Source: a bacterium
GTDB lineage: Bacteria > Bacillota_I > Bacilli_A > Acholeplasmatales > Anaeroplasmataceae
Direction: 5' to 3'
Assembly: GCA_044432865.1 (NCBI GenBank)
Contig: JAWXUF010000001.1
Span: 2,786-66,785, forward strand
DNA length: 64,000 nt
In this document: in pieces, positions 1 to 64,000 of the stretch
How positions within the stretch are numbered: position 1 is the first letter of the stretch
Layout: each line of letters opens with the position of its first letter
The notes under the pieces: generated by a model
What the model was told of the DNA's origin: nothing
Seen by the model: the letters and a program-made list of their open reading frames with translations, nothing else
Databases searched by the model: none
Program-made: the position numbers and the translations under genes

Positions 1-1
1 A

Positions 2-640
2 AAAACTGACAATATAATCAAACCATATAGTAATTACAGTGAAAAAAATATTAATAAAAAAGAATTTTGTAATGAGTACAATTTAAACGATAATATGTTG
101 TGTAGTTTGATTAGTAGGTTATGTGATCAAAAAGGAATAGAATTATTAATTGATTCTATAGATCATATCATGGAAAATAGTGATGTCAATTTATTCCTAA
201 TGGGTTCAGGTGATATGAATTATGTTGAACAACTAAATTACTTTGCAATTAAATATCCTAGTAGAGTCAAAGTATATATAGGATACAATGAAGAATTATC
301 TCATAAAGTTTATGCAAGCAGTGATATGTTGTTTGTCCCTTCAAAGTTTGAGCCATGTGGATTGACACAATTAATTGCTATGCGTTATGGTACTATACCA
401 TTAGTAAGAGAAACAGGTGGATTAAAAGATACAGTAATACCTTTTAACATCCACAACAAAACTGGATGTGGATTTACTTTCAAAGAATTTACTTCTTCTT
501 CGTTTAAGGAAGTATTCAATCTAGCCTTTCAAACTTATCAAAACAAAGAAATATGGGAAGTACTTTCAAAAAATGCAATGAATAACGATTTCAGTTTTGA
601 GGCAAGTGCAAATGAATATTTAAAAATTTATAATAAATAA
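2..640 (+). CDS. glgA: Glycogen synthase, C-terminal part (5' end lies outside the window)
   Basis: Frame 2 is open from the window edge with no stop before the track ORF at 95. The translation (SRLCDQKGIELL ... PSKFEPCGLTQLIAMRYGTIPLVRETGGLKDTV) matches the conserved C-terminal core of ADP-glucose glycogen synthases. glgC follows 11 nt downstream. Confidence 0.85.
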   Translation, partial: KTDNIIKPYSNYSEKNINKKEFCNEYNLNDNMLCSLISRLCDQKGIELLIDSIDHIMENSDVNLFLMGSGDMNYVEQLNYFAIKYPSRVKVYIGYNEELSHKVYASSDMLFVPSKFEPCGLTQLIAMRYGTIPLVRETGGLKDTVIPFNIHNKTGCGFTFKEFTSSSFKEVFNLAFQTYQNKEIWEVLSKNAMNNDFSFEASANEYLKIYNK

Positions 641-651
641 AGGGGAATATT

Positions 652-1881
652 ATGGAAACTTTAGCATTAATTTTAGCAGGTGGGAGAGGATCTCGTCTAG
701 ATATACTATCAGAAAGACGTTCAAAACCAGCAGTACCTTTTGCTGGGAAATTTAGAATTATTGATTTTGTATTAAGTAACTGTTGTAACTCAGGAATATA
801 TCAAATTGGTATTTTAACTCAATATTTACCTTTATCATTAAATGAACATATTGGAGTTGGAAAACCATGGGATTTAGATCGTAGAGATAGTTCTATCTCA
901 CTTCTTCAACCTCATAACAATTGGTACGAAGGTACAGCAGATGCTGTAAAGAAAAATATTGAATTCATTAAAAGGAATAATCCAAAAAGAGTATTGATAT
1001 TATCAGGAGATCATATCTATAAAATGGATTACTCTAAACTTATAAAAGAACATGAAAATAGAAATGCAGATGTAACAATAGCTGCAAAAATAGTTGATTT
1101 AAGTGAAGCTAATAGATTTGGAATTTTAGAATCAGATGACAATAATAAAATATATAATTTCATTGAAAAACCAGAACATCCAACATCAAATAAAGCTTCA
1201 ATGGGTATTTACTTATTTAATACTGAAGTATTATTAGAAGCATTAAACTCTTATAATATAAGTGATTTAGACTTCGGAAATCATATAATACCTGATTTAA
1301 TAAAAAATAAAAATGTGTACTCTTATGACTTTAATGATTACTGGAAGGATGTAGGTACATATGATTCATATCTAGAATGTAATCTAGAACTTGCTAATGC
1401 AAGTAATTCATTAGATTTATATCATCCTTCATGGAAAATATATACAAAGAGTGAAGATTTAGCACCGGTTAAATTTGGTGATAAAGCTACTGTTAATGGT
1501 TCACTAATTTCAAATGGTTCAGTTATTGATGGAACACTAGAGAATTGTGTTTTAAGTCCAGGAGTTGTTGTTAACAGTGGATGTTTACTGAAAAATTGTG
1601 TTATATTGAACAATGTAATAATTGGTAAAAATTGTGTTATTGAAAATACTGTTATTGATAAGGATGTAAATATTGGTGATAACTGCATAATAGGATTTGG
1701 TACAAATCTTATTCCAAATGAAGAAATACCTGGTGTTTTATCTAGCGGTATTAATATAATTGGAAAAAATGCAAAAATTCCTTCTTCTACAACTATTATG
1801 AGAAATTGTAGAATTTGTTCTTCTTCAACTCATGAATCATTTAATACTGATGTAATTACAAGCGGTTCAACAATAAGATAA
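652..1881 (+). CDS. glgC: Glucose-1-phosphate adenylyltransferase
   Basis: 409 aa. It has the N-terminal LAGGRGSRL ... PAVPFAGKFRIIDF nucleotidyltransferase motif, C-terminal hexapeptide-like repeats (NCVL/NCVI/NVII/NCII), and an AGGGGA RBS upstream. Confidence 0.85.
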   Translation: METLALILAGGRGSRLDILSERRSKPAVPFAGKFRIIDFVLSNCCNSGIYQIGILTQYLPLSLNEHIGVGKPWDLDRRDSSISLLQPHNNWYEGTADAVKKNIEFIKRNNPKRVLILSGDHIYKMDYSKLIKEHENRNADVTIAAKIVDLSEANRFGILESDDNNKIYNFIEKPEHPTSNKASMGIYLFNTEVLLEALNSYNISDLDFGNHIIPDLIKNKNVYSYDFNDYWKDVGTYDSYLECNLELANASNSLDLYHPSWKIYTKSEDLAPVKFGDKATVNGSLISNGSVIDGTLENCVLSPGVVVNSGCLLKNCVILNNVIIGKNCVIENTVIDKDVNIGDNCIIGFGTNLIPNEEIPGVLSSGINIIGKNAKIPSSTTIMRNCRICSSSTHESFNTDVITSGSTIR

Positions 1882-1916
1882 AAAAATATAGGTCTATATT
1901 AGACCTATATTTTTTC
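1881..1916. terminator. Bidirectional Rho-independent terminator between glgC (+) and the hydrolase gene (-)
   Basis: 10-bp stem atataggtct/agacctatat (1886..1895 and 1901..1910), flanked by an A-run upstream and a T-run downstream. Confidence 0.7.
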
Positions 1917-2805
1917 TTATAAATTGATTTACATCATTAAATACTTCTTCTTTGTTAAATTCATTAACTAATTCATGTCTAGCTCCAGGATATAATTTCA
2001 TTTCCACATTATTAGCTTTTTGTTCTAAATGTTTATAGATATATTTAATTTCTTTCCCGTTACCACCAACTACGTCTTCATCTCCACTTATAAGATAAAT
2101 TGGTAATTCAAAATTTTTATACCATTTTTTTGAATTGGAATTTTTTGATAGTTTTAATAAATCATTGTATGCTTTAGCAGAAAATTTAATTCTACAATAC
2201 TTATCATTAATATATCCATTGTATATTTCAGTATCTCTAGTCAACCATTCAACACCAGTATTATCTTTAGTTTTCTTACTAAAATTACCCATTATAAGTT
2301 TGTATAAAAACTTTGAAACATATTTCTTACCTTTTACTTTAGAAATAACAGATGATAACATTATCCCAGAAGATGCTAGAGAGTTTTTCCCACCAGTACC
2401 ACAAATGATTATTCCATCAATCTCTTTAGAATACTTACTCAGATAACATCTTGATACAAAAGAACCCATACTATGACCAAATACAAAGTATGGTACATTG
2501 TTATATTTTTCTTTAATTAAACAAATCAATAAATGTAAATCTTCACTTAAATGTTTATCACCATTTTTTTCTGAGAAAAATCCATAAGTTCCATTCAAAT
2601 CACCTGTTAAACCATGACCAAGATGATCATGTCCAACAACCATTATTTTTTGTTCATTTAAGTATTTAATGAAGTGTTCATATCTTTTTATATATTCGCA
2701 CATTCCATGAGTAATATGCATTATCGCTATAGGATTTTCAATTTCATAAACATAATAAGCAACTTCATTAATACCATTACTACTTTTAAACTTACTAATT
2801 TCCAT
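1894..2805 (-). CDS. Alpha/beta hydrolase (lysophospholipase / monoacylglycerol-lipase-like)
   Basis: 303 aa with an HG oxyanion motif (HITHGMCEY) and the nucleophile elbow GHSMGS. The late D and H (GDEDVV, ARHEL) are consistent with a Ser-Asp-His triad. Confidence 0.7.
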   Translation of the reverse strand: MEISKFKSSNGINEVAYYVYEIENPIAIMHITHGMCEYIKRYEHFIKYLNEQKIMVVGHDHLGHGLTGDLNGTYGFFSEKNGDKHLSEDLHLLICLIKEKYNNVPYFVFGHSMGSFVSRCYLSKYSKEIDGIIICGTGGKNSLASSGIMLSSVISKVKGKKYVSKFLYKLIMGNFSKKTKDNTGVEWLTRDTEIYNGYINDKYCRIKFSAKAYNDLLKLSKNSNSKKWYKNFELPIYLISGDEDVVGGNGKEIKYIYKHLEQKANNVEMKLYPGARHELVNEFNKEEVFNDVNQFIRKNIGLI

Positions 2806-2820
2806 AAAAATCTCCCTTTT

Positions 2821-2858
2821 AAAAAATAATAAGTCTAAGGAAATCCTTAGACTTATTA
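2821..2858 (-). terminator. Terminator after degV
   Basis: 14-bp stem (2827..2840 and 2845..2858, taataagtctaagg/ccttagacttatta), followed on the minus strand by TTTTTT. Confidence 0.75.
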
Positions 2859-2862
2859 AATA

Positions 2863-3735
2863 TTATTTTTCTTTCCCAACGAAGAATAAAGTCATTGCAT
2901 CAGGACCAGTATGAGCTCCGATTACAGGACCAATATTTGTTAAGATAAAGTTTGAAATTCCAAATTTACTTTCAATATCATTTTTTAATTGTTCTGCTTC
3001 TTCTAAACAATCACCATGAGCAATAATAATTACATCATTTTCTTCAACAATGATTCTTTGTTCCATTTCAGCAATCAAAGTTGTTAATGAAGTGTCTCTA
3101 CCTCTTTTTTTACCTTTAGCAACTAATTTACCTTCTTCACTAATATGTAAAATCGGTTTAATTTTTAATGCATTAGCAATAAATGCAGCAGCATTTGATA
3201 ATCTTCCACCACGTTTTAAAGTATCAATATCACTTACAGTAAACCAAGCACAAACTTTTTCTTTGAACTTTTCAGTTTTTTCAAAATTTTCTTCTAATGA
3301 TAATCCTTCTTTTTTGAATTTATTAGCATAGTATACTAATAATCCTTCTCCAGCACTAGCTAATTTAGAATCAATTACTTTAACATTAGCATCAGGATGA
3401 GTTTCTTTTAATACTTCTAATCCTAATCTTACTGAGTTAAATGTACCACTTAAAGCACTAGAAAAACAAATATATAATATATCTAATCCTTTTTCAACGA
3501 AAGGTGTAATAGCTTCTAAAAATTCTTCTGAATTTATTTGAGCAGTAACAGGTTGTTTACCTTTTCTCATAGCATCATAAAAGTCTTTTGTTGATAATTC
3601 TCTCTCATCTAAATAATTTTTATAATCTTTACCTTCTAAGGTGAAAGTTAATGGTAAAACTTCAATATTATTTTCTTTAACAAAACTATCTGGTAAATCT
3701 GTAGTTGAATCAGTAAATATAATGTAATCTTTCAT
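2863..3735 (-). CDS. DegV family fatty-acid-binding protein
   Basis: 290 aa with a typical DegV N-terminus (IIFTDSTTDLP) and C-terminus (GPVIGAHTGPDAM). Confidence 0.85.
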   Translation of the reverse strand: MKDYIIFTDSTTDLPDSFVKENNIEVLPLTFTLEGKDYKNYLDERELSTKDFYDAMRKGKQPVTAQINSEEFLEAITPFVEKGLDILYICFSSALSGTFNSVRLGLEVLKETHPDANVKVIDSKLASAGEGLLVYYANKFKKEGLSLEENFEKTEKFKEKVCAWFTVSDIDTLKRGGRLSNAAAFIANALKIKPILHISEEGKLVAKGKKRGRDTSLTTLIAEMEQRIIVEENDVIIIAHGDCLEEAEQLKNDIESKFGISNFILTNIGPVIGAHTGPDAMTLFFVGKEK

Positions 3736-3739
3736 TTTT

Positions 3740-4591
3740 TTATTCTCCCTTATTTCTTATAATTTTAATTTCTTCTTTATATGGTGCAACCCCATCAATA
3801 TATGGTGTTTCTAAAATTTTAGGTATGTTAGCAAAATCTTCGTCATAACAAACTTTTAATAAAGTTTCTAATCCAATATTTCCTACTCCTAAATTTTCAT
3901 GGCGATCTTTTTGAGCTCCCATTACATTTTTTGAATCATTTAAATGAATAGCATTTAAATATTTCAGTCCAATAATAGTATCAAACTCTTTTTTCACTCC
4001 ATCATAGTCATTAACTAAATCATATCCACTATCATGTATATGACATGTATCTAAGCATACACCAATTCTTTTTTTATCATTAATCAAATCAATAATTTGT
4101 TTGACTTCTTTAAAGTTTCTACCAACTTCTGTACCTTTTCCACTCATTGTTTCAAGTGCAATAACAACATCTAAATCTTTTGTATTATCATTTATCTTAT
4201 TTATTACAAAAGCAATATTTTTAATCGTTTCAGTTAAATCATTTTTTAAAGTATTACCAGGATGTAAAACTAAAATTTTACTTCCCATAGCATAAGTTCT
4301 TTTTACTTCTTCAGTTAAAAAAGAAATAGCAAAATCTCTTTTATCTTCAAGAAAAGTTCCAGGATTAACAATGTAAGGAGCATGTACTACAACATTTTTA
4401 AGGTCAATGTTATTTTCACTCATTAATTGATGAGCTTCTTCAATTCTTAACTCTTCAATTTTTTTTCTTGCTGTATTTTGTGGAGCGCCAGTATATATCA
4501 TAAATGCTGTTGCACCATAATTGATAGCTTCTTTAACAGATCCAAGCATCATTTCTTTTCCATTCATAGAAACATGACTTCCAATTATCAT
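3740..4591 (-). CDS. nfo: Deoxyribonuclease IV (endonuclease IV)
   Basis: 283 aa with AP-endonuclease family 2 signatures: GSHVS, HAPYIVN, ALETMSGKG, CLDTCH, HLNDSK. Confidence 0.9.
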   Translation of the reverse strand: MIIGSHVSMNGKEMMLGSVKEAINYGATAFMIYTGAPQNTARKKIEELRIEEAHQLMSENNIDLKNVVVHAPYIVNPGTFLEDKRDFAISFLTEEVKRTYAMGSKILVLHPGNTLKNDLTETIKNIAFVINKINDNTKDLDVVIALETMSGKGTEVGRNFKEVKQIIDLINDKKRIGVCLDTCHIHDSGYDLVNDYDGVKKEFDTIIGLKYLNAIHLNDSKNVMGAQKDRHENLGVGNIGLETLLKVCYDEDFANIPKILETPYIDGVAPYKEEIKIIRNKGE

Positions 4592-5916
4592 CGACGTTTT
4601 TTCCCTTCATTTTTTTGAATTTTTTTAGCAATTTTATTTGCTTCTTCATTCATTTTTTTCTTATACCCAGGAGTAACCTTCTTAGGTTTTGCAATCATTT
4701 TTTTAGCAGTTATAATTTCTTTTTTAACAGGAGCTATACGGTTTTGTCTTACGTTTCGCCCTTTATATGGAGCAAATTCCCCATGTTTAATATCTACATA
4801 TTCAAAAGTTACACCTCTATTTTCAAGGTTATTTAAATATGTATTATTCATGCTATCATATAAACTATAGCAAATACCATCAAAGTACATTCTACCTGTT
4901 CTACCAGAACGATGAATATAAAATTCGAAATCTCTTGGAAGTTCGTAGTTAATTATGTGACTTACACCTTCAATATCAATCCCTCTAGCAACCATATCTG
5001 ATGCTATAATATATTGATATTTTAATGATGCAATTTCATTCATTACTCTTTTTCTTTCTCTAGGACTCATATTACCATGAATTGTTGTACAGTTATATCC
5101 TTTAGATTTAATTGTTTGGTATAGTTGTTCAACAGTTTCTTTCTTATTTGCAAATATAATAGCTAGATATGGATTAATTATTTTCATCATATTATCTAAA
5201 ATAACATCTTTTTCTCTATTTCTAATTGGAATTAAATAATGAGTTATTTTTAATGATGATACATCTTTTTTATCTATTTGTATTTTAACTGTATTTGGAA
5301 TAAACTTTTTTATTACAGGTTCTATTTGTTCACTAATTGTAGCACTAAATAACATTTTTTTAGCATTTTTAAATTTATCTTGAATTTCTAATATTTCTTC
5401 AAGGAAACTATCAGCTACCATATCCGCCTCATCAATAACAAAGTATTTAGCATCATGAATTTTCAACTGATTAAAAGAAATTGATAATTCTTTAATTTTA
5501 TTTGGTGTAGCAATAACAATTTGAGGATGATTAACTTTTAGTTTCTCAACTTCTCTTTTAATATCAGAAGTTGCTGTGAAACATTTAATTTTGATTGCCT
5601 CTCCACTAAATGATGCTAAGTGAGATGCTTTTTTATAAATTTGTGTTGCTAACTCATTTGTTGGAGCAACAATTACTGCCTGACAAGTTTGATCTAATGC
5701 GTCTAAATCATTAAAGATAGGAATTAAGAAAGCATGTGTTTTACCGCTTCCCGTTTTACTCATTGCTATAATGTTACGATCTGATTTGTTTTCTCTTAAT
5801 ATTTCTTTTTGAATTTCCATTAATTCTTTAAACTTTAAATCATTAAGAGCACTTGTAATATACTTTTTAAATTCGAATTGATAATTTACCAATGGTATCA
5901 CTCCTTTGTCATTCAA
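4588..5916 (-). CDS. cshB: DEAD-box ATP-dependent RNA helicase (CshB-like)
   Basis: It carries the motifs SKTGSGKTHAF, VIDEADMV, SAT and HRSGRTGR, plus a basic tail (KPKKVTPGYKKKM ... KKRR) like the B. subtilis CshB tail as I recall it. The start is uncertain: an AAAGGAG RBS favours the in-frame TTG at 5892 over the track start (TTG at 5916). Confidence 0.85.
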   Translation of the reverse strand: MNDKGVIPLVNYQFEFKKYITSALNDLKFKELMEIQKEILRENKSDRNIIAMSKTGSGKTHAFLIPIFNDLDALDQTCQAVIVAPTNELATQIYKKASHLASFSGEAIKIKCFTATSDIKREVEKLKVNHPQIVIATPNKIKELSISFNQLKIHDAKYFVIDEADMVADSFLEEILEIQDKFKNAKKMLFSATISEQIEPVIKKFIPNTVKIQIDKKDVSSLKITHYLIPIRNREKDVILDNMMKIINPYLAIIFANKKETVEQLYQTIKSKGYNCTTIHGNMSPRERKRVMNEIASLKYQYIIASDMVARGIDIEGVSHIINYELPRDFEFYIHRSGRTGRMYFDGICYSLYDSMNNTYLNNLENRGVTFEYVDIKHGEFAPYKGRNVRQNRIAPVKKEIITAKKMIAKPKKVTPGYKKKMNEEANKIAKKIQKNEGKKRR

Positions 5917-6014
5917 ACTATTTTATCATTTTTTATTTATTTTTACAACTGAATAAACTATAATATTAATATGTTTATAAATAAAGTTATGATTTTACGG
6001 AAGGAATGTTTGAT

Positions 6015-6854
6015 ATGAAGATTGAAAAAATAAATCCACATGGATATTGCGGTGGTGTAATTAAAGCATTAAACACAACATTAGAAGCTATCAACTCTGC
6101 ACCAAAACCAATCTATATGATTGGTAAAGTAATTCATAATGATATTGTATGTAATGAACTTGAAAAACAAGGTTTAATAATAAAAACAAATGAAAAATGT
6201 GATGCTATAAATGAAATAGAAAATGGTACAGTAATATTCACAGCTCATGGTACAGATGAAAAATTAATTGATATTGCTAATAATAAAAACTTAAATGTTA
6301 TTAATACAGTTTGTAGTAAAGTTTCTATAATTCATAGAAATATTAAAAAGCATTTAGAAAGTCACACAATTCTTTACATCGGAGTAAAGTCTCACCCTGA
6401 ATGTGAAGCAATATTATCCATTAGTAACGACATTATTTTAATTAACGATGTTAATGATTTAAACCTTTTAGATAAAAGTAAAAAGTATTACATAACTAAC
6501 CAAACGACGCTATCATTACTAAAATTAAATTCACTATATGATTATGCAAAAAACAATTTTAAGGATATTACAATTGATAATAAAATATGTTTGGCAACTA
6601 CAAAAAGACAAGAAGGCGTACTAAATACAAATGCTGATTTCATCATTGTCGTTGGAGATAAAAAGAGTTCAAATACAAACGAACTATATAATTTATCAAA
6701 GCAAAAATGTGATAGTATTTTGGTTAGTGAATGTAGTGAAATTACTAACATAAATCTATCACAATATAATAATATTAAAATAACAAGTGGAGCTTCTACT
6801 CCCGAATATATAGTTGATGAGATTATAGAATTTATAAATAAAACTTACTTATAA
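6015..6854 (+). CDS. ispH: 4-hydroxy-3-methylbut-2-enyl diphosphate reductase
   Basis: LytB/IspH pattern with conserved Cys contexts (HGYCGGV, TVCSKV, KICLATTKRQ). A GGAAGGA RBS at 5999..6005 favours the ATG at 6015 over 6006. Confidence 0.9.
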   Translation: MKIEKINPHGYCGGVIKALNTTLEAINSAPKPIYMIGKVIHNDIVCNELEKQGLIIKTNEKCDAINEIENGTVIFTAHGTDEKLIDIANNKNLNVINTVCSKVSIIHRNIKKHLESHTILYIGVKSHPECEAILSISNDIILINDVNDLNLLDKSKKYYITNQTTLSLLKLNSLYDYAKNNFKDITIDNKICLATTKRQEGVLNTNADFIIVVGDKKSSNTNELYNLSKQKCDSILVSECSEITNINLSQYNNIKITSGASTPEYIVDEIIEFINKTYL

Positions 6855-7939
6855 ATTTCATATACATTAAAAAGTGTTATTTTAATTGTTTCTTCAAGAT
6901 TTTTTAGATTCCCTAATGTAACTCCTACTAATCTAAGTTTTTCTTCTTTATAATTCATTTCAAGTAAATCTTCAACACAATTATTAATAACAGATAATTC
7001 ATCTGTATAATCTATTGTAATAGATCTGGTAATTGTTTTAAACATTACATCTCTTAATGTTATAGTAATTGTACGTGTTCTCATATTTAACATTTCTAAT
7101 TGATTGACAAGTTCTTTTGTTTGTACAATCATTTGATTTAATATATCATCAAATGTATCTAATGGTTTATCAAATGTTTGAGAATGTGATATTGATTTAG
7201 ATTTAGCAACAGGTGGTTCTACACTATCTGTTGAGTTTCCATTTAATTTTTCAATAAATCCATTATAAATTTCTTCACTAATTATTTTAGTTATATAGTA
7301 TTTATTTTTTTCATCTACGAAATCTTTAACAGTATGAATATTTAGAAAGTGAAGTTTTTCACTAGTTTTCTTTCCTATACCATATACTTCTTCTACTTGA
7401 AAAGATGATAATACACTCAATGCATCTCTTTTCCTTAATACTGTTATACCCATAGGTTTTTTTAAGTCGCTTGCCATTTTAGCAAGAAAAAGTGTTGGAG
7501 CAATACCAATTGAACATTCCAAATCTAATTCATTTTTAACTCTATTTTGAATTATTTGAGCATACTCAATTGGATGAATATTATTCCCCAATGTTTCATT
7601 AGTAACATCTAAGTAACCTTCATCTATTGATGTTATTAATAATTTAGAAGAATACTCACTAAGAATATCGAAAAACATCTCGGAATATTTTTCATAATTT
7701 GAATATTCAGGAGAAACAACAATCAATGTCTTCAACTTCTTATATGCATCTATTAATGGCATACCAGATTTAACTCCATATTTTCTTGCTTGATAAGACG
7801 CAGTTGATACAACACCTTTCAATGAATTTTCTCTACCTATTGCAAAAGGCTTACCTTTTAATGAAGGGTTTAATTTAACTGCAACTGCACAAAAAAATTG
7901 ATTTAAATCAATATGAAAGATTACTTTAACTTTTTTCAT
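6845..7939 (-). CDS. dinB: DNA polymerase IV (Y-family)
   Basis: 364 aa with IFHIDLNQFFCAV and SIDEGYLDV catalytic motifs and a typical little-finger region. Its 3' end overlaps ispH convergently by 10 nt. Confidence 0.9.
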   Translation of the reverse strand: MKKVKVIFHIDLNQFFCAVAVKLNPSLKGKPFAIGRENSLKGVVSTASYQARKYGVKSGMPLIDAYKKLKTLIVVSPEYSNYEKYSEMFFDILSEYSSKLLITSIDEGYLDVTNETLGNNIHPIEYAQIIQNRVKNELDLECSIGIAPTLFLAKMASDLKKPMGITVLRKRDALSVLSSFQVEEVYGIGKKTSEKLHFLNIHTVKDFVDEKNKYYITKIISEEIYNGFIEKLNGNSTDSVEPPVAKSKSISHSQTFDKPLDTFDDILNQMIVQTKELVNQLEMLNMRTRTITITLRDVMFKTITRSITIDYTDELSVINNCVEDLLEMNYKEEKLRLVGVTLGNLKNLEETIKITLFNVYEIYK

Positions 7940-8023
7940 AAAAAAACCCTTTCTTTTTTTAAGTTTTTATATTATAATATTATTACTTATTTAAGAAATA
8001 TTATAACATAAAAGGTGATTATT

Positions 8024-8170
8024 ATGAAGAATACAAATAAAAAAGAAGTAAAAAAAATTAAAAGTCCAACAGAAATGTTAATAACTAAAATTTTAATTTG
8101 GGTATTATTAGGTGCTATGGTTATCATTCCTGTAGTAAGTTTAGTAATATTACTTAGATCAGCATTTTAA
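8024..8170 (+). CDS. Small (48 aa) Lys-rich single-pass membrane protein, below the ORF-track cutoff
   Basis: ATG at 8024 lies 5 nt after an AAAGGTGA RBS. The product is MKNTNKKEVKKIKSPTEMLITKILIWVLLGAMVIIPVVSLVILLRSAF, and a GC-containing hairpin terminator follows directly. Confidence 0.4.
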   Translation: MKNTNKKEVKKIKSPTEMLITKILIWVLLGAMVIIPVVSLVILLRSAF

Positions 8171-8176
8171 TAAATG

Positions 8177-8212
8177 AAAAACCCCTTCAATTAATGAAGG
8201 GGTTTTATTTTT
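8177..8212. terminator. Bidirectional terminator between the 48-aa ORF (+) and the rubrerythrin-BFD gene (-)
   Basis: Stem ccccttca/tgaagggg (8182..8189 and 8195..8202) extended by A:T pairs, with A-run and T-run flanks. Confidence 0.75.
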
Positions 8213-8827
8213 TTAGATTAATTTTTCAATTCTTTTTTTACATCCACCACATGCAGTTCCTGCTTTAGTAGCTTTCATAACTTTTTCTAAAGTATCTGCT
8301 CCATTAGCAATTGCTTCTTTAACAGTAGATTCTTTAATATTGTAGCAATGACAAATTACTTTATCTTCTACTTCTTCAATAACGCTAGAAGTATTAAAAT
8401 ATCTTTCTAACATACTTTCTAAAGCTTTTCCATGTCTTGCTTCATCTTTACACATTTCATGTACTGAATCATGAATAGCATCATGTCCATCTTGTTTAGC
8501 TAAAGTAGCGATATGTTTTTTACCAGCACATGCTCCATTTTCACCATTAACCATTTTTAATAAGTTAGCTTTAGTATCAGCAAATACTAATTCTCCTAAC
8601 ATTTCTTGGAATCTTGATGCATGTTCTGCCTCTTCCCAAGCAATATTTCTTAAAACCATTGCAACTTCTGGATAACCTTCTCTATCAGCTTGTCTAGCCA
8701 TAGCTAAATACATACCAACTTCTTGACATTCTCCATTGAAATTGTCTCTTAAACCTTTTTTAATTTCTTCCGATGCACTACTAGCGTTTCCTAGTACGTG
8801 TTCATCTGCCCATGATAATTTTTTCAT
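8213..8827 (-). CDS. Ferritin-like diiron (rubrerythrin-type) protein fused to a BFD-like [2Fe-2S]-binding domain
   Basis: Diiron ligand pattern (E..EH twice: [20 protein letters not shown]). The C-terminus CHCYNI ... AGTACGGC fits the BFD-like Cys4 pattern. A GAGGT RBS favours the ATG at 8827 over 8839. Confidence 0.7.
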
Positions 8828-8896
8828 TTTGTACCTCATTTCCTTTTCAAGATATTATAACATTATACGACAATAAATTCAATTAAATTTTAAAAT

Positions 8897-8934
8897 AAAA
8901 AAAGCAAATCCAATCAAAGAATGGATTTGCTTTT
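8897..8934 (-). terminator. Terminator after spo0A
   Basis: 9-bp stem gcaaatcca/tggatttgc (8904..8912 and 8922..8930). On the minus strand a run of seven T follows. Confidence 0.75.
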
Positions 8935-9750
8935 TTATCGTGTTATTGTTGTTACATTATTGTTATTACTTGTAACTTTATGTGCTAGTCTAAGTTTGTC
9001 AGCTAGCATTGCAATAAATTCTGAATTTGTTGGTTTTGATTTATTATAACTAATAGTATAACTGAAAATAGATGAAATTGCATCAACGTTACCTCTATTC
9101 CATGCTACTTCAATTGCATGTCTTATAGCTCTTTCAGTTCTTGATGATGTTGTTTTATATTTCTTTGCAATTACAGGATATAAAACTTTAGTTATAGAAC
9201 CAAGTATTTCAATATTATTGTATACCATAGAAATTGATTCTCTTAAATATAGATACCCTTTAATGTGAGCTGGCACTCCAATCTCATGTAAAATCGCTGT
9301 GATTTCAGTATCTAAATCCACATATCCTGCCGATTGATTATTAAAAGAAATAACTTCTCCTTTTTTACTAACAGCAGGTCTAACAACTTCATTTATAATA
9401 TTTAAAACAGTTGGTAATTCAACAGGTTTAATTACAAAGTAATCAGCTCCTAAATCAGAAACTTTACTCATTATACTTTCACTATTAAATGCTGTAAGCA
9501 TAATTATTTTACTTGGTTTATTATATTTTGTTGGATTATTTTTAATCTCTTGTAATACTGATACACCATCTGTTTCTGGCATAAATACGTCTAATAGTAA
9601 TAAATCTACTTTGTTTGTTTCTAAAAAAGATAATACACTTTTCCCCGATGTGAATGTTGAAATAATCTCGATATCTTTTTGAACTCCTAAGAATTCTTCT
9701 AATAGTAATGATAATTCTTTATTATCATCTGCAATAATTATTTTTGTCAT
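8935..9750 (-). CDS. spo0A: Sporulation master response regulator Spo0A
   Basis: Receiver domain (IIADDN ... [13 protein letters not shown]) plus the Spo0A-specific C-terminal DNA-binding domain ([12 protein letters not shown] ... [18 protein letters not shown]). It is adjacent to spoIVB, as in bacilli and clostridia. Confidence 0.95.
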
Positions 9751-9895
9751 TTTAAAATCCCCTTTTCCTTTTCAACCTTATATTAATACATAGAAAATTA
9801 AATATCAACAGCAGTTTCTACAATTGCTTATTATTTCTAATATAACATTTTATTTCAACATAATGGTTGTAAATTGGCTGTAAAGAGTTTTTTGA

Positions 9896-9902
9896 TTCGA
9901 CA
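9896..9902 (-). promoter_or_regulatory. Candidate Spo0A box (TGTCGAA) in the spo0A upstream region
   Basis: The plus strand reads TTCGACA at 9896..9902, which is TGTCGAA on the spo0A coding strand, about 150 nt upstream of the start codon. The 7-mer is expected a handful of times by chance in 64 kb (rough estimate), so only the location is suggestive. Confidence 0.35.
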
Positions 9903-9980
9903 AATTTCGCACTTTTTAATAAAACTTATAACATTTTTATAAAATAAAAAATATTTTAATTTGGCACACAATTTATTTTT

Positions 9981-10979
9981 TTATTTTATTATGTCATAGT
10001 CAAGTTCTCTCAACATGTTCTCAGCAAAAAGTCCATATCCGTATTCAGGTGTATTAACAATTACGTGTGTTACAGCACCAATTAATTTTCCATCTTGAAT
10101 AATTGGGCTTCCACTCATACCTTGAATTACACCACCAGTGTAATTTAGTAATTCTTCATCAGTTATTTTAAATTTTATACCTTTTATATCATCACTAGTA
10201 TTTAATGTTACAGAGATTATTTCTATTGAATAACTTTTAACCTCAGTACCATTTATACAAGTTAATATTTGTGCACTACCTTTCTTAACTTCTTCTTTTG
10301 CTGCAACATAGTATAAATCTAAATTTGCAATAGAATCTGTATAAGTACCATATATTCCTTTATTAGTATTTAATTCTATTTCACCAATTACACCTTCGTC
10401 TATTACTGCTTTTTTAGAACCAGGATTTCCTTTGATTGATTTATCAACACCTGTTACTTCAGCTTTATATATATATCCTGAATCAGTATTAACTTTTGTA
10501 GCAATTTGATGTCCTAATGAAGCATAGTCTAAATCTTCTTGAGTAATAAATGTCATTGTACCTACACCAAGTATGTTATCTTTTACATATATCCCAAGTG
10601 ATATATTACCTTCATAACTTATAGGAGTAATGTGTGTACTTACTAATTGTTCATCTCTTAATAATTGGATGTTACATTGTTTTTCTCCATTTACCTTCAA
10701 AGCACCTATTAGACCATCTGCACTAATTATATTTACGTCATTTACTTTTAATATTACATCTCCAATTTCAAGGTTAGCATTCTCCCAAGGTTTTATTGTT
10801 TCTCCATTTACATTAACACTATACATTTTAGTTATTAATACTCCAGAGTTTAAACGTAATCCGATTGTTTCACCTGAAACATAAACTTGATTTTCATTTA
10901 ATATAAAATCCTTTGCAAATACACTTGTTGAAAACATAAGTGATATTATTAAAGTGAATGATAATATTATTTTTTTCAT
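9981..10979 (-). CDS. spoIVB: SpoIVB peptidase (S55 signalling serine protease)
   Basis: Signal/anchor sequence, PDZ-like segment (GDVILKVNDVNI) and the S55 active-site context GMSGSPI. Confidence 0.9.
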   Translation of the reverse strand: MKKIILSFTLIISLMFSTSVFAKDFILNENQVYVSGETIGLRLNSGVLITKMYSVNVNGETIKPWENANLEIGDVILKVNDVNIISADGLIGALKVNGEKQCNIQLLRDEQLVSTHITPISYEGNISLGIYVKDNILGVGTMTFITQEDLDYASLGHQIATKVNTDSGYIYKAEVTGVDKSIKGNPGSKKAVIDEGVIGEIELNTNKGIYGTYTDSIANLDLYYVAAKEEVKKGSAQILTCINGTEVKSYSIEIISVTLNTSDDIKGIKFKITDEELLNYTGGVIQGMSGSPIIQDGKLIGAVTHVIVNTPEYGYGLFAENMLRELDYDIIK

Positions 10980-11094
10980 TTTTTCACCTCCAAATATAGT
11001 TTAAGAATTTATCAATAAAATAAACTACACATTTTTTGTAAATATATTTGAATAAAAAATTATTTATAATATAATAATAATTGAGGTGAATTTT

Positions 11095-11919
11095 ATGTAT
11101 AAAATTATAGCAATAGACTTAGATGGTACATTATTAAATAAAGAAAAGAAAATAAGTGATGAAAATAAAGCAGCAATTAAAGAAGCTCAAGATTTAGGAA
11201 TAAAAGTTGTTATAGCAACAGGAAGACCTTTCAAGGGATTCTTTCATTTAGTTAAAGAATTAGGATTAGAAAATACAGATAATTACATTATTTGTTTCAA
11301 CGGTGGATTAGTGTATCACCTATTAACAAATACAGTAATCTATAGTTCTTCTATCACTGGTAAAGAATTAAAAAAACTTTATAAGGAATCTTTAGAATTA
11401 AATGTTAACATTCATGCATTTAGACAGAATCAAGATTTAGTATCTCCAAAAATAAGTATTCATACTCAAAGTGAGGCTACTTTAAATAATATCGAAATTA
11501 ATATACAAGATTTTAACGAAATAAAAGAGGATGAATTATTCATTAAAGGAATGTTAATAGATCCAAAAGAAATTTTAGATGAAGCAATATCAAATTTAAA
11601 CAAACAATGGTATGAAGACTTTAGCGTTGTACGTAGTACGCCTGTATACCTTGAGTTTTGTAATAAGAATGCACAAAAAGGTGTTGCATTAAAAGCATTA
11701 GCAGATCATTTAAATATTGATATTAAAGATACTGTAGCATTTGGTGATGCTGGAAATGATTATTCAATGATTAAAATGGCTGGATTAGGTGTTGTAATGG
11801 CAAATGGAATGGATTTCGTAAAAGAAATAGCTGATGAAATTACATTGTCTAATGAAGAAAATGGAGTTGCTTATGGTATAAGAAACTTTGTAATACAAAA
11901 AAATTGTAAAGAAAATTAA
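11095..11919 (+). CDS. Cof-type HAD-IIB family phosphatase
   Basis: Contains IAIDLDGTLL, ATGRP and GDAGNDYSM motifs. A GAGGTGA RBS favours the ATG at 11095 (the track start at 11086 is a GTG inside the RBS). Confidence 0.85.
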   Translation: MYKIIAIDLDGTLLNKEKKISDENKAAIKEAQDLGIKVVIATGRPFKGFFHLVKELGLENTDNYIICFNGGLVYHLLTNTVIYSSSITGKELKKLYKESLELNVNIHAFRQNQDLVSPKISIHTQSEATLNNIEINIQDFNEIKEDELFIKGMLIDPKEILDEAISNLNKQWYEDFSVVRSTPVYLEFCNKNAQKGVALKALADHLNIDIKDTVAFGDAGNDYSMIKMAGLGVVMANGMDFVKEIADEITLSNEENGVAYGIRNFVIQKNCKEN

Positions 11920-11938
11920 TTCTTTACAATTTTTTTAT
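11895..11938. terminator. Bidirectional terminator between the HAD phosphatase (+) and the ArsC-family gene (-)
   Basis: 12-bp stem aattgtaaagaa/ttctttacaatt (11902..11913 and 11920..11931). The HAD stop codon lies in the loop, and T-runs follow on both strands. Confidence 0.75.
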
Positions 11939-12286
11939 TTACACTATTTTTTTATATTCTTCTTCTTTGAATCCAAGTAATACAGAATTTGTTGAAATTA
12001 ACAATGGTCTTTTAATAAGCATTCCATTAGTTGATAACAATTCATATTTTTCTTCTAAACTCATTGTTGGAAGTTTATCCTTTAAATTAAGTTCTTTATA
12101 AACTAACCCAGATGTATTAAAAAACTTTTTAATATCTAAGCCACTCAATTCATGATATTGTTTCAACTCTTCTTTTGTTGGGATATTCGTCTTAATATCA
12201 ATGACTTCAGGATTAACATTGTTTTCGTTTAAGTATTTTAACGCTTTAACACATGTACTACATCTCATATAAGCTATAAATTTCAT
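11939..12286 (-). CDS. ArsC/Spx-family (thioredoxin-fold) protein
   Basis: 115 aa with an N-terminal CSTC motif in the ArsC/YffB-like context (YMRCSTCVKALKYL) and a KRPLL segment. Confidence 0.75.
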   Translation of the reverse strand: MKFIAYMRCSTCVKALKYLNENNVNPEVIDIKTNIPTKEELKQYHELSGLDIKKFFNTSGLVYKELNLKDKLPTMSLEEKYELLSTNGMLIKRPLLISTNSVLLGFKEEEYKKIV

Positions 12287-12339
12287 TTATAATCACCTCA
12301 CTAATTATTATACTATATTAATATATTATTGCGAGGGAT

Positions 12340-13092
12340 TTACTTAGAAACTATTTCATTTATATTGTATGATTTATAGTTATTACTTTTTCCTACTAAA
12401 ATCAAGTATTCTTTGTTACCCATCTTACCTGTAATAGGAGATTCAATTAAATTAAGTACATTTAAATTTAATTCTTTAATTGAATTTATTGTTTCATTTA
12501 TAACTTTTAAATGAATTTTTTTATCTTTTACTACACCATTTTTAATTTTAACTTTTCCTAATTCATACTGTGGTTTTATTAAAGCAATTAAATAATTCTC
12601 TTCATTCAAAAATTTCAGTAAATTTGGAATTATAGATTTAATTGACACAAAAGAAACATCCATTACTAAATAGTCGAACTCTTCTGTTGTATCATAATCT
12701 AAAATATTCAAATTTTCATGTGATTCTACTTTAGGATTACTTTTTATTTTTTCATGAAGTTGATTACTTCCTACATCAACAGCTACTACTTTTTTAGCAC
12801 CATTTTGAAGCGCAACATCAGTAAACCCACCAGTAGAAGCTCCTATATCTAGTACTATTTTATTATTAAAATCTAATTCGAAACTTTTTATTGCATGATC
12901 AAGTTTAAAACCACCTCTACTTACAAATGGATTTACTTCTTGAACAACTTTAACTATTTGATCAATTACATCAGTACTTGGTTTAAGTACCACTTTATCA
13001 TTTACAGTTACTCCACCTGATTTTATTGCAAACGTAGCTTTTTCTCTTGAATCAAATAAATTATTACTAACTAAGTATACATCTAATCGCAT
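12340..13092 (-). CDS. tlyA: TlyA-family rRNA 2'-O-ribose methyltransferase
   Basis: S4-like N-terminus (RLDVYLV) plus FtsJ-type SAM motif VLDIGASTGGFTD. It lies downstream of dxs, as in B. subtilis (yqxC). Confidence 0.85.
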   Translation of the reverse strand: MRLDVYLVSNNLFDSREKATFAIKSGGVTVNDKVVLKPSTDVIDQIVKVVQEVNPFVSRGGFKLDHAIKSFELDFNNKIVLDIGASTGGFTDVALQNGAKKVVAVDVGSNQLHEKIKSNPKVESHENLNILDYDTTEEFDYLVMDVSFVSIKSIIPNLLKFLNEENYLIALIKPQYELGKVKIKNGVVKDKKIHLKVINETINSIKELNLNVLNLIESPITGKMGNKEYLILVGKSNNYKSYNINEIVSK

Positions 13093-14900
13093 AATATTTT
13101 AATTTCCTTTAATATATGTTTATCAGATAAATTATATTTATCTAGTACACTTTCTATATCACCATGCACTAAAAAATCATCAACATTAAAACACATATGT
13201 TTAATGTTAATTTGATAATTCAACTGATTTAATTCATAAATAATATTACTTCCTAAACTATTGTTTCTAACAACTTGTTCGTATATTAATATATTATCAT
13301 ACTTATTCATTTCTCTTATCATTTTTAAATCAAGAGGTTTAATAAATAACGCATTAATTATATCAACATTAAAATTGTTTTCTTTTACAATTTTATTAAT
13401 TCTTTCTAAATCATATCCATAAGAAATAACTGCTGTTTTTGAATTGTTATTTAATAAATAATACCATGATGTATCAGTGATATCTTTTGAATTACCTTCT
13501 GAGCAAAATGCTTTTGGATATCTAATAACCATTGGATTACTTTGAATGAAATAATATTTCATCAAACCATACATTTCAGACTTATTCATTGGCATAGCAA
13601 TTTTGAAGTTAGGCATTGAATTAAACATTGAAACATCATACACACCTTGATGCGTCGATCCGTCCGCTCCAACAATACCTGCTCTATCTAAACATACTAA
13701 AACTTTTAAATTTTGTCTTGCAACATCATTTAAAAAATAATCATAAGCTCTTTGTGCAAATGTTGAATACATACTAACAACTACATCTTTTCCTTCTAAC
13801 GCAAGTCCTGTAGACATTGATACAGCAAGTTCTTCAGCAATCCCGACATCTATTATATCATTAGGATAAATATCTTGAAATAAATCAAGTTTAGTACCAC
13901 TAATCATTGCTGGGTTAATAACTTTAAATTCATAATATTTTCTAATTTCAATTAATGATAATGCGAATGCTTCACTAAATGAATTATCAATCTTAGTTTT
14001 ATCAACACCTAAGACAGGATCAAATGAAGGTACTCCATGGAAGTCTCCATTTTCATCATCTTCGGCTAAAGTATACCCTTTTCCTTTTTCAGTAATCAAA
14101 TGAATCAGTACAGGTTTCTTAATTTTTTTCGCCCTTTGCATAGCGGCTATAACATCTTTAATATTGTTCCCATTATATGGACCAAAATAATCATATCCCA
14201 TATCTTCAAATATATTATCTGCTTGTAAAAACCCTTTAATACCGCGCTTTATTTTATGTAAGAACGTTATTAAGAATGATGGTAAAATAAATCTAAAGAA
14301 TGTTTTTATCCCTCTCCAAAATTTAGTGCCTCTTATTTTACTTAGGTTTTTATTTAATGCTCCGACACTTTTTCCTATACCCATTTTGTTATCATTTAAA
14401 ATAACAATTGGATTAGTATTTGTTTCGTGTGTTATATTTAATGCTTCTAAAGCAACACCATTTGCTATCGCAGAATCACCAATAATAGAAACTACACTTC
14501 TATCACTTTCTTCTGCATAAAGCATACCTAACCCTGTTGCAATACTTGTTGAAGAATGTCCTGATTCAAAACAATCATGAATACTCTCATCTCTTTTAAT
14601 ATAACCACTTAATCCATCAAATTTTCTTAATGAATTAAACTCACTAGCTCTACCAGTTAGTATTTTGTGTACATATGATTGATGACCAACATCAAATAAC
14701 AATTTATCATTTGGACTATCGAATACATAATGAAGAGCAATTGTAATTTCAACTACTCCTAAATTACTTGCTAAATGACCTCCTGTTTTACTTACATTAT
14801 CAATTAAAAAATTTCTTATATCATTTGATAAAATCTTTAATTCTTTTATTGATAATTCTTTAACAAAACTAGGGTCTGTAATTTTGTTTAAATCAAACAT
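13083..14900 (-). CDS. dxs: 1-deoxy-D-xylulose-5-phosphate synthase
   Basis: 605 aa with GGHLASNLGVVE, the HQSYVHKILTGR motif, a ThDP-binding GDSAIANG ... NDN motif and a transketolase-like C-terminus. Confidence 0.95.
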   Translation of the reverse strand: MFDLNKITDPSFVKELSIKELKILSNDIRNFLIDNVSKTGGHLASNLGVVEITIALHYVFDSPNDKLLFDVGHQSYVHKILTGRASEFNSLRKFDGLSGYIKRDESIHDCFESGHSSTSIATGLGMLYAEESDRSVVSIIGDSAIANGVALEALNITHETNTNPIVILNDNKMGIGKSVGALNKNLSKIRGTKFWRGIKTFFRFILPSFLITFLHKIKRGIKGFLQADNIFEDMGYDYFGPYNGNNIKDVIAAMQRAKKIKKPVLIHLITEKGKGYTLAEDDENGDFHGVPSFDPVLGVDKTKIDNSFSEAFALSLIEIRKYYEFKVINPAMISGTKLDLFQDIYPNDIIDVGIAEELAVSMSTGLALEGKDVVVSMYSTFAQRAYDYFLNDVARQNLKVLVCLDRAGIVGADGSTHQGVYDVSMFNSMPNFKIAMPMNKSEMYGLMKYYFIQSNPMVIRYPKAFCSEGNSKDITDTSWYYLLNNNSKTAVISYGYDLERINKIVKENNFNVDIINALFIKPLDLKMIREMNKYDNILIYEQVVRNNSLGSNIIYELNQLNYQINIKHMCFNVDDFLVHGDIESVLDKYNLSDKHILKEIKILCD

Positions 14901-14910
14901 TTTGTTTCAC

Positions 14911-15126
14911 CTATTCCTGATTAAAATCTTCTACTTTTCCATCTTCTACTTTTTTAACAATTAAATCTTCTGTTTGCTTAAAGATTTCATGGCATTCTTT
15001 TGATAAATCTAAACCTCTTTTATACGCTTCAATTGCATCTTCTAATGAAACATCTCTTGATTCTAATTTATTTACAACTAATTCTAATTCTTTTAAATTT
15101 TCTTCAAAGCTTAATTTTTTACTCAT
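14911..15126 (-). CDS. xseB: Exodeoxyribonuclease VII small subunit
   Basis: 71 aa with the FEENLKELE ... LE(D)AI..Y..G pattern. It overlaps xseA by 8 nt. Confidence 0.9.
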   Translation of the reverse strand: MSKKLSFEENLKELELVVNKLESRDVSLEDAIEAYKRGLDLSKECHEIFKQTEDLIVKKVEDGKVEDFNQE

Positions 15127-16318
15127 GCTTGCTCACTACCTTTACGTTTAATTTTCCGTCTTTTAAATTGATAGATAATTTATCATCTACATTAACATCA
15201 TTTATACTTCTAATTATTTTTTCTTCTTGTTTTACTAAACTAAATCCTTTATCCATAATTGATAGTGGATTTAAGGCGTTTAATTTTTCAATATTATATC
15301 TTAATTTATTATGCTTAAATTCTAATAAATTAATCATATTATTTCCTAATAATTTATCTAGTTGTATTTTCTTATTATATAATTGTTCTAATATTATTAG
15401 AGGACTACTATTATCTAATCTATGATCTAAATTAACAAGATTTTGTTTTATATTATTTAGTTTGTTATGAAATGAGTTTTCAATACGTGTTTTATAAATA
15501 TTTATTGTATTTTTTAACACACTTAAATCTGGAGTTGCTATTTCTGCAGCTGCAGTTGGTGTTGCAGCCCTAACGTCAGCAACAAAGTCTGATATAGTAA
15601 AATCAGTTTCATGTCCTACAGCAGAAATTATCGGAACTTTGGAATTAAAAATTGCTTCAGCAACTACTTTTTCATTAAAGCACCATAAATCTTCAATAGA
15701 ACCTCCACCTCTCCCTACAATTATCGTATCAACTAATCCATCTTCATTTGCTAATTTAATATTTTTAACAATTGATGTCTTAGCTGTTTCACCTTGTACA
15801 ATAGATGGATACACATAAATTTGTGCTATTGGATATCTTCTTTTTATTGTATTTATAACATCCCTAACGGCTGCTCCTGTTGGAGATGTAATTACAGCGA
15901 TTGCTTTTGGATATAAAGGAATTGATTTCTTTTTACTTGAATCAAAATATCCTTTTTCTTCTAACTCTTTTTTTAACTTTTCATACGCTAGATATAAATC
16001 TCCTAACCCTTTTTGAGTTATTTGATTAACGTTTATTTGATATGTACCATATGGTATATAAGTACTTATAGTACCTCTAACTAATACTGTTTGACCATCT
16101 TTCGGAGTAAAATCAACTTTAGAAGCATCATTACTAAACATTGTTGCACTGATTTGTGATTCTGAATCCTTAAGGGTGAAATAAAAGTGCCCTCTTGAAT
16201 TTCTCTTAAAGTTCGATATTTCGGCTTCAATATAAACATTTTTTAAATGTACATCATTATCAAATTTATATTTTATATACTTACTTATCGCACTTACTGT
16301 TAAATACTGTTTATCCAT
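15119..16318 (-). CDS. xseA: Exodeoxyribonuclease VII large subunit
   Basis: 399 aa with an OB-fold N-terminus (GHFYFTLKD) and catalytic core (VITSPTGAAVRD, RGGGS.EDLW.FN). Confidence 0.95.
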   Translation of the reverse strand: MDKQYLTVSAISKYIKYKFDNDVHLKNVYIEAEISNFKRNSRGHFYFTLKDSESQISATMFSNDASKVDFTPKDGQTVLVRGTISTYIPYGTYQINVNQITQKGLGDLYLAYEKLKKELEEKGYFDSSKKKSIPLYPKAIAVITSPTGAAVRDVINTIKRRYPIAQIYVYPSIVQGETAKTSIVKNIKLANEDGLVDTIIVGRGGGSIEDLWCFNEKVVAEAIFNSKVPIISAVGHETDFTISDFVADVRAATPTAAAEIATPDLSVLKNTINIYKTRIENSFHNKLNNIKQNLVNLDHRLDNSSPLIILEQLYNKKIQLDKLLGNNMINLLEFKHNKLRYNIEKLNALNPLSIMDKGFSLVKQEEKIIRSINDVNVDDKLSINLKDGKLNVKVVSKHE

Positions 16319-16710
16319 TATAATGATTTATTTATTTTATCAATTAAAGAATGGATAAAACGTTTGTTTTTCCCATCACCTAAATCTGAGTATTCCTTCA
16401 CGATTTCTAATGTTTCATTAATAACAATGTTAGCTGGTGTTTTACATAAAAATTCATAAGTTGCTGCTCTTGTTAATGCTCTATCAACATATGATAATCT
16501 ATTTAAAGTGTAATTAGTTAAATTTTTTTCAATGATTTCATCTATGTTTTTAATATCGTTAATTACTCCTGTAACAATTGATCTAGTAAAATCACTTTGT
16601 GCTTTTTCAAGTACCTCTACAGTATCAATCTCAACATGACCTACTAAGTCAAAATGGTATAATAATTGCATTGCTAATATTCTTGATTCTCTTAATTCTT
16701 GTTTAGTCAT
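16318..16710 (-). CDS. nusB: Transcription antitermination factor NusB
   Basis: NusB pattern (RESRILAMQLLY ... VDRALTRAATYE). A GGAGGA RBS 7 nt upstream favours the ATG at 16710 over the TTG at 16725. Its stop overlaps the xseA start (TAATG). Confidence 0.9.
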   Translation of the reverse strand: MTKQELRESRILAMQLLYHFDLVGHVEIDTVEVLEKAQSDFTRSIVTGVINDIKNIDEIIEKNLTNYTLNRLSYVDRALTRAATYEFLCKTPANIVINETLEIVKEYSDLGDGKNKRFIHSLIDKINKSL

Positions 16711-16733
16711 TTTTAAATCCTCCAATTAAAAAT

Positions 16734-16762
16734 ATTATATCATAAATTTAATCCATTTTAAA
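16734..16762 (-). promoter_or_regulatory. Sigma-A-type promoter of the nusB-xseA-xseB-dxs-tlyA string, extended -10
   Basis: On the minus strand: TTTAAA (16757..16762), a 17-nt spacer ending in TGa, TATAAT (16734..16739). Confidence 0.55.
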
Positions 16763-16772
16763 TAATATAAAT

Positions 16773-16795
16773 AAAAAAACCACTAATAATAGTGG
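16773..16795 (-). terminator. Weak terminator after spoIIIAH, before the nusB promoter
   Basis: 6-bp stem ccacta/tagtgg (16780..16785 and 16790..16795) followed on the minus strand by TTTTTTT. The stem is short and AT-rich. Confidence 0.5.
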
Positions 16796-16804
16796 AATTT
16801 TTAT

Positions 16805-17278
16805 TTATATTGATTTCGGTGAAACTTCTACTTTAATATTACTTCCAAATACATCTTTCATAATTGATGTTATCTCAATAAATTCTTGTGTAGTAGGAAC
16901 ATAATTTAGTATGTATACAGAAACAAAATTATCCTCATTCACAACAAAGCAATCAAGATATCCTAAATTCTCTACAAATGTTTCAGCAAGTACTTCTAAT
17001 TCAGTTAATTCAAGTATTTCTTGCATCGTTTCAAATGCATCACTTTTCATATCATCACTATATGTGTCTGATGCGATTATGTTTTCTAAATCAACAACAT
17101 ACTCTTCTCTTTGAGCAAGAATTTCTAATCTCATCGAAGCAAACTCTGGATGTTCAGTAGTTATATTTTCACTTACAGTTGGTGCAATAATACCTTCTTC
17201 CGGCATATTAATATAATAAATTGATAACATCATTACAACAGCTAATAAAAAAAGTGAAAGTTTATTTTTCTTAATCAT
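16805..17278 (-). CDS. spoIIIAH: Stage III sporulation protein AH-like
   Basis: 157 aa. The N-terminal anchor MIKKNKLSLFLLAVVMMLSIYYINMPEE closely parallels B. subtilis SpoIIIAH (MLKKQTVWLLTMLSLVVVLSVYYIMSPE, from memory). The C-terminal FASMRLE...ARE..., LGY.D..V and KVEVSPK segments parallel its YscJ-like domain. It lies upstream of nusB, as in Bacillus. Confidence 0.75.
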   Translation of the reverse strand: MIKKNKLSLFLLAVVMMLSIYYINMPEEGIIAPTVSENITTEHPEFASMRLEILAQREEYVVDLENIIASDTYSDDMKSDAFETMQEILELTELEVLAETFVENLGYLDCFVVNEDNFVSVYILNYVPTTQEFIEITSIMKDVFGSNIKVEVSPKSI

Positions 17279-17327
17279 TTACATGTCCCCCTATTGTTTT
17301 CAATAAAGTATATGCAAAGTAATTGAA

Positions 17328-20300
17328 TTATATTCCTAATTTACTTTTAAAAATATTAATAATATCTATATAAGTTAATTGTTGATTATACACTTTACCC
17401 ATATAACAATTAATATATTTTTTGTAATGTTCTATCTCTTCATTTTTATTTGTTTCATTTAAAACAAATTTAACATCTAAATTAGATAATATATTAGAAA
17501 GAGACTTAATATATTCATCATTAAATTCATTCATATTTTTAAAATTTTTCAGTAAGAAATAAGAGGGTTTAACAAGAGATAGATCATCAATATTATTTAA
17601 GGCAATATGATACCCTTGATTCATTAAATAGATAATGTTATCAACTGCACCATTGTACACTCTATCAATTTTTAAAATAACTCTTTCTTTTGTAATTTTG
17701 AATTGTTTTGCCATTTCTTCTAGATAATTTACAAAACTTTTTTTCACTAAACTATACTCGTCAATTTTAATTACAACATTAATACTATAATCAATTTTAC
17801 TAGATATCAAATTCATTTCATGAAATGTTCTTTGAATTAAATACTGCTCTAACGTTGTTGTCATATTTTTACGTTTAATTACTTCTTCTAAAATTCTTAC
17901 ATCAACTTTATAATTACTTAAGTTAAGTTTAGACTCATAAAATTCAATTAAACTATCATTAACATTAACACACTGTGTAAATAAAATCCCAAGATTCTTT
18001 TGATCAATAGATTCACTGATATATGTGATAAGTTGTTCTCTTAAAAATCTTTCTTTATATAGCTCAATGTCGTAAAATCCTACATTTTCATCTAAAAAGT
18101 CGTCAACATTTAAAATGGAATCACTTAATATCTCTAACATTTTATCTAATGATTTTTCTTTAGTGTCAACAGTACTTCTATAAGTACCATAGGTAAATCT
18201 AGGAATTAATCTATTATTGATTAACGATAACTTCTCAATTAAGTATTGATCTAACTTGTTAATTATTTGTTTCAATACTCTTTTATCATTTGTATCTTTT
18301 ACTAATACTATTATTTTATCAAAGTTCAGATGGTAATAATCATAATCTTTATTAAACTCAGGTAATAATTGTCCTATACATTTTAATATATCCATACTGA
18401 ATTTTTCTTGATATAAATATGTGTATTTTTTTAAATCTTTAAAATTTAATAAAATAGCACTAAATTTTTTCATATCAAAATATTTATATATTTCTACATT
18501 TAATGATTGATTATTTTTTAAATTAGTTATTGGATTATGATATGCAGTAACAATTAAATCTCTTTTATTAGATTCTACTTTAGTATAATCTTCAAATATA
18601 AATAACAATTTATAATCACTAATCTTTGTGGTTTTAATTAACACTTTTTTCTCATTATTAAAAGTAACTAATTGTTCAAAATAGTTATCTTCAATACTTA
18701 ATGAATTATAATTAGCAAGAAACTCTTTGTAATCATCCATTGAAATATTAGACACAAAACTATTAAATGTTACTTTATTTTTTACGCCTAATAAATTTGT
18801 AATCTCTTTGTTACAATAAAAATAATCTGTATCACTAAAAGCATAGTAAAACATCTTTGATCCAAGTATTTCTAATTTACTTTCCGTTTCATAAAAAACT
18901 CTTTCTTTTTCATAGTTAATAACTGAAATAGAATTGTAAAATTTCGCGAAACAATGCAGTTTTTCGAAATTAAGAACACCTTCAATCATATTATGATTTT
19001 CAGAAACAAAATATATTGCCCCAAAACATTTATCTGTAAAAAGAGGGAAAATTGTTGCATAGTTAAATTCAATTATTTCATTATTAAAAGGGTTAAACAA
19101 ATTGTCTCGTTGGGTATTAAAAGAAATTATTTCAACATCAGATTGATGGAAATTATCTATAATTTCTAAAGTAACATCTTTTTTTATATAAAGCCTTTCC
19201 TTCTTGAAATGAAATGATTCGAACTCTTTTGTAATAATATAACAATCATTAAATGGAACTTTTTCATTCAATTTAATTAATGATAAACGTAGTTGTTCTC
19301 TAAATCTCTCGTTAGATTGAAACGGTTTGAATATATCAATTGTCTCCTGATAAAAATCACTCATCTCATTTAAAGTAGGTTTAGTTTTTTTTATCTTTTT
19401 AAAAACAGGTGTTTCTATATTAGTATTTTCTTTAGGTTTCTTAATTTTAATTGCTTTTATTATATTTTGATGTATGTAATCTATTTCTTTGTATACTTTG
19501 ACATTACTTACTTCTTTTAACCTTTGTTTATATAGTTCAATTGATTGTCTATTTTGTAAAATAGTATACAATTCTATACATAACTGATAATAATCTTTTT
19601 TAACATCTGTTGATGCTCTTTCCATTACTTCTTCATATTTAGCTTCTAAAATAGAACATCTTTTATAATTACCTTTTTTAAAATAAATCTTTAATGTTAA
19701 TAGATTAACTTTACTACCAAAGTATTCACTTCTTACAGGGTTTGAGTTTAATATTTCTAATGACTTTTCATATTCTTCTAATTGATAATAATTAGTTGCT
19801 TCATAATATAATAATGATTCAAAAACTTCAAAGTCACCTAACTCAAGAGCTAACTCTTTTGTTGTATCTAAATTTTTATTAAATTTATAAAACTCATTAC
19901 CATCAAAGTAAGCTTTTGCAAGTAAAAACATACCTGCTAACCTATTTGCTTTTGATGTATCATCTTGTAGAAATAAATTTATATATCTAATTCTTTCTCC
20001 AATATCATTTTTATGAAACAATATCATATCTTGATAATATATTTCTGTATCATATGAATTTAATAATTCTTTTTTTTGGTTAATTGCATCTAAACATTCT
20101 TTTCTATAATCATCAATTGTTAATTCAATGAATTTATCTAATATAGTTATTAAGTTTTCCGATTTATACTTCTTTGTAAATGCTTCAACTACATTAACCA
20201 TGAAATCAATTTGTTTAGTTTTAGAATATAAAGAAAGTAAATGACATACTACTATTGCATGTTCTTCATCATCTACGCTAGTTTTATTTAAAAATCGCTG

Positions 20301-20351
20301 GATTCTTGAAATTGAATCATCAGATGGTTCTAATTTTAGTATACTTTCCAT
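17328..20351 (-). CDS. Large cytoplasmic multidomain protein: N-terminal TPR-like repeats, central alpha/beta region, degenerate GGDEF-like and degenerate EAL-like domains
   Basis: 1,007 aa counted from the ATG at 20351. The GGGAG RBS overlaps the ysnB stop, and the track start (GTG at 20360) lies inside the RBS. TPR/Rap-like helices span about aa 95-290. The AYHNPITNLKNNQSL ... YHLNFDKIIVLV ... TYGTY segment aligns to a GGDEF fold with NFDKI in place of GGDEF. The C-terminal 240 aa align to an EAL fold with substitutions at all the motifs I checked (FTQ for YQP, YES for EAL, KIDR for EITE, NNID for DDFG, LNETN for AEGVE). Confidence 0.6.
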   Translation of the reverse strand: MESILKLEPSDDSISRIQRFLNKTSVDDEEHAIVVCHLLSLYSKTKQIDFMVNVVEAFTKKYKSENLITILDKFIELTIDDYRKECLDAINQKKELLNSYDTEIYYQDMILFHKNDIGERIRYINLFLQDDTSKANRLAGMFLLAKAYFDGNEFYKFNKNLDTTKELALELGDFEVFESLLYYEATNYYQLEEYEKSLEILNSNPVRSEYFGSKVNLLTLKIYFKKGNYKRCSILEAKYEEVMERASTDVKKDYYQLCIELYTILQNRQSIELYKQRLKEVSNVKVYKEIDYIHQNIIKAIKIKKPKENTNIETPVFKKIKKTKPTLNEMSDFYQETIDIFKPFQSNERFREQLRLSLIKLNEKVPFNDCYIITKEFESFHFKKERLYIKKDVTLEIIDNFHQSDVEIISFNTQRDNLFNPFNNEIIEFNYATIFPLFTDKCFGAIYFVSENHNMIEGVLNFEKLHCFAKFYNSISVINYEKERVFYETESKLEILGSKMFYYAFSDTDYFYCNKEITNLLGVKNKVTFNSFVSNISMDDYKEFLANYNSLSIEDNYFEQLVTFNNEKKVLIKTTKISDYKLLFIFEDYTKVESNKRDLIVTAYHNPITNLKNNQSLNVEIYKYFDMKKFSAILLNFKDLKKYTYLYQEKFSMDILKCIGQLLPEFNKDYDYYHLNFDKIIVLVKDTNDKRVLKQIINKLDQYLIEKLSLINNRLIPRFTYGTYRSTVDTKEKSLDKMLEILSDSILNVDDFLDENVGFYDIELYKERFLREQLITYISESIDQKNLGILFTQCVNVNDSLIEFYESKLNLSNYKVDVRILEEVIKRKNMTTTLEQYLIQRTFHEMNLISSKIDYSINVVIKIDEYSLVKKSFVNYLEEMAKQFKITKERVILKIDRVYNGAVDNIIYLMNQGYHIALNNIDDLSLVKPSYFLLKNFKNMNEFNDEYIKSLSNILSNLDVKFVLNETNKNEEIEHYKKYINCYMGKVYNQQLTYIDIINIFKSKLGI

Positions 20352-20363
20352 AACATTCACTCC

Positions 20364-20789
20364 CTACAAATATTTTATTTCAAACTTATCATTTTCAAAT
20401 ACAATATACGAACCATTATCTCTTATTGATCCTGGATTGTACATTGTAATATCCTCTTCAACTTTTGTAATCCTATGGGTATGTCCAAAAATTACAATAT
20501 TACACATTGAGCTTTTAGTATGGTAATATAAATTGTTTAATGTAAATTTCACATTAAACATGTGTCCATGAGTTAAAAGAACTTTTTTGTTTTCTATTTC
20601 TATTATTAATTCATTTGGTAATTGTATATTATCACAATTTCCTTTTACACTTATGATATTATATTTTTTTAACTGTTCATTAGATAATTCACTATCTCCA
20701 AGACAATAAAATATACCTTCTTCACGACTAACTAATCTTTCTAATGAATCAATATCGTTATGTAGATCACTAAAAAATATTATTTTCAT
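20364..20789 (-). CDS. ysnB: YfcE/YsnB-type metallophosphoesterase
   Basis: 141 aa with MKIIFFSDLHND, GDS, GNCD and GHTH motifs. It overlaps rdgB by 20 nt, matching the B. subtilis ysnA-ysnB pair. Confidence 0.8.
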   Translation of the reverse strand: MKIIFFSDLHNDIDSLERLVSREEGIFYCLGDSELSNEQLKKYNIISVKGNCDNIQLPNELIIEIENKKVLLTHGHMFNVKFTLNNLYYHTKSSMCNIVIFGHTHRITKVEEDITMYNPGSIRDNGSYIVFENDKFEIKYL

Positions 20790-21351
20790 TTAAGAAATTA
20801 AGAAGCAACTTTGTAGCTTCACTCCTATGTGATATATTATTTTTTTCATTTGAATCTAATTGAGCTAACGTTTTTTCATAACCATTAGGAATGAATATAG
20901 GATCATAACCAAATCCATTTGTACCATTTTTTTCTTTTGATATGATACCATTTAAAATTCCTTCAAAATAATACACATTTTCTGATGTATATAAACATAG
21001 AGTACAGTTAAAAAAAGCATCTCTTTGTTCATGTAGTTGTTCTAATATATAATCCATTTTTTCATCAAAACTATCCAAATTCATGTATCTAGCAGAATGA
21101 ATTCCTGGAGCATTATTTAAGGCTTTAACACATAATCCTGAATCATCAGAAAGTACAGGTTTATTAAATAATTCAAAAATAGTTTTTCCCTTAATAAAGG
21201 CATTTTCTTTAAATGTTAAACCGTCTTCTACTATCTCATCGGCATAACATAACTCTTCTAAACCAATACATTTTATATTGTATTTATTAAGTATTTCATT
21301 AAACTCTTTTAGTTTTCCTTTATTGCTCGTAGCTATAATAATTTCATGCAT
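20770..21351 (-). CDS. rdgB: Non-canonical purine NTP pyrophosphatase (RdgB/HAM1 family)
   Basis: 193 aa with IIIATSNKGKLKEF, E.G.TF.ENA, SDDSGL and FGYDPIF motifs. Confidence 0.9.
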   Translation of the reverse strand: MHEIIIATSNKGKLKEFNEILNKYNIKCIGLEELCYADEIVEDGLTFKENAFIKGKTIFELFNKPVLSDDSGLCVKALNNAPGIHSARYMNLDSFDEKMDYILEQLHEQRDAFFNCTLCLYTSENVYYFEGILNGIISKEKNGTNGFGYDPIFIPNGYEKTLAQLDSNEKNNISHRSEATKLLLNFLNENNIF

Positions 21352-21391
21352 ATTATCACCTCAAGTTATTGTATCATATTATTACTTTTTT

Positions 21392-21886
21392 TTAAACATT
21401 ACTTAAAGGTATGCCATCAATAATATTTACATATCCAAGTTTTTCAATATAGGTTCCTTCTACTTTAATTTTAAGAATATCATATCCTAAATTTGAAAAA
21501 GAGTTTCTTAATTGAGAAAATATTTGATATGATAATTCTTCTTCAAATCTTAAAAAATCTTCTGATAAATTAAGAATTAGTGTTTCGTCTTCCACTTCAT
21601 AATTTATTAAAGTTGTTGAAGTAATTAATTTTGTATCATATGATTCTTTAATTGAATTACTTTTGTTTGTTAGTAAATCAAATACATACTCAACTTCTAC
21701 TTTTTCGTTAAAAACAGTTGATACATAAACTAAAGTATCATTATCATAATAAAAAATATTATGTGAAACTCTTTGTACTTGCTCATATACTATTTCATAT
21801 TTTTCTACTTTATTATTAGATAACCCTAATCTAATAACAAAAACACTACATACTATAAATAATGGAATTATTATTTTCATTTTCAT
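21392..21886 (-). CDS. GerMN-domain (GerM-like) membrane-anchored protein
   Basis: A GGTGAT RBS plus ATG at 21886 gives MKMKIIIPLFIVCSVFV (anchor or signal). The C-terminal LNLSEDF ... Q(I)..(L)..S.. LGY ... IKVEG pattern resembles a single GerMN domain. gerM is near rph-ysnA-ysnB in B. subtilis. The track N-terminal extension to 21967 lacks an RBS and would overlap the divergent gene. Confidence 0.5.
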   Translation of the reverse strand: MKMKIIIPLFIVCSVFVIRLGLSNNKVEKYEIVYEQVQRVSHNIFYYDNDTLVYVSTVFNEKVEVEYVFDLLTNKSNSIKESYDTKLITSTTLINYEVEDETLILNLSEDFLRFEEELSYQIFSQLRNSFSNLGYDILKIKVEGTYIEKLGYVNIIDGIPLSNV

Positions 21887-21952
21887 TTTTATCACCATTA
21901 AATTATATGTATAAAATTTTAATATATGATATAATAAACAAGAGGTGATTTT

Positions 21953-22744
21953 ATGATAAATGATCAATCAATACGTTACAAAAAAGGACTTGGTTCTTAT
22001 TTCTTTATATTTTACATTGTTGCTGCTGTAGTATCTTTAGTAATACAGCAAATATACATTGATGTACATAAAATAAATTATGAAATATTGCAAAATATAA
22101 TTACGTCAGGTGACTATTTCCATTACTTAGAGGAGTTCCCAGTAACAACCGTTCAAATAATTCAAATGCTATCTTTAACTAATTTTGTTGTATATTCAAT
22201 ATTAGTAATTACACTTTTATATGTACTGAAGAAAGATTTTATTGAAGATGCTGTAATATTCAAAAAGGAAACATTAAATAAAACAATAAAAACTCTTATT
22301 ATATATAGCATCATTTTTATAACTCTAAATTATTCTATAAATTACATCATATATTTAATTCAAGGATTAATAGGATATGACTCTTCTTCTACTAACCAAA
22401 TATTTATTGAAGTCGCTTTATCAAAAGCAACAATTCTTACAGTAATATCAACAGTAATTTTGGGTCCAATAGCTGAAGAATTAATTTTCAGGAAATGTTT
22501 CTTTGGATTAATTAAAAATAAAAAACTTGCATTATTAGCAAGTTCATTAGTATTTGGGTTTATTCACATTATATCGTCTATTGGATCATTTGATTTTTTA
22601 GAAACAATAATGCTACTTATCCCTTATATAACAGCAGGTATATTACTTGGTTTAATATATATAAAGACAGAATTAAATATTTATTATGTAACAATAATTC
22701 ATATATTAGTTAATTTAATTTCTATTATTCTTATTCTTATCTAA
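21953..22744 (+). CDS. CPBP-family intramembrane glutamic endopeptidase (CAAX protease/Abi family)
   Basis: 263 aa and polytopic, with GPIAEELIFRKCFFG (EExxxR) and FGFIH motifs. A GAGGTGA RBS lies upstream. Confidence 0.85.
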   Translation: MINDQSIRYKKGLGSYFFIFYIVAAVVSLVIQQIYIDVHKINYEILQNIITSGDYFHYLEEFPVTTVQIIQMLSLTNFVVYSILVITLLYVLKKDFIEDAVIFKKETLNKTIKTLIIYSIIFITLNYSINYIIYLIQGLIGYDSSSTNQIFIEVALSKATILTVISTVILGPIAEELIFRKCFFGLIKNKKLALLASSLVFGFIHIISSIGSFDFLETIMLLIPYITAGILLGLIYIKTELNIYYVTIIHILVNLISIILILI

Positions 22745-23653
22745 CATTTTTAAATTAGGTTTATCCTCATAAAAATTTAAGTAATCAATTAAAGACAATG
22801 AAAAATTGTCTTTTTTATTTAATATTTTGTTTGTTATTGCTTTATCAATTATATTGTCACACAAATACTTATAAATATGAGAGTGATTTTTTTTATAATA
22901 AATAAAATCAAGAGATGATAAATAATTTTCAATCAAATCAGATATCTCATAATGATTATTAACCGAAACATCAATTAAGTTTTCACTATACTTGTTTGTA
23001 ATATCTACAACCGGTAGATATTGTAATAACTCCCTAACAATATCTCTATTTCCAAATTTAACTGCATAAAAAAATACTGATTCATCATTATTATTTTTTT
23101 GATTTATCAAAAATCTATTAGCATACTTCTTAACTAATTTAAGATTGTTATATTTAACTGCATAATGCAATATAGAATCATTTATATGATTATAATGTAT
23201 ATTTCCATCATCAAACTTTTCAACGTCATGATAATTAAATTTAATAGACTTTAATAATGCATTCTCTTGTTTATTATTAACTAGAGTCAAATCTGTATTA
23301 TCTGTTAAAAAATCTACTACAGCTTGATTATTTGTCTTAATTGCATAGAATAGTGCAACATTACCAAAACAATCTTTAATGTTTGCATTCGCTTTATTTC
23401 TTATTAATATTTTAATTATTCCTAATCTACCTTTTATAGCTGCATCAAACAAAGGACTTTGCCCATTAGAGTCTTTTAAATCGATATCAATATCATAATC
23501 AATTAAAACATTTATACAATCTATTGCTTTACCTAAAACAGCATAGTGTAATAAACCTCTTCCAAATTCATCTTGCACATTAAGACTACTGTATTGCAAA
23601 TACTTTTTTAATTCTAACAAATTATTCCTTTTTACTTCAAATAAAATATCCAT
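22715..23653 (-). CDS. Ankyrin-repeat protein (about 6 repeats), no signal peptide
   Basis: Repeated G..LLHYAV ... ID..D..G.SPLF.A and ILHYAVKYNNLKLVK-type 33-aa ANK units. Its 3' end overlaps the CPBP gene convergently by 30 nt. Confidence 0.8.
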   Translation of the reverse strand: MDILFEVKRNNLLELKKYLQYSSLNVQDEFGRGLLHYAVLGKAIDCINVLIDYDIDIDLKDSNGQSPLFDAAIKGRLGIIKILIRNKANANIKDCFGNVALFYAIKTNNQAVVDFLTDNTDLTLVNNKQENALLKSIKFNYHDVEKFDDGNIHYNHINDSILHYAVKYNNLKLVKKYANRFLINQKNNNDESVFFYAVKFGNRDIVRELLQYLPVVDITNKYSENLIDVSVNNHYEISDLIENYLSSLDFIYYKKNHSHIYKYLCDNIIDKAITNKILNKKDNFSLSLIDYLNFYEDKPNLKMLDKNKNNRN

Positions 23654-23674
23654 AGGTACTCCCTTCTAGATTAT

Positions 23675-23716
23675 AAAGAAAAATAACTACAAATAAATTA
23701 ATATTTGTAGTTATTC
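23675..23716 (-). terminator. Terminator after hup
   Basis: 14-bp stem aataactacaaata/tatttgtagttatt (23682..23695 and 23702..23715), followed on the minus strand by a T-rich tract. Confidence 0.75.
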
Positions 23717-23718
23717 TA

Positions 23719-23991
23719 TTATCTTACGTTATCTTTTAAACCTTTACCAGCTTTAAATGCAGGTGATTTTAATTCAGGAATTGAGATTTCTTCTCCGCTT
23801 CTTGGATTACGACCAGTTCTTGCTTGTCTAGTTCTAACTTCAAAAGTTCCGAATCCAGATACTACTACTTTTTCATCTTTTGATAATGTCTCAGTAATTG
23901 TATCTAAGAAAGTGTCGATTACTTCTTCTGTTTGTAATCTAGTCATGTTTAACTTATCAGCAACGATTGATACTAATTCATTTTTATTCAT
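23719..23991 (-). CDS. hup: Nucleoid protein HU
   Basis: 90 aa: MNKNELV ... GFGTFEVRTRQARTGRNPRSGEEI.IP..K.P.FKAGK. Confidence 0.95.
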   Translation of the reverse strand: MNKNELVSIVADKLNMTRLQTEEVIDTFLDTITETLSKDEKVVVSGFGTFEVRTRQARTGRNPRSGEEISIPELKSPAFKAGKGLKDNVR

Positions 23992-24030
23992 TTTTATTTC
24001 CTCCTACTAAGAAAACCTTATTCGATATAC

Positions 24031-24059
24031 ATTATACCAACATTTTCGACATATTTCAA
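24031..24059 (-). promoter_or_regulatory. Sigma-A-type promoter of hup with extended -10
   Basis: On the minus strand: TTGAAA (24054..24059), a 17-nt spacer ending in TGg, TATAAT (24031..24036), and a GGAGG RBS downstream. Confidence 0.65.
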
Positions 24060-24117
24060 TGTTTTTTTAATTATTTTATTTTTTTTGTTGATATTAGATA
24101 TTTTTTCGAAAATATCG

Positions 24118-25287
24118 TTATTTTATATCTCTATCACCACATAGTAACTTAGGTGTTGTTGAATCAAGCAACATTGCACCTAAAGGTGCTGTAATTAAAA
24201 TAGTAAGTACAGCAAGTGATAAAATTAAATTACCAACTTCAAGACCTTGTGATAAAGCAACTGCTCCAATGGATGCTTGTACTGTAGCTTTCGGTAAGTA
24301 ACCTATAACACAAAAAATTTTCTCTTTAATATTAATGTTTGTTCCAATTAAACAAATTAAAACACCAAGTGATCTAAATGATAAAGTAATAGTTAATAAT
24401 AACAAAGCTTCAAAACCATAATTAAAAGCTAGTTCTAAATCAACAATACCTCCAACAAATACAAATAAGAATATTTCAAAGATGAACCACAACTTGTTAT
24501 AATTAGTTTTAACTTCTTCAATCTTGTTAATTTTAGTTAGAAATAGTCCAATTATTATTATTGAGATAAGACTTTGAAATTGGATGTAATCAACTACTAA
24601 TGTTTCTAGTAAAACAAGACATAAAGAAATTAGTAATGTTACTATGACAATTACATATTTATTTACATTTAATTTTGTAAATATTGTTCTTAATAAAAAA
24701 CCAAAGACTATACCTACACCAACACCAAGAATTATTCCAATAGGAAGTTGAATCAATTGAGTAGTAATACTTGAATCACTAAACATACCTAGCACAGAAT
24801 AAAACACTGTAATTACAAATATATCATCCACAGACGACCCAGCAAGTAATAGTTCCGGCATATTACTATTGTACTTATCTTTGTATTTAATCATTCTCGG
24901 CACAATAATTGCCGGAGAAACTGCAGCAAGTACACTCCCTAGTAATAATGCTTCTAGATGATCAATTGGTAAAATTAAAGGACCAAAAATAACAGTAGCT
25001 ACTATTTCAAATATAGCAGGTATGAAACATATTAATATTGCTGTTTTTCCTAACTTCCTTAATTTAGAAATATCTAATGATAAACCTGCTCTTGTAAGTA
25101 TTATTACTAAAGCAATTTTCCTAAGATATCCACCTATCGTAGACATCTCTGCATTAAAGATAGATAAGTATCCTAGAATTATACCAAAAACAATATATCC
25201 GATTAATTTTGGCACTTTTATTAAATTAAAGATATAACTAATTATAATACCTACTACTAAAATTACTACTAGTAATAATACACTCAC
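24118..25287 (-). CDS. Cation:proton antiporter (Na+/H+ exchanger family)
   Basis: 389 aa with about 11-12 predicted TM helices and a CPA-type pattern (LTRAGLSL, SPAIIVP, SSVDDIF). Confidence 0.8.
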   Translation of the reverse strand: MSVLLLVVILVVGIIISYIFNLIKVPKLIGYIVFGIILGYLSIFNAEMSTIGGYLRKIALVIILTRAGLSLDISKLRKLGKTAILICFIPAIFEIVATVIFGPLILPIDHLEALLLGSVLAAVSPAIIVPRMIKYKDKYNSNMPELLLAGSSVDDIFVITVFYSVLGMFSDSSITTQLIQLPIGIILGVGVGIVFGFLLRTIFTKLNVNKYVIVIVTLLISLCLVLLETLVVDYIQFQSLISIIIIGLFLTKINKIEEVKTNYNKLWFIFEIFLFVFVGGIVDLELAFNYGFEALLLLTITLSFRSLGVLICLIGTNINIKEKIFCVIGYLPKATVQASIGAVALSQGLEVGNLILSLAVLTILITAPLGAMLLDSTTPKLLCGDRDIK

Positions 25288-25297
25288 AAAAATTCAC

Positions 25298-27292
25298 CTA
25301 CCATTTCGCTTTTGATGCTAATACATAAGGATATACTTCTTTTATTCCTTTATCCATTAATTTATTTCCAACTACTGTCATTGACCATCCAGAATTAATA
25401 ATACTATCAAGAACAATTATTTTATTTATTCCACTAAACTCTTTTATTTCGTACGATTTATATGCATTAGCAAATTGATAGACAGAATTTTCCATTTCAC
25501 TTTGTTTCTTATATTTATCAACTTCTATTAGATCAATGTATTTTATATTTAAAACGCTAGCTAATTCTTTTGTAAATTCATGATTATCAATACAAGTAAT
25601 ATATTCAAAACCATTTGATACAACTTCTTTAAGAATCTCTACTGATTTTTCTATTAACTCTTTTTTATGTAAAGAAATATTTTTCACCATCGTACCATAA
25701 CCAATCTCATTATATCTACATAAACAAATTCCTTCATTTAGTATAAATGGTAATTTCTTTCTACTTGGAAGTTGCTTTTTAGGTAATATAGGAATTATTA
25801 ATTTATTTAAATAAATTAACGAATCATTTATTTTATCACTATAATCTTCAAATTTATAAACATCATTTTTAATACAATTACTGCATATACCACAATTTTT
25901 ACTACTAGGATCATCAAGTGTATCAGCAATAAATTTACTATAACAATCATCTGTTGTAATGTAATCGTTAAATTCTACTAACTCTTTTTTTCTTGTTTTA
26001 GTTATTGAATCATAATGTTTTTTATCATAAAAATAATCTTCATTAAGAAGTTTATATTCACTTTTGTTTTTTTCTACATATTCATCATTTTCTAAAAACA
26101 TTAATGCTTTCTTGATTTTAGATAATGATGTATTAAATTTATTTTGCATTTGAGTAATTGTCATACTTCCATTCTTTAGCGCATTAATAATATTATACGA
26201 TATATCTTCATCAGCAAAAGCATTATCAATAAATGACTCTAATATTTCAACGTCACTTTTATCATTCATTAAAATGGCGTAACTAAAGGGTATATTTCTT
26301 CCAGCTCTTCCAATTTGCTGATAGTATGAAACAAGATTATTAGGTTGTTGAAAGTGTATTACGAATGATATATCCATCTTATCATAACCCATTCCTAACT
26401 TTATTGTAGACACTATAGCTTTGATTTTATTACTTTCAAATATCTTAATATTATCTTCAGCATTTTCAATACCAGAGTGATATGCTAAAGTATTATATCC
26501 ATTTTCATTTAAAAAGTTAGTTAACATATCACAGTCTCTTTGAGTCAAACAATAAATTATTCCTACACCTGGTAATAACTCAAGATTCTTTAGTAACCAT
26601 GCGTATCGGTGTGTTCTATCATTAAAATTTAAAACTTGAATAGCAATATTATTTCGTTGTAAATTGCCTCTAGTTATATGTAAATTTGTTGAGAGTTTTA
26701 ATTTTAAATCTTCTACTACTCTATTATTTGCTGTTGCTGTTGTTGCAAGTATTGGAATTTCATTACTAAGTGATGATACAATTTTATTTAATTTTGAATA
26801 TTCTAATCTAAAATCATGACCCCAATCAGAAATACAATGCGCTTCATCAATAACAAAACAACTAATATTTAAATTAAACAATCTTTGTTTAAAATCATTT
26901 GTAAATAAAGTTTCTGGTGTAATTAGTAATAAATCTAAATTATTATTATCTAAGTCATTTAATATACTTTCTTTTCTATCTTTACTTGTACTATTAAAAA
27001 CTTCTGTTTTTAATCCTAATTTAATCGCAGCATTATATTGATTTTCCATTAGAGCAAGCAATGGACTAACAACTAAAGTTATTCCATTGTTTCTTCTTTT
27101 TAGTAATTTAGTAGCAATAAAATATACAAGACTTTTTCCCCATCCTGTTTTTTGAACAACTAAAGTTCTCTTACCTAATACTACTGCTTCTATGGCTTCA
27201 TATTGATCTTCCCTAAATGAAGCATTTTCTCCATATAATTGTTTTAATGCATTACTTGCTTCTTTAAAAATCTCTTCATTTATTATATCCAC
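25298..27292 (-). CDS. RecQ-family DNA helicase with C-terminal phosphoribosyltransferase-like domain
   Basis: GTG start preceded by a GGTGGGG RBS. Helicase motifs are QKTGWGKS, VIDEAHCISDWGHDFR and YQQIGRAGR. A winged-helix-like segment and Cys cluster C..(17)..CGICSNC follow. The last 120 aa or so carry a PRPP-loop-like motif KIIVLDSIINSGWSMT. Confidence 0.85.
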   Translation of the reverse strand: MDIINEEIFKEASNALKQLYGENASFREDQYEAIEAVVLGKRTLVVQKTGWGKSLVYFIATKLLKRRNNGITLVVSPLLALMENQYNAAIKLGLKTEVFNSTSKDRKESILNDLDNNNLDLLLITPETLFTNDFKQRLFNLNISCFVIDEAHCISDWGHDFRLEYSKLNKIVSSLSNEIPILATTATANNRVVEDLKLKLSTNLHITRGNLQRNNIAIQVLNFNDRTHRYAWLLKNLELLPGVGIIYCLTQRDCDMLTNFLNENGYNTLAYHSGIENAEDNIKIFESNKIKAIVSTIKLGMGYDKMDISFVIHFQQPNNLVSYYQQIGRAGRNIPFSYAILMNDKSDVEILESFIDNAFADEDISYNIINALKNGSMTITQMQNKFNTSLSKIKKALMFLENDEYVEKNKSEYKLLNEDYFYDKKHYDSITKTRKKELVEFNDYITTDDCYSKFIADTLDDPSSKNCGICSNCIKNDVYKFEDYSDKINDSLIYLNKLIIPILPKKQLPSRKKLPFILNEGICLCRYNEIGYGTMVKNISLHKKELIEKSVEILKEVVSNGFEYITCIDNHEFTKELASVLNIKYIDLIEVDKYKKQSEMENSVYQFANAYKSYEIKEFSGINKIIVLDSIINSGWSMTVVGNKLMDKGIKEVYPYVLASKAKW

Positions 27293-27332
27293 TAGTACCC
27301 CACCTATCTATTCAATTATACTTTAAAATAAT

Positions 27333-27358
27333 AAAAAAAAGAATAGTTTCCTATTCTT
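27333..27358 (-). terminator. Terminator after spoIVA
   Basis: 8-bp stem aagaatag/ctattctt (27339..27346 and 27351..27358) followed on the minus strand by a T-run. Confidence 0.7.
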
Positions 27359-27365
27359 TTAATAT

Positions 27366-28835
27366 TTATAAAATGATTGCAATTAATCCTGATGTTTTAG
27401 TGTTAACAATTCTAGTTAATGTATCTTGAAGTTTTACTTTTGCATTTTCAGGAATCATATGGATTTTCGTTTTAATTCCATCATTAACAACTTCAGATAA
27501 TTTTCTACCGAATATTTCTTTGTCCCAAACCTCAGTAATTTCATCATTACCTTCTAATAAATTATCAATTAATAATTTAGATTGTTCTTCACTACCAATA
27601 ATTGGTTCAAACGTTGATTCAACATCTACTTTAATTAAGTGAATACTTGGAGCAACAGCTTTTAGTTTAACACCAAATCTTCCAGATTGCTTAATAACTT
27701 CTGGTTTTAGAAGTTTCATTTGTTTTACAGAAGGTAAACTTATTCCATAACCAGTTTCATTAACTGATTTTAGTGCATCACCAATTTGGGAGAAATCTTG
27801 TTTTAATGTTGAGTATTCCGATAAAATCGCAATTAAATCACCTTTTGTATCTAATGATTTCCCAATAAGTGATTCTATGATATCTTCATAATATTGATCA
27901 TCTAATGTTAATTCTATCGATGCACTTGATGTTGATGCATCTTCTAATGTAACATCAACTGTTTTAAATAATAATGTTGCTTGAAGAGCTTCTTTAATTT
28001 TTTTTATATCTTTAAATTTTTTATAATCACATGTTTGTTCTTCAATAGTTTGCATTACTCTTTTTTTAATATCATTATCTTCATTTAATACAGTTAAATA
28101 TTTTGGTAATTCCAAATCAATATTTTCAATATTAAATTCTTGTAATGCAGTATCTAAAATATAATCAATATCTGATGAATCCATATATAATACATTAACT
28201 AAGCATGCTGATACATTATATTTTTCTTCAATTTCATTTTTACAACTAATTGCTTCTTTAGAATTTGGATTTGATGTATTTATTACTACAACAAATGGTT
28301 TGTTTAATTCCTGTAATTGATTGATAACTGTTTCCTCAGCATATTTATAATCTTCTCTAGAGAAATCTGATATAGTACCATCTGATGTAAGTACAATACC
28401 AATCGTAGAATGATTTTCAATTACTTTCTTTGTTCCTATTTCTGCTGCTTCTTTGAATGAAATAGAATCTTCAAACCATGGTGTTTTCACCATTCTTGGT
28501 CCTTCATCATCGAAATGACCCAATGCATTTGGGATTACATATCCTACAGAGTCAACTAACCTAACATTCATACTAACATTATTAACATTTACTGTAATAG
28601 CATTATTTGGGATAAATTTAGGCTCTACAGTAGTAATCTTTTTACCTTGTGCTGTTTGTGGTAATTCATCTACAATTTTATTTTTTAGAAAGTCATCTGA
28701 TACATATGGCATTACTTTATTTTCAATAAATTTATTAATAAATGTTGATTTACCACTTCTAACTGCTCCAACTACACCAAGATAAAATTCTCCCTGACAT
28801 CTTTTAATTACTGCTTCTAAACTTTTTTCTTCCAT
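27366..28835 (-). CDS. spoIVA: Stage IV sporulation protein A (coat basement-layer ATPase)
   Basis: Walker A in LGVVGAVRSGKSTFIN, and a conserved SpoIVA C-terminus (... IVNTKTSGLIAIIL). A GGAGG RBS inside the track N-terminal extension favours the ATG at 28835. Confidence 0.95.
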   Translation of the reverse strand: MEEKSLEAVIKRCQGEFYLGVVGAVRSGKSTFINKFIENKVMPYVSDDFLKNKIVDELPQTAQGKKITTVEPKFIPNNAITVNVNNVSMNVRLVDSVGYVIPNALGHFDDEGPRMVKTPWFEDSISFKEAAEIGTKKVIENHSTIGIVLTSDGTISDFSREDYKYAEETVINQLQELNKPFVVVINTSNPNSKEAISCKNEIEEKYNVSACLVNVLYMDSSDIDYILDTALQEFNIENIDLELPKYLTVLNEDNDIKKRVMQTIEEQTCDYKKFKDIKKIKEALQATLLFKTVDVTLEDASTSSASIELTLDDQYYEDIIESLIGKSLDTKGDLIAILSEYSTLKQDFSQIGDALKSVNETGYGISLPSVKQMKLLKPEVIKQSGRFGVKLKAVAPSIHLIKVDVESTFEPIIGSEEQSKLLIDNLLEGNDEITEVWDKEIFGRKLSEVVNDGIKTKIHMIPENAKVKLQDTLTRIVNTKTSGLIAIIL

Positions 28836-28864
28836 GAAAAAAACCTCCATATTTTTACTACTTA

Positions 28865-28872
28865 ATAGTATG
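28865..28872 (-). promoter_or_regulatory. Sigma-E-like -10 element upstream of spoIVA (weak call)
   Basis: The minus strand reads CATACTAT 30 nt upstream of the spoIVA ATG, resembling the sigma-E -10 consensus CATACA-T. I could not place a convincing -35 element. Confidence 0.3.
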
Positions 28873-28901
28873 TTATGGAAGTTTATTTTATTACTATAAT
28901 T

Positions 28902-29480
28902 TTATAATTTTGCACCACAAGATTTACATTCTCTTTCAGATAACTCATTTGTAACGCCGCAATACTCACATGTAACAAAGCTTTTACTTAATTTTTGATA
29001 TAAATGATATTGTTGATCTGCAGTTAATGATGCTGAAACATTTTTATCTAGATTTTCTTTTTCTTCTTTTGTTAGAAGACATTTATCAATATTCCTTACC
29101 ATTCCAGATAAAAATGATGACCCAATCATAACAACTACAAATAGTATAAATGCTAAAACTGTTAATCCAATATTAAATGCAAAAACTGTTGAGTTAGAAA
29201 ATGGATCGATACTCATTATCCTAAATGGCGCTGTAAAAAATAAGATTGCGGCTAGAGCTAGCAAAATTTTTAAAAAAGTTAGCATTTTTTGACAAGATTG
29301 AACTACTTCACCTTTTATTTTTTTCATAGCATTATCTGCATTAGATTTTTGGGCATTAAAAAATCTCTCTTTTAATTCATCACTTATTAAAAATCCTGGC
29401 GCTTTTTTCATAAATGAATCACCTTGAGAAGTTAATAAATGCGGATCCATTGGGTTACCTGTTCCATTATAATTACTCAT
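28902..29480 (-). CDS. Membrane protein with C-terminal zinc-ribbon (2 predicted TM helices)
   Basis: 192 aa with a GGAGG RBS 6 nt upstream. It has two hydrophobic helices and a C-terminal CEYCGVTN-x7-CKSCGAKL. Confidence 0.6.
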   Translation of the reverse strand: MSNYNGTGNPMDPHLLTSQGDSFMKKAPGFLISDELKERFFNAQKSNADNAMKKIKGEVVQSCQKMLTFLKILLALAAILFFTAPFRIMSIDPFSNSTVFAFNIGLTVLAFILFVVVMIGSSFLSGMVRNIDKCLLTKEEKENLDKNVSASLTADQQYHLYQKLSKSFVTCEYCGVTNELSERECKSCGAKL

Positions 29481-29518
29481 ATTATACCTCCATGTTTAAA
29501 ATAGCATTTTTATCATAA

Positions 29519-29827
29519 TCATATTTTAAGATTACTTGTTATTTTCAAAATAACCTCAAAGTCATCATCATTTGCCATTATATTTTTTTTAATTTCATTA
29601 CATTTATTGCACTTGTAGATAATTTTATATGTGTCCTTATATTTTTCAATATTAACAGGTACTAAATCACCTAAACAAGGATTAGCTCTATCACCAGGAT
29701 TATTATCAATATGTATTGAATATAAACACTTTGGACAATGATCTCTTGCTGTATATCCAAGAGGAGAAACCTCATTACCACAATTTCTACATGTGAATGA
29801 AACATCAATCATTTTAAATTTTTTCAT
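29519..29827 (-). CDS. RNHCP-domain protein (Cys-rich, unknown function)
   Basis: MKKFKM ... FTCRNCGNEV ... ARDHCPKCLYSIHID..PGDR..PC ... CNKCNE matches the RNHCP domain pattern. The track extension to 29884 would run through the upstream terminator hairpin. Confidence 0.75.
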   Translation of the reverse strand: MKKFKMIDVSFTCRNCGNEVSPLGYTARDHCPKCLYSIHIDNNPGDRANPCLGDLVPVNIEKYKDTYKIIYKCNKCNEIKKNIMANDDDFEVILKITSNLKI

Positions 29828-29872
29828 TTCAAATACCTCTTCTTCACGATAGTTAATAATACCATATAATAG

Positions 29873-29898
29873 AAAAAAACTCAAGAATTCACTTGAGT
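29873..29898 (-). terminator. Terminator after spoVIF-like gene
   Basis: 7-bp stem actcaag/cttgagt (29879..29885 and 29892..29898) followed on the minus strand by TTTTTT. It splits the gpsA-to-spoVIF unit from the RNHCP gene. Confidence 0.7.
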
Positions 29899-29907
29899 TT
29901 TAGTTTT

Positions 29908-30144
29908 TTAAATCATTCCTAGTAGACTTAAATCTATTCCATCTTTTTGTATTTTTTTTACAAGCATTGTTTCTTTTTCATATGGAATATCTTTATTAGC
30001 TAATATTGAAATTTTACGAATTAATTTTCTTAAATTTTCCTCATCAGATACGTCCATTCTTTTTACTTCTTCAACAATTGATAAAATGTCTTTAGGTTCA
30101 ATATTTTTATCAGCAATAAAGTCCCAAATCTTTCCAAAATCCAT
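29908..30144 (-). CDS. spoVIF: Stage VI sporulation protein F-like (SpoVIF/YjcC family)
   Basis: 78 aa counted from the ATG at 30144, with a GGGAGG RBS 8 nt upstream. The pattern PKDILSIVEEVKRMDVSDEENLRKLIRKISILANKDIP.EKE resembles SpoVIF as I recall it. Confidence 0.7.
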   Translation of the reverse strand: MDFGKIWDFIADKNIEPKDILSIVEEVKRMDVSDEENLRKLIRKISILANKDIPYEKETMLVKKIQKDGIDLSLLGMI

Positions 30145-30192
30145 TAAAAAAACCTCCCATGTAATTATATTATACAAGGGAGGATTTTATAC

Positions 30193-30750
30193 CTATAAAG
30201 ATGCACCACAAGCATTACAATAGTTATTTGTATGTGGATTTGAAGTACCACAATAAGCACAAGTTTTATTTGTAGGGGCTTGTTGTGTTGGTTGATTATA
30301 CTGAGAAGAACCATTAAAATTAGAATTTTCAAAATTACCTGTTTGACAGTTGCTATAAGCATATGATGCTTCTCTACTCATTGCACTACCAAATAATAAA
30401 ATAAACATTCCAACTACAATTACAGCAAACAATGCACTACTCATCGATTGACTTGTAGAAGTGAAGAATACAATAATAGGCGCAACAAACATTAAAATCC
30501 CAATTACAATTAGGATATTTCCTATTGAAGAGTATTTCGAACATGTAGATTTAGCTTTCTCAGGATTAGTTGATGCTAAATTCATAATACTTCTAAAAAA
30601 TAATGCAGAAATTATAATTCTAAAAATACCTCTACTATAACTTCTTCCACTACGGTAATGTCTATTTCTTCCTGTCGAAATAGATACTCTCGGTCTATGA
30701 CTTGTATGTCTATGACCACCAGGTCTTCCATGTCTTGGTCCTCTATGCAT
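30193..30750 (-). CDS. Membrane protein with Arg/His-rich N-terminus and C-terminal zinc-ribbon
   Basis: 185 aa. The AAGGAG RBS overlaps the gpsA stop codon. The N-terminus is MHRGPRHGRPGGHRHTSHRPR ..., followed by hydrophobic segments, a Q/N-rich linker and a C-terminal CAYCGTSN-x7-CNACGASL. Confidence 0.6.
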   Translation of the reverse strand: MHRGPRHGRPGGHRHTSHRPRVSISTGRNRHYRSGRSYSRGIFRIIISALFFRSIMNLASTNPEKAKSTCSKYSSIGNILIVIGILMFVAPIIVFFTSTSQSMSSALFAVIVVGMFILLFGSAMSREASYAYSNCQTGNFENSNFNGSSQYNQPTQQAPTNKTCAYCGTSNPHTNNYCNACGASL

Positions 30751-30761
30751 AATCTTACTCC

Positions 30762-31751
30762 TTATTCACCTTTTAGTTTTCTACTTAAAACTTTAATTAA
30801 AGCTTCTTCTGGTTTTAAACCATTGAACAATACATCATAAAGTGTAGAAATTAATGGTAATTCAATATCATATTTTTCAGCTATATTCTTGATTGATTTA
30901 GTAACACGTACACCTTCAACTACCATTTTAGAATTTCCTAAAATGCTATCTAGAGATTCACCTTTACCAAGTTTTAATCCTGCTTGGAAGTTTCTACTAT
31001 TCAAAGAACTTGCTGTAACAATTAAGTCACCAATTCCTGTTAATCCGAATACTGTATCTCTTTTTCCACCTAATACATCAACTACTAATGACATTTCAAG
31101 TACACCTCTAGTAATTAAAGCAGCACGTGCATTCTCACCATGTCCAAGTCCACTTGCCATTCCACTTATTAATGCAATTGCATTCTTAACAGAACTACAT
31201 GCTTCAACACCTAAAACATCATTTGAAGTGTATACTCTAACATATTGATCATTTGAAAATAATTGTTGAACTAACAATGCATGTTTTTCGCTATTAGAAG
31301 CACTTACTAATGCAGTTATTTGTCTTAAAATAACTTCTTCAGCATGTGAAGGTCCACATAGTGTAACAAATCCATCGATTTTATCTTTTAATACTTCTTC
31401 ACAAATTTGGCTTATAGTTAAAGAAGTTTCAGGTTCAATTCCCTTTGATACATTAATAAAAGTTTTTTTACCATTTATTGAATTAGCGATATCATTTAAT
31501 ACATTACGCATAACACTTGTAGGGACACTCAATAAAATGTTATCACTAAAATCTAAAGCTTCTTGTAATGAATTTGTAGCTTTAATATCACTACTTATAT
31601 CACAATCAAAAAATGGATGTTTATTTTCTTTATTTATTAAATCAATTGTATTTTGGTTTATATCATAAACTAATATTTCATGTTTATTATCAACTAATAC
31701 TTGTCCTAGGGCAACACCCCAAGAACCTCCACCAATTATACTAACTTTCAT
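30762..31751 (-). CDS. gpsA: NAD(P)H-dependent glycerol-3-phosphate dehydrogenase
   Basis: 329 aa with the IIGGGSWG Rossmann motif, SKGIE, and a conserved C-terminal domain. Confidence 0.95.
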   Translation of the reverse strand: MKVSIIGGGSWGVALGQVLVDNKHEILVYDINQNTIDLINKENKHPFFDCDISSDIKATNSLQEALDFSDNILLSVPTSVMRNVLNDIANSINGKKTFINVSKGIEPETSLTISQICEEVLKDKIDGFVTLCGPSHAEEVILRQITALVSASNSEKHALLVQQLFSNDQYVRVYTSNDVLGVEACSSVKNAIALISGMASGLGHGENARAALITRGVLEMSLVVDVLGGKRDTVFGLTGIGDLIVTASSLNSRNFQAGLKLGKGESLDSILGNSKMVVEGVRVTKSIKNIAEKYDIELPLISTLYDVLFNGLKPEEALIKVLSRKLKGE

Positions 31752-31755
31752 ACTA

Positions 31756-33060
31756 TCAGTCTCTTTTCCTTAATAAGATTTTTATAGGAGTACCTTCAAA
31801 ATCGAAATTTTTTCTAATTTGATTTTCAAGATATCTCATGTACGAGAAATGTACATAATTTGGATCATTAACAAAAACAGTGAAAGCTGGTGGACAAACA
31901 GCAACTTGGCTACTATAGAAAAATTTAGCAACACCATGATTAAATTCAGCTGGTGGATTCATAGCAACTGCATCAATGATAACATCATTTAATACACTTG
32001 TAGAAATTCTTTTACTATAGTTCTCATAACATTTTTCAATTTCAGGAAATAATGTATGAATTCTTTTATTATAAAGAGCTGAAGTAAAAGTAATAGGAGC
32101 ATATGATAAGAATTTAAATTCTTTTCTAATATCTTCTTTTACTTTTTCCATCTCATTATGTCCTTTTTTTACTGCATCCCATTTATTTACTACAAATATA
32201 ATTGCTTTTGACTCATCAATTATATATCCTGAAGCATGTTTATCCTGTTCGATTATCCCTTGTTCTCCATCAATTACAAGTAATACAACATCACTTCTTG
32301 ATATTGCATCCATACTTCTAATAACACTATACTTTTCAGCATTTTCATAAATTTTACCACGTTTTCTAATACCAGCAGTATCAATAACAACGTATTCTTT
32401 ACCATCTTTAGTAAAGACAGTATCTATTGAATCTCTTGTAGTACCAGGTATATTAGAAACAATTACTCTTTCAGTTCCTAAAATAGAATTTGTAAGAGAA
32501 CTTTTACCAACATTTGGTCTCCCAACCAATGAAAATTTCATTGCATCAGGATATTCTTTTTCTTTTTTCTCTGGTAAGTTTTCAATAACAACATCAAGTA
32601 GATTACCTACCCCAACACCATGTATACTTGATACAGGAATTGGCTCACCGCATCCAAGAGAATAAAAATCATATAACATATCAGTAAATTTTTTATCATC
32701 TACTTTGTTAACTGCTAATACAACTTTTGTTTTAGTTTTTTGTAAAATTCTTGATATGAAAATATCATTATCTGTAACTCCAGTACGACAATCCACTACG
32801 AAAATAATAACATCTGCTTCATCAATTGCTATTTGAGCTTGAGCTCTAATTTCCTCTAAAAATGGACTATCAACTATATCAATACCACCTGTATCTATTA
32901 ATCTAAATTCTCGACTTAACCATTCACCTTTCGCGTATATGCGATCTCTGGTGACACCTGGCATATCATCCGTAATCGATAATCTTTCACCGATTATACG
33001 ATTGAATAACGTCGATTTTCCTACGTTGGGTCTCCCAACTATCGCAATACGACCTCTCAT
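31756..33060 (-). CDS. der: Ribosome-associated GTPase Der (EngA)
   Basis: Two GTPase domains (GRPNVGKST twice, DTGG/DTAG, NKVD/NKWD) plus a KH-like C-terminus. Confidence 0.95.
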
Positions 33061-33077
33061 AAATGTTTACTCCTTTT

Positions 33078-34478
33078 TTATTTTAATATATCTTTGAATA
33101 AGTCACCTAAAGAAATTGGCGTTTCCACTTCTTCTTGTGTAGCCATAAACTCTTCAAATTGTGCTCTTTCAGTTGCTTCTGCATGTTTTTTAACACTTAA
33201 TTTAAGTTGCCATCTTCTTGGATTAATTTCTAAAACTACTGCTTGAAATTCATCTCCAACTTGATATGCATCTTCAATTTTATTTTGTTTTTCACCTAAA
33301 ACTAATTCATTTTTAGGAATATAACCATCAACACCTAGTGCATCAACAACAACTCCAGTAGTTTGAATTTCATTAACTTTAACATCAATTAAATCGCCAA
33401 CTTTAGCCGTTATTCTACCCCAAGGGTTATCTATTAATACTTTTTTTGATAAACCAATTCTTTCGTTTTGAACATCCATTGTAATGATTGCTGATTCAAT
33501 AGAATCTCCTACTTTTACAAAATCCATTGAGTTATCATTTGGATTCCATGAGAATTCATTCTTGTGTAATAATGCTGTAATATTTTTATCAAGTTCAACA
33601 ATCAGTCCAATCGGTAATTTTTGAATTACCTTACCAGTAACTACATCACTAACTTTATTATTTGCTGCAAATAATTTATGTGGAGTTTCTAATAAAACTT
33701 TTCTTGATAAATCAAGTTTACCATCTTCTTTTTTAATTATTTGTACAGTAATCTCTTGATTTAATTTTAAAACTGATTCGACTTTATTAATTCTTTCATG
33801 TGAAATTTGAGAAACTCTCAATAATCCAGTATTGTATTTAAATCTAACTAATGCACCATATGATTCGATTTTAATAATTGTACCTGTTACTTCTTCACCA
33901 ACACGCATTTCATTATATTCTTTTTCTTTATTTTCATTTAGTTTTTCTAATAATAATACTCTACTTGAAGCTACATAACTTCTTTCTTTTTTATCAATTA
34001 ATAAAACATCAATTTTTTCTCCAACATAATTTTTTTCAGAATCATATTGAATGTCAATTTGACCTTCTGGAATGAATATTTCAGTTCCTAAATATTTTGA
34101 AGTGAATCCTCTATTAACTTGTCTTTCAACAGTTAAAGATATAACTTCTTTATTATCAAACACTTTATCTAACACTTTATCATTTTCTAATTTTAATATC
34201 GGTAGTTTTGATAAAGATATTGATACTTCATCACTATTCTTTTTAACTTCCATTACAACACATGTTATCTCTTGACCAACTTTAACTTCCCCAATAAAGC
34301 TAGTAATTGATTTATCATACGAATATTCGCTTAATAATAATTCACCTTCTGTGATTGTGTTTAAATCAATAGAAAGTCTATCTTGTTTTACTTCAACAAT
34401 AATACCAGTAACAGTTTCATTTCTTCTCGGTATACTAATTGACTCATTTAATGCTTCTTCCATAAAATTATTGTTCAT
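33078..34478 (-). CDS. rpsA: 30S ribosomal protein S1 (multi-S1-domain protein)
   Basis: 466 aa with at least four S1 OB-fold repeats (G..V.G.V ... G.L ... S). It lies between cmk and der, like B. subtilis ypfD. Confidence 0.85.
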   Translation of the reverse strand: MNNNFMEEALNESISIPRRNETVTGIIVEVKQDRLSIDLNTITEGELLLSEYSYDKSITSFIGEVKVGQEITCVVMEVKKNSDEVSISLSKLPILKLENDKVLDKVFDNKEVISLTVERQVNRGFTSKYLGTEIFIPEGQIDIQYDSEKNYVGEKIDVLLIDKKERSYVASSRVLLLEKLNENKEKEYNEMRVGEEVTGTIIKIESYGALVRFKYNTGLLRVSQISHERINKVESVLKLNQEITVQIIKKEDGKLDLSRKVLLETPHKLFAANNKVSDVVTGKVIQKLPIGLIVELDKNITALLHKNEFSWNPNDNSMDFVKVGDSIESAIITMDVQNERIGLSKKVLIDNPWGRITAKVGDLIDVKVNEIQTTGVVVDALGVDGYIPKNELVLGEKQNKIEDAYQVGDEFQAVVLEINPRRWQLKLSVKKHAEATERAQFEEFMATQEEVETPISLGDLFKDILK

Positions 34479-34480
34479 AA

Positions 34481-35122
34481 TTAATCCCTCTTTTTAACTA
34501 AATTTATAATTTCTTCTACTACTTGATCAATCGTTAAAGATGTAGTATCTAATAATATAGCATCATCAGCTTGTTTTAAAGGAGAAATTTCTCTAGTAGA
34601 ATCTTTATGATCTCTAACTTTTATATCATTAAGGATTTCTTCATAAGTTGCATTTTCTTCTTCTAACATTCTTCTTTTAGCACGTTCTTCAACAGATGCT
34701 GTTAAAAAAACTTTAACATCTGCATTAGGTAATACAACATATCCGATATCTCTACCATCCATAACAACACAACCTTTACTTGCTGTGTATTTTTGTAAAT
34801 CAACCATTGCATCCCTAACAACTTTTAATCTTGATACTGCTGACACATTTGCTGTAACTTCAGTTTTTCTAATTTCTTTTGATACATCAACACCATTTAA
34901 TAAAATTAAATTATTTGAGTATTCAACTTTAATATTTGCTAAAAAACCATACTCTTCTTCATTATCAACATCAATATTTCTATTTAATGCTTCTAATGTA
35001 ACAGCTCTATACATAGCTCCTGTATCAATGTGACTAAACTCTAATTTTTTTGCTACTATTTTACTAATTGTAGATTTTCCGCTTCCTGCTGGTCCATCAA
35101 TTGCTACTTGAAAATTTTTCAT
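34481..35122 (-). CDS. cmk: Cytidylate kinase
   Basis: 213 aa with IDGPAGSGKST, DTGAMYRA and DGRDIG motifs. Confidence 0.95.
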   Translation of the reverse strand: MKNFQVAIDGPAGSGKSTISKIVAKKLEFSHIDTGAMYRAVTLEALNRNIDVDNEEEYGFLANIKVEYSNNLILLNGVDVSKEIRKTEVTANVSAVSRLKVVRDAMVDLQKYTASKGCVVMDGRDIGYVVLPNADVKVFLTASVEERAKRRMLEEENATYEEILNDIKVRDHKDSTREISPLKQADDAILLDTTSLTIDQVVEEIINLVKKRD

Positions 35123-35139
35123 ATTTACACCTACTTCTT

Positions 35140-35868
35140 TTATAAACTATATAATTGTTTTACTTCATGTGGTTTTAAACTTCTATACTCACCTTGTGCT
35201 AAATCAACAATCGAAATTGTACCAAATCTAACACGAGTTAATTTTTTAACAGGATGTCCAACTTTTTCGCACATTTTTCTTACTTGATGATTTTTACCTT
35301 CAGTAATAATGATTTTAACTAATGAAGAATTATTCTTTTTATCAGTACTAATAATTTCAACAATTGAAGGTTTTGTTTTGTATCCATCAATCTCTACACC
35401 TTTCATTAGTGCAGACAATTCTCTCATACCAAATAACCCTTCAACTCTAGCTCTATATTCTTTTTCAATATCTGATTTTGGACTAATTAATTTATTAGCT
35501 AATTCACCATCATTTGTTAACAAAAGTAATCCTTGCGTATCATAATCTAATCTACCAATCGGATAAATTCTATTAACTAAATCCGCTTTATGAAATAAAT
35601 CTAATACTGTTTTACGATCAAATTCATCATTTGTTGTAGTAACAAAACCTAATGGTTTATTTAAGGCAAAATATACTGGTTCTTCTTTATATATTGAAGA
35701 TCCATTTACAAGCACCTTATCATTTCTTGTAACTTTTGTACCTAACTCTTTTACAACTTTACCATTTACAGTAACAACACCTTTTAGAATCATCTCTTCA
35801 CTTTTTCTTCTAGACGCAACACCACACTTAGCCATAAAAGCTTGTAATCTTATCTCTTCTAAACTCAT
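35140..35868 (-). CDS. rluB: 23S rRNA pseudouridine synthase (RluB/RsuA family)
   Basis: S4 domain (RLQAFMAKCGVASRR) plus the catalytic GRLDYDTQGLLLLTNDG motif. Confidence 0.9.
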   Translation of the reverse strand: MSLEEIRLQAFMAKCGVASRRKSEEMILKGVVTVNGKVVKELGTKVTRNDKVLVNGSSIYKEEPVYFALNKPLGFVTTTNDEFDRKTVLDLFHKADLVNRIYPIGRLDYDTQGLLLLTNDGELANKLISPKSDIEKEYRARVEGLFGMRELSALMKGVEIDGYKTKPSIVEIISTDKKNNSSLVKIIITEGKNHQVRKMCEKVGHPVKKLTRVRFGTISIVDLAQGEYRSLKPHEVKQLYSL

Positions 35869-35936
35869 AATTTACTCAACCTCCTTCGTCGTAACTATAT
35901 CCTACTTATTATACATTAAAAAACATATTCTTTCAA

Positions 35937-36227
35937 TCAAAATAAAGTTAACGTTAATAATAACGCTATTGCAAATAATACAATGTAAACTGCTTTTCTG
36001 TGTCTACTAAAAAATTGAAATAAAACTGTATCGTTTATTTTGTTATCAATTTTCTCGAATTTCCCTTTTTCTTCTAATTTTTCCAAAGTCATCCATGATA
36101 AACCACATAAAAATGCACCTAAAATCAATCCATAGATTGAATCTATAACTAGAAAACATACAGACATTACAACAATCAATGCAATTAATTCAAGCACAGA
36201 ACAAATAAAACTTTTTCCTTTTTTCAT
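35937..36227 (-). CDS. Small membrane protein (3 predicted TM helices), unknown function
   Basis: 96 aa and hydrophobic. It has its own position between terminator-like hairpins. I recognise no motif. Confidence 0.5.
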   Translation of the reverse strand: MKKGKSFICSVLELIALIVVMSVCFLVIDSIYGLILGAFLCGLSWMTLEKLEEKGKFEKIDNKINDTVLFQFFSRHRKAVYIVLFAIALLLTLTLF

Positions 36228-36249
36228 ATTTCTTCATCCTTTATTTAAA

Positions 36250-36275
36250 GTAAAAAAAGAAGTTTCCTTCTTTCA
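36250..36275 (-). terminator. Candidate terminator downstream of spmB
   Basis: 7-bp stem aaagaag/cttcttt (36256..36262 and 36267..36273) with a T-run on the minus strand. The stem is AT-rich, hence the moderate confidence. Confidence 0.5.
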
Positions 36276-36326
36276 TACAAAATTATTTATTTAGGGTAAA
36301 TATAATATTATTTTTGTATATTAATA

Positions 36327-36824
36327 TTATAACATATTAGTATACAAAAATAAACATATGATAAATGTAAATATATTTAATAATATTCCAATGCAAATAC
36401 TTAGTTTCGCACTATTAATACAACAAATTGATGTATATAATGTAGCGACATATAATGCTGTGTCATTTGAGGAATGTAAAATTGATGCTACAATACCTTC
36501 TTTTGAATCAACACCATACGTCTCAAAAATATTATATAGCATTGCAAAAGATGCATTTCCAGATATCGGCTTAAATATCCCTTGAATATACAATTCAGAA
36601 AATTGAACTTTTAATAAATCAAATATGTCAGACAATAAATTTGAATTATCTAATAATGTAGTAGCAAATACCATAGAAATAAAATAAGGGAATAATTCTA
36701 ATGATGCCTTTAACCCCTTATTTATTCCAACAAGAAAATTATTATATACTTCTTTTGGTTTAGCTAACGCAAACATAAACACAATTAATATAAAACAAGG
36801 AATTAAATAATTTAAGTAAAACAT
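36327..36824 (-). CDS. spmB: Spore maturation protein B
   Basis: 165-aa polytopic nucleoside-recognition-type membrane protein. It overlaps spmA and completes the dacB-spmA-spmB order known from B. subtilis. Confidence 0.8.
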   Translation of the reverse strand: MFYLNYLIPCFILIVFMFALAKPKEVYNNFLVGINKGLKASLELFPYFISMVFATTLLDNSNLLSDIFDLLKVQFSELYIQGIFKPISGNASFAMLYNIFETYGVDSKEGIVASILHSSNDTALYVATLYTSICCINSAKLSICIGILLNIFTFIICLFLYTNML

Positions 36825-37363
36825 CTACATACCCTCACTAACACAAACCCAATTATAGTATTACAAAGTGCTATTAATATTACATATGGAATTAATTGTA
36901 CTGTAAAAACAGAATTAAATGAATTCCTAAGTGTTAGCATACTTATAGGTATTAAACTCATACCAATGAAATTCCCAACAAGTACTAAATCAATATCGTA
37001 TTTTGAATTTTCTTTTTTTAATTTAGAAACAGCTTCTAAGCCAAATGGGGTTGCCATTGTTGTCAATCCAATGAAATTACAAATAAAATTAGCACTTATT
37101 AAAGAAAGAGTTTCTTCATCACTCGTTTCAAATATTCGCTTTGTTATGACATTTATTTTTTTAGTGCAAAATTTTAAGAATCCTGTTTGTTTTGCAACTT
37201 CAAGAATCCCACTCCATAAAACTAATCCGCAAGCTATACTAAAAAAAGTATCTAATGAATTATAACTTACATTTAAAATAACTTCATTAACTCCAACAAC
37301 ATTTGTTATTAATCCGTATAACATACTGAATATTATTATAAACAACCATATAACACTTAACAT
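36812..37363 (-). CDS. spmA: Spore maturation protein A
   Basis: 183 aa. Its N-terminus and the ... ANF..NF.GL...ATP.G..A..K.K segment parallel B. subtilis SpmA as I recall it. Confidence 0.8.
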   Translation of the reverse strand: MLSVIWLFIIIFSMLYGLITNVVGVNEVILNVSYNSLDTFFSIACGLVLWSGILEVAKQTGFLKFCTKKINVITKRIFETSDEETLSLISANFICNFIGLTTMATPFGLEAVSKLKKENSKYDIDLVLVGNFIGMSLIPISMLTLRNSFNSVFTVQLIPYVILIALCNTIIGFVLVRVCRCFT

Positions 37364-38367
37364 TAAAATTCTAACCTATATACATATAAAATGTCTTCAT
37401 ATAGTAATGTATCATTTTGGTAAACCAAAATCTCACCACAAACATCATCTACTATATCATAAAATACAAATTTTATTGTTACAATGCTATCAGATGCAAT
37501 AGGTAAATAAATATCATCTTTTACTAATGGATAAAAATCTAATTCTAATTCTTGCTTTAATACTTGCGCTTCAAGTACAAGTTTCATTGTTACTTTATCA
37601 ATATACTCTTCAAATAGTTGTAAATGTAAATTATAATCATCAGCAATTTTAAATGTAACACATATTAATTGTTTCCCATCTTTTTCGTATACACTAATCA
37701 ATGTTCTTCCTGCTTTTGTTGTATATCCTGTTTTACCACCAATTACATATTCATTTGTATTGATCAATTTATGCTTTTGGTACCAAGTTACAGGTCCATT
37801 AATATCAGCAGTATATTCTCTTGCTTTTGTTACTTCTCTAAATATCTCATTACCCATACAGTAACTCATCAATATTGACATATCATATGCTGTTGAATAA
37901 TTTTTTGTTGTTTCATCTAATCCTGATGGATTTTCAAATGTAGTATTATTTAAACCCAGTTTTCTACATAGTAAATTCATTTCTTTAATAAATAAATCGT
38001 ACTTCCCAAAAGTATTATTTGCTATTGCCATAGCACAATCATTTCCACTTCTTAACATTAATCCATATAGAAGATCAATGAATAGTACAGTATCACCAGG
38101 TTTTAGGTAGACACTACTTCCCTCAGCCATATCACCTTCTGTAATTGTAACTGAAGCAAATACATCAACATTTTCAATTGCAACAATTGCAGTAGCAATC
38201 TTTGCTATTGAAGCAGTTAAGTTTTGTACGTCCATATTCTTTTGATATAATACAGTATTAGTATCACCATCGATTAAACAAACTGATTCACTACCTACTG
38301 CTTCAACACTAAATGTTGAAAATAAAAAAGAAATAATAAAAGAAAATAAAAAAAGAGCTTTGCGCAT
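37363..38367 (-). CDS. dacB: D-alanyl-D-alanine carboxypeptidase (S11, DacB-like, sporulation-associated by context)
   Basis: Signal peptide plus the penicillin-binding motifs SIAK (SxxK), SGN and KTG. Confidence 0.85.
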   Translation of the reverse strand: MRKALFLFSFIISFLFSTFSVEAVGSESVCLIDGDTNTVLYQKNMDVQNLTASIAKIATAIVAIENVDVFASVTITEGDMAEGSSVYLKPGDTVLFIDLLYGLMLRSGNDCAMAIANNTFGKYDLFIKEMNLLCRKLGLNNTTFENPSGLDETTKNYSTAYDMSILMSYCMGNEIFREVTKAREYTADINGPVTWYQKHKLINTNEYVIGGKTGYTTKAGRTLISVYEKDGKQLICVTFKIADDYNLHLQLFEEYIDKVTMKLVLEAQVLKQELELDFYPLVKDDIYLPIASDSIVTIKFVFYDIVDDVCGEILVYQNDTLLYEDILYVYRLEF

Positions 38368-38407
38368 ATCATCACCATTTAATGATATGCAGCAAAACTC
38401 TAAAATA

Positions 38408-39781
38408 TTATTCTGACTCTACTTCTTCATCATCGATGTAGTCTTCAATTGTTAATTGAACATCGATAATACGTCTATCTTCAACTTTCGTTATTTCAAA
38501 CGTAAGTTTATAAACAACGTCAACATAAGCATCATCTTCATCTTTTTTTACAAATTTAGAAATATGTATACATTCTTGGCCTTCTTCAGGAATTGATTCA
38601 CCTAAAGAATATAACCAACCACTTAATTTATTAGCTTCGCAATCAGGAACTTTCCCCAATTCTAATTCATCAAATAAGTCTTCTAAATAAATACTAGCAT
38701 TTAAATTATAAGTATTATCAGAAATTTTCTTAATTAAAATATCATCTTCTAAATTATCATGTTCATCATAAATCTCACCAACTAATTCTTCTAATGCATC
38801 TTCCATTGTAACAACACCAGCAGTTTCACCATACTCACCTGAAACAATAGCTAAATGCATTTTGTTTTTTTGTAATTCGTGAATAAGATTATTTACTTTC
38901 ATGCTTGTTGAAACATATGTAACTGGTTTTAATATTGTAGCAACATCAAACTCAGGATTTTGAATATAATTAGTTAAAAATTCTCTTTCGAACAATATAC
39001 CAACAATTTTATCTTTGTCAGCATCAAAAACAGGAATCCTAGAATATTGACACTCAAATAAAATATCTTTTATTTTTTCAATAGGCGAGTGAACTTCTAT
39101 AAATATTACATCCACCCTTGGAGTCATTATATCTCTGACTGTTTTATCATTTAATTCTAAAATATTTTGAATTAATTCAACTTCTTCAGATTCAATGGCA
39201 CCTTCTTCCTCCATTGTATCTAAAATAACTTCTAATTCCGCTTCATTAACTTTAGGTTCATTTGTTTCTTTTCCTTGAACACCTTTTTGTATCCCTTTGA
39301 AAATTGAAACAAAAGGAAATAAAATTATATATAATATATAGATTATTTGCCCTAAAACTAATGCTAATTTATCCGAATAAGTTTTCGCAATTGTTTTGGG
39401 TAAAATCTCACCAAAAATAAGTACAACAACTGTAATAACACCAGTAGATACTATATTAGCAATATTTTCAGCAGCAATAAATTTAGCAAAGAATCCAACA
39501 GAAATCGTCGCTAAACCAATATTAACAATATTATTACCAATTAACAAAGTAGTTAAAGTATTATTAAAATTTTCAGCACAATACAATGCTTTTTTCGCAC
39601 CTTTTTTACCTTCTTCTACCTGTATTCTTAATCTAACAACGTTAACACTCGAAAATACTGTTTCTGTCATTGAGAAAAAACCTGATAATAAAACTAATCC
39701 TATCATCACAAAAAAAATCACGTAATCAAACTCAACGTTTGAACTAGTTAAAACTAAATTAATAGACCTATGTATGTCCAA
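38408..39781 (-). CDS. CNNM/DUF21-CBS-CorC_HlyC family transporter-associated protein (hemolysin-family)
   Basis: 457 aa with an N-terminal 4-TM DUF21 region, a CBS pair (IMTPRVDV ... VVTMEDALEELVGEI) and a CorC/HlyC C-terminal domain. Confidence 0.85.
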   Translation of the reverse strand: MDIHRSINLVLTSSNVEFDYVIFFVMIGLVLLSGFFSMTETVFSSVNVVRLRIQVEEGKKGAKKALYCAENFNNTLTTLLIGNNIVNIGLATISVGFFAKFIAAENIANIVSTGVITVVVLIFGEILPKTIAKTYSDKLALVLGQIIYILYIILFPFVSIFKGIQKGVQGKETNEPKVNEAELEVILDTMEEEGAIESEEVELIQNILELNDKTVRDIMTPRVDVIFIEVHSPIEKIKDILFECQYSRIPVFDADKDKIVGILFEREFLTNYIQNPEFDVATILKPVTYVSTSMKVNNLIHELQKNKMHLAIVSGEYGETAGVVTMEDALEELVGEIYDEHDNLEDDILIKKISDNTYNLNASIYLEDLFDELELGKVPDCEANKLSGWLYSLGESIPEEGQECIHISKFVKKDEDDAYVDVVYKLTFEITKVEDRRIIDVQLTIEDYIDDEEVESE

Positions 39782-39821
39782 TTCTAAATCACCTCATATT
39801 ATTTTTATTATTTATATTATA

Positions 39822-40715
39822 TCATAAATTTATTTTTTTTAAATAGTTTATTGCATCTAAGTAACTAAACTCCTTTTTTTTGACAAATTTAGCAGTTACA
39901 ATATCTTTAATATAGTTTATTCTTCTAAATTTTTCTCTAGAGTTAACATCACTTAAGTGAACTTCAATTATAGGTTTTTTAAATATATCTAAAGCATCTT
40001 TAATAGCAATTGATGTATGAGTATATGCTGCTGGATTAATTATCAAATAATCAAATTTATCCATTTGGTGAATTTTCGATACAATTTCACCTTCAATATT
40101 ACTTTGAAAAAACTCATATTCAAATACATCATAATTTTTTATCATTGTATTTATATCATCAAGTGTTTTACTACCATAGTGTTGCGCTTCACGTTTTCCA
40201 AGCATATTCATATTTGGACCATTGATAACTAAAACTTTTTTCTTTGGTCTATTTATAATCTCACTTATTTTTTCAATACTACTATCAATATCATGATTAT
40301 CTATTTTATAATCACAATACTTTTCATATAAAGTTTTTCTTTCAGAATATACTTTTTCAAGTGTACGCTTTTCAAGTAAAGGTCTTGTAGATAGATCAAT
40401 TCTTGTTTTTATAATTTCAAGTTCACTATACAAATAAATAATTATTCCATAAAAATTTTCAATATTTTTCTTATTTAATATTGAACCCCCACCCAGAGAA
40501 ACAACAGTATGAGAAATCCCTTTTATTTCTTCAATGATTTCAGTTTCAATTTTTCTAAAATCTTTTTCATTTTTAAGCAAATCACTTATTGAAGAGTTAG
40601 TTTTATTTTTTATTAATTCGTCAGTATCAACAAAATCAAATTTTAAATTGTCAGCTAACTCCTTACCCAAAGTAGTTTTACCAACTCCAGGCATACCAAT
40701 TAAATAAATATTCAT
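39822..40715 (-). CDS. Bifunctional shikimate kinase / type II 3-dehydroquinate dehydratase fusion
   Basis: The N-terminus has IYLIGMPGVGKTTLGKELA ... DTD (AroK). The C-terminus has VLVINGPNMNMLGKRE ... FFQSN.EGE ... INPAAYTHTSIAI.DAL ... EVHLS (AroQ). Confidence 0.85.
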   Translation of the reverse strand: MNIYLIGMPGVGKTTLGKELADNLKFDFVDTDELIKNKTNSSISDLLKNEKDFRKIETEIIEEIKGISHTVVSLGGGSILNKKNIENFYGIIIYLYSELEIIKTRIDLSTRPLLEKRTLEKVYSERKTLYEKYCDYKIDNHDIDSSIEKISEIINRPKKKVLVINGPNMNMLGKREAQHYGSKTLDDINTMIKNYDVFEYEFFQSNIEGEIVSKIHQMDKFDYLIINPAAYTHTSIAIKDALDIFKKPIIEVHLSDVNSREKFRRINYIKDIVTAKFVKKKEFSYLDAINYLKKINL

Positions 40716-40718
40716 AAG

Positions 40719-41594
40719 TTACTCCTTTATAAAATTTTTTACATCATTTAATATTACATCAAATATGTTTTTATCACTTACATCGTAGAAATTAGTTTCC
40801 ATTTGATTTCTAAACCAAGTCATTTGTTTTTTAGCTAAATGTCTTGTATTTTTTTGAATGGTTTCAATCAAAACCTCTTTTGAAATTTCACCATTAAAAT
40901 AAGGATAAAACTCCTTATATCCAATTGCATCTATCTTTATTCCTTGATCATATAGGTCTTTAACTTCCTTCTCAAGACCTTGTTTAAACATCATTAAAAC
41001 TCTATCATTTATCCTCTTATATAAAACATCTCTATCTAAATTCAAATATATAATAAATGGCTTATATAAAGGATTATCCTTGTTTTTATTTTCACTTATT
41101 AACGTATTATCATTGGCTAATTCAATTGCTCTAAGTACTCTTTTTCTATTGTTCATATGAATTGTTTTAGTACTCTCAACATCTAGACTTATCAATATTT
41201 TATATAATTCTTCATTAGATAAATCCTTATATTTTTCTTCATGTTTTGTATCCCTTTTAGCAGCACTAAAATCATAGTCATATAATGCTGATTTAATATA
41301 TAATCCAGTCCCCCCAACAATCATCGGCACATCTATTTTATCAATTAATTCTCTAGAATATTTTTGAAAGTCAGCAGCACTAAATTGTTCTGTTGGATCA
41401 ATGAAATCAACTAGATGATGTTCTACACCATCCATTTCATCTAGCGTTATTTTTGCACTACCAATATCTAATTTTTTATACACACTTACTGAATCACCAT
41501 TTATTATTTCAGCATTTATTGCTTGTGCTAGTTGAATGGATAAACTAGTTTTACCAATTGCAGTAGGTCCTACTATAACTATTACTTTTCTCAT
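40719..41594 (-). CDS. miaA: tRNA dimethylallyltransferase
   Basis: 291 aa with VIVGPTAIGKTSLSI, GGTGLY and HLAKKQMTWFRN motifs. Confidence 0.95.
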   Translation of the reverse strand: MRKVIVIVGPTAIGKTSLSIQLAQAINAEIINGDSVSVYKKLDIGSAKITLDEMDGVEHHLVDFIDPTEQFSAADFQKYSRELIDKIDVPMIVGGTGLYIKSALYDYDFSAAKRDTKHEEKYKDLSNEELYKILISLDVESTKTIHMNNRKRVLRAIELANDNTLISENKNKDNPLYKPFIIYLNLDRDVLYKRINDRVLMMFKQGLEKEVKDLYDQGIKIDAIGYKEFYPYFNGEISKEVLIETIQKNTRHLAKKQMTWFRNQMETNFYDVSDKNIFDVILNDVKNFIKE

Positions 41595-43447
41595 ACTATT
41601 CTTCTAAACATTTTTTCAATTTCTGTAACAGATAACCTAACAATTGAAGGTCTTCCATGTGGACAGTTAAATGGATTGATACATGTTTTAAGTTCCTCGT
41701 ATAAATGAATAGCTTCTTCAGGAGTTGTGTGATTATTAGCTTTTATCGACTCCTTACAACTAACCATTTTAGCCATTGAATCTCTATATAAACCTATATT
41801 GAAATCTTTTTTAGTTACTAGGAATGTAACAATTCTTTCTACAATTCTCTCTGGATCATCACCTTTAACCCAAGTAGGAATAGATCTTACTAAGAAGGTT
41901 TGTGGACCAGATTGCTCTAAAAGTAATCCCATTTCTTCTAACTTAGATAAATTTGTTTCTAATAGTAAAGATTCACTTAGCGTAAATTCAAGTGGTAATG
42001 GTAGTAAAAGATCAATAGATTCTTTCTTAGGGTTAGCAAACATTTTAAAATAGTGTTCATATTTAATTCTTTCTTGTGCAGCATGTTGATCAATTAAATA
42101 CATTCCTGTATTATTTTGAAAAACTAAATATGCACCAAAAACAATACCACAATATTCCATATATGGGAGTTTTTCTTTTGAAGGAGTAATAGAAATTTCT
42201 ACTTCTTTTTCTTCAACTTCCTCTTTAACACCTTTAAATTCTGGAATGACAACATTTTCATTACTTGCATCATATTCATTTGCTAGTTCTTTAATATGTG
42301 CTGGAATTTGAATTTCTTCAGTAATTACATAGTTAGGTTTAAACATGTCATCTACTGTTTTATCATCACTTTCTATATTTAATTTGTTATTAATATCAAT
42401 AAGAGTCTCATCATATGTTCCAACTTTTGTTTCTTTCTCAACTCTATGTTCAGCGATTAAAGTTTTTTCAGATAAAGAATCTAATATAGAACTTTTAACT
42501 AAATAAGAAATAGTATCTTCTAGCGAGAATTTAATTTCCATTTTAGTTGGATGAACGTTAACATCAATTAATAACGGATCTACATCTAAATTAATTACAC
42601 AAATTGGATATCTTAGATGAGGGATATAGTCTCTATAAGCTTCTACTACTGAATCAACAATTAATTTTGATTTCACATATCTATTATTAACAATAATAGT
42701 TATTTCAGAATTTCTAGATCTAGTAAATTCAGGTTTTGCAATATAAGCAGTTAATTTAAACCCTTCACTCTCTCTTTGAATAGTAGATAAAGATTTCCCA
42801 ACGTTAACTCCATAAATATTTGCTAATAAATTAACCATATTACTTTGTCCTCTTGTTTGAAACATTACACTATCATTATTTGATAATTTAAAAGAAATAT
42901 TAGGATATGCGATACTTAACCTAGTAATAACATCAACAATCGATGATAAAATTACATTCTCACTCTTAAGATATTTAAGACGTGCAGGAGTATTATAAAA
43001 TAATTTTTCAATAGAAATTTTTGTACCTTTATTAGAAGGGAAGTTCATAGATTCAGCTCTTTTACCAAATTCATATTTAATTTTATACCCCTCATGACTA
43101 TCACTTCTAGTAATCATTGTCATATGAGAAATCGAAGCAATCGATGGTAACGCCTCTCCTCTAAATCCTAATGAAGATATTCTAAATAAATCTCCCTCTG
43201 TCTCAATCTTTGAAGTAGCATGTCTACTAAAAGATAATGCAGCATCCTCAGGGTCCATACCATAACCATCATCAATTATTTCTATTAATGATACACCAGA
43301 TTCTTTTAAATAAATTTCAATTTTAGTTGAGTTTGCGTCAATAGAATTTTCTACTAATTCTTTAACAACAGATAAAGGTCCTTCAACAACTTCTCCTGCC
43401 GCGATCATGTTTGAAATTTGTTCAGATAATTGTTTAATTTTAGCCAT
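41591..43447 (-). CDS. mutL: DNA mismatch repair protein MutL
   Basis: GHKL ATPase N-terminus (IAAGEVVEGP.SVVKELVENS.DA, DDGYGM, GFRGEAL) and C-terminal dimerisation domain (CPHGRP). Confidence 0.95.
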   Translation of the reverse strand: MAKIKQLSEQISNMIAAGEVVEGPLSVVKELVENSIDANSTKIEIYLKESGVSLIEIIDDGYGMDPEDAALSFSRHATSKIETEGDLFRISSLGFRGEALPSIASISHMTMITRSDSHEGYKIKYEFGKRAESMNFPSNKGTKISIEKLFYNTPARLKYLKSENVILSSIVDVITRLSIAYPNISFKLSNNDSVMFQTRGQSNMVNLLANIYGVNVGKSLSTIQRESEGFKLTAYIAKPEFTRSRNSEITIIVNNRYVKSKLIVDSVVEAYRDYIPHLRYPICVINLDVDPLLIDVNVHPTKMEIKFSLEDTISYLVKSSILDSLSEKTLIAEHRVEKETKVGTYDETLIDINNKLNIESDDKTVDDMFKPNYVITEEIQIPAHIKELANEYDASNENVVIPEFKGVKEEVEEKEVEISITPSKEKLPYMEYCGIVFGAYLVFQNNTGMYLIDQHAAQERIKYEHYFKMFANPKKESIDLLLPLPLEFTLSESLLLETNLSKLEEMGLLLEQSGPQTFLVRSIPTWVKGDDPERIVERIVTFLVTKKDFNIGLYRDSMAKMVSCKESIKANNHTTPEEAIHLYEELKTCINPFNCPHGRPSIVRLSVTEIEKMFRRIV

Positions 43448-43455
43448 ATTTTTAC

Positions 43456-46011
43456 CTACTTTATTTTAGATTTTAAATTATATAATAAATTCATACACTG
43501 AATAGGAGTTAAATTATCAATGTTTGTTTCTTTTAGTTCGTAGTAAATCTCATTTAATTCTGTTGGAATTTGAATTTCTTCTTCCTCTTCATAATCAAAG
43601 ATATTATTATCTAATTTAATATGTGTTGAATTTTCTTCAAATCCTTTTAGTAATACTTTACTTCTCGAAATAATATTTTTAGGTAAATTAGCTAAACTAG
43701 CTACATTTATACCATATGATTTATCTACAGGTCCATCTAATACTTTATGCATAAAAATAATTTTATTTCCTTCTTCTTTAGCATGTACATGGACATTTTT
43801 TAAGTGTTTTAGATGTTCTTCTAAACTAACTAATTCATGATAATGTGTTGAGAATAAAAATGCACAACCTATTTTATTATGAATGTGTTCAACAATAGCT
43901 TGAGCTAAAGCAAGACCATCAAATGTAGCTGTACCTCTACCAATTTCATCAAATAAAATTAAAGAAGATTTAGTAGCATTTTGAATTGCATAATTTGCTT
44001 CTTGCATCTCAACCATGAACGTCGATTGACCACTCATTAAATCATCTGAAGCACCTATTCTAGTAAAGATTTGATCAAATACCGGAAGGTTTGCTGATGT
44101 TGCTGGTACGAAACATCCTATTTGTGCTAAAATTGTAATTAGTGCAAGCATTCTCATATAAGTTGATTTACCACTCATATTAGGTCCAGTAATTAAAATT
44201 GTGTTAAAATCATTTATTATTACATCATTAGAAACATACTCATTTGTTAACAATTGTTCAATTACAGGATGTCTACCATTAATTATTTCAACACTTAATC
44301 CTTCATGAATATTCGGTCTATTATAATTGTATTTAATAGATATTTTTGCAAAGTTTAGTAAACAATCTACAGTAGAAATGTTGTCAGCCAACTGTTGTAA
44401 TGGTTTAATAAATCCTAGACACTCTTGTCTTAAAGCTAAAAACATTTCATATTCCAATTGAATTATTTTATCAGATGCATTAAGAATTAAGCCTTCGTAA
44501 TGTTTTAACTCTTCAGTTATGTATCTTTCAGCATTAGCAAGAGTTTGTTTTCTATCATACCCTTCTAAATCTAATTGTCCAATATTTGATTTAGATATTT
44601 CAATATAATAACCAAACACACGATTGTATCCAACTTTTAAATTTTTAATCCCTGTTTTCTCTTTTTGTGCTTGCTCAAATTCTATTAACCAATTATTAGA
44701 ATTTTCTTTTAATTCAAATAATTCATCTAACTTATCATTATATCCTGCTTTAATCATTCCACCTTCTTTAATACCTAGTGGTGGAGTATCAACTAAACTA
44801 GTTTGTAATTTAACACATAAGTCAGTTAATGGATCAATTTTATTTTCTAGTTCATTTAACACTTCAGAATCAAAATTTTTTAATGTTTCTTTTATATTTG
44901 GAATTGATAATAAAGTTTTTCTTAATTGAACTAAATCACGTGCATTTGCACTTCCAACTACTAATCTACCAAGTATTCTTTCTAAGTCGTAAACTGTTTT
45001 AAGTGAATCTTCCACACCTTTTGAATCAATAAAATTATTCATAAACGCATCTACAGCATCTTGTCTTTTTATTATTTCTTTTTTAGAAATTAACGGATGA
45101 TTTAACCATCTTGTTAACATTCTACTACCCATAGCAGTCTCACATTTATCAATTAAAAATAGCAATGAACCATTTTTTTGATTTAATCTTAATGTTTCAG
45201 TTAACTCAAGGTTTCTTTTTGAATGAATATCTATTTTTAAATATTGTTTCGTTTCATATCTAGTAATATCTTTTAAATGTGTTAACTCAGTACGTTGAGT
45301 TTCAAATAAATAATTTAATAATAATGCAACAGTTTTTATTTCATCAGTTGATTCTAATGTTTTAATTAAATTATTGAAATTAGGTGATAATTCAGTGTCA
45401 TTAGAAAAAGTTAACATAATTTGATAATGGTTTTGTAACATATCAATATGTTTTTTATTTATCGTATCATCAACTATAATTTCTTTAATATTTTGAGTTA
45501 CTATTTCATTTATAAGTTCAGAATAATCTTCAAATGCCATAATATACAATTCACCTGTAGATACATCACAAATAGATAAAAAGAATTCTTTTCTAAAATT
45601 CCTGATACTTCCTAAGTAATTATTTTTTTTAGAATCAAGTCCTAAAGATGTTAAAGTTCCCGGAGTATAAATTCTGACTACATCTCGTTTTACTATTGGA
45701 TTTTCTTTAGATACTTCTTCAACTTGTTCAACCATTGCTACTTTATAGCCTTTTTGAATAAGTTTTTCTGCATATGTCTGATGTGCATGAAAAGGTATAC
45801 CACACATTGGAATTCTACTTTCCTGACCAGCATCACGTGCAGTAAGTGCAATTTCCAACTCTTTAGATGCAATTATAGCATCAGCAAAAAACATTTCATA
45901 AAAATCACCTAATCTGAAAAATACAATCGAATCTTTATTTTTGTTTTTAATTTCAATGTATTGTTTCATCATAGGAGTAAATTTATCATAATTAAAATCT
46001 TCAATATTCAT
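43456..46011 (-). CDS. mutS: DNA mismatch repair protein MutS
   Basis: 851 aa with TPMM.QY, GDFYE(M)F, Walker A in GPNMSGKSTYMR, DEIGRGT and STHYHEL motifs. Confidence 0.95.
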   Translation of the reverse strand: MNIEDFNYDKFTPMMKQYIEIKNKNKDSIVFFRLGDFYEMFFADAIIASKELEIALTARDAGQESRIPMCGIPFHAHQTYAEKLIQKGYKVAMVEQVEEVSKENPIVKRDVVRIYTPGTLTSLGLDSKKNNYLGSIRNFRKEFFLSICDVSTGELYIMAFEDYSELINEIVTQNIKEIIVDDTINKKHIDMLQNHYQIMLTFSNDTELSPNFNNLIKTLESTDEIKTVALLLNYLFETQRTELTHLKDITRYETKQYLKIDIHSKRNLELTETLRLNQKNGSLLFLIDKCETAMGSRMLTRWLNHPLISKKEIIKRQDAVDAFMNNFIDSKGVEDSLKTVYDLERILGRLVVGSANARDLVQLRKTLLSIPNIKETLKNFDSEVLNELENKIDPLTDLCVKLQTSLVDTPPLGIKEGGMIKAGYNDKLDELFELKENSNNWLIEFEQAQKEKTGIKNLKVGYNRVFGYYIEISKSNIGQLDLEGYDRKQTLANAERYITEELKHYEGLILNASDKIIQLEYEMFLALRQECLGFIKPLQQLADNISTVDCLLNFAKISIKYNYNRPNIHEGLSVEIINGRHPVIEQLLTNEYVSNDVIINDFNTILITGPNMSGKSTYMRMLALITILAQIGCFVPATSANLPVFDQIFTRIGASDDLMSGQSTFMVEMQEANYAIQNATKSSLILFDEIGRGTATFDGLALAQAIVEHIHNKIGCAFLFSTHYHELVSLEEHLKHLKNVHVHAKEEGNKIIFMHKVLDGPVDKSYGINVASLANLPKNIISRSKVLLKGFEENSTHIKLDNNIFDYEEEEEIQIPTELNEIYYELKETNIDNLTPIQCMNLLYNLKSKIK

Positions 46012-46046
46012 AAAAAAACCGCCTTTTCATATAAAAATATAATAAT

Positions 46047-46075
46047 ATTATAACATTTTATAGCTTTTATGTAAA
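46047..46075 (-). promoter_or_regulatory. Sigma-A-type promoter of mutS-mutL(-miaA) with extended -10
   Basis: On the minus strand: TTTACA (46070..46075), a 17-nt spacer ending in TGt, TATAAT (46047..46052). It lies immediately after the upstream terminator. Confidence 0.6.
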
Positions 46076-46111
46076 ATAAAAATACAGGTATATATACTAT
46101 ATACCTGTATT
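46072..46111 (-). terminator. Strong terminator after the giant repeat-protein gene
   Basis: 14-bp perfect stem aatacaggtatata/tatatacctgtatt (46081..46094 and 46098..46111) with a 3-nt loop, followed on the minus strand by TTTTATTTT. Confidence 0.8.
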
Positions 46112-46119
46112 ATATTTAA

Positions 46120-49100
46120 TTATTTATTGATAATTGGATTTAAGAAATCGAAAATAAAATCGTATACTTTTCCGAACGCATCAATTACAGCATCACCATT
46201 ACCAAAACTTATAGAATTAATAATATCGACGTGTGCTTTACCAATTCCTGTTGTAGCATCAAATGCCCAGAAATCAAATAATATTCTATCAGTAGTTGAA
46301 GCATAAACTCCACCTAACATTATGAATAAATAGATAGCAATTAATGAAATTAAGAATAATAAAATTTTGATTACTTTAAATACTTTATTTCTATTATATT
46401 GCTTAACTAATTTAGAATCTTTCATCGTTCTATAGCTTAAAATTTTAGCTTTTTCTTTTTCTAATTTAGCTATTTGTTTTTTAGCTTTTAATTGTTTTTT
46501 AGTTAATAATGATTCATCAATATCATTATTTGACATTGACATCGGAGTATCAACAAAGTCTAGTGTATCGACAATATTAGTTTCTTCAACCATTTGTCCT
46601 GCACTTTCATCAATATCATTTTTATCTAAATCAGATGTAACTCCATTAGTTTCAAATAAATTATTTAAATGTTCTGCATCAAATGAAGAAGCAACTGGAG
46701 TTTGTTCTTGTTGAACTGGTTCTGGTTTAGAAGTTAATCCACTGATTAATTCTTCCATATTTTGGAATCTAACTTTTCTTTCATCATCTTCAAAAGGTTG
46801 ATTACTTACAGTTTGAACACTAGTTGTACTAACAGTTGAAGCAATATCGTTCATAGCTTCATCTTCAACTAATTTTTCTCTTTGTTTATCTAATTCAGCT
46901 TGTTGTTGTTCTAGAGCATTTAATTGTTCTAAATAATCTTGATGTTGTTGAACCATTTGTTCTTGTAATTGTTTATTTAATTCCTCTTTTTGTTCAGGAG
47001 TTAATCCAATTTCATTTACTTCAACATCTTTATTTTGTAAATATTCTTGATCTAATAATCTACGTTGTTCAGCAATTAAAGCTTGTTGTTGTGCAATTAA
47101 ATCTTGTTGTGATGATACTATATCATCTTGTGGTTGCGTTGTTTCCATAGGTGCAGATACAGCTATAACTTCGTTATAAGTTTCTTCTTCATATGGAGCA
47201 TCGTAAATTGATTGAGAATAGTTATTTAATTCAGCATATGACACGAATGACACTTCATCAACTCTATCATGGCTAATAGAAATAGTTTCAACTGGACCAA
47301 GATTTTGATAAGGATCATCATAATGAGAGATATCAACTGTTTCTTCAACTCTTTGAGTTATTTGTTGAGATTGTACATTTCCATATTGATCGTATTGAGG
47401 TTGTGCATACATAACTTCTTCTGAATAAACAGTTTGTTCTTGATACATCGGTTGTTGTTGATATACAACTTCTTCTGAGTAAACAGTTTGTTCTTGATAC
47501 ATCGGTTGTTGTTGATATACAATTTCCTCTGAGTATACTTGTTGTTGATATGGATCTTCTTGGTACACAATGTTTTCTGAGTACATTGGTGTTTCTTGAT
47601 ATACAATATTTTCTGAATAAATAGGTGTTTCTTGATATACAATGTTTTCTGAATAAATAGGTGTTTCTTGATATACAATGTTTTCTGAATACATTGGTGC
47701 TTCTTGGTACACAATGTTTTCTGAATACATTGGCGTTTCTTGATATACAATATTTTCTGAATACATTGGTGTTTCTTGATATACAATGTTTTCTGAATAT
47801 ACTGGTGTTTCTTGATATACTACTTCGTCAGAATATGCTGGAGATTCTTGATATACAATATTCTCTGAATATATTGGAGATTCTTGATATGTTTCTTCAG
47901 CATATACTGGTTCTTCACTTACAATATTCTCACTATAAGTAATTTCCTCTGAATATACAGGCTCTTCATTTTCAGTGTAAGAAGACTCTTCTACATAAGT
48001 AGGTTCCTCATTTACAATATTTTCACTGTATGTGATTTCTTCTGAATAAATTGGTTCTTCATTTACAATATTTTCGCTATAAGAAGTACCTTCAGATTGT
48101 AAAGGTGCTTCACGATATATTATATTTTCAGAATAAGATGGCTCTTCATTAACGATATTTTCACTATATGTAACTTCATCAGCGTATTGACCATTTGATA
48201 CAATATCTTCTGAATACATTGGAGCTTCTTCAGAAATTATAGTTTCACTATATGCAACGGCTTGATCATCATAATTACCATCTTCATCAACATACTCTTC
48301 AATAGTTTCTTCAACAACTGTTTCTTGATAAACTTCCGAATCATTTTGTTGTGCAATAGCAGCTTCTCTAGCCATTTCAGCTTCTTTTAATAATAATTCA
48401 GCTTCTTTTTGCGCTAATTCAGCTTCTCTTGCTAATTCATTTTCTCTTTGTGCTAATTCAGCTTCTTTTTGTGCTAATTCAGCTTCTCTTGCTAATTCTG
48501 CTTCTCTTGCAGCTAATTCAGCTTCCTTAGTTGCATATTCTAATTCTTTATGCATTTCAACTTCTTTTTGTGCTAGTTCAGCTTCTTTCGCAGCTAATTC
48601 AGCTTCTTTTTCAATTTCAGCTTCTCTTGCAGCCAGTTCAGCATCACGAGCAGCATATTCAGCTTCTCTTCTAGCTTCTTCTAACTCAGCTTCTTTCGCA
48701 GCTAATTCAGCAGCTTTTGCAGCCAATTCAGCTTCTTTTGCCGCTAAAGCTTCTTCTAAATCAGCTTCTTTTTGCGCTAATTCTGCATCTCTTGCAGCAG
48801 CAGCTTCAAGTAATTCAGCATCTTTTTGTGCTAACTCTGCTTCTTTTTCTGCAGTTGTTTGTGCTAATTCAGCTTCTTTTTCTGCAGTTGTTTGTGCTAA
48901 TTCAGCTTCTTTCTCTGCAAGTTCCGCTTCTTTTTCTGCAGCAGTTTGCGCTAATTCAGCTTCTTTTTCAGCTAATTCAGCTTCTTTTTGTGCTAATTCA
49001 GCTTCTTTTTCTGAATTATCTTCACCTTCAATGTATTCTTCAACCACAGTCTCAACAACTACAGTTTCAGTTTGTTCTTCACTACCATTGTCATTTGACA

Positions 49101-50478
49101 TTGTTTGAGTTTCTTCAGTATCATCTAAAACTGTTTGAACTGCGTCATCATTATTACCAATAGATCTTGATTGAACTCCTTGTTGGTTTTCTTCATTGAT
49201 TTCAGCTGGTGTATCTTCACCTTCAATATATTCTTCAACTACAGTCTCAACAACTACTGTTTCTTGTTGTTCTTGTGTTTGGTTAGCTAACATCTCTTTG
49301 ATTCTAGCATTAATAATATCTTCTAAACGGTCATCATCAGTTTCACCATTTTGTTTAGCATTTAATAATTCAATTTGTTTTTCTAATTCTTTAACACGTT
49401 CAGCATATGGATCAACAGTTGGTTCATCACTTTCAACTTCTGTTTGAGATTTTAATTGATCTAATCTTTCTCTTTCAGCTTCTTGTTCTGAACGTAATTT
49501 ATCGATTTCACCTTTTAAATCATCAATATCTGATTTAGAAACAATTTCACCATCTTCATCAAATTCATAAATATATCTTGAATCAATGTCTCTAATGTAT
49601 TCTGGTTTCATTTCGAAGTGTTCTTCATCTAACACAATTAGATTAACTTTCGGTAATGTTTTTAAAGAAGTTTGACCATTTTCAACAGCTTTTAAAATAA
49701 AATCAATTACAGCATCTTTTCTTAATTCAGTAGATGCTTTAATATCATTATCTTTAGCAAAACGTTGTAATGAAACAACTTTCATATCTTTTATTTTTTC
49801 ATTTACAGATTCATCAAATTTTTCTTCTTCTTGAAGACGTTGAATGATTACTTCTAATAATTGAGCACGATTTAATCTTTTAGGAACATTAATATCATAT
49901 TTAGATGCAACATCTCTTAATTCTGCAACAGTAGAACTTTTAAACATTACACGAGAAAAATCATCGCCAGGAATAACATCTATAGATCCATCAAAATCAT
50001 ATAAACATCCATTTAATAAAGTATTGAATTCAGAGAATTGAGTGTGTTCATCAGATAATTTTAATAATTTAGATAAAGTATCTTCTGTTACTTTTAATTT
50101 CTCAGCATTTACTAAAACTAAAATCCATAAGCTAATTTTATATTGTTCAGCACATGCATTCTCATGAAATCTTGTGTCACCAGTGCTTGCTAATGTATTG
50201 AATAATTTGTTTAATTGATAATCAGAATATTCAGTGTACCAATTTAAACGGTGTAATAACTCAGTTGTAATTGGTAATTCTTTTGCAATTTTAACAAATT
50301 CATTCAGAACCATTTTTAAAGCTCTAGTTCTAATGATACGTGGTAATCCACTATTTGTTTCATTTAATAACTCAACAACTTTACTAACATCTTTCGATGA
50401 TAATTTCTTAGCAAGTTCGTAAATATCTTCCGTATTCCCTTTAAATAATATTGTCATATCTTGTAAATTTATTTCCAT
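46120..50478 (-). CDS. Giant acidic repeat protein, C-terminally membrane-anchored (N-terminal HeH/SAP-like motifs, coiled coils, Tyr/Glu-rich tandem repeats)
   Basis: It is a 4.36-kb uninterrupted ORF. A GAGGTG RBS 6 nt before the ATG at 50478 (the track start is the GTG inside the RBS). It has its own sigma-A-like promoter and strong terminator. It has a single TM helix (46300..46383) 59 aa from the C-terminus. I recognise no enzymatic motif. Confidence 0.85.
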   Translation of the reverse strand: MEINLQDMTILFKGNTEDIYELAKKLSSKDVSKVVELLNETNSGLPRIIRTRALKMVLNEFVKIAKELPITTELLHRLNWYTEYSDYQLNKLFNTLASTGDTRFHENACAEQYKISLWILVLVNAEKLKVTEDTLSKLLKLSDEHTQFSEFNTLLNGCLYDFDGSIDVIPGDDFSRVMFKSSTVAELRDVASKYDINVPKRLNRAQLLEVIIQRLQEEEKFDESVNEKIKDMKVVSLQRFAKDNDIKASTELRKDAVIDFILKAVENGQTSLKTLPKVNLIVLDEEHFEMKPEYIRDIDSRYIYEFDEDGEIVSKSDIDDLKGEIDKLRSEQEAERERLDQLKSQTEVESDEPTVDPYAERVKELEKQIELLNAKQNGETDDDRLEDIINARIKEMLANQTQEQQETVVVETVVEEYIEGEDTPAEINEENQQGVQSRSIGNNDDAVQTVLDDTEETQTMSNDNGSEEQTETVVVETVVEEYIEGEDNSEKEAELAQKEAELAEKEAELAQTAAEKEAELAEKEAELAQTTAEKEAELAQTTAEKEAELAQKDAELLEAAAARDAELAQKEADLEEALAAKEAELAAKAAELAAKEAELEEARREAEYAARDAELAAREAEIEKEAELAAKEAELAQKEVEMHKELEYATKEAELAAREAELAREAELAQKEAELAQRENELAREAELAQKEAELLLKEAEMAREAAIAQQNDSEVYQETVVEETIEEYVDEDGNYDDQAVAYSETIISEEAPMYSEDIVSNGQYADEVTYSENIVNEEPSYSENIIYREAPLQSEGTSYSENIVNEEPIYSEEITYSENIVNEEPTYVEESSYTENEEPVYSEEITYSENIVSEEPVYAEETYQESPIYSENIVYQESPAYSDEVVYQETPVYSENIVYQETPMYSENIVYQETPMYSENIVYQEAPMYSENIVYQETPIYSENIVYQETPIYSENIVYQETPMYSENIVYQEDPYQQQVYSEEIVYQQQPMYQEQTVYSEEVVYQQQPMYQEQTVYSEEVMYAQPQYDQYGNVQSQQITQRVEETVDISHYDDPYQNLGPVETISISHDRVDEVSFVSYAELNNYSQSIYDAPYEEETYNEVIAVSAPMETTQPQDDIVSSQQDLIAQQQALIAEQRRLLDQEYLQNKDVEVNEIGLTPEQKEELNKQLQEQMVQQHQDYLEQLNALEQQQAELDKQREKLVEDEAMNDIASTVSTTSVQTVSNQPFEDDERKVRFQNMEELISGLTSKPEPVQQEQTPVASSFDAEHLNNLFETNGVTSDLDKNDIDESAGQMVEETNIVDTLDFVDTPMSMSNNDIDESLLTKKQLKAKKQIAKLEKEKAKILSYRTMKDSKLVKQYNRNKVFKVIKILLFLISLIAIYLFIMLGGVYASTTDRILFDFWAFDATTGIGKAHVDIINSISFGNGDAVIDAFGKVYDFIFDFLNPIINK
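47413..47535 (-). repeat. 54-bp tandem repeat, about 2.3 copies (18-aa unit YSEEVVYQQQPMYQEQTV)
   Basis: 47413..47466 and 47467..47520 are nearly identical (1 mismatch by eye), and a partial third copy follows. Confidence 0.8.
47549..47874 (-). repeat. Nine near-identical in-frame 36-bp tandem repeats (12-aa unit YSENIVYQETPM) inside the giant gene
   Basis: Read directly from the sequence: units of cttgatatacaatgttttctgaatacattggtgttt recur with a 36-nt period and only a few substitutions. They lie within a broader degenerate Y/E-rich repeat zone at 47385..48258. Confidence 0.85.
48350..49012 (-). repeat. Low-complexity Ala/Glu coiled-coil coding region with embedded 33-bp tandem repeats
   Basis: It encodes about 220 aa of (K/R)EAELA(Q/A/E) units. 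48841..48873 and 48874..48906 are identical 33-mers (AEKEAELAQTT). Confidence 0.8.
49020..49264 (-). repeat. Pair of 50-bp direct repeats 195 bp apart (both encode ETVVVETVVEEYIEGED)
   Basis: 49020..49069 and 49215..49264 differ at about 4 positions. Confidence 0.8.
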
Positions 50479-50551
50479 ATTAGGCACCTCGACTTATATT
50501 TTTTCAGATTAAATTCAAAAGTTCTCACTCTTCTCATTTACACTTATCTCT

Positions 50552-50580
50552 ATATTACAACATTTCTTTTATTTTTTCAA
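50552..50580 (-). promoter_or_regulatory. Sigma-A-type promoter of the giant repeat-protein gene
   Basis: On the minus strand: TTGAAA (50575..50580), a 17-nt spacer, TAATAT (50552..50557). An A/T-tract lies just upstream, and the start codon is about 70 nt downstream. Confidence 0.6.
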
Positions 50581-50705
50581 TAAATATTTTGTGCTTTTTT
50601 ACAAAAAATGTCGAAAAATATGTGTTTTTTGCTCACCTATATGTTACTAACTATACACTAAAACTGATTATTGGCTTAGTTGAGCCGTTTTTTATTTAAA
50701 ATAGA

Positions 50706-50740
50706 CGAAAAAAAGTAAATTGTTTTTTTCAATTTACTTT
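50706..50740 (-). terminator. Terminator after cotE (overlaps its stop codon)
   Basis: 10-bp stem aagtaaattg/caatttactt (50713..50722 and 50730..50739) followed on the minus strand by a T-run. Confidence 0.7.
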
Positions 50741-51252
50741 AAATTTATAAATTCTTCGTTTATATCCATATCAGTTACATCTACTTCATCTTCCCATGTA
50801 GTTTCTGGATTAAAAACAGTAACTTTCATTTTAGTTTCACCAATAACTTCAGCAAGAATTTCAAGACTTATTTCAGCCTCAATAGAGTCATCAAATATTT
50901 TAGCATTAGTAACTGTAGGATGTTGTATTATTCTAGCAAGTATATCATCAGTATTCTCAATAAAATCTTTAACGATTGTTTTTATTTGAATATCTTTTGT
51001 ATATTGAATTGTTTCCCTTATTATTTCTGTTTTCGTATTATTAGACTCAGAATACCAAATATTTATTTCAAATTCTCCAATAATTTTAACAGAATCAAGA
51101 CTTGTTTTTGTTGCTTCAAATTCATGATTAATAATCCAACAACCTAAAATACTATACGGATTCACAGTAGTTGGAATGTTCTCATTTAAGATAAGAGTCT
51201 TTTTACCTTTAGCAATTACAGCTTTAGTAACTATTTCTCTAATTTCACTCAA
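50734..51252 (-). CDS. cotE: Spore coat morphogenetic protein CotE
   Basis: TTG start after a GAGGAGGGG RBS. MSEIREIVTKAVIAKGKK ... ILGCWIINHEF ... INIWYS..NNTKTE ... AEVIGETK with an acidic tail closely parallels B. subtilis CotE (MSEYREIITKAVVAKGRK ... from memory). Its position after ymcA also matches. Confidence 0.85.
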   Translation of the reverse strand: MSEIREIVTKAVIAKGKKTLILNENIPTTVNPYSILGCWIINHEFEATKTSLDSVKIIGEFEINIWYSESNNTKTEIIRETIQYTKDIQIKTIVKDFIENTDDILARIIQHPTVTNAKIFDDSIEAEISLEILAEVIGETKMKVTVFNPETTWEDEVDVTDMDINEEFINLK

Positions 51253-51357
51253 TTATACCCCTCCTCATTATAGTATATTCACGATAATTTATTATGCTAC
51301 TATAAATAATATATTATCAAACACTATATTATATGATGAACTTAATAATAATTTACT

Positions 51358-51393
51358 AAAAGAAAAAAGCTAATCAATTTAATCGATTAGCTT
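51358..51393 (-). terminator. Terminator at the end of ymcA
   Basis: 9-bp stem aagctaatc/gattagctt (51367..51375 and 51385..51393) spanning the stop codon, followed on the minus strand by TTTTTTCTTTT. Confidence 0.65.
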
Positions 51394-51702
51394 TTCATTC
51401 ACTTTATTAGAAATAATAGATGAAACCATTTCTAATAAACTATTCACTTCTTCTAAAGACTCTAGATACATATTTATTAGAATATCATCTTCTAGCTCTT
51501 TTTTCATTTTATTATATTCTTCTAAATAAATAAAATAATTATTTTCTAGACCATAATGTTTTGAATTTACCATTTGTTTTTGACAATCGTATAATTTTTT
51601 CACCTTAGTTCTATACTCTAAGTTTTCATCAATTAGTTTTTCTAAACGTTTGTACTTTTTAACTTCATCTAACTCTTGTAATGAATCGATAAGATTATTC
51701 AT
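51379..51702 (-). CDS. ymcA: YlbF/YmcA-family regulatory protein (RicA-like)
   Basis: About 107 aa and helical, with the K.L...QKQ.VN.KHYG/E pattern and a position between miaB and cotE as in B. subtilis. The ATG at 51702 overlaps the miaB stop (ATGAATAA); the track start at 51717 is an alternative. Confidence 0.7.
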   Translation of the reverse strand: MNNLIDSLQELDEVKKYKRLEKLIDENLEYRTKVKKLYDCQKQMVNSKHYGLENNYFIYLEEYNKMKKELEDDILINMYLESLEEVNSLLEMVSSIISNKVNEKLID

Positions 51703-53143
51703 TAACAATCTCACCAACCATAGACCATGTTTTAACTTCAGTTATTCTAACACTTACAATTTTACCAATTAGTTCTTTTTCACCTTCAAAATTAACTAAT
51801 TTCATATGTTCGCTATAACCGCATAACTTTTCATCATTTTTAGCAGATGATCCATCTACTAAAACTTTCACTATTTTATTTAAAAATCTTTCATTCCCTT
51901 TTAAATAACCATCATTTATTTTTTTATTTAAAATTTGTAATCTCTCTGATTTTTCATCTTCAGATACTGTATCATCATACTTTGCAGCAGGTGTACCTTC
52001 TCTTCTTGAATAAACAAAAGTGAAAGCACCTTCGTATTGAACCTCATCAACTAATTTCAATGTATTTTCAAATTGTTCAACAGACTCATTTGGAAATCCA
52101 ACAATAATATCAGTAGTAATTGCAATACTAGGAATAGATTTTTTTAATTTATTAATTAATATCATATATTCTTCATATGTATACTTACGATTCATTTTTC
52201 TTAATATTTCTGTATCTCCAGATTGAACAGGTAAATGAATATGAGGCATTACACTTTTACATGTTGCCATAGCTTCTATTGTTAAATCATCTAAATCTCT
52301 TGGATGTGACGTTGTATATCTAATTCTAGGAATTCCAGTTTCATCTAAGTCTTTTAGTAAATCACCAAATGTATACCCATCTTTTCTGTCTTTTCCAAAT
52401 GCGTTTACATTTTGTCCAAGTAATGTAATTTCTTGATAACCATTTTCAACAAGTCTTTTCACTTCATTAATAATATCGTCTTTGTCACGAGATCTTTCTT
52501 TACCTCTTGTATACGGTACAATACAGTAAGTACAAAACTCATCACAACCATACATAATATTAACCCATGCTTTATGAGTATTATTTCTAATCTTAGGAAG
52601 ATTTTCAATGATTTTACCTTCTTCAGAGAATACTTCAATTACTTTACCTTCATTTTTTGATAACTCTAAAATATATTCTGGCAGTTTATAAATATTATGT
52701 GTTCCAAATACTAAATTAACTTCTCTATATTTTTGTAAAATTTTATCTACAACATTTTCTTCTTGAGGCATACATCCACAAATACCAATTACCATATTAG
52801 GATTTAATCTTTTAGGATGTTTTAAGTTTCCCAATACACCCCAAATTCTATTTTCAGCATTTTCTCTAATTGCACATGTATTTAAAATAACAACATCACA
52901 TTTAGTTGCATCTTCATTTCTAGTGAAACCAAGAGATTCCATAATCCCGCAAATAGTTTCACTATCAGCTTCATTACCTTGACAACCATAAGTTTGAACA
53001 TTATAAAATTTATTTGTACCCAAAGTTTTATGTTCTTGAACACTCTCAAAAAGAACTTTTTCAGTTGTATCGCTCAATCTTTTTCTTGCTTTTTTTAAAT
53101 CTGGTTTAAAATATTTATCAACACTTTTTTTTATACTACTCAT
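51695..53143 (-). CDS. miaB: tRNA-i6A37 methylthiotransferase
   Basis: 482 aa with a UPF0004 N-domain (TYGCQGNE.DSE, NTCAIRE), a radical-SAM CDEFCTYCIVP motif and a TRAM C-terminus. Confidence 0.95.
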   Translation of the reverse strand: MSSIKKSVDKYFKPDLKKARKRLSDTTEKVLFESVQEHKTLGTNKFYNVQTYGCQGNEADSETICGIMESLGFTRNEDATKCDVVILNTCAIRENAENRIWGVLGNLKHPKRLNPNMVIGICGCMPQEENVVDKILQKYREVNLVFGTHNIYKLPEYILELSKNEGKVIEVFSEEGKIIENLPKIRNNTHKAWVNIMYGCDEFCTYCIVPYTRGKERSRDKDDIINEVKRLVENGYQEITLLGQNVNAFGKDRKDGYTFGDLLKDLDETGIPRIRYTTSHPRDLDDLTIEAMATCKSVMPHIHLPVQSGDTEILRKMNRKYTYEEYMILINKLKKSIPSIAITTDIIVGFPNESVEQFENTLKLVDEVQYEGAFTFVYSRREGTPAAKYDDTVSEDEKSERLQILNKKINDGYLKGNERFLNKIVKVLVDGSSAKNDEKLCGYSEHMKLVNFEGEKELIGKIVSVRITEVKTWSMVGEIVNE

Positions 53144-53199
53144 TAATATTTCTCCTAACTATACTTAATATATATTCTTATATATTATATCATTATTAT

Positions 53200-53232
53200 A
53201 TAAAAGAAAAAAGAACCTTTTTAAGGTTCTTA
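53200..53232 (-). terminator. Terminator after rubrerythrin
   Basis: 9-bp stem aagaacctt/aaggttctt (53211..53219 and 53223..53231) followed on the minus strand by TTTTTTCTTTT. Confidence 0.7.
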
Positions 53233-53871
53233 GTAATTCTCACAATTTACTTCAAAATAACTTTGTGGATGATTACATAACGGACATTCCATCTGAGCAT
53301 TTTTACCCTCGTGTAGGTGACCACAATTTCTACATTTCCACATTACAACTTCTTCTTTTTTAAATACATTATCATTATTCAAATTTTTTAATAATTCTAA
53401 ATATCTTTCTTCATGATGTTTTTCAACTGCAGCAACACATCTAAATTTATGTGCTAACGCAGCAAATCCTTCCTCTTGAGCAATAATAGCGAAATGGTAA
53501 TACATATCACTCCACTCATCATGTTCTCCAGCAGCCGCATGAAGTAGATTCTGTTTTGTTGTTCCAATACCATTTAACTCTTCATACCAAACCTTAGCAT
53601 GTGCTTTTTCATTATCTGCTGTTTCAGTGAATAATTGAGACATTTGTCCATATCCTTCATTTTTAGCTACATCAGCATAGTATGTATATTTATTTCTCGC
53701 TTGCGATTCAGCAGAGAATGCAGTCATAAGATTTTGTTCTGTTTTCGTACCAGAGTACTTATTAGGTCCAACACCTTCGTAATCATCATATCTGCAATCG
53801 TTGCATACACTTTCAGCATATTCGCTTGAAAACTCTTCATTACATTTTTTACATTTATATTTCATTTTCAT
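53230..53871 (-). CDS. rbr: Rubrerythrin with additional N-terminal Cys4 ribbon
   Basis: N-terminal CKKC ... CNDC, a diiron four-helix core ([20 protein letters not shown]) and a C-terminal rubredoxin-like CRNCGH ... CPLC. Confidence 0.85.
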
Positions 53872-53913
53872 TTCTCCTTTTAGAAATATGATATGTAAAA
53901 AACAATTTTATAT

Positions 53914-53938
53914 ACAAAAAAACTCCATAAAGGAGTTT
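53914..53938 (-). terminator. Terminator after spoVS
   Basis: Stem aaactcc/ggagttt (53920..53926 and 53932..53938), followed on the minus strand by a T-run. Confidence 0.7.
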
Positions 53939-54198
53939 TATAATGATTTCACTATTAATTTTATTGCTGTTCTATCTTCGCCTTCAATTTCAATATCAGA
54001 AAATGCTGGTACACAATATAAATCATGTCCACTTGGTGCAAGATACCCTCTAGCGATTGCTACAGATTTTATAGCTTGATTTAATGCACCTGCCCCAACA
54101 GCTTGAATTTCTATCTCTTTTCTTTCTTTAAATACATTAGCAATAGCTCCTGCTACTGAATTAGGTTTCGATTTAGATGATACTTTAAGTATTTCCAT
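53938..54198 (-). CDS. spoVS: Stage V sporulation protein S
   Basis: 86 aa: MEILKVSSKSKPNSVAGAIA ... IQAVGAGALNQA.K..AIARGY. Confidence 0.95.
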   Translation of the reverse strand: MEILKVSSKSKPNSVAGAIANVFKERKEIEIQAVGAGALNQAIKSVAIARGYLAPSGHDLYCVPAFSDIEIEGEDRTAIKLIVKSL

Positions 54199-54251
54199 TT
54201 TATATCTCCTTATAATTTTATATTAAACTATATGAGATATTAAAATAATTA

Positions 54252-55007
54252 TTACTTAACGTTTATTCTTTTAATTTTTTTAGTAGCTAAATCTACTAAA
54301 ATTCCATTTATCATACAAGGTGAATCCGATGTTTCATATACATCTAAGATATTATGCCACATTCTATTAACTATAGTTTCCTTTTTAACACCTAATACAC
54401 CACCATATGGACCTGTCATACCAATATCACTTATAAACATAGTTCCATTTGATAACACTTGTTCATCAGCAGTTTGAACATGTGTGTGTGTACCATAAAC
54501 TAAATCCACTTTACCATCAAACGCATGAGCAAGAGCATACTTTTCACTAGTTGCTTCCGCATGAAAATCAACTATTGTGAAGTCCGCTTCATTTTCTTCT
54601 AAAAAACTATTTAAAGAAATAAACGGATTACTAATCTCAAAATTACAATTCATTGCAAATTGACCTAATAAATTTATTACATTGATTCTCTTACCATTAT
54701 AATTGATAGTTAAATAACCATATCCATGATTAACATCAATGTTCATCGGACGAACAACATTTGAATCCTCTATATAACTTTCAATTTCTTTTTGTCTAAA
54801 CGTGTGATTACCCATCGTTATTGCTGAAACATTTAATTTCATTAATCTTTTATAATGATTTAATGATAGTCCTTTGCCTTTTGTAACATTTTCACCATTA
54901 ACTATTAACATATTAAATTTATATTCATCTCTTAAATGTTGGATTTTAGATTCAAGAAAACTTAATCCTTCTTCACCAACAATATCTCCTAAAATTAATA
55001 ATTTCAT
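54252..55007 (-). CDS. ymdB: YmdB-family metallophosphoesterase (2',3'-cyclic-nucleotide phosphodiesterase)
   Basis: 251 aa with MKLLILGDIVG, NGEN, GNH, DFHAEATSEK and GTHTHVQTAD motifs. The rny-ymdB-spoVS order matches B. subtilis. Confidence 0.9.
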   Translation of the reverse strand: MKLLILGDIVGEEGLSFLESKIQHLRDEYKFNMLIVNGENVTKGKGLSLNHYKRLMKLNVSAITMGNHTFRQKEIESYIEDSNVVRPMNIDVNHGYGYLTINYNGKRINVINLLGQFAMNCNFEISNPFISLNSFLEENEADFTIVDFHAEATSEKYALAHAFDGKVDLVYGTHTHVQTADEQVLSNGTMFISDIGMTGPYGGVLGVKKETIVNRMWHNILDVYETSDSPCMINGILVDLATKKIKRINVK

Positions 55008-55022
55008 AAATTCACCTCTAAG

Positions 55023-55047
55023 TAAAAAAAGCCCGAAGGCTTTTTTA
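55023..55047 (-). terminator. Terminator or attenuating hairpin between rny and ymdB
   Basis: GC-containing stem aagcc/ggctt (55029..55033 and 55038..55042) with a cgaa loop and T-runs on both strands. Confidence 0.7.
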
Positions 55048-56607
55048 TTATTTTGCTACATCGATTGCTCTAGTTTCTCTAATAACAGTTACTTTAATAG
55101 TACCAGGATAACTTAGATTATCTTCTATTTTTTCTTTAATTTTTCTTGCTACAGCAAAAGTACTCGCATCATCAACCTCATCTGGTTTTACTACAACACG
55201 AACTTCTCTACCAGCTTGAATTGCAAAACTTTCACTTACACCAGGAATACTATTAGAAATAGCTTCTAGTTCTTGTAGACGTTTCACATAATTTTCCAAT
55301 GAATCACTTCTAGCACCAGGTCTTGCAGATGATAATGCATCAGCAGCAGCTACTAATACAGCAATAACACTTTCAGCAGGCTTATCACCGTGATGTGATG
55401 CAATAGCATCAATTACTTCTCTTGGTTCACGATATCTAGCAGCAAGTTCAACACCTATTTCTACGTGTGATCCTTCAACTTCGTGATCTACAGCTTTACC
55501 AATATCATGGAATAACCCAGCACGTCTTGCTAAAGTTTCATCTTCTCCAATTTCAGCAGCCATTTTAGCAGCTAAGAATGCAGTTTCTAATGAGTGTAAT
55601 AAAACATTTTGTCCATAACTCGTTCTATAATGTAATCTACCTAATAATTTAATCATATCAGGATGAACTTTACCAATTTGAGCTTTGAATACTGCTTCAT
55701 CACCTTTTTCACGCATTAACATTTCAACTTCTTGTCTTGATCTTTCAACAATCTCTTCAATACGAGCAGGATGGATTCTACCGTCTGATACTAATGTTTC
55801 AAGTGCTTTTTTAGCAACTTGACGTCTAATAGGATCAAAACCTGATAAAATAACTGCATCTGGAGTATCATCAATAATTAAATCAACACCAGTTAATGAC
55901 TCTAACGTTCTAATATTACGACCTTCTCTACCAATGATACGACCTTTCATTTCATCAGCTGGTAATGAAACAACAGTAACTGTTTTTTCAACACTTGTTT
56001 CACTAGCATATTTTTGAATAGCTAAAGAAAGAATATTTTTAGCTCTACTGTTTACTTCAGCTTTAGCTTTTTCTTCTTCTTCTTTGATGAATAAAGTAAT
56101 TTCAACACTTAAATCGTTTCTAACTTTTTCCATTATTAATTCTTTTGCTTCAGTTTCAGATAATAATCCAATTTCTTGTAACTTAGCATTTTGTTGCACT
56201 AATAACTCATCTACTTTGATATTCAGTTGTTCTAACTCGGCTTTTTTATCATCAAGTTTACCCTCTTTAAGATCTAAAGAATCTTCACGTCTATCCATAT
56301 TAACACTTCTACGGTCTAGTGATTCTTCTCTTTGAGTAAGCTTATTTTCTAATTCTATAACAATGTTTTTACGTTCTTTAATATCAGCTTCAGCATTATT
56401 TCGTAATTCAGCAGCAATCTCTTTAGCTTGCTCAATTAACTCTTTTTTATATGCATCAGCAGATTTTCTTCCATCTTCAATTATACTTTTACTTGTAGAT
56501 TCAGCATTTTTTAAAGATTTTTCACGTTGTACAACGCGAATGAAGTAACCTGTTATTATACCAATAACTAATGTCAAAATAGAGATTATGATTGTAATTA
56601 ATTCCAT
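55048..56607 (-). CDS. rny: Ribonuclease Y
   Basis: N-terminal TM helix, coiled coil, KH domain ([12 protein letters not shown]) and HD domain (HSLE ... GLFHDIGK). A GGAGG RBS favours the ATG at 56607 over 56619. Confidence 0.95.
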
Positions 56608-56732
56608 AATTTCCTCCATTTGTAATCAATCCATATGACAAATCTATTTATTTCTTTGCGAAATATTTGTCAATTATAATTATACAAAATTTTATTAAAG
56701 TAGTCAATTTATTTTGATAATAAAATAATTAT

Positions 56733-56954
56733 TTATTGTTTTAAATAATATTTCTCTATTAAATCGCCATTTTTATCGTAAATATATATAGGTATATTAT
56801 TTTCAGATGCAATTTTTTTACCCATTTTCATACATTTGACTTTTGATTTAAAACATAAATAATCCCTTTGTAAAGCCGTTTCCATAATTAAAATCCACTC
56901 TTCTTTATTTTCATAATATACAATTGAATAAAATTCTTGTTTCAAACTAATCAC
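56733..56954 (-). CDS. Hypothetical small protein (about 70 aa)
   Basis: An ORF with non-ATG start options (GTG at 56954 or TTG at 56945) next to an AAAGGTGA RBS-like sequence. I recognise no motif. It sits between the rny upstream region and the htpG terminator. Confidence 0.35.
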   Translation of the reverse strand: MISLKQEFYSIVYYENKEEWILIMETALQRDYLCFKSKVKCMKMGKKIASENNIPIYIYDKNGDLIEKYYLKQ

Positions 56955-56974
56955 CTTTTTTATTATTTACACAA

Positions 56975-57005
56975 AATAAAAAAATACTACAAAATGTAGT
57001 ATTTT
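56975..57005 (-). terminator. Terminator after htpG
   Basis: 9-bp stem aatactaca/tgtagtatt (56983..56991 and 56995..57003), followed on the minus strand by TTTTTTTATTTT. Confidence 0.75.
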
Positions 57006-57012
57006 TAAATTA

Positions 57013-58920
57013 TTATTTTTTATTCGTTAACAATTCACTAATAAGATTAGTAAATTCAACAGGATTTTCAATTTCTAATCCTTCAATCAAACAAGCTTGA
57101 TTATATAATACTTTAGCATATTTTTGTCCAAGTTCTTTATCCTGCTCGAATACTTCTTCAATTGTAGTAAATAAAGAATGTTTTGGATTGATCTCAAGAA
57201 TCTTAGTAGCAGTAGGAATATTCCCTCCCGGCATTTGTTTTAAAACTTTTTCCATTTCAAAACTTACACCTTCTCCACTTACTAAACAAACAGGAGAATC
57301 AGTTAATCTTTTTGATAATACAACATCTGAAACATTAGAAACTAAAGCTTCTTTAATTAAATTAATTGTATCTTGTTTTTCTTCTTTCAATGAATCGAAT
57401 TCTTTTTTCTCTTCATCATTTAGCAAATCTAAATCACCTTGATTAATTGATTTAAATTTCTTACCTTCATACTCACTTAAGACATTCATTAAAAATTCAT
57501 CAATATCATCTGTTAATACTAAAACATTATAGTTTTGTTTTTTGATTAAATCCATTTGTGGTAATCCAAGAATTGAAGTTTTAGATTTTCCAGAAGCATA
57601 GTATATAACTTCTTGATTCTCATCCATTTTTTCAACATATTCTTTTAACGTTGTATATTCATCATCATTTGTTGTTTTGAATAATAATAAATCTTTTAAC
57701 GAATCTTTTCTTAAACCAAATTCTTCATATGTACCATATTTTAAATTAACACCAAAATTATCATAAAATTGTTCATATTTTTCTTTATCATTTTTTAACA
57801 TTTTTGATAATTCAGATAGTATTTTCTTTTCAAGATTTGAAGATATTTTTTGTAATTGTCTATCATGTTGTAACATTTCTCTACTAATATTTAATGATAA
57901 ATCACTAGAATCTACTAACCCTCTAACAAATCTTAAATAATCAGGAATTAACTCTTTACATTTATCAAGGATGAAAACTCCTTTTGTATATAACTGTAAT
58001 CCTTTTTCATATTTATCACTATATAAATCTCTTGGTGGAGTTTGTGGAATAAAACATAATGCATTATATGTTAAATTACCTTCAACATTTACATGTATTG
58101 CAGTTACAGGATCTTTGTAGTCATTGTATTTATTTTTATAAAATTCATATAACTCTTCATCCGTAATATCTTTTTTAGCTTTTTTCCAAATAGGAATCAT
58201 ACTATTTAATACTTGATCCTCAATTGATGTTGTAGTTTCATCAGTAGCTTTACCTTCAGCATCATATACAACATCTTCTGTTACAACATTCATCATAATA
58301 GGATATCTAACATAATCAGAATATTTTTTCACTAAATCTTTTATTTTATATTGATCTAAATAATCTGTATATAAAACATCTTCTTCATCTTCTCTTAAAT
58401 ATAATACGATTGTTGTTCCAGTTTCAGTTAAAGTATTTTCTTCAATTGAATAACTATCGTCACCCTCTGAAATAAAAGTATAACCTTTTTCACTAAAAGC
58501 AGATTTAGTTCTAACTTCTACTTTACTAGCAACCATAAAAGCTGAATAAAAACCTACACCAAATTGTCCAATAATATCAATCTCATCAGACTTTTTCTTT
58601 TCTTCAGCAAGTTTTTCTAAAAATTCTTTTGATCCACTTTTTGCAATTGTACCAAGATTTGTAATAACTTCATCATAAGTCATACCAATACCAGTGTCAC
58701 TTATTGTAATTGTTCTTGTATCTTCAGATAATTCTAATCTAATATTATTTTCAACTTGTGTAACTTTATCATCAGTTAATGACATAAAATGTCTTTTATC
58801 TATCGCATCACTTGCATTAGATATTAATTCTCTTAAGAATATCTCTTTATGTGTATAAATAGAATTTATCATTAAATCTAATAATCTTTTTGTCTCCGTT
58901 TGAAATTGTTTAACTTCCAT
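57013..58920 (-). CDS. htpG: Molecular chaperone HtpG (Hsp90)
   Basis: 635 aa with FQTETK.LLDLMINS.Y..KEIFLRELISNASDA, SDTGIGMT and GQFGVGFYSAFMVA motifs. Confidence 0.95.
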   Translation of the reverse strand: MEVKQFQTETKRLLDLMINSIYTHKEIFLRELISNASDAIDKRHFMSLTDDKVTQVENNIRLELSEDTRTITISDTGIGMTYDEVITNLGTIAKSGSKEFLEKLAEEKKKSDEIDIIGQFGVGFYSAFMVASKVEVRTKSAFSEKGYTFISEGDDSYSIEENTLTETGTTIVLYLREDEEDVLYTDYLDQYKIKDLVKKYSDYVRYPIMMNVVTEDVVYDAEGKATDETTTSIEDQVLNSMIPIWKKAKKDITDEELYEFYKNKYNDYKDPVTAIHVNVEGNLTYNALCFIPQTPPRDLYSDKYEKGLQLYTKGVFILDKCKELIPDYLRFVRGLVDSSDLSLNISREMLQHDRQLQKISSNLEKKILSELSKMLKNDKEKYEQFYDNFGVNLKYGTYEEFGLRKDSLKDLLLFKTTNDDEYTTLKEYVEKMDENQEVIYYASGKSKTSILGLPQMDLIKKQNYNVLVLTDDIDEFLMNVLSEYEGKKFKSINQGDLDLLNDEEKKEFDSLKEEKQDTINLIKEALVSNVSDVVLSKRLTDSPVCLVSGEGVSFEMEKVLKQMPGGNIPTATKILEINPKHSLFTTIEEVFEQDKELGQKYAKVLYNQACLIEGLEIENPVEFTNLISELLTNKK

Positions 58921-58948
58921 AATTAAGTCCTCCTAAATTTATAAATCA

Positions 58949-58977
58949 ATTATAAAACAAACATTTGGCACTGTCAA
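58949..58977 (-). promoter_or_regulatory. Consensus sigma-A-type promoter of htpG
   Basis: On the minus strand: TTGACA (58972..58977), a 17-nt spacer, TATAAT (58949..58954), then an AGGAGG RBS. Confidence 0.7.
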
Positions 58978-58997
58978 CATATGACTGCTAATTTATT

Positions 58998-60422
58998 TTA
59001 TTTTTCTTTTAACATTTTAAATTTTAAATCCCAAAGACTTTGAGATAAATCAACATAATACTTATTTGGATTTCTAAATCTTTTAGTCTCTTCCCATATT
59101 GTATTACAATCTAATTTACAATGTTCTCTAATACTATCTAAAGAAGGTATATCGTAAACTAATTCACCTTTTAAGAATATCGGCTTCAGCATTTCTTTAG
59201 TATAAAAATTTTGTATTTCTTTTGTCTTCCATGTTTGAACAGGATCAAATAATACAAGTTTATCATTATCAATAGTTTCATCATGTAAAGTAATCAAATC
59301 CGCTAATGCTTTATTCGATTCTTTATCATAAATTCTATATAATTTTTTAAATCCTGGATTAGTTATTTTTTCTTCATTTTCACTAATTTTAATTTTAGGT
59401 ACTATTTTTCCATCTACTTCAATAGCACTAAGTTTATATACACATCCGAAAACAGGTTCTGATTTAGCAGTAATTAATCTTTCACCAACTCCAAATGCAT
59501 CAATTGGAGCACCTTGTAATAATAAATCAGTAATGATGTATTCATCTAGTGAATTTGAAATAATAATTTTACAATCATTTAACCCTGCTGCATCTAACAT
59601 TTTTCTTGATTCCGTTGTTAAATATGACATGTCCCCTGAATCAATTCTAATTCCACATTTTTTAATACCCATAGGCCATAAAACTTCTTTAACAACTTTA
59701 ATAGCATTTGGAATCCCACTCTTAAGTACATTATAAGTATCTACTAAAAAATTTGCATTATTAGGATAGATTTCTGCATATTTTTTGAAAGCCTCATATT
59801 CAGTATCAAACATTTGAACCCATGAATGAGCCATTGTACCACTTGCATTAACACCATATAACAAATCAGTCATAGTATTTGAAGTAGAATTTACTCCAGC
59901 TATATAAGCAGCTTTCGCTCCATTTATAGCAGATGATTCCCCATGTGCTCTTCTTGCTCCAAACTCTAACACACTTTTACCTTTAGCAGCACTTACTATC
60001 CTATTAGTTTTTGTAGCAATTAAAGATTGATGATTTATTGTTAATAAAATATAAGTTTCAATTAATTGCGCTTCAATAGTTGTAGCTCTAATCGTCATAA
60101 TAGGTATTCTTGGGAAAATAACACTTCCCTCTTCAATAGAATAAATATCACCACTAAACTTAAAATTAGCTAAATATTCTAAGAATTCTTTTTTAAAAAT
60201 ATTTTTATTTTCTAAAAATGAGATATCCTCTTTTGTAAATTTTAAGTTTTTTAAATAATCTATGATTGTTCCTAGTCCACAAAAAATTGCATATCCTCCA
60301 TCATCCGGTACTTTTCTAAAAAATACATCGAAATAACAAATTTTATCTTTATATTCGGATTGGAAATAACCATTAGCCATTGTAAGTTCATAAAAATCCA
60401 TCAACATCGTATAATTAATCAT
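58998..60422 (-). CDS. pncB: Nicotinate phosphoribosyltransferase
   Basis: 474 aa with TDFYELTM-like N-terminus (MDFYELTMANGYF), FGARRA, GTMAHSW and IRIDSGD motifs. Confidence 0.9.
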   Translation of the reverse strand: MINYTMLMDFYELTMANGYFQSEYKDKICYFDVFFRKVPDDGGYAIFCGLGTIIDYLKNLKFTKEDISFLENKNIFKKEFLEYLANFKFSGDIYSIEEGSVIFPRIPIMTIRATTIEAQLIETYILLTINHQSLIATKTNRIVSAAKGKSVLEFGARRAHGESSAINGAKAAYIAGVNSTSNTMTDLLYGVNASGTMAHSWVQMFDTEYEAFKKYAEIYPNNANFLVDTYNVLKSGIPNAIKVVKEVLWPMGIKKCGIRIDSGDMSYLTTESRKMLDAAGLNDCKIIISNSLDEYIITDLLLQGAPIDAFGVGERLITAKSEPVFGCVYKLSAIEVDGKIVPKIKISENEEKITNPGFKKLYRIYDKESNKALADLITLHDETIDNDKLVLFDPVQTWKTKEIQNFYTKEMLKPIFLKGELVYDIPSLDSIREHCKLDCNTIWEETKRFRNPNKYYVDLSQSLWDLKFKMLKEK

Positions 60423-60945
60423 TGTTTCTCACCTCAATTAATAATCCTTTTAAAATATCAAAGCATTTATCGTTCATATCATTATCAAAACTTTTTGTTA
60501 AATTATAATCGACAGTAATCACAGCATTTGGTAGAGCACTTCTAGCCATAACAACATTTGATAATACACATATGTTAGAAACTAACCCACACACTTCAAT
60601 TTCATCAAAATTTTGCTCTTTTAAATAATTCGCTAATTCTAACGATGGAAATGTATTTTTATAAAATATTTTATCAGTTGATAGAATTTCATTTTTTACA
60701 TTACCATAAATTTCATGCCCAGTAGTGCCTTTAATGCAATGTTCTACTGGTAATTTATTTCCTTCATAACTATTTAAATAATCTTTATCATGTGTGTCTT
60801 GTGTAAAAATGACACTTTCGTTATTTCCCCTTGCATCTTTAATTCTATTAACAATTAATGAATCTAAACTTTTCGCAGATACAAAACCTAATGTACCATC
60901 TACAAAGTCATTTTGAAAATCAATTATAATTAAACATCTTTTCAC
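60415..60945 (-). CDS. pncA: Nicotinamidase / isochorismatase-family cysteine hydrolase
   Basis: LIIIDFQNDF, ... K ... and the VCGLVSNICV catalytic triad context. The best start is probably the GTG at 60945 (AGGA RBS) or the ATG at 60987. The track extension to 61068 would overlap the divergent methyltransferase start and has no RBS. It overlaps pncB by 8 nt. Confidence 0.75.
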   Translation of the reverse strand: MKRCLIIIDFQNDFVDGTLGFVSAKSLDSLIVNRIKDARGNNESVIFTQDTHDKDYLNSYEGNKLPVEHCIKGTTGHEIYGNVKNEILSTDKIFYKNTFPSLELANYLKEQNFDEIEVCGLVSNICVLSNVVMARSALPNAVITVDYNLTKSFDNDMNDKCFDILKGLLIEVRNND

Positions 60946-61053
60946 TTTTACATTCCTACTTTCTTTATAAATATTATACCTACACATAAAATTTAAAGCA
61001 ATGTTATTTTCGATAGATCTATGATATAATTCATTTAATATGAGGTGAAGAAT

Positions 61054-61731
61054 ATGAATAAATATCAATATTTTAGTATGCTATACGATGAATTAACTGA
61101 AGAAATGGATTATAATCCTTGGATTGAAATTGTTAAACAATACAAGGGTAATCTATTAGACATTGGTTGCGGAAGCGGCTCTCTGTTAATAACTCTTAAA
61201 AAACTAGGTTACAATTGTTCTGGATTAGACTTAAGTGATTCAATGTTGGAACTTGCGAAAAAGAAAATCACAATGAACCATCTATCAATACCTTTATTTC
61301 TTGATAATATGATAACATTTAAATTAGAAAATAAATTTGACATAATCACATGCTTTTTTGACACATTAAATCATCTAGATAATGAAGAAAATGTATCTAA
61401 TACATTAACTAATATGGCAAATCATTTAAGTGATGACGGTGTGTTAATCGTTGATTTATTCACTAAGGATAAAATGAGAGATATTGATAATGAGGAATTT
61501 GTTTTTGATGAATTCACTTATTATGCTGAGTGGGCAATGAAAAGTACTGAAAATAACATCATACATGATTTAACTTTTAAAATAGGTGATGATCTAATAA
61601 AAGAGCAATATATTGAAACATATTTTGACATAAAAAAAATTCTTCCAACTAACTTATCAATAACAAAAGAGATTCCAATTGTTGTTGATGGAGTTACTGA
61701 AAGAATTGTTTATATTATTAAAAAATTATAA
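61054..61731 (+). CDS. Class I SAM-dependent methyltransferase
   Basis: LLDIGCGSGSL (motif I) and a later DIITCFFD motif. A GAGGTG RBS favours the ATG at 61054. Confidence 0.85.
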   Translation: MNKYQYFSMLYDELTEEMDYNPWIEIVKQYKGNLLDIGCGSGSLLITLKKLGYNCSGLDLSDSMLELAKKKITMNHLSIPLFLDNMITFKLENKFDIITCFFDTLNHLDNEENVSNTLTNMANHLSDDGVLIVDLFTKDKMRDIDNEEFVFDEFTYYAEWAMKSTENNIIHDLTFKIGDDLIKEQYIETYFDIKKILPTNLSITKEIPIVVDGVTERIVYIIKKL

Positions 61732-63318
61732 GACTTTAATCTGATACTTGTTCGGTTTATATATCGAAACAACATATTGTCCATTAACAGGTATTATAAC
61801 TGAATATCTAGATAAAGTATCAATATCGAAAAATCCTTTATCTACAATATTTTTTACATTTTGTTTTCTATCTTTAATATCTAACTTTGGCCATATCGGT
61901 TCAGGTTTCAGTTTAAAATAACTTAAATAATCAATATATATATCAATAATAACATCGTTAAAATATTCCTTATTTTTTATGAACTCTATTAAATTAACAA
62001 ATCTATCTTTTAACGGATTATTATTTTTATTTAGTAAGTATTCGCTAAATTCATAGAAGAATTCATAATAATCTTTCTCTTGTTTTAGTATCTTATGAAT
62101 ACTAGTTTTAAAATAACCCTTATTATAATATATTTCAAATACATCTTCTACTTGATGTATTTTTTTTATATCTTCCTCTGATAAAAAATCATTTTTTATA
62201 ATAGTATATGGAGGGGCTTCATCAAATAAATATCCATATTTGCTTACTTCTGATTCAAGCTTTGTTCCATGTAATATTTTTAAAAATCCTAGTTGAAGTT
62301 CTAATGGGAATAAATCAACAACTTCATTAAAAGTATTTTTAAATGAATCATAATCTTCATATGGTAATCCAGCAATTAAATCCAGATGTAAATCAATAAT
62401 ATTCGCATTTTGAATAAGAATTATATTATTAAATAATTTTACATTATCTTGAATTCTATATACTGCTCTGTTAGCCTTGATATTAGTTGATTGAATCCCT
62501 ATTTCAAATCTTATTAAACCTTTTGGACATCTATTGTTAATATATTCAATTATCTCAGGAGCTAATAAGTCACCTGTTATTTCAAATTGAAAAGAATTTC
62601 CTTCTTTATGATTATCAACAATAAAATCAATCAATTCAATAAAATTTTTCTTATTTGCATTAAATGTACGATCAAGAAATTTAAATACTTTTGTACCTCT
62701 ATTTATTAGAATTAAAACTTGTTCTTTGATCACATCAATATCGAAAAAACGAACTTTATTATCTAAACTTGCCATACAATAACTACATTTATATGGACAT
62801 CCCCTACTTGTCTCAATATATACTAATCTATTTTCAACATCATCGCATAAATCATACGCTAACTTAACTTTGCTTAAATCAACTAGCTTATTGAAAGTAA
62901 ACTTATCTTCATAATATAAATTAGGTACTTCTTCTATTTCTAATTTATTATCTAAGTGTTTAAGAAGCAAATCAAACGCTTCTTCTCCTTCATCTTTAAT
63001 TACAAAATCACAGTATTTATTTACGTAATCAAACGGATTATAACTTACTTCAGGTCCCCCTAAAAATATCTTTGTATTCTCATTAATGTTTTTTATTTTT
63101 TTACATACTTCTTTTATAAAAGTAATATTCCAAATATAACATGAGAAACCAACTATATCGTAGTTATTTTCAGTAATATAATTTACAACATTGTCTATTT
63201 CATCTTTAATAGTAAACTCAATAATATCTGTATTATAAGTTGTATTCTTTTTTAATAATCTAATTGCTAAATTTGTATGAATATATTTAGCGTTTATCGC
63301 AGTTAATAATACCTTCAT
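61726..63318 (-). CDS. B12-binding-domain radical SAM protein
   Basis: 530 aa with an N-terminal Rossmann-like B12-binding-type region, a radical-SAM CPYKCSYC cluster motif and a long C-terminal extension. Confidence 0.85.
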   Translation of the reverse strand: MKVLLTAINAKYIHTNLAIRLLKKNTTYNTDIIEFTIKDEIDNVVNYITENNYDIVGFSCYIWNITFIKEVCKKIKNINENTKIFLGGPEVSYNPFDYVNKYCDFVIKDEGEEAFDLLLKHLDNKLEIEEVPNLYYEDKFTFNKLVDLSKVKLAYDLCDDVENRLVYIETSRGCPYKCSYCMASLDNKVRFFDIDVIKEQVLILINRGTKVFKFLDRTFNANKKNFIELIDFIVDNHKEGNSFQFEITGDLLAPEIIEYINNRCPKGLIRFEIGIQSTNIKANRAVYRIQDNVKLFNNIILIQNANIIDLHLDLIAGLPYEDYDSFKNTFNEVVDLFPLELQLGFLKILHGTKLESEVSKYGYLFDEAPPYTIIKNDFLSEEDIKKIHQVEDVFEIYYNKGYFKTSIHKILKQEKDYYEFFYEFSEYLLNKNNNPLKDRFVNLIEFIKNKEYFNDVIIDIYIDYLSYFKLKPEPIWPKLDIKDRKQNVKNIVDKGFFDIDTLSRYSVIIPVNGQYVVSIYKPNKYQIKVL

Positions 63319-63956
63319 TATTCTTCACCAACTTCTACTTTAGGTAGACTTAATTTGAAATGTTGTGAGATAACTCTTAATAAAGCTACAATAATTACAC
63401 AACATAAACTACCTACAATTTCTAATTCTAAATGAATACACAATAAATATACTGCAATTCCTATCAAAGCAGCAACTGCATATACATGTTTTCTAAAAAT
63501 ATTTGGAATTCTATTTACTAGTAAATCTCTTATTACTCCACCACCTACACCAGTAATGAATGCACTAAACACAATTAACGGCAAATTATCAGTAACATTT
63601 ATTGCTGCTTTTGCACCAATTACCACAAATACACCTAACCCAATACCGTCGATTATATTTAATATAAAATTAAAATATTTATTATCAAATAGATCAATTC
63701 TTTTACTGTAGTAAAATATTAAGAATACAATTTGAGATGTTAAAACACTAATCAGTAAATATATAGGCTGACTAAATAATACAATATTCTCCGAATTAAT
63801 TACTATATCTCTAATTAATCCACCACCTAAAGAAGCTATAACACCTAATATAATTACTCCTAAAATATCCATTTTATTTTTTATTGCTAAAACAGAACCA
63901 CCAATAGCAAAAGCTATAGTTCCAATAATTTCCAAAATATATAAAAACATTATCAT
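63318..63956 (-). CDS. Trimeric intracellular cation channel (TRIC / UPF0126) family membrane protein
   Basis: 212 aa with an internally duplicated glycine-rich pattern (GGGLIRD ... and GGGVIRD ...) typical of UPF0126. Confidence 0.8.
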   Translation of the reverse strand: MIMFLYILEIIGTIAFAIGGSVLAIKNKMDILGVIILGVIASLGGGLIRDIVINSENIVLFSQPIYLLISVLTSQIVFLIFYYSKRIDLFDNKYFNFILNIIDGIGLGVFVVIGAKAAINVTDNLPLIVFSAFITGVGGGVIRDLLVNRIPNIFRKHVYAVAALIGIAVYLLCIHLELEIVGSLCCVIIVALLRVISQHFKLSLPKVEVGEE

Positions 63957-64000
63957 AATTTATCACCAATATTATTATATAACAAATATCAAAAAAAGAT

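Follow-up and report, generated by a model that had tools for sequence, protein, structure and literature searches.

The open reading frame at positions 17328-20351 on the minus strand of the window (the whole 64,000-nucleotide stretch of bacterial DNA that was analysed), for which we use the working name BIG for both gene and product, encodes a 1007-aa protein in which a TPR domain, a GAF/PAS-like domain, a signalling helix, a PAS domain, a dead GGDEF domain and a dead EAL domain follow one another in that order. We favour, with a probability of roughly 0.55, the view that BIG is a non-enzymatic sensor-scaffold pseudoenzyme that signals by conformational partner binding and is probably blind to c-di-GMP. 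A scaffold or sensor role without enzymatic activity had been put forward in the original prediction, and it is the best reading.

The gene and its upstream neighbourhood are as follows.

17328..20351, minus strand: whole BIG gene, 1007 aa plus TAA stop (ORF list and translation), with orthologues of 995-1058 aa order-wide
20360..20364, minus strand: GGGAG ribosome-binding site of BIG, 8 nt ahead of the ATG (sequence reading)
20364..20789, minus strand: ysnB-like metallophosphoesterase gene (Metallophos_2), upstream of BIG (PF12850, E 1.9e-23)
20770..21351, minus strand: rdgB, a Ham1-family non-canonical NTP pyrophosphatase gene (PF01725, E 5e-60; conserved synteny)

Translation from the ATG at 20351 yields the 1007-aa product, and homologues also start at ATG; an alternative GTG at 20360 would make the protein 1010 aa. 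The TAA stop occupies 17328-17330. Given that the peak 19-residue hydropathy of BIG is 1.13, no membrane segment is predicted, and the product is, on this prediction, soluble and cytoplasmic.

Direct reading of the sequence bears out the overlap that had been claimed between the ribosome-binding site and the ysnB stop, in that the first G of GGGAG is common to the TAG stop (20364-20366) of the ysnB-like gene, and the tight packing of BIG behind rdgB and ysnB, which themselves overlap by 20 nt, was likewise confirmed. The ysnB-like gene lies upstream of BIG in nearly all of 79 loci. Acholeplasma-type loci carry an APH/choline-kinase-like gene between the two, and in the present genome the kinase gene is encoded outside the BIG operon, on contig C17. 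BIG would be expressed from this rdgB-ysnB housekeeping operon.

The C-terminal half of the protein contains the two domains on which the assignment as a pseudoenzyme turns.

18102..18566, minus strand: GGDEF-fold domain, catalytically dead, residues 596-750 (profile against the PDB; Pfam GGDEF)
18312..18326, minus strand: NFDKI in place of GG(D/E)EF, residues 676-680 (alignment to RbdA and profile map)
18279..18290, minus strand: NDKR, residues 688-691, the family N-D-x-R motif just past the dead GGDEF hairpin (conservation of D689 and R691)
17337..18074, minus strand: EAL-fold (TIM-barrel-like) domain, catalytically dead, residues 760-1005 (Pfam EAL; Foldseek; residue map)
17922..17930, minus strand: KLN in place of EAL, residues 808-810 (residue map)

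Searches with single sequences were nearly blind to these folds: Pfam on BIG alone gave as its sole result a sub-threshold EAL match (20.7 bits against a cut-off of 31.3), BIG alone against NCBIfam gave nothing, and a phmmer search of the PDB with the A. laidlawii orthologue likewise found no match. Family profiles were therefore needed. A 43-member family profile searched against the PDB matched RbdA/PA0861 (2.9e-24), DosP (3e-17) and FimX (3e-16), as well as MorA and LapD, and Foldseek with the AlphaFold model of BIG returned the same tandem PAS-GGDEF-EAL structures (8e-18), with TM values of 0.75-0.82 and an rmsd of about 3 A for the EAL-domain matches. When Pfam models were run on 12 members of the family, EAL (PF00563) matched all 12 (best 3e-10) and GGDEF (PF00990) matched 3 (best 8e-11), and the A. 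laidlawii orthologue scored 39.8 bits for EAL, above the cut-off. Profile searches and structure comparison thus support both of the folds that had been recognised by the original prediction, and, as judged from the profiles and models, BIG carries a GGDEF and an EAL fold that are both catalytically dead. The GGDEF domain is the most conserved domain of BIG in the close clade, with a mean identity of 72% versus 52% for the TPR domain; the closest DNA relative shares only 62% amino-acid identity, a distance at which saturation of synonymous sites is to be expected.

The NFDKI sequence at the GGDEF motif was confirmed. The position of the metal-binding aspartate is occupied by N636, those of the guanine-binding asparagine and aspartate by T644 and M653, and the R and D positions of the RxxD I-site by K668 and Y670 (family consensus E and G); none of the motif, metal and guanine residues is conserved in the 43 orthologues. 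D689 and R691 of the N-D-x-R motif, kept in 95% and 93%, respectively, of an unbiased set of 106 sequences and both invariant in the 43-sequence alignment A2, sit at a helix N-cap outside the former active site.

In the EAL domain the catalytic and metal positions map to K808 (E), K862 (N), K894/R897 (ExxE, read as KIDR), L933 (K), N965/N968 (EGVE) and M984 (Q), the DDFG loop corresponds to a 7-residue deletion, and none of these residues is conserved in the BIG family. The ExLxR arginine is replaced by S812, where the family consensus is D. The earlier EAL alignment was right to place KIDR at ExxE and EGVE inside LNETN, but the EAL motif itself is KLN, two residues after the YES that had been assigned to it, and the DDFG loop is deleted rather than represented by NNID. 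These small corrections leave the verdict of a degenerate protein unchanged; on proper alignment the catalytic residues are all lost. The residue map also answers whether the c-di-GMP-contacting residues are retained, which had been suggested as a check: BIG has lost the RxxD I-site, the ExLxR arginine and the DDFG loop, and so have the 43 orthologues.

Strong purifying selection acts on both dead domains, and the genes next to BIG code for hydrolases of nucleotides and phosphoesters, so it was not unreasonable to consider that BIG might be a cryptic enzyme in which the EAL-type barrel or the GGDEF-like domain had been re-tooled for a different reaction. The metal ligands are lost, however, and no EAL-like polar residue is conserved family-wide: in A2 only Q793, Y805 and G985 come close to invariance, and none of them reaches 85% in the unbiased set. 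The placement of the conserved D689 and R691 away from the former active site also argues against such a re-tooling, which we regard as very improbable.

Upstream of this module lies a series of domains that would supply the input to a sensor-scaffold protein.

19461..20351, minus strand: TPR-type helical repeat domain, residues 1-297, 14-15 helices (AlphaFold model; profile A5; TPR_19)
19374..19460, minus strand: lysine-rich linker, residues 298-326, net charge +8 by charge count, predicted disordered (pLDDT <50 over residues 285-319)
18972..19373, minus strand: GAF/PAS-like sensor domain, residues 327-460 (sub-model and Foldseek)
19182..19211, minus strand: beta-hairpin HFKKERLYIK, residues 381-390, holding K383, R386, Y388 and K390, which together with R351 are the best-conserved residues of the whole BIG family
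18852..18971, minus strand: long connecting helix of the signalling-helix type, residues 461-500 (AlphaFold models)
18576..18851, minus strand: PAS domain, residues 501-592 (PAS_3; model; Foldseek; RbdA PAS-GGDEF-EAL the top match)

With the BIG sequence alone no TPR model passed. Profile A5, the family profile of BIG residues 1-300, matched consensus TPR proteins at E 3e-17 and 4e-10, LapB at 1.5e-4 and HOP TPR2A in the PDB, Pfam TPR_19 matched 15 of the 43 family members, and the AlphaFold model shows paired helices over residues 11-297. The proposed N-terminal TPR repeats are therefore real as far as profile A5 and TPR_19 can tell, but a Rap/RRNPP-type identity was not supported, given that the 54 PDB matches obtained with the N-terminal profile include no Rap, NprR or PlcR chain.

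For the central region, an AlphaFold sub-model of residues 322-600 (pLDDT 87.6) was matched by Foldseek to tandem PAS/GAF modules, namely LOV-PAS, phytochrome GAF-PHY and DhaR GAF-PAS, at E values of 3e-7 to 1e-4, and model and Foldseek agree on PAS/GAF alpha/beta folds joined by a signalling helix. PAS_3 matches 2 of 12 family members. The loci in A2 were collected using the hairpin peptide H-Y-K-K-E-R-L-Y-D-K as the search pattern, and the complete invariance of that peptide in A2 is consequently in part an artefact of ascertainment; in an unbiased profile search the pattern H.KKER.Y.K was kept in just 26 of 105 full-length relatives. In the unbiased 106-sequence set K383 (94%), R386 (92%), Y388 (92%) and K390 (85%) nevertheless still rank among the best-kept positions of BIG, the others being R351, Y544, Y647, Y673, D689 and R691.

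A single copy of BIG occurs in 134 of the 151 genomes sampled and in 33 of the 36 genera of the Acholeplasma/Anaeroplasma order (Acholeplasmatales), and it is kept at about 1000 aa even in 0.7-Mb genomes. The remark that this combination of domains and context was not recognised as described holds insofar as we found no description of the family in the literature searched, but the protein is not peculiar to the window, having an orthologue order-wide. Phylogenetic profiles have little discriminating power for near-universal genes such as this one.

Most genomes of the order contain 5-22 strong GGDEF matches, and 14 GGDEF/EAL proteins have been counted in A. laidlawii (PMC2408644). Given these numbers of strong GGDEF genes, c-di-GMP signalling is ancestral in the order. 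The present genome and genera g6, g33 and g14 have weak GGDEF matches only; in the genomes examined these come from BIG or from a ~520-aa paralogue whose motif reads TGTDF, TGSTF, GGATF or SGLDF, and in the present genome the sole other GGDEF protein reads TGTDF at the motif. A search of this genome, which is 90.7% complete, for a canonical GGDEF, a second EAL, PilZ and HD-GYP found none of them, although at that completeness the missing portion could still encode a cyclase, and EAL searches of this genome and of the g6, g33 and g14 genomes examined gave no match besides BIG. In the search for c-di-GMP-I riboswitches the control genomes gave no match.

The GGDEF, EAL, PilZ and HD-GYP searches, together with the family-wide loss of the I-site, the ExLxR arginine and the DDFG loop, count against the idea that BIG is a c-di-GMP receptor, which the original prediction had offered as an option. 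In a wider form of that proposal BIG would be a receptor for a nucleotide second messenger (c-di-GMP, pGpG, GTP or another) at a non-canonical GGDEF-EAL or GAF-like site, with messenger levels controlling partner binding as in LapD and FimX. The tandem GGDEF-EAL fold is preserved in full and its matches include LapD and FimX, the GGDEF-like domain still has conserved polar and aromatic residues (Y647, Y673, D689, R691), as does the GAF-like hairpin, the operon neighbours RdgB and the metallophosphoesterase act on nucleotides or phosphoesters, and the wealth of GGDEF genes in most Acholeplasmatales, A. laidlawii included, is also consistent with it. On the other hand, neither the three canonical contacts nor the EGVE glutamates are conserved anywhere in the family, and BIG is kept in lineages where canonical cyclase, phosphodiesterase, PilZ and HD-GYP were not found. 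We consider such a receptor unlikely. Since intact cyclases are numerous in most of the order, c-di-GMP could still play a part in the ancestral and common role of BIG, by way of a non-canonical site such as one near Y647, Y673, D689 and R691. Its single-copy retention across the order, including genomes in which no working c-di-GMP enzyme was found, suggests that BIG probably signals via partners and not via chemistry.

The gene downstream of BIG had led to the proposal of a connection with sporulation.

16805..17278, minus strand: SpoIIIAH-like gene downstream of BIG, 157 aa with an N-terminal membrane anchor (PF12685, E 6.7e-15)
17307..17314, minus strand: CATATACT box, 36 nt ahead of the spoIIIAH-like ATG within the 49-nt spacer, a candidate for the -10 element of a separate promoter
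16780..16795, minus strand: terminator-like hairpin and T run 3' of the spoIIIAH-like gene (pattern scan)

The coordinates confirm the 49-nt gap between the BIG stop and the spoIIIAH-like ATG (17278), and the pattern scan agrees that a terminator-like hairpin comes solely after the spoIIIAH-like gene, the one at 16780-16795 being the only such hairpin on the BIG strand. The coupled expression of the two genes that had been deduced from this arrangement fared less well. A CATAnnnT match, read as CATATAnT, occurs at -31 to -36 in 17 of the 20 loci in which both genes are adjacent, and this position-conserved box suggests that the spoIIIAH-like gene has its own promoter within the spacer; consensus promoter scans, with 106 matches found versus 110 expected, were not above chance.

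A scaffold functionally bound up with sporulation and expressed together with the SpoIIIAH channel component would fit the adjacency of the two genes, conserved across one family with no intervening terminator, and the presence of Spo0A in this genome and in 40 of the 61 genomes of its family, of SpoIVB within the window and of SpoIVA on the same contig. Yet the spoIIIAH-like gene adjoins BIG solely in Anaeroplasmataceae-type loci, and in two other families, where BIG is equally conserved and a different gene lies downstream, Spo0A was found in 0 of 60 and 0 of 22 genomes. SpoIIIAE is an essential membrane part of the sporulation channel; SpoIIIAE, SpoIIGA and SpoVAC were looked for in this genome and not found. 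The proposed link to a sporulation channel is thus not a trait of the BIG family, and given in addition the promoter-like box of the spoIIIAH-like gene itself, a sporulation scaffold is in our view highly unlikely.

A different gene, encoding a protein of about 350 aa, lies directly 3' of BIG in 47 loci, the frames abutting or overlapping in several (e.g. L027), and this conserved, translationally coupled protein of the Acholeplasmataceae is a candidate partner of BIG. It is present in 114 of 151 genomes; its homologue in the present genome (contig C16:20905-21996) is unlinked to BIG. The partner family has an invariant R-N-D-I-V-G-H (Rx5H) motif, R109...H115, and conserved R227 and R231. A HEPN identity was unsupported, the family profile giving no HEPN or nuclease match in the PDB or Pfam.

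In E. coli, sRNA decay is influenced independently of c-di-GMP by CsrD, a protein whose GGDEF and EAL domains are degenerate. By this precedent BIG might be an RNA-turnover adaptor of the CsrD type, whose dead GGDEF-EAL module and lysine-rich linker would either bind RNA themselves or hand it on to the partner, possibly a HEPN-like ribonuclease. The +8 linker and the basic conserved hairpin of BIG, the close linkage of the two genes and the invariant Rx5H motif and arginines of the partner are all consistent with this. Weighing against it are the failure of the partner profile to match any nuclease, the lack of linkage in this genome, the search of the 0.7-Mb genus g33, which yielded BIG but not the partner, and the lack of a detectable RNA-binding domain in BIG. 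An RNA adaptor therefore seems to us distinctly doubtful.

For BIG as a sensor-scaffold pseudoenzyme, the following mechanism can be proposed. The GAF/PAS-like and PAS domains would sense a small, probably anionic, cytoplasmic ligand, for which the conserved basic and aromatic cluster of R351, K383, R386, Y388 and K390 is the candidate site. The signal would travel via the long helix to the GGDEF-EAL module, which would neither make nor break c-di-GMP, probably would not bind it, and would serve as a conformational output that binds protein partners, the ~350-aa protein of Acholeplasmataceae loci being one candidate. The TPR domain may provide a second docking surface. A more speculative extension, which we think improbable, is that BIG and the Rx5H protein act together in wall-less Bacilli as a signal-gated effector pair of a sort not described before, perhaps a regulated ribonuclease, with BIG a c-di-GMP-independent relic of a second-messenger protein turned near-essential housekeeping regulator; a regulator of that kind would explain survival of the gene in 0.7-Mb genomes.

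Among known systems RbdA (PA0861) and DosP are the best profile and fold matches of BIG, with which they have in common the PAS-GGDEF-EAL order and long connecting helices. The EAL domains of both are enzymatically active, their ELL/EAL, DDFG and EGVE motifs being intact, and the GGDEF domain of RbdA binds GTP, whereas BIG has none of these features and adds the TPR and GAF-like domains. LapD and FimX resemble BIG in using a dead GGDEF and a dead EAL in tandem as a conformational output that controls partner binding, and the EAL motif reads KVL in LapD and KLN in BIG. They differ in keeping the c-di-GMP-binding residues of the EAL site (the ExLxR arginine and the DDFG region), which the BIG family does not, and BIG, unlike them, persists where no cyclase was found; LapD is moreover a membrane protein with HAMP and periplasmic domains, while BIG is predicted to be soluble. 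Degenerate GGDEF/EAL proteins of the CsrD and YdiV type neither synthesise, break down nor bind c-di-GMP and act through macromolecular interactions, and they offer the closest functional analogy to BIG. At the sequence level CsrD shows no orthology to BIG, and it is membrane-anchored with a HAMP-like region where BIG has TPR, GAF-like and PAS domains.

Interest in degenerate GGDEF-EAL proteins usually centres on their role as c-di-GMP receptors in Proteobacteria. In BIG such a protein is the product of a core gene, kept in one copy, of an entire order of Bacilli with reduced genomes, and its retention at about 1000 residues in 0.7-Mb genomes and in lineages with no detected c-di-GMP enzyme makes it a natural test case for what pseudoenzyme modules of this kind do after the messenger is lost. 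It points to a conserved function in organisms that are used as near-minimal cell models and, given that Acholeplasma laidlawii is cultivable and carries a BIG orthologue, the question is directly testable.

The gene for BIG, a 1007-aa protein, and its junctions were read directly from the sequence, and the descriptive part of the original prediction (the reading frame, the overlap of its ribosome-binding site with the preceding stop codon, the 49-nt gap and the hairpin placed after spoIIIAH) was correct, since every one of these elements is present:

20360-20364, minus strand: GGGAG ribosome-binding site, sharing one G with the TAG stop of the Metallophos_2 (ysnB-like) gene and lying 8 nt before the BIG ATG
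17328-20351, minus strand: BIG open reading frame, 1007 aa from the ATG at 20351
17328-17330, minus strand: BIG stop codon TAA, followed after 49 nt by the spoIIIAH-like ATG at 17278
16805-17278, minus strand: SpoIIIAH-like gene, 157 aa (PF12685, E 7e-15)
16780-16795, minus strand: terminator-like hairpin after the spoIIIAH-like gene, the sole one on the minus strand there

The ysnB-like gene is itself overlapped for 20 nt by the upstream Ham1/rdgB gene, and nusB, xseA, xseB and dxs lie beyond the spoIIIAH-like gene. Directly upstream of rdgB, on the same strand and across a 40-nt gap, is a 191-aa open reading frame (21392-21967, minus strand) that has no Pfam match and a relative in one other locus only (L019), and it is a candidate for the first gene of the operon.

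The domain question was settled by homologues, because BIG of the window alone gave only an EAL match below the Pfam cut-off (20.7 bits, cut-off 31.3), and an NCBIfam scan was empty. The homologues comprised ten close ones at 50-72% identity and a distant full-length pair at 23-24%, the pair bearing precomputed Pfam GGDEF and EAL matches, and when 12 members were scanned one by one EAL was returned for all 12, GGDEF for three, and PAS_3 and a TPR family for two each. A profile of 43 orthologues, drawn from named Acholeplasma, Anaeroplasma, Mariniplasma and Peloplasma records, matched the tandem GGDEF-EAL structures of RbdA/PA0861 (E 2.9e-24, over profile positions 597-1001), DosP (3e-17), FimX (3e-16), MorA and LapD. 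An AlphaFold model of BIG (mean pLDDT 77) gave the same top matches in Foldseek, with isolated EAL domains superposing at TM 0.75-0.82, and both folds are thus supported by profile and model. Residues 322-600, modelled apart (pLDDT 87.6), formed two sensor-type domains, one GAF/PAS-like and one PAS, joined by a helix of about 37 residues, and resembled LOV-PAS, phytochrome GAF-PHY and DhaR GAF-PAS modules. The N-terminus had been described as TPR/Rap-type; a profile of residues 1-300 matched consensus TPR proteins (3e-17 and 4e-10) and LapB, and no Rap-type protein was among its matches, so that only the TPR assignment stands. Residues 298-326 make up a lysine-rich linker that is predicted to be disordered, and no membrane segment was found in BIG.

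Catalytic and ligand-binding positions were mapped by carrying the printed RbdA alignment onto the columns of the 43-member profile. In the GGDEF-like domain the signature is NFDKI (676-680), with N636 in place of the metal Asp, T644 and M653 in place of the Asn and Asp that bind guanine, and K668 and Y670 at the R and D of the I-site RxxD. In the EAL-like domain the signature is KLN (808-810) and ExxE is KIDR (894-897); S812 replaces the arginine of ExLxR, K862 the metal Asn, L933 the catalytic Lys, N965 and N968 the two glutamates of EGVE, and M984 the Gln, and the DDFG loop falls in a 7-residue deletion. The original by-eye alignment was therefore right that the EAL domain is degenerate and right about NFDKI and KIDR, whereas its YES lies two residues before the true EAL position and the DDFG loop, for which it read NNID, is deleted. 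No catalytic residue is intact in either domain after proper alignment, and none of the mapped catalytic or c-di-GMP positions is kept across the 43 orthologues, so the degeneracy is ancient and covers both catalysis and the canonical contacts to c-di-GMP. A cryptic enzyme is a reading to which we give very little credence.

If the domains are dead, they are nonetheless under purifying selection, as the dead GGDEF is the most conserved domain of the close clade (mean identity 72%, against 66% for GAF-like, 62% for EAL, 52% for TPR and 49% for PAS). The motif H-Y-K-K-E-R-L-Y-D-K was invariant in the 43-sequence set, a biased sample in this respect because the same peptide had served as the search pattern for the loci; for this reason conservation was re-tested with a profile of residues 322-600 against 1.8 billion representatives. 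The pattern H.KKER.Y.K was kept in only 26 of 105 full-length relatives, so that the invariance is partly an artefact. The best-kept positions in the unbiased set are R351, K383, R386, Y388, K390 (85%), Y544, Y647, Y673, D689 and R691. Five of these, R351 to K390, cluster as basic and aromatic side chains in or beside a beta-hairpin of the GAF-like domain, and D689 and R691 are part of an N-D-x-R motif right behind the dead GGDEF hairpin. In the EAL domain conservation stays below 85% at every residue in this set. BIG might instead be a non-canonical nucleotide receptor, a proposal we consider unlikely.

The window's genome is a 1.25-Mb assembly in 72 contigs (90.7% complete). By a search with the middle-module profile, a single copy of BIG of about 1000 aa occurs in 134 of 151 genomes and 33 of 36 genera of the order Acholeplasmatales, including all sampled 0.7-Mb genomes of genus g33; among the 151 its absence is essentially confined to genus g32 (0.6-0.9 Mb). 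Gene order in 79 fetched loci is near-invariant: an Ank-repeat gene, a CAAX protease gene on the opposite strand, rdgB, ysnB and BIG. In the window the Ank-repeat gene and the convergent CAAX/Rce1-like protease gene occupy 21953-23653, upstream of rdgB, and since they are syntenic with BIG in most of the order (L003-L081) the ankyrin protein is an old resident and not a recent acquisition.

Acholeplasma-type loci carry an APH/choline-kinase-like gene inserted ahead of BIG and, right after it and often abutting or overlapping, a gene for a protein of about 350 aa, which in Acholeplasmataceae is translationally coupled to BIG (for example L079 11011-12054). This protein has no known family by profile searches, which also gave no support for a HEPN-like identity, is present in 114 of the 151 genomes, and has among its invariants an R-N-D-I-V-G-H-P motif and R227/R231. 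In Anaeroplasmataceae-type loci, the window included, the spoIIIAH-like gene takes its place; in the window's genome the kinase-like gene is on contig C17 and the 350-aa gene on C16 (20905-21996; L089 5906-6997, plus strand), unlinked to BIG and upstream of typA/bipA. The coupling would suit a CsrD-like adaptor of RNA turnover acting with this Rx5H partner; the partner was not found in genus g33 in the 151-genome search, and we hold this reading to be distinctly improbable.

The original prediction also tied BIG to sporulation. The window holds:

8935-9750, minus strand: Spo0A
9981-10979, minus strand: SpoIVB
17307-17314, minus strand: CATATAnT box, CATATACT, in the 49-nt spacer that separates BIG from the spoIIIAH-like gene

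SpoIVA is on the same contig and a SASP gene is in the genome (contigs C1 and C43 hold sporulation genes); SpoIIIAE, SpoVAC and SpoIIGA were not found in this 90.7% complete assembly. Within the window's family, 40 of 61 genomes encode Spo0A and 19 of 40 SpoIIGA. The Acholeplasma/Anaeroplasma lineage is usually regarded as one of wall-less non-sporeformers, and the gene set in the window's lineage looks patchy, eroding or minimal. In two sister families that all keep BIG, Spo0A was found in none of 60 and none of 22 genomes, so BIG is not a sporulation-specific gene. Among the spacers compared (L003-L026 and L066) the box, as CATATA(C/A/T)T, is fixed at -31 to -36 from the spoIIIAH-like ATG in 17 of 20 loci while the spacer around it varies, which suggests that the spoIIIAH-like gene has a promoter of its own. 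A GGAGAGG-type ribosome-binding site follows the box, and a matching -35 region would fall within the 3'-terminal part of BIG. The box is similar to the -10 element recognised by mother-cell sigma factors (B. subtilis consensus CATACAnT or CATAnnnT), a lead rather than a test. Transcripts may read through from BIG into the spoIIIAH-like gene; a sporulation-linked scaffold as originally conceived nevertheless seems to us highly unlikely.

Across the order, most genomes return 5-22 strong GGDEF matches, in keeping with a published count of 14 GGDEF/EAL proteins in A. laidlawii (PMC2408644). Only weak matches were found in the window's genome and in genera g6, g33 and g14, and in the genomes examined they come either from BIG or from a PAS-GGDEF membrane paralogue of about 520 aa, whose motif is TGTDF (window's genome), TGSTF, GGATF or SGLDF and whose metal Asp is lost too. 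The paralogue of the window's genome (524 aa; C2:71.1-74.0 kb, L001 1438-3012, minus strand) combines membrane helices at its N-terminus with a PAS domain and a GGDEF fold, and is the sole Pfam GGDEF match there; its gene adjoins an IspD/IspF fusion gene. Orthologues of 506-523 aa (TGSTF, GGATF, SGLDF) are the only GGDEF match in four of five other reduced genomes checked, two 0.7-Mb g33 genomes included, and in the fifth the only match is BIG. No EAL other than BIG was found in these five, and no second EAL, PilZ or HD-GYP in the window's genome (90.7% complete). That BIG is kept where no canonical component for making, breaking or reading c-di-GMP was detected, in genomes that are all incomplete assemblies, argues that its function does not need c-di-GMP.

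We therefore favour, at a probability of roughly 55%, a non-enzymatic and probably c-di-GMP-blind sensor-scaffold, in which the GAF/PAS and PAS domains would be the ligand sensors, and the TPR domain and dead GGDEF-EAL module the interaction surfaces. Degenerate GGDEF-EAL proteins are already known in LapD, FimX and CsrD, and no description of the BIG family was found in the literature searched. What is new relative to those proteins is the TPR and GAF-like N-terminal half, the complete loss of c-di-GMP contacts, and the standing of BIG, even in lineages with no cyclase found, as a core gene of a genome-reduced order.

Follow-up and report, generated by a model that had tools for sequence, protein, structure and literature searches.

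The described systems closest in layout to the bacterial protein analysed here are the LEM/HeH proteins of the eukaryotic inner nuclear membrane, LAP2-beta, emerin, Heh1, Heh2 and MAN1, in which one or two N-terminal motifs of the helix-extended loop-helix (HeH) type are followed by a long low-complexity linker, a membrane anchor and a short tail. LAP2-beta combines a LEM-like and a LEM motif with a C-terminal membrane helix, and emerin a LEM motif with a tail anchor. HeH-type motifs can bind proteins, as LEM does with BAF. An origin of the eukaryotic HeH/LEM motif from bacterial motifs resembling Rho_N is a long-standing proposal, to which a bacterial example with a membrane anchor would be relevant. 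Chromosome positioning and segregation in the small, often wall-less Bacilli, Acholeplasma and its relatives, are poorly understood.

Protein X, as we call the tail-anchored HeH protein encoded on the minus strand of the window (the whole 64,000-nucleotide stretch of DNA analysed), has the same order of motifs, linker, anchor and tail as the LEM/HeH proteins. The HeH model PF12949 matches 6/78 of the X family members examined (best E 1.6e-05); the copy in the window gives no match to it at E<=0.01 and lies below recognition by HeH/LEM models. X differs from the LEM/HeH proteins in that orthology with them is not demonstrable, its motifs are packed in a 270-aa globular head, its linker is strongly acidic and its hosts have no nuclear envelope, lamina or BAF. 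Bacterial ZipA and RodZ, like X, join one membrane helix through a charged flexible linker to a folded cytoplasmic head, but their anchor is N-terminal or central whereas that of X is C-terminal, and their heads are of unrelated fold without sequence similarity. A full-text literature search found no paper on the X family, and NCBIfam contains no model for it.

Gene X and its Rho_N/HeH motif pair

According to the list of open reading frames and the translation, the X coding sequence (46120..50478, minus strand) specifies 1452 aa from an ATG at 50478. The open frame reaches up to a GTG at 50487 (46120..50487, minus strand; 1455 aa), from which the residues of the head are numbered, but the true start is likely to be the ATG, in agreement with the numbering of the original prediction. 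A GAGGTG ribosome-binding site lies 6 nt ahead of this ATG, and the methionine at position 4 in GTG numbering is kept in 94% of the homologues, whose starts are the equivalent methionine.

Two helix-loop-helix motifs of the Rho_N/HeH type had been proposed close to the N-terminus, with profile similarity as the touchstone, and they were recovered where they had been placed. Over its N-terminal 296 aa, X matches the Pfam family Rho_N (PF07498) in two stretches with 42.4 bits (E=6.9e-11), above the curated gathering cut-off of 24.9 bits. In a six-frame genome search, the positions of which were shifted by the 2785 offset into window positions, motif 1 (49825..49941, minus strand; residues ~183-221) scored 24.2 bits, and motif 2 (49681..49791, minus strand; residues ~233-269), which is also the best stretch in the scan of the N-terminal 296 aa, scored 24.3 bits. 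Each motif singly is therefore just below the cut-off, whereas the pair jointly and the family as a whole match clearly, with Rho_N recognized in 61 of the 78 members (best E 4.2e-16). Full-length X yielded no match in Pfam or NCBIfam scans, the motifs included, since the linker's composition obscures the head. Aligned with each other by hhalign, the two motifs proved homologous (probability 96.7%, E 4e-10).

Further support for the Rho_N relationship, beyond Pfam and the family scan, comes from individual proteins. The top match of the X family profile among PDB sequences is Thermotoga maritima Rho (3l0o, residues 11-50; E=0.006), with the N-terminus of which motif 2 aligns; phmmer with the head against the PDB gave nothing significant. 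X and Rho share the same helix-loop-helix, but X contains neither the OB-fold RNA-binding domain nor the RecA-type ATPase of Rho (no Pfam matches), and its motif is duplicated, embedded in a larger head and part of a membrane-anchored protein. On this domain content, together with a score of 13 bits against the NCBIfam Rho models with cut-offs of 315 and 509, X was ruled out as a Rho orthologue. The sole other Rho_N motif in this genome (35.5 bits) is of the same type and belongs to a fusion of ribosomal protein L20 with an unknown domain (NCBIfam PRK14537, Acholeplasma-type bacteria), the model of which two X family members match with E-values of up to 3e-5; the fusion has one motif only, located C-terminally behind a Lys-rich tail of the ribosomal protein, and no membrane helix. 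A phage endonuclease VII family (PHROG phrog_3281) likewise carries the motif type of X, here attached to a DNA enzyme, and matches X in two stretches by the last 50 positions of its profile (9.6e-10); what is shared is only the motif of ~50 residues, X having no nuclease domain. DUF5855 was rejected as an assignment for X (19.3 against 28 bits; no match in the genome search), and PF27945 is listed for one relative.

Head, linker and membrane anchor

The conserved N-terminal head module (49672..50478, minus strand; residues 4 to ~272) is predicted as one compact globular unit. In the AlphaFold2 model, based on a 124-sequence alignment (pLDDT 95.9, pTM 0.91), the motif pair forms a single compact head of ~270 aa together with residues 1-170. 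The tandem motifs of the original prediction are real and duplicated, but are modelled as built into this head and not as independent modules. Consistently, nearly all of the 175 clusters (50% identity) retrieved by phmmer at E<=1e-10 align over residues ~4-270. Both motifs are modelled with pLDDT >90, the helices at residues 187-196 and 207-220 (motif 1) and at 237-246 and 257-269 (motif 2) each enclosing an extended loop. K196, P202, R204 and K/R207 of motif 1 are each conserved in at least 90% of the family, and K257 of motif 2 in 98%; the conserved basic residues K196, R204, K/R207, R242 and K257 are situated in the loops and second helices. The net charge of the head is acidic (family median -4, window copy -7), and that of the HeH pair is weakly basic in the family (median +2; window copy -1).

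In Foldseek searches against the PDB, the whole head found no match at E<0.1, the best (E 0.11) being unrelated helical proteins, and a 104-aa HeH fragment (pLDDT 80.7) gave insignificant matches only, against the PDB as well as BFVD. Neither query significantly matched a Rho or HeH structure; motifs this short rarely score in such searches. EF-hand pairs were topmost for the fragment, with a Marseillevirus 'Rho termination factor' in fifth place (E 1.5); the resemblance to EF-hands was dropped, since the loops do not have the Ca-binding D-x-D-x-D-G...E pattern. A third, degenerate HeH-like unit may be present at residues ~33-67 (50287..50391, minus strand), where helices 34-43 and 50-66 of the AlphaFold2 model flank a conserved P49-R50 loop; the evidence for it is weak, motif 1 aligning with residues 20-70 over 35 columns at a hhalign probability of 73% (E 3e-5).

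The head is followed by an acidic, repeat-rich and variable linker of ~1,080 aa (46384..49671, minus strand), recognized by its composition (25% D+E, 7% K+R) and by Tandem Repeats Finder, which located a 21-bp array of the heptad KEAELAQ type at 48360-49011 and Tyr/Glu-rich arrays of 36 and 54 bp at 47413-47890. The acidic spacer described for this protein, over 1,000 residues long, is present, but peculiar to the copy in the window, as the median length in the family is ~550 aa compared with 1,452 aa here, and neither length nor sequence of the linker is conserved among relatives.

A single transmembrane helix was located by Kyte-Doolittle hydropathy at residues ~1369-1396 (46300..46383, minus strand), exactly as originally predicted, where residues 1372-1390 reach a maximum of 2.82. 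Of 154 relatives, 119 have precisely one membrane helix at the C-terminus, and at least 175 protein clusters (50% identity) share the layout of head, acidic variable linker and single C-terminal helix. Past the helix, the translation continues with a poorly conserved tail of ~59 aa (46123..46299, minus strand) that is predicted to be non-cytoplasmic; it is longer than in classical tail-anchored proteins. Family tails span 0 to ~56 aa, and 37 of the 119 members have no more than 10 aa. The 30 residues preceding the helix of X constitute a Lys/Arg-rich juxtamembrane stretch with 10 K/R, and across the 119 members the 15 residues ahead of the helix carry a net charge of +3, compared with ~-0.5 behind it. 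No signal or hydrophobic segment is present at the N-terminus of any member, the maximal 19-residue hydropathy within the first 58 residues being 1.67. This charge asymmetry and the absence of a signal peptide favour a cytoplasmic head, so that the N-terminus is predicted on the inner face and not outside, where it would have spoken against a nucleic acid tether. X lacks a signal peptide, has its one helix close to the C-terminus and is predicted to be cytoplasmic in its bulk, which are the features of a tail-anchored protein, and together with the Rho_N match the single C-terminal helix supports the proposed combination of an HeH head with a membrane anchor.

Distribution and gene neighbourhood

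The X family occurs in 97 of the 399 genomes sampled from the class and is lineage-specific to small-genome Bacilli of the Acholeplasmatales type. It is near-universal in Acholeplasmataceae (29/30 genomes) and was found in 7/7, 22/23, 22/22 and 3/3 genomes of four further families; even genomes of 0.7 Mb have retained it.

Directly downstream of X, on the same strand, are mutS-mutL in 68/74 loci, and more distant families show the same order of X and mutS. The spacing is tight in 66 of 68 relatives, with a median gap of ~25 bp to mutS compared with ~95 bp to the upstream gene ymcA, and from this spacing X in most relatives appears as if co-transcribed with mutS-mutL-miaA. Upstream, the conserved block reads rny-ymdB-miaB-ymcA-X. 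From rny to mutL, this gene order is an old Firmicute synteny, and proximity within it is therefore weakly informative; the association of X with mutS within one class may reflect inheritance only.

The locus in the window deviates from this arrangement. Immediately behind the X stop codon, a terminator scan and the sequence reveal an intrinsic terminator-like hairpin with a 14-bp stem and a T-run (46081..46111, minus strand), followed by a near-consensus mutS promoter (46047..46075, minus strand; TTTACA, 17 nt, TG-TATAAT) that scores 11/12 in the promoter scan and has the TG extension. X and mutS are therefore predicted to be separate transcription units in this genome. Upstream of X, the sole promoter-like site in a scan for the sigma-70 type is a weak match (9/12). 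The copy in the window is atypical, with its expanded repeat linker, its own terminator and the separate mutS promoter. Since one family (L087, L088, L092) has kept X without an adjacent mutS, and since X has its own terminator in the window, a coupling of X to mismatch repair is not obligatory.

Possible roles of X

The reading that we tentatively prefer, with a probability of roughly 40%, places X at the inner membrane face as a tail-anchored protein with a housekeeping role, the HeH head of which would hold nucleic acid and tether it to the membrane. The nucleic acid, most likely chromosomal DNA, would be gripped by the conserved Lys/Arg of loops and second helices, and the acidic linker between head and C-terminal helix, flexible and of widely differing length, would set the distance at which nucleoid or replicating or repaired DNA is held. 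In this genome, the gene has turned into a stand-alone unit, its repeat linker strongly expanded. That the head binds nucleic acid we infer from its sequence; the strongly acidic linker and the net acidic head are unfavourable for a simple DNA-binding protein. As a protein near-universal in several of these lineages, in which a head of unmatched fold combines a nucleic acid-type motif with an anchor, X is therefore an obvious and testable candidate for a link of genome or RNA to the membrane. The more specific proposal, by analogy, that X is the bacterial counterpart of the LAP2, emerin and Heh tethers, anchoring chromosomal DNA to the membrane and working with MutS-MutL on newly replicated DNA, is doubtful; if true, it would mean that bacteria possess, or have independently evolved, genome attachment to the membrane by an HeH motif with a membrane anchor.

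The acidic net charge of the head would fit a protein-docking platform, with the HeH pair and the N-terminal part of the head drawing a soluble partner to the membrane, as LEM does with BAF or peripheral-subunit-binding domains do with enzymes; this alternative is possible, if rather unlikely. MutS/MutL, the sliding clamp or a division protein are candidate partners, of which MutS/MutL would agree with the tight spacing of the genes, and the burial of the motifs in a highly conserved globular head, the remaining 170 residues of which match no known fold, would also suit a docking function. Yet the best-conserved motif residues are Lys/Arg at positions typical of nucleic acid-contacting HeH motifs, the closest profile matches (Rho, the L20 fusion and endonuclease VII) all act on nucleic acids, and X persists where mutS is not adjacent. 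Should the head dock proteins, the X family would still be an unannotated conserved component beside the mismatch-repair operon.

If nucleic acid is bound, it could be RNA. Membrane-bound RNase Y and the RicA (YmcA) complex, alongside which X might hold RNA or ribonucleoprotein as a membrane scaffold, are encoded in the same conserved block, the motif family is named after the RNA-binding terminator Rho, which itself was not found in this genome, and the only other Rho_N motif of the genome is that of the L20 fusion, to the model of which two X members are similar. The RNA contacts of Rho, however, stem mainly from the OB-fold that follows Rho_N, which X does not have, X is separated from ymcA by a wider gap than from mutS, and the old synteny devalues proximity to rny; such a scaffold seems improbable.

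The original prediction had placed the tether perhaps in sporulation, and X could then be a forespore-membrane or coat-assembly tether acting with CotE, here and in the closest spore-forming relatives. The gene cotE adjoins X in the window, in 6/74 loci and in two more distant loci (L088, L089), Spo0A and SpoIVA are present in this genome, and the Tyr-rich linker repeats of the window copy recall coat proteins. This adjacency is inherited synteny, because cotE precedes mutS in Bacillus as well; the one promoter-like site ahead of X in the scan is a weak match of the sigma-70 type, and neither Pfam nor NCBIfam returned a sporulation family for X. Above all, nearly all Acholeplasmataceae carry X, as do other families with loci that are without cotE and spoVS, most of the sister families of Acholeplasmataceae in which X is near-universal having no cotE, a distribution that rules out a sporulation-specific role and makes even a role confined to the spore formers very unlikely.

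Display of the N-terminal part on the cell surface, as in an adhesin, which the Big_3 (Ig-like), Flg_new or internalin-like linker repeats of a few members might suggest, all being domains typical of surface proteins and the first two usually extracellular, is the least credible role, as all members are without an N-terminal export segment, Rho_N/HeH motifs are to our knowledge cytoplasmic in every known case, many tails measure a mere 0-10 aa and the positive charge precedes the membrane helix instead of following it.

Tandem Rho_N motifs in a compact N-terminal head

Protein X, encoded on the minus strand at 46120..50487, translates to 1455 aa from a GTG, from which residues are counted here. 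Since an ATG at 50478 lies six bases past a GAGGTG in the DNA and the homologues start at M4, which is conserved in 94% of them, X most likely has 1452 aa starting from this ATG, in agreement with the numbering of the original prediction. Full-length X gave nothing useful against Pfam; its N-terminal 296 aa, the head, matched Rho_N (PF07498; curated cut-off 24.9 bits) in two stretches at E=6.9e-11 and 42.4 bits. A search with this model through all six frames of the genome placed the stretches (both minus) at 49825-49941 (motif 1, residues ~183-221; 24.2 bits) and 49681-49791 (motif 2, residues ~233-269; 24.3 bits), which thus fall, far beyond chance, on the two tandem HeH/SAP/Rho_N-like motifs predicted originally. 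PF07498 is found in 61/78 relatives (best E 4.2e-16) and the HeH model PF12949, not reached by the window's own X, in 6/78. The top match of the family profile against PDB sequences is the N-terminus of Thermotoga Rho (3l0o; E=0.006), and a phage endonuclease VII family is matched at 9.6e-10 via the C-terminal end of its profile. By score and helix-loop-helix secondary structure X contains Rho_N domains; it is not Rho itself, as OB-fold and ATPase are lacking and Rho equivalogs reach 13 bits versus cut-offs >300.

Aligned with each other, the sub-alignments of motifs 1 and 2 gave an hhalign probability of 96.7% (E 4e-10), which identifies the pair, as judged by sequence, as an internal duplication, and residues 33-67 with weaker HeH-like similarity (73%, E 3e-5) may constitute a third unit. 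In an AlphaFold2 model built on an alignment of 124 sequences, residues 1-296 form one compact unit (mean pLDDT 95.9, pTM 0.91), in which residues 1-170, comprising six helices and a short beta element at the N-terminus, are packed against both helix-loop-helix units (residues 187-196/207-220 and 237-246/257-269). Modelled alone, the HeH pair has lower confidence (pLDDT 80.7, pTM 0.58), as would be expected if it depends on the remaining head. Since Foldseek matched the head significantly to none of the PDB structures (best E 0.11), the head as a whole is without a solved structural relative; the HeH fragment had no significant match in PDB and BFVD, a search with little power for ~40-residue motifs.

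A tail anchor and a variable linker

With the 296-aa head as query, phmmer run exhaustively retrieved 246 cluster representatives at E<=0.001, of which 175 reached E<=1e-10 and 35 reached E<=1e-30; nearly all are matched over residues ~4-270 of X from their own N-terminus. In the relatives P0022 and P0107 the match begins near residue 300-350, and P0003 (1050 aa) carries the entire ~300-aa head twice in tandem, followed by linker and anchor. No NCBIfam model, none of the Pfam models searched and no PDB entry covers the family as such, one relative is tagged with the newer Pfam accession PF27945, and a literature search found no paper on it; the family is real, conserved and uncharacterised.

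Exactly one strongly hydrophobic helix, always C-terminal, is present in 119/154 sequences, while 29, mostly short fragments, have none and six have several. Across the helix the net charge falls from +3 over the 15 preceding residues to -0.5 beyond it, a hydrophobic N-terminal segment is absent from every family member, and C-terminal tails in 37 members are <=10 residues, which together indicate tail-anchored proteins with the head in the cytoplasm. The original reading of the motifs and of a single C-terminal anchor was thus right, and an N-terminus inside the cell is favoured.

Rich in acidic residues (typically 20-30% D+E), the linker differs widely among family members in both length and sequence. 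With a family median of ~550 aa in the genomic loci, the 1,452-aa copy of the window is a length outlier. Its linker holds a 21-bp heptad array (48360-49011, minus) and Tyr/Glu-rich 36-bp and 54-bp arrays (47413-47890, minus), near-perfect and in-frame (9.3 copies of the 36-bp unit with 87% matches, 2.3 of the 54-bp unit with 95%), which suggests that the arrays expanded recently and may differ in length from strain to strain. In the relatives P0005, P0006 and at locus L008, arrays of Flg_new (Listeria-Bacteroides repeat) or Big_3 Ig-like domains, normally extracellular, replace the linker; lacking a signal peptide, these proteins should be cytoplasmic.

Gene order and distribution

The minus-strand order in the window is rny, ymdB, spoVS, rubrerythrin, miaB, ymcA, cotE, X, mutS, mutL, miaA and aroK-aroQ. 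The last is one 297-aa protein (39822-40715, minus) with shikimate kinase (SKI) and type II dehydroquinase fused according to Pfam, a fusion that follows miaA in four related loci as well. In 68/74 related loci X is followed directly by mutS in the same orientation, with a gap of <=43 bp in 66 of these 68 (median ~25 bp); a median of ~95 bp separates X from its own upstream gene, and the order is kept in more distant families (L079-L086, L089). The spacing with mutS-mutL is operon-like in most lineages with near-universal X. In one family (L087, L088, L092) mutS follows X at none of three loci and X adjoins cotE or miaB at two (L088, L092). In the window, a sequence scan located a strong hairpin terminator with a 14-bp stem directly 3' of X (46111..46081, minus), a near-consensus extended -10 promoter of mutS (46075..46047, minus) and, as the sole promoter-like site upstream of X, a weak one (50580..50552, minus; 9/12 match). 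With this terminator and a separate mutS promoter X is predicted to be a free-standing transcription unit, and compared with the ~25-bp spacing in relatives the operon appears to have been split in this lineage.

The window's genome comprises 1.25 Mb in 72 contigs (90.7% complete, 26% GC). The head is present in 97/399 sampled genomes of its class: 7/11 of its own family, 29/30 (Acholeplasmataceae by NCBI label) and 7/7 of two families of the same order, and 22/23, 22/22 and 3/3 of three others, being sporadic or absent in the remaining families. Carriers include Haploplasma modicum ATCC 29102, Peloplasma aerotolerans and metagenome-assembled genomes labelled Anaeroplasmataceae, Mariniplasma and Erysipelotrichales, and the gene is kept in two 0.7-Mb genomes. 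A few genomes have paralogues at other sites; on an Acholeplasmataceae chromosome (L093, G186:C1:270000-286000) a 1,620-aa ORF, away from the mutS locus, has a short head paralogue (ORF of ~350 aa) on either side.

Readings of X function

A tether between DNA or nucleoid and membrane, as originally proposed, is plausible from the sequence features and is our leading reading, at a probability of about 0.4. The head would bind nucleic acid via the conserved K196, R204, K/R207, R242 and K257, which are sited in loops and second helices, the DNA-contact sites of HeH/SAP/LEM-like motifs. By layout alone, X resembles LAP2-beta and emerin, likewise with N-terminal HeH-type motifs, a long linker and a C-terminal anchor. 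On the other hand, the acidic head (net charge -7 in X, family median -4) and the at most weakly basic HeH pair (-1 and +2, respectively) argue against nucleic-acid binding, as does the ability of HeH motifs to bind proteins; that the head is instead a protein-docking platform is a lesser, though serious, candidate.

An RNA-linked scaffold is rather doubtful. In its favour are the genes of RNase Y and RicA, located in the same block as X, and the sole other Rho_N motif of the genome. Rho appears absent, as Rho_RNA_bind (PF07497) had no match in the 90.7% complete genome. That other Rho_N motif (35.5 bits) ends a ribosomal protein L20 fusion with a long Lys/Ala/Pro-rich tail, encoded outside the window on contig C46 (L076:1465-2322, minus) and corresponding to NCBIfam PRK14537, 'L20/unknown domain fusion'. 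Surface display of X is very improbable.

Equally improbable is a sporulation role, which had been suggested along with the tether. The genome encodes Spo0A (C1:11777-12088), SpoIVA (C1:30919-31602), CotE and SpoVS, so the organism may sporulate; SpoVAC/EB were not found in the 90.7% complete genome. A sporulation-specific role of the X family is unsupported, because X is a family-wide gene in lineages with neither cotE nor spoVS at their loci and because its position beside cotE reflects the cotE-mutS junction, the ancestral Firmicute arrangement as on the B. subtilis map. cotE accompanies X in only 6/74 loci and at two more distant ones (L088, L089), and lies several genes away at L087. A secondary role in sporulation is possible in the window's lineage. 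At 1.25 Mb the genome, of the same order as Acholeplasmataceae, looks like a very small one in which core sporulation genes are kept.
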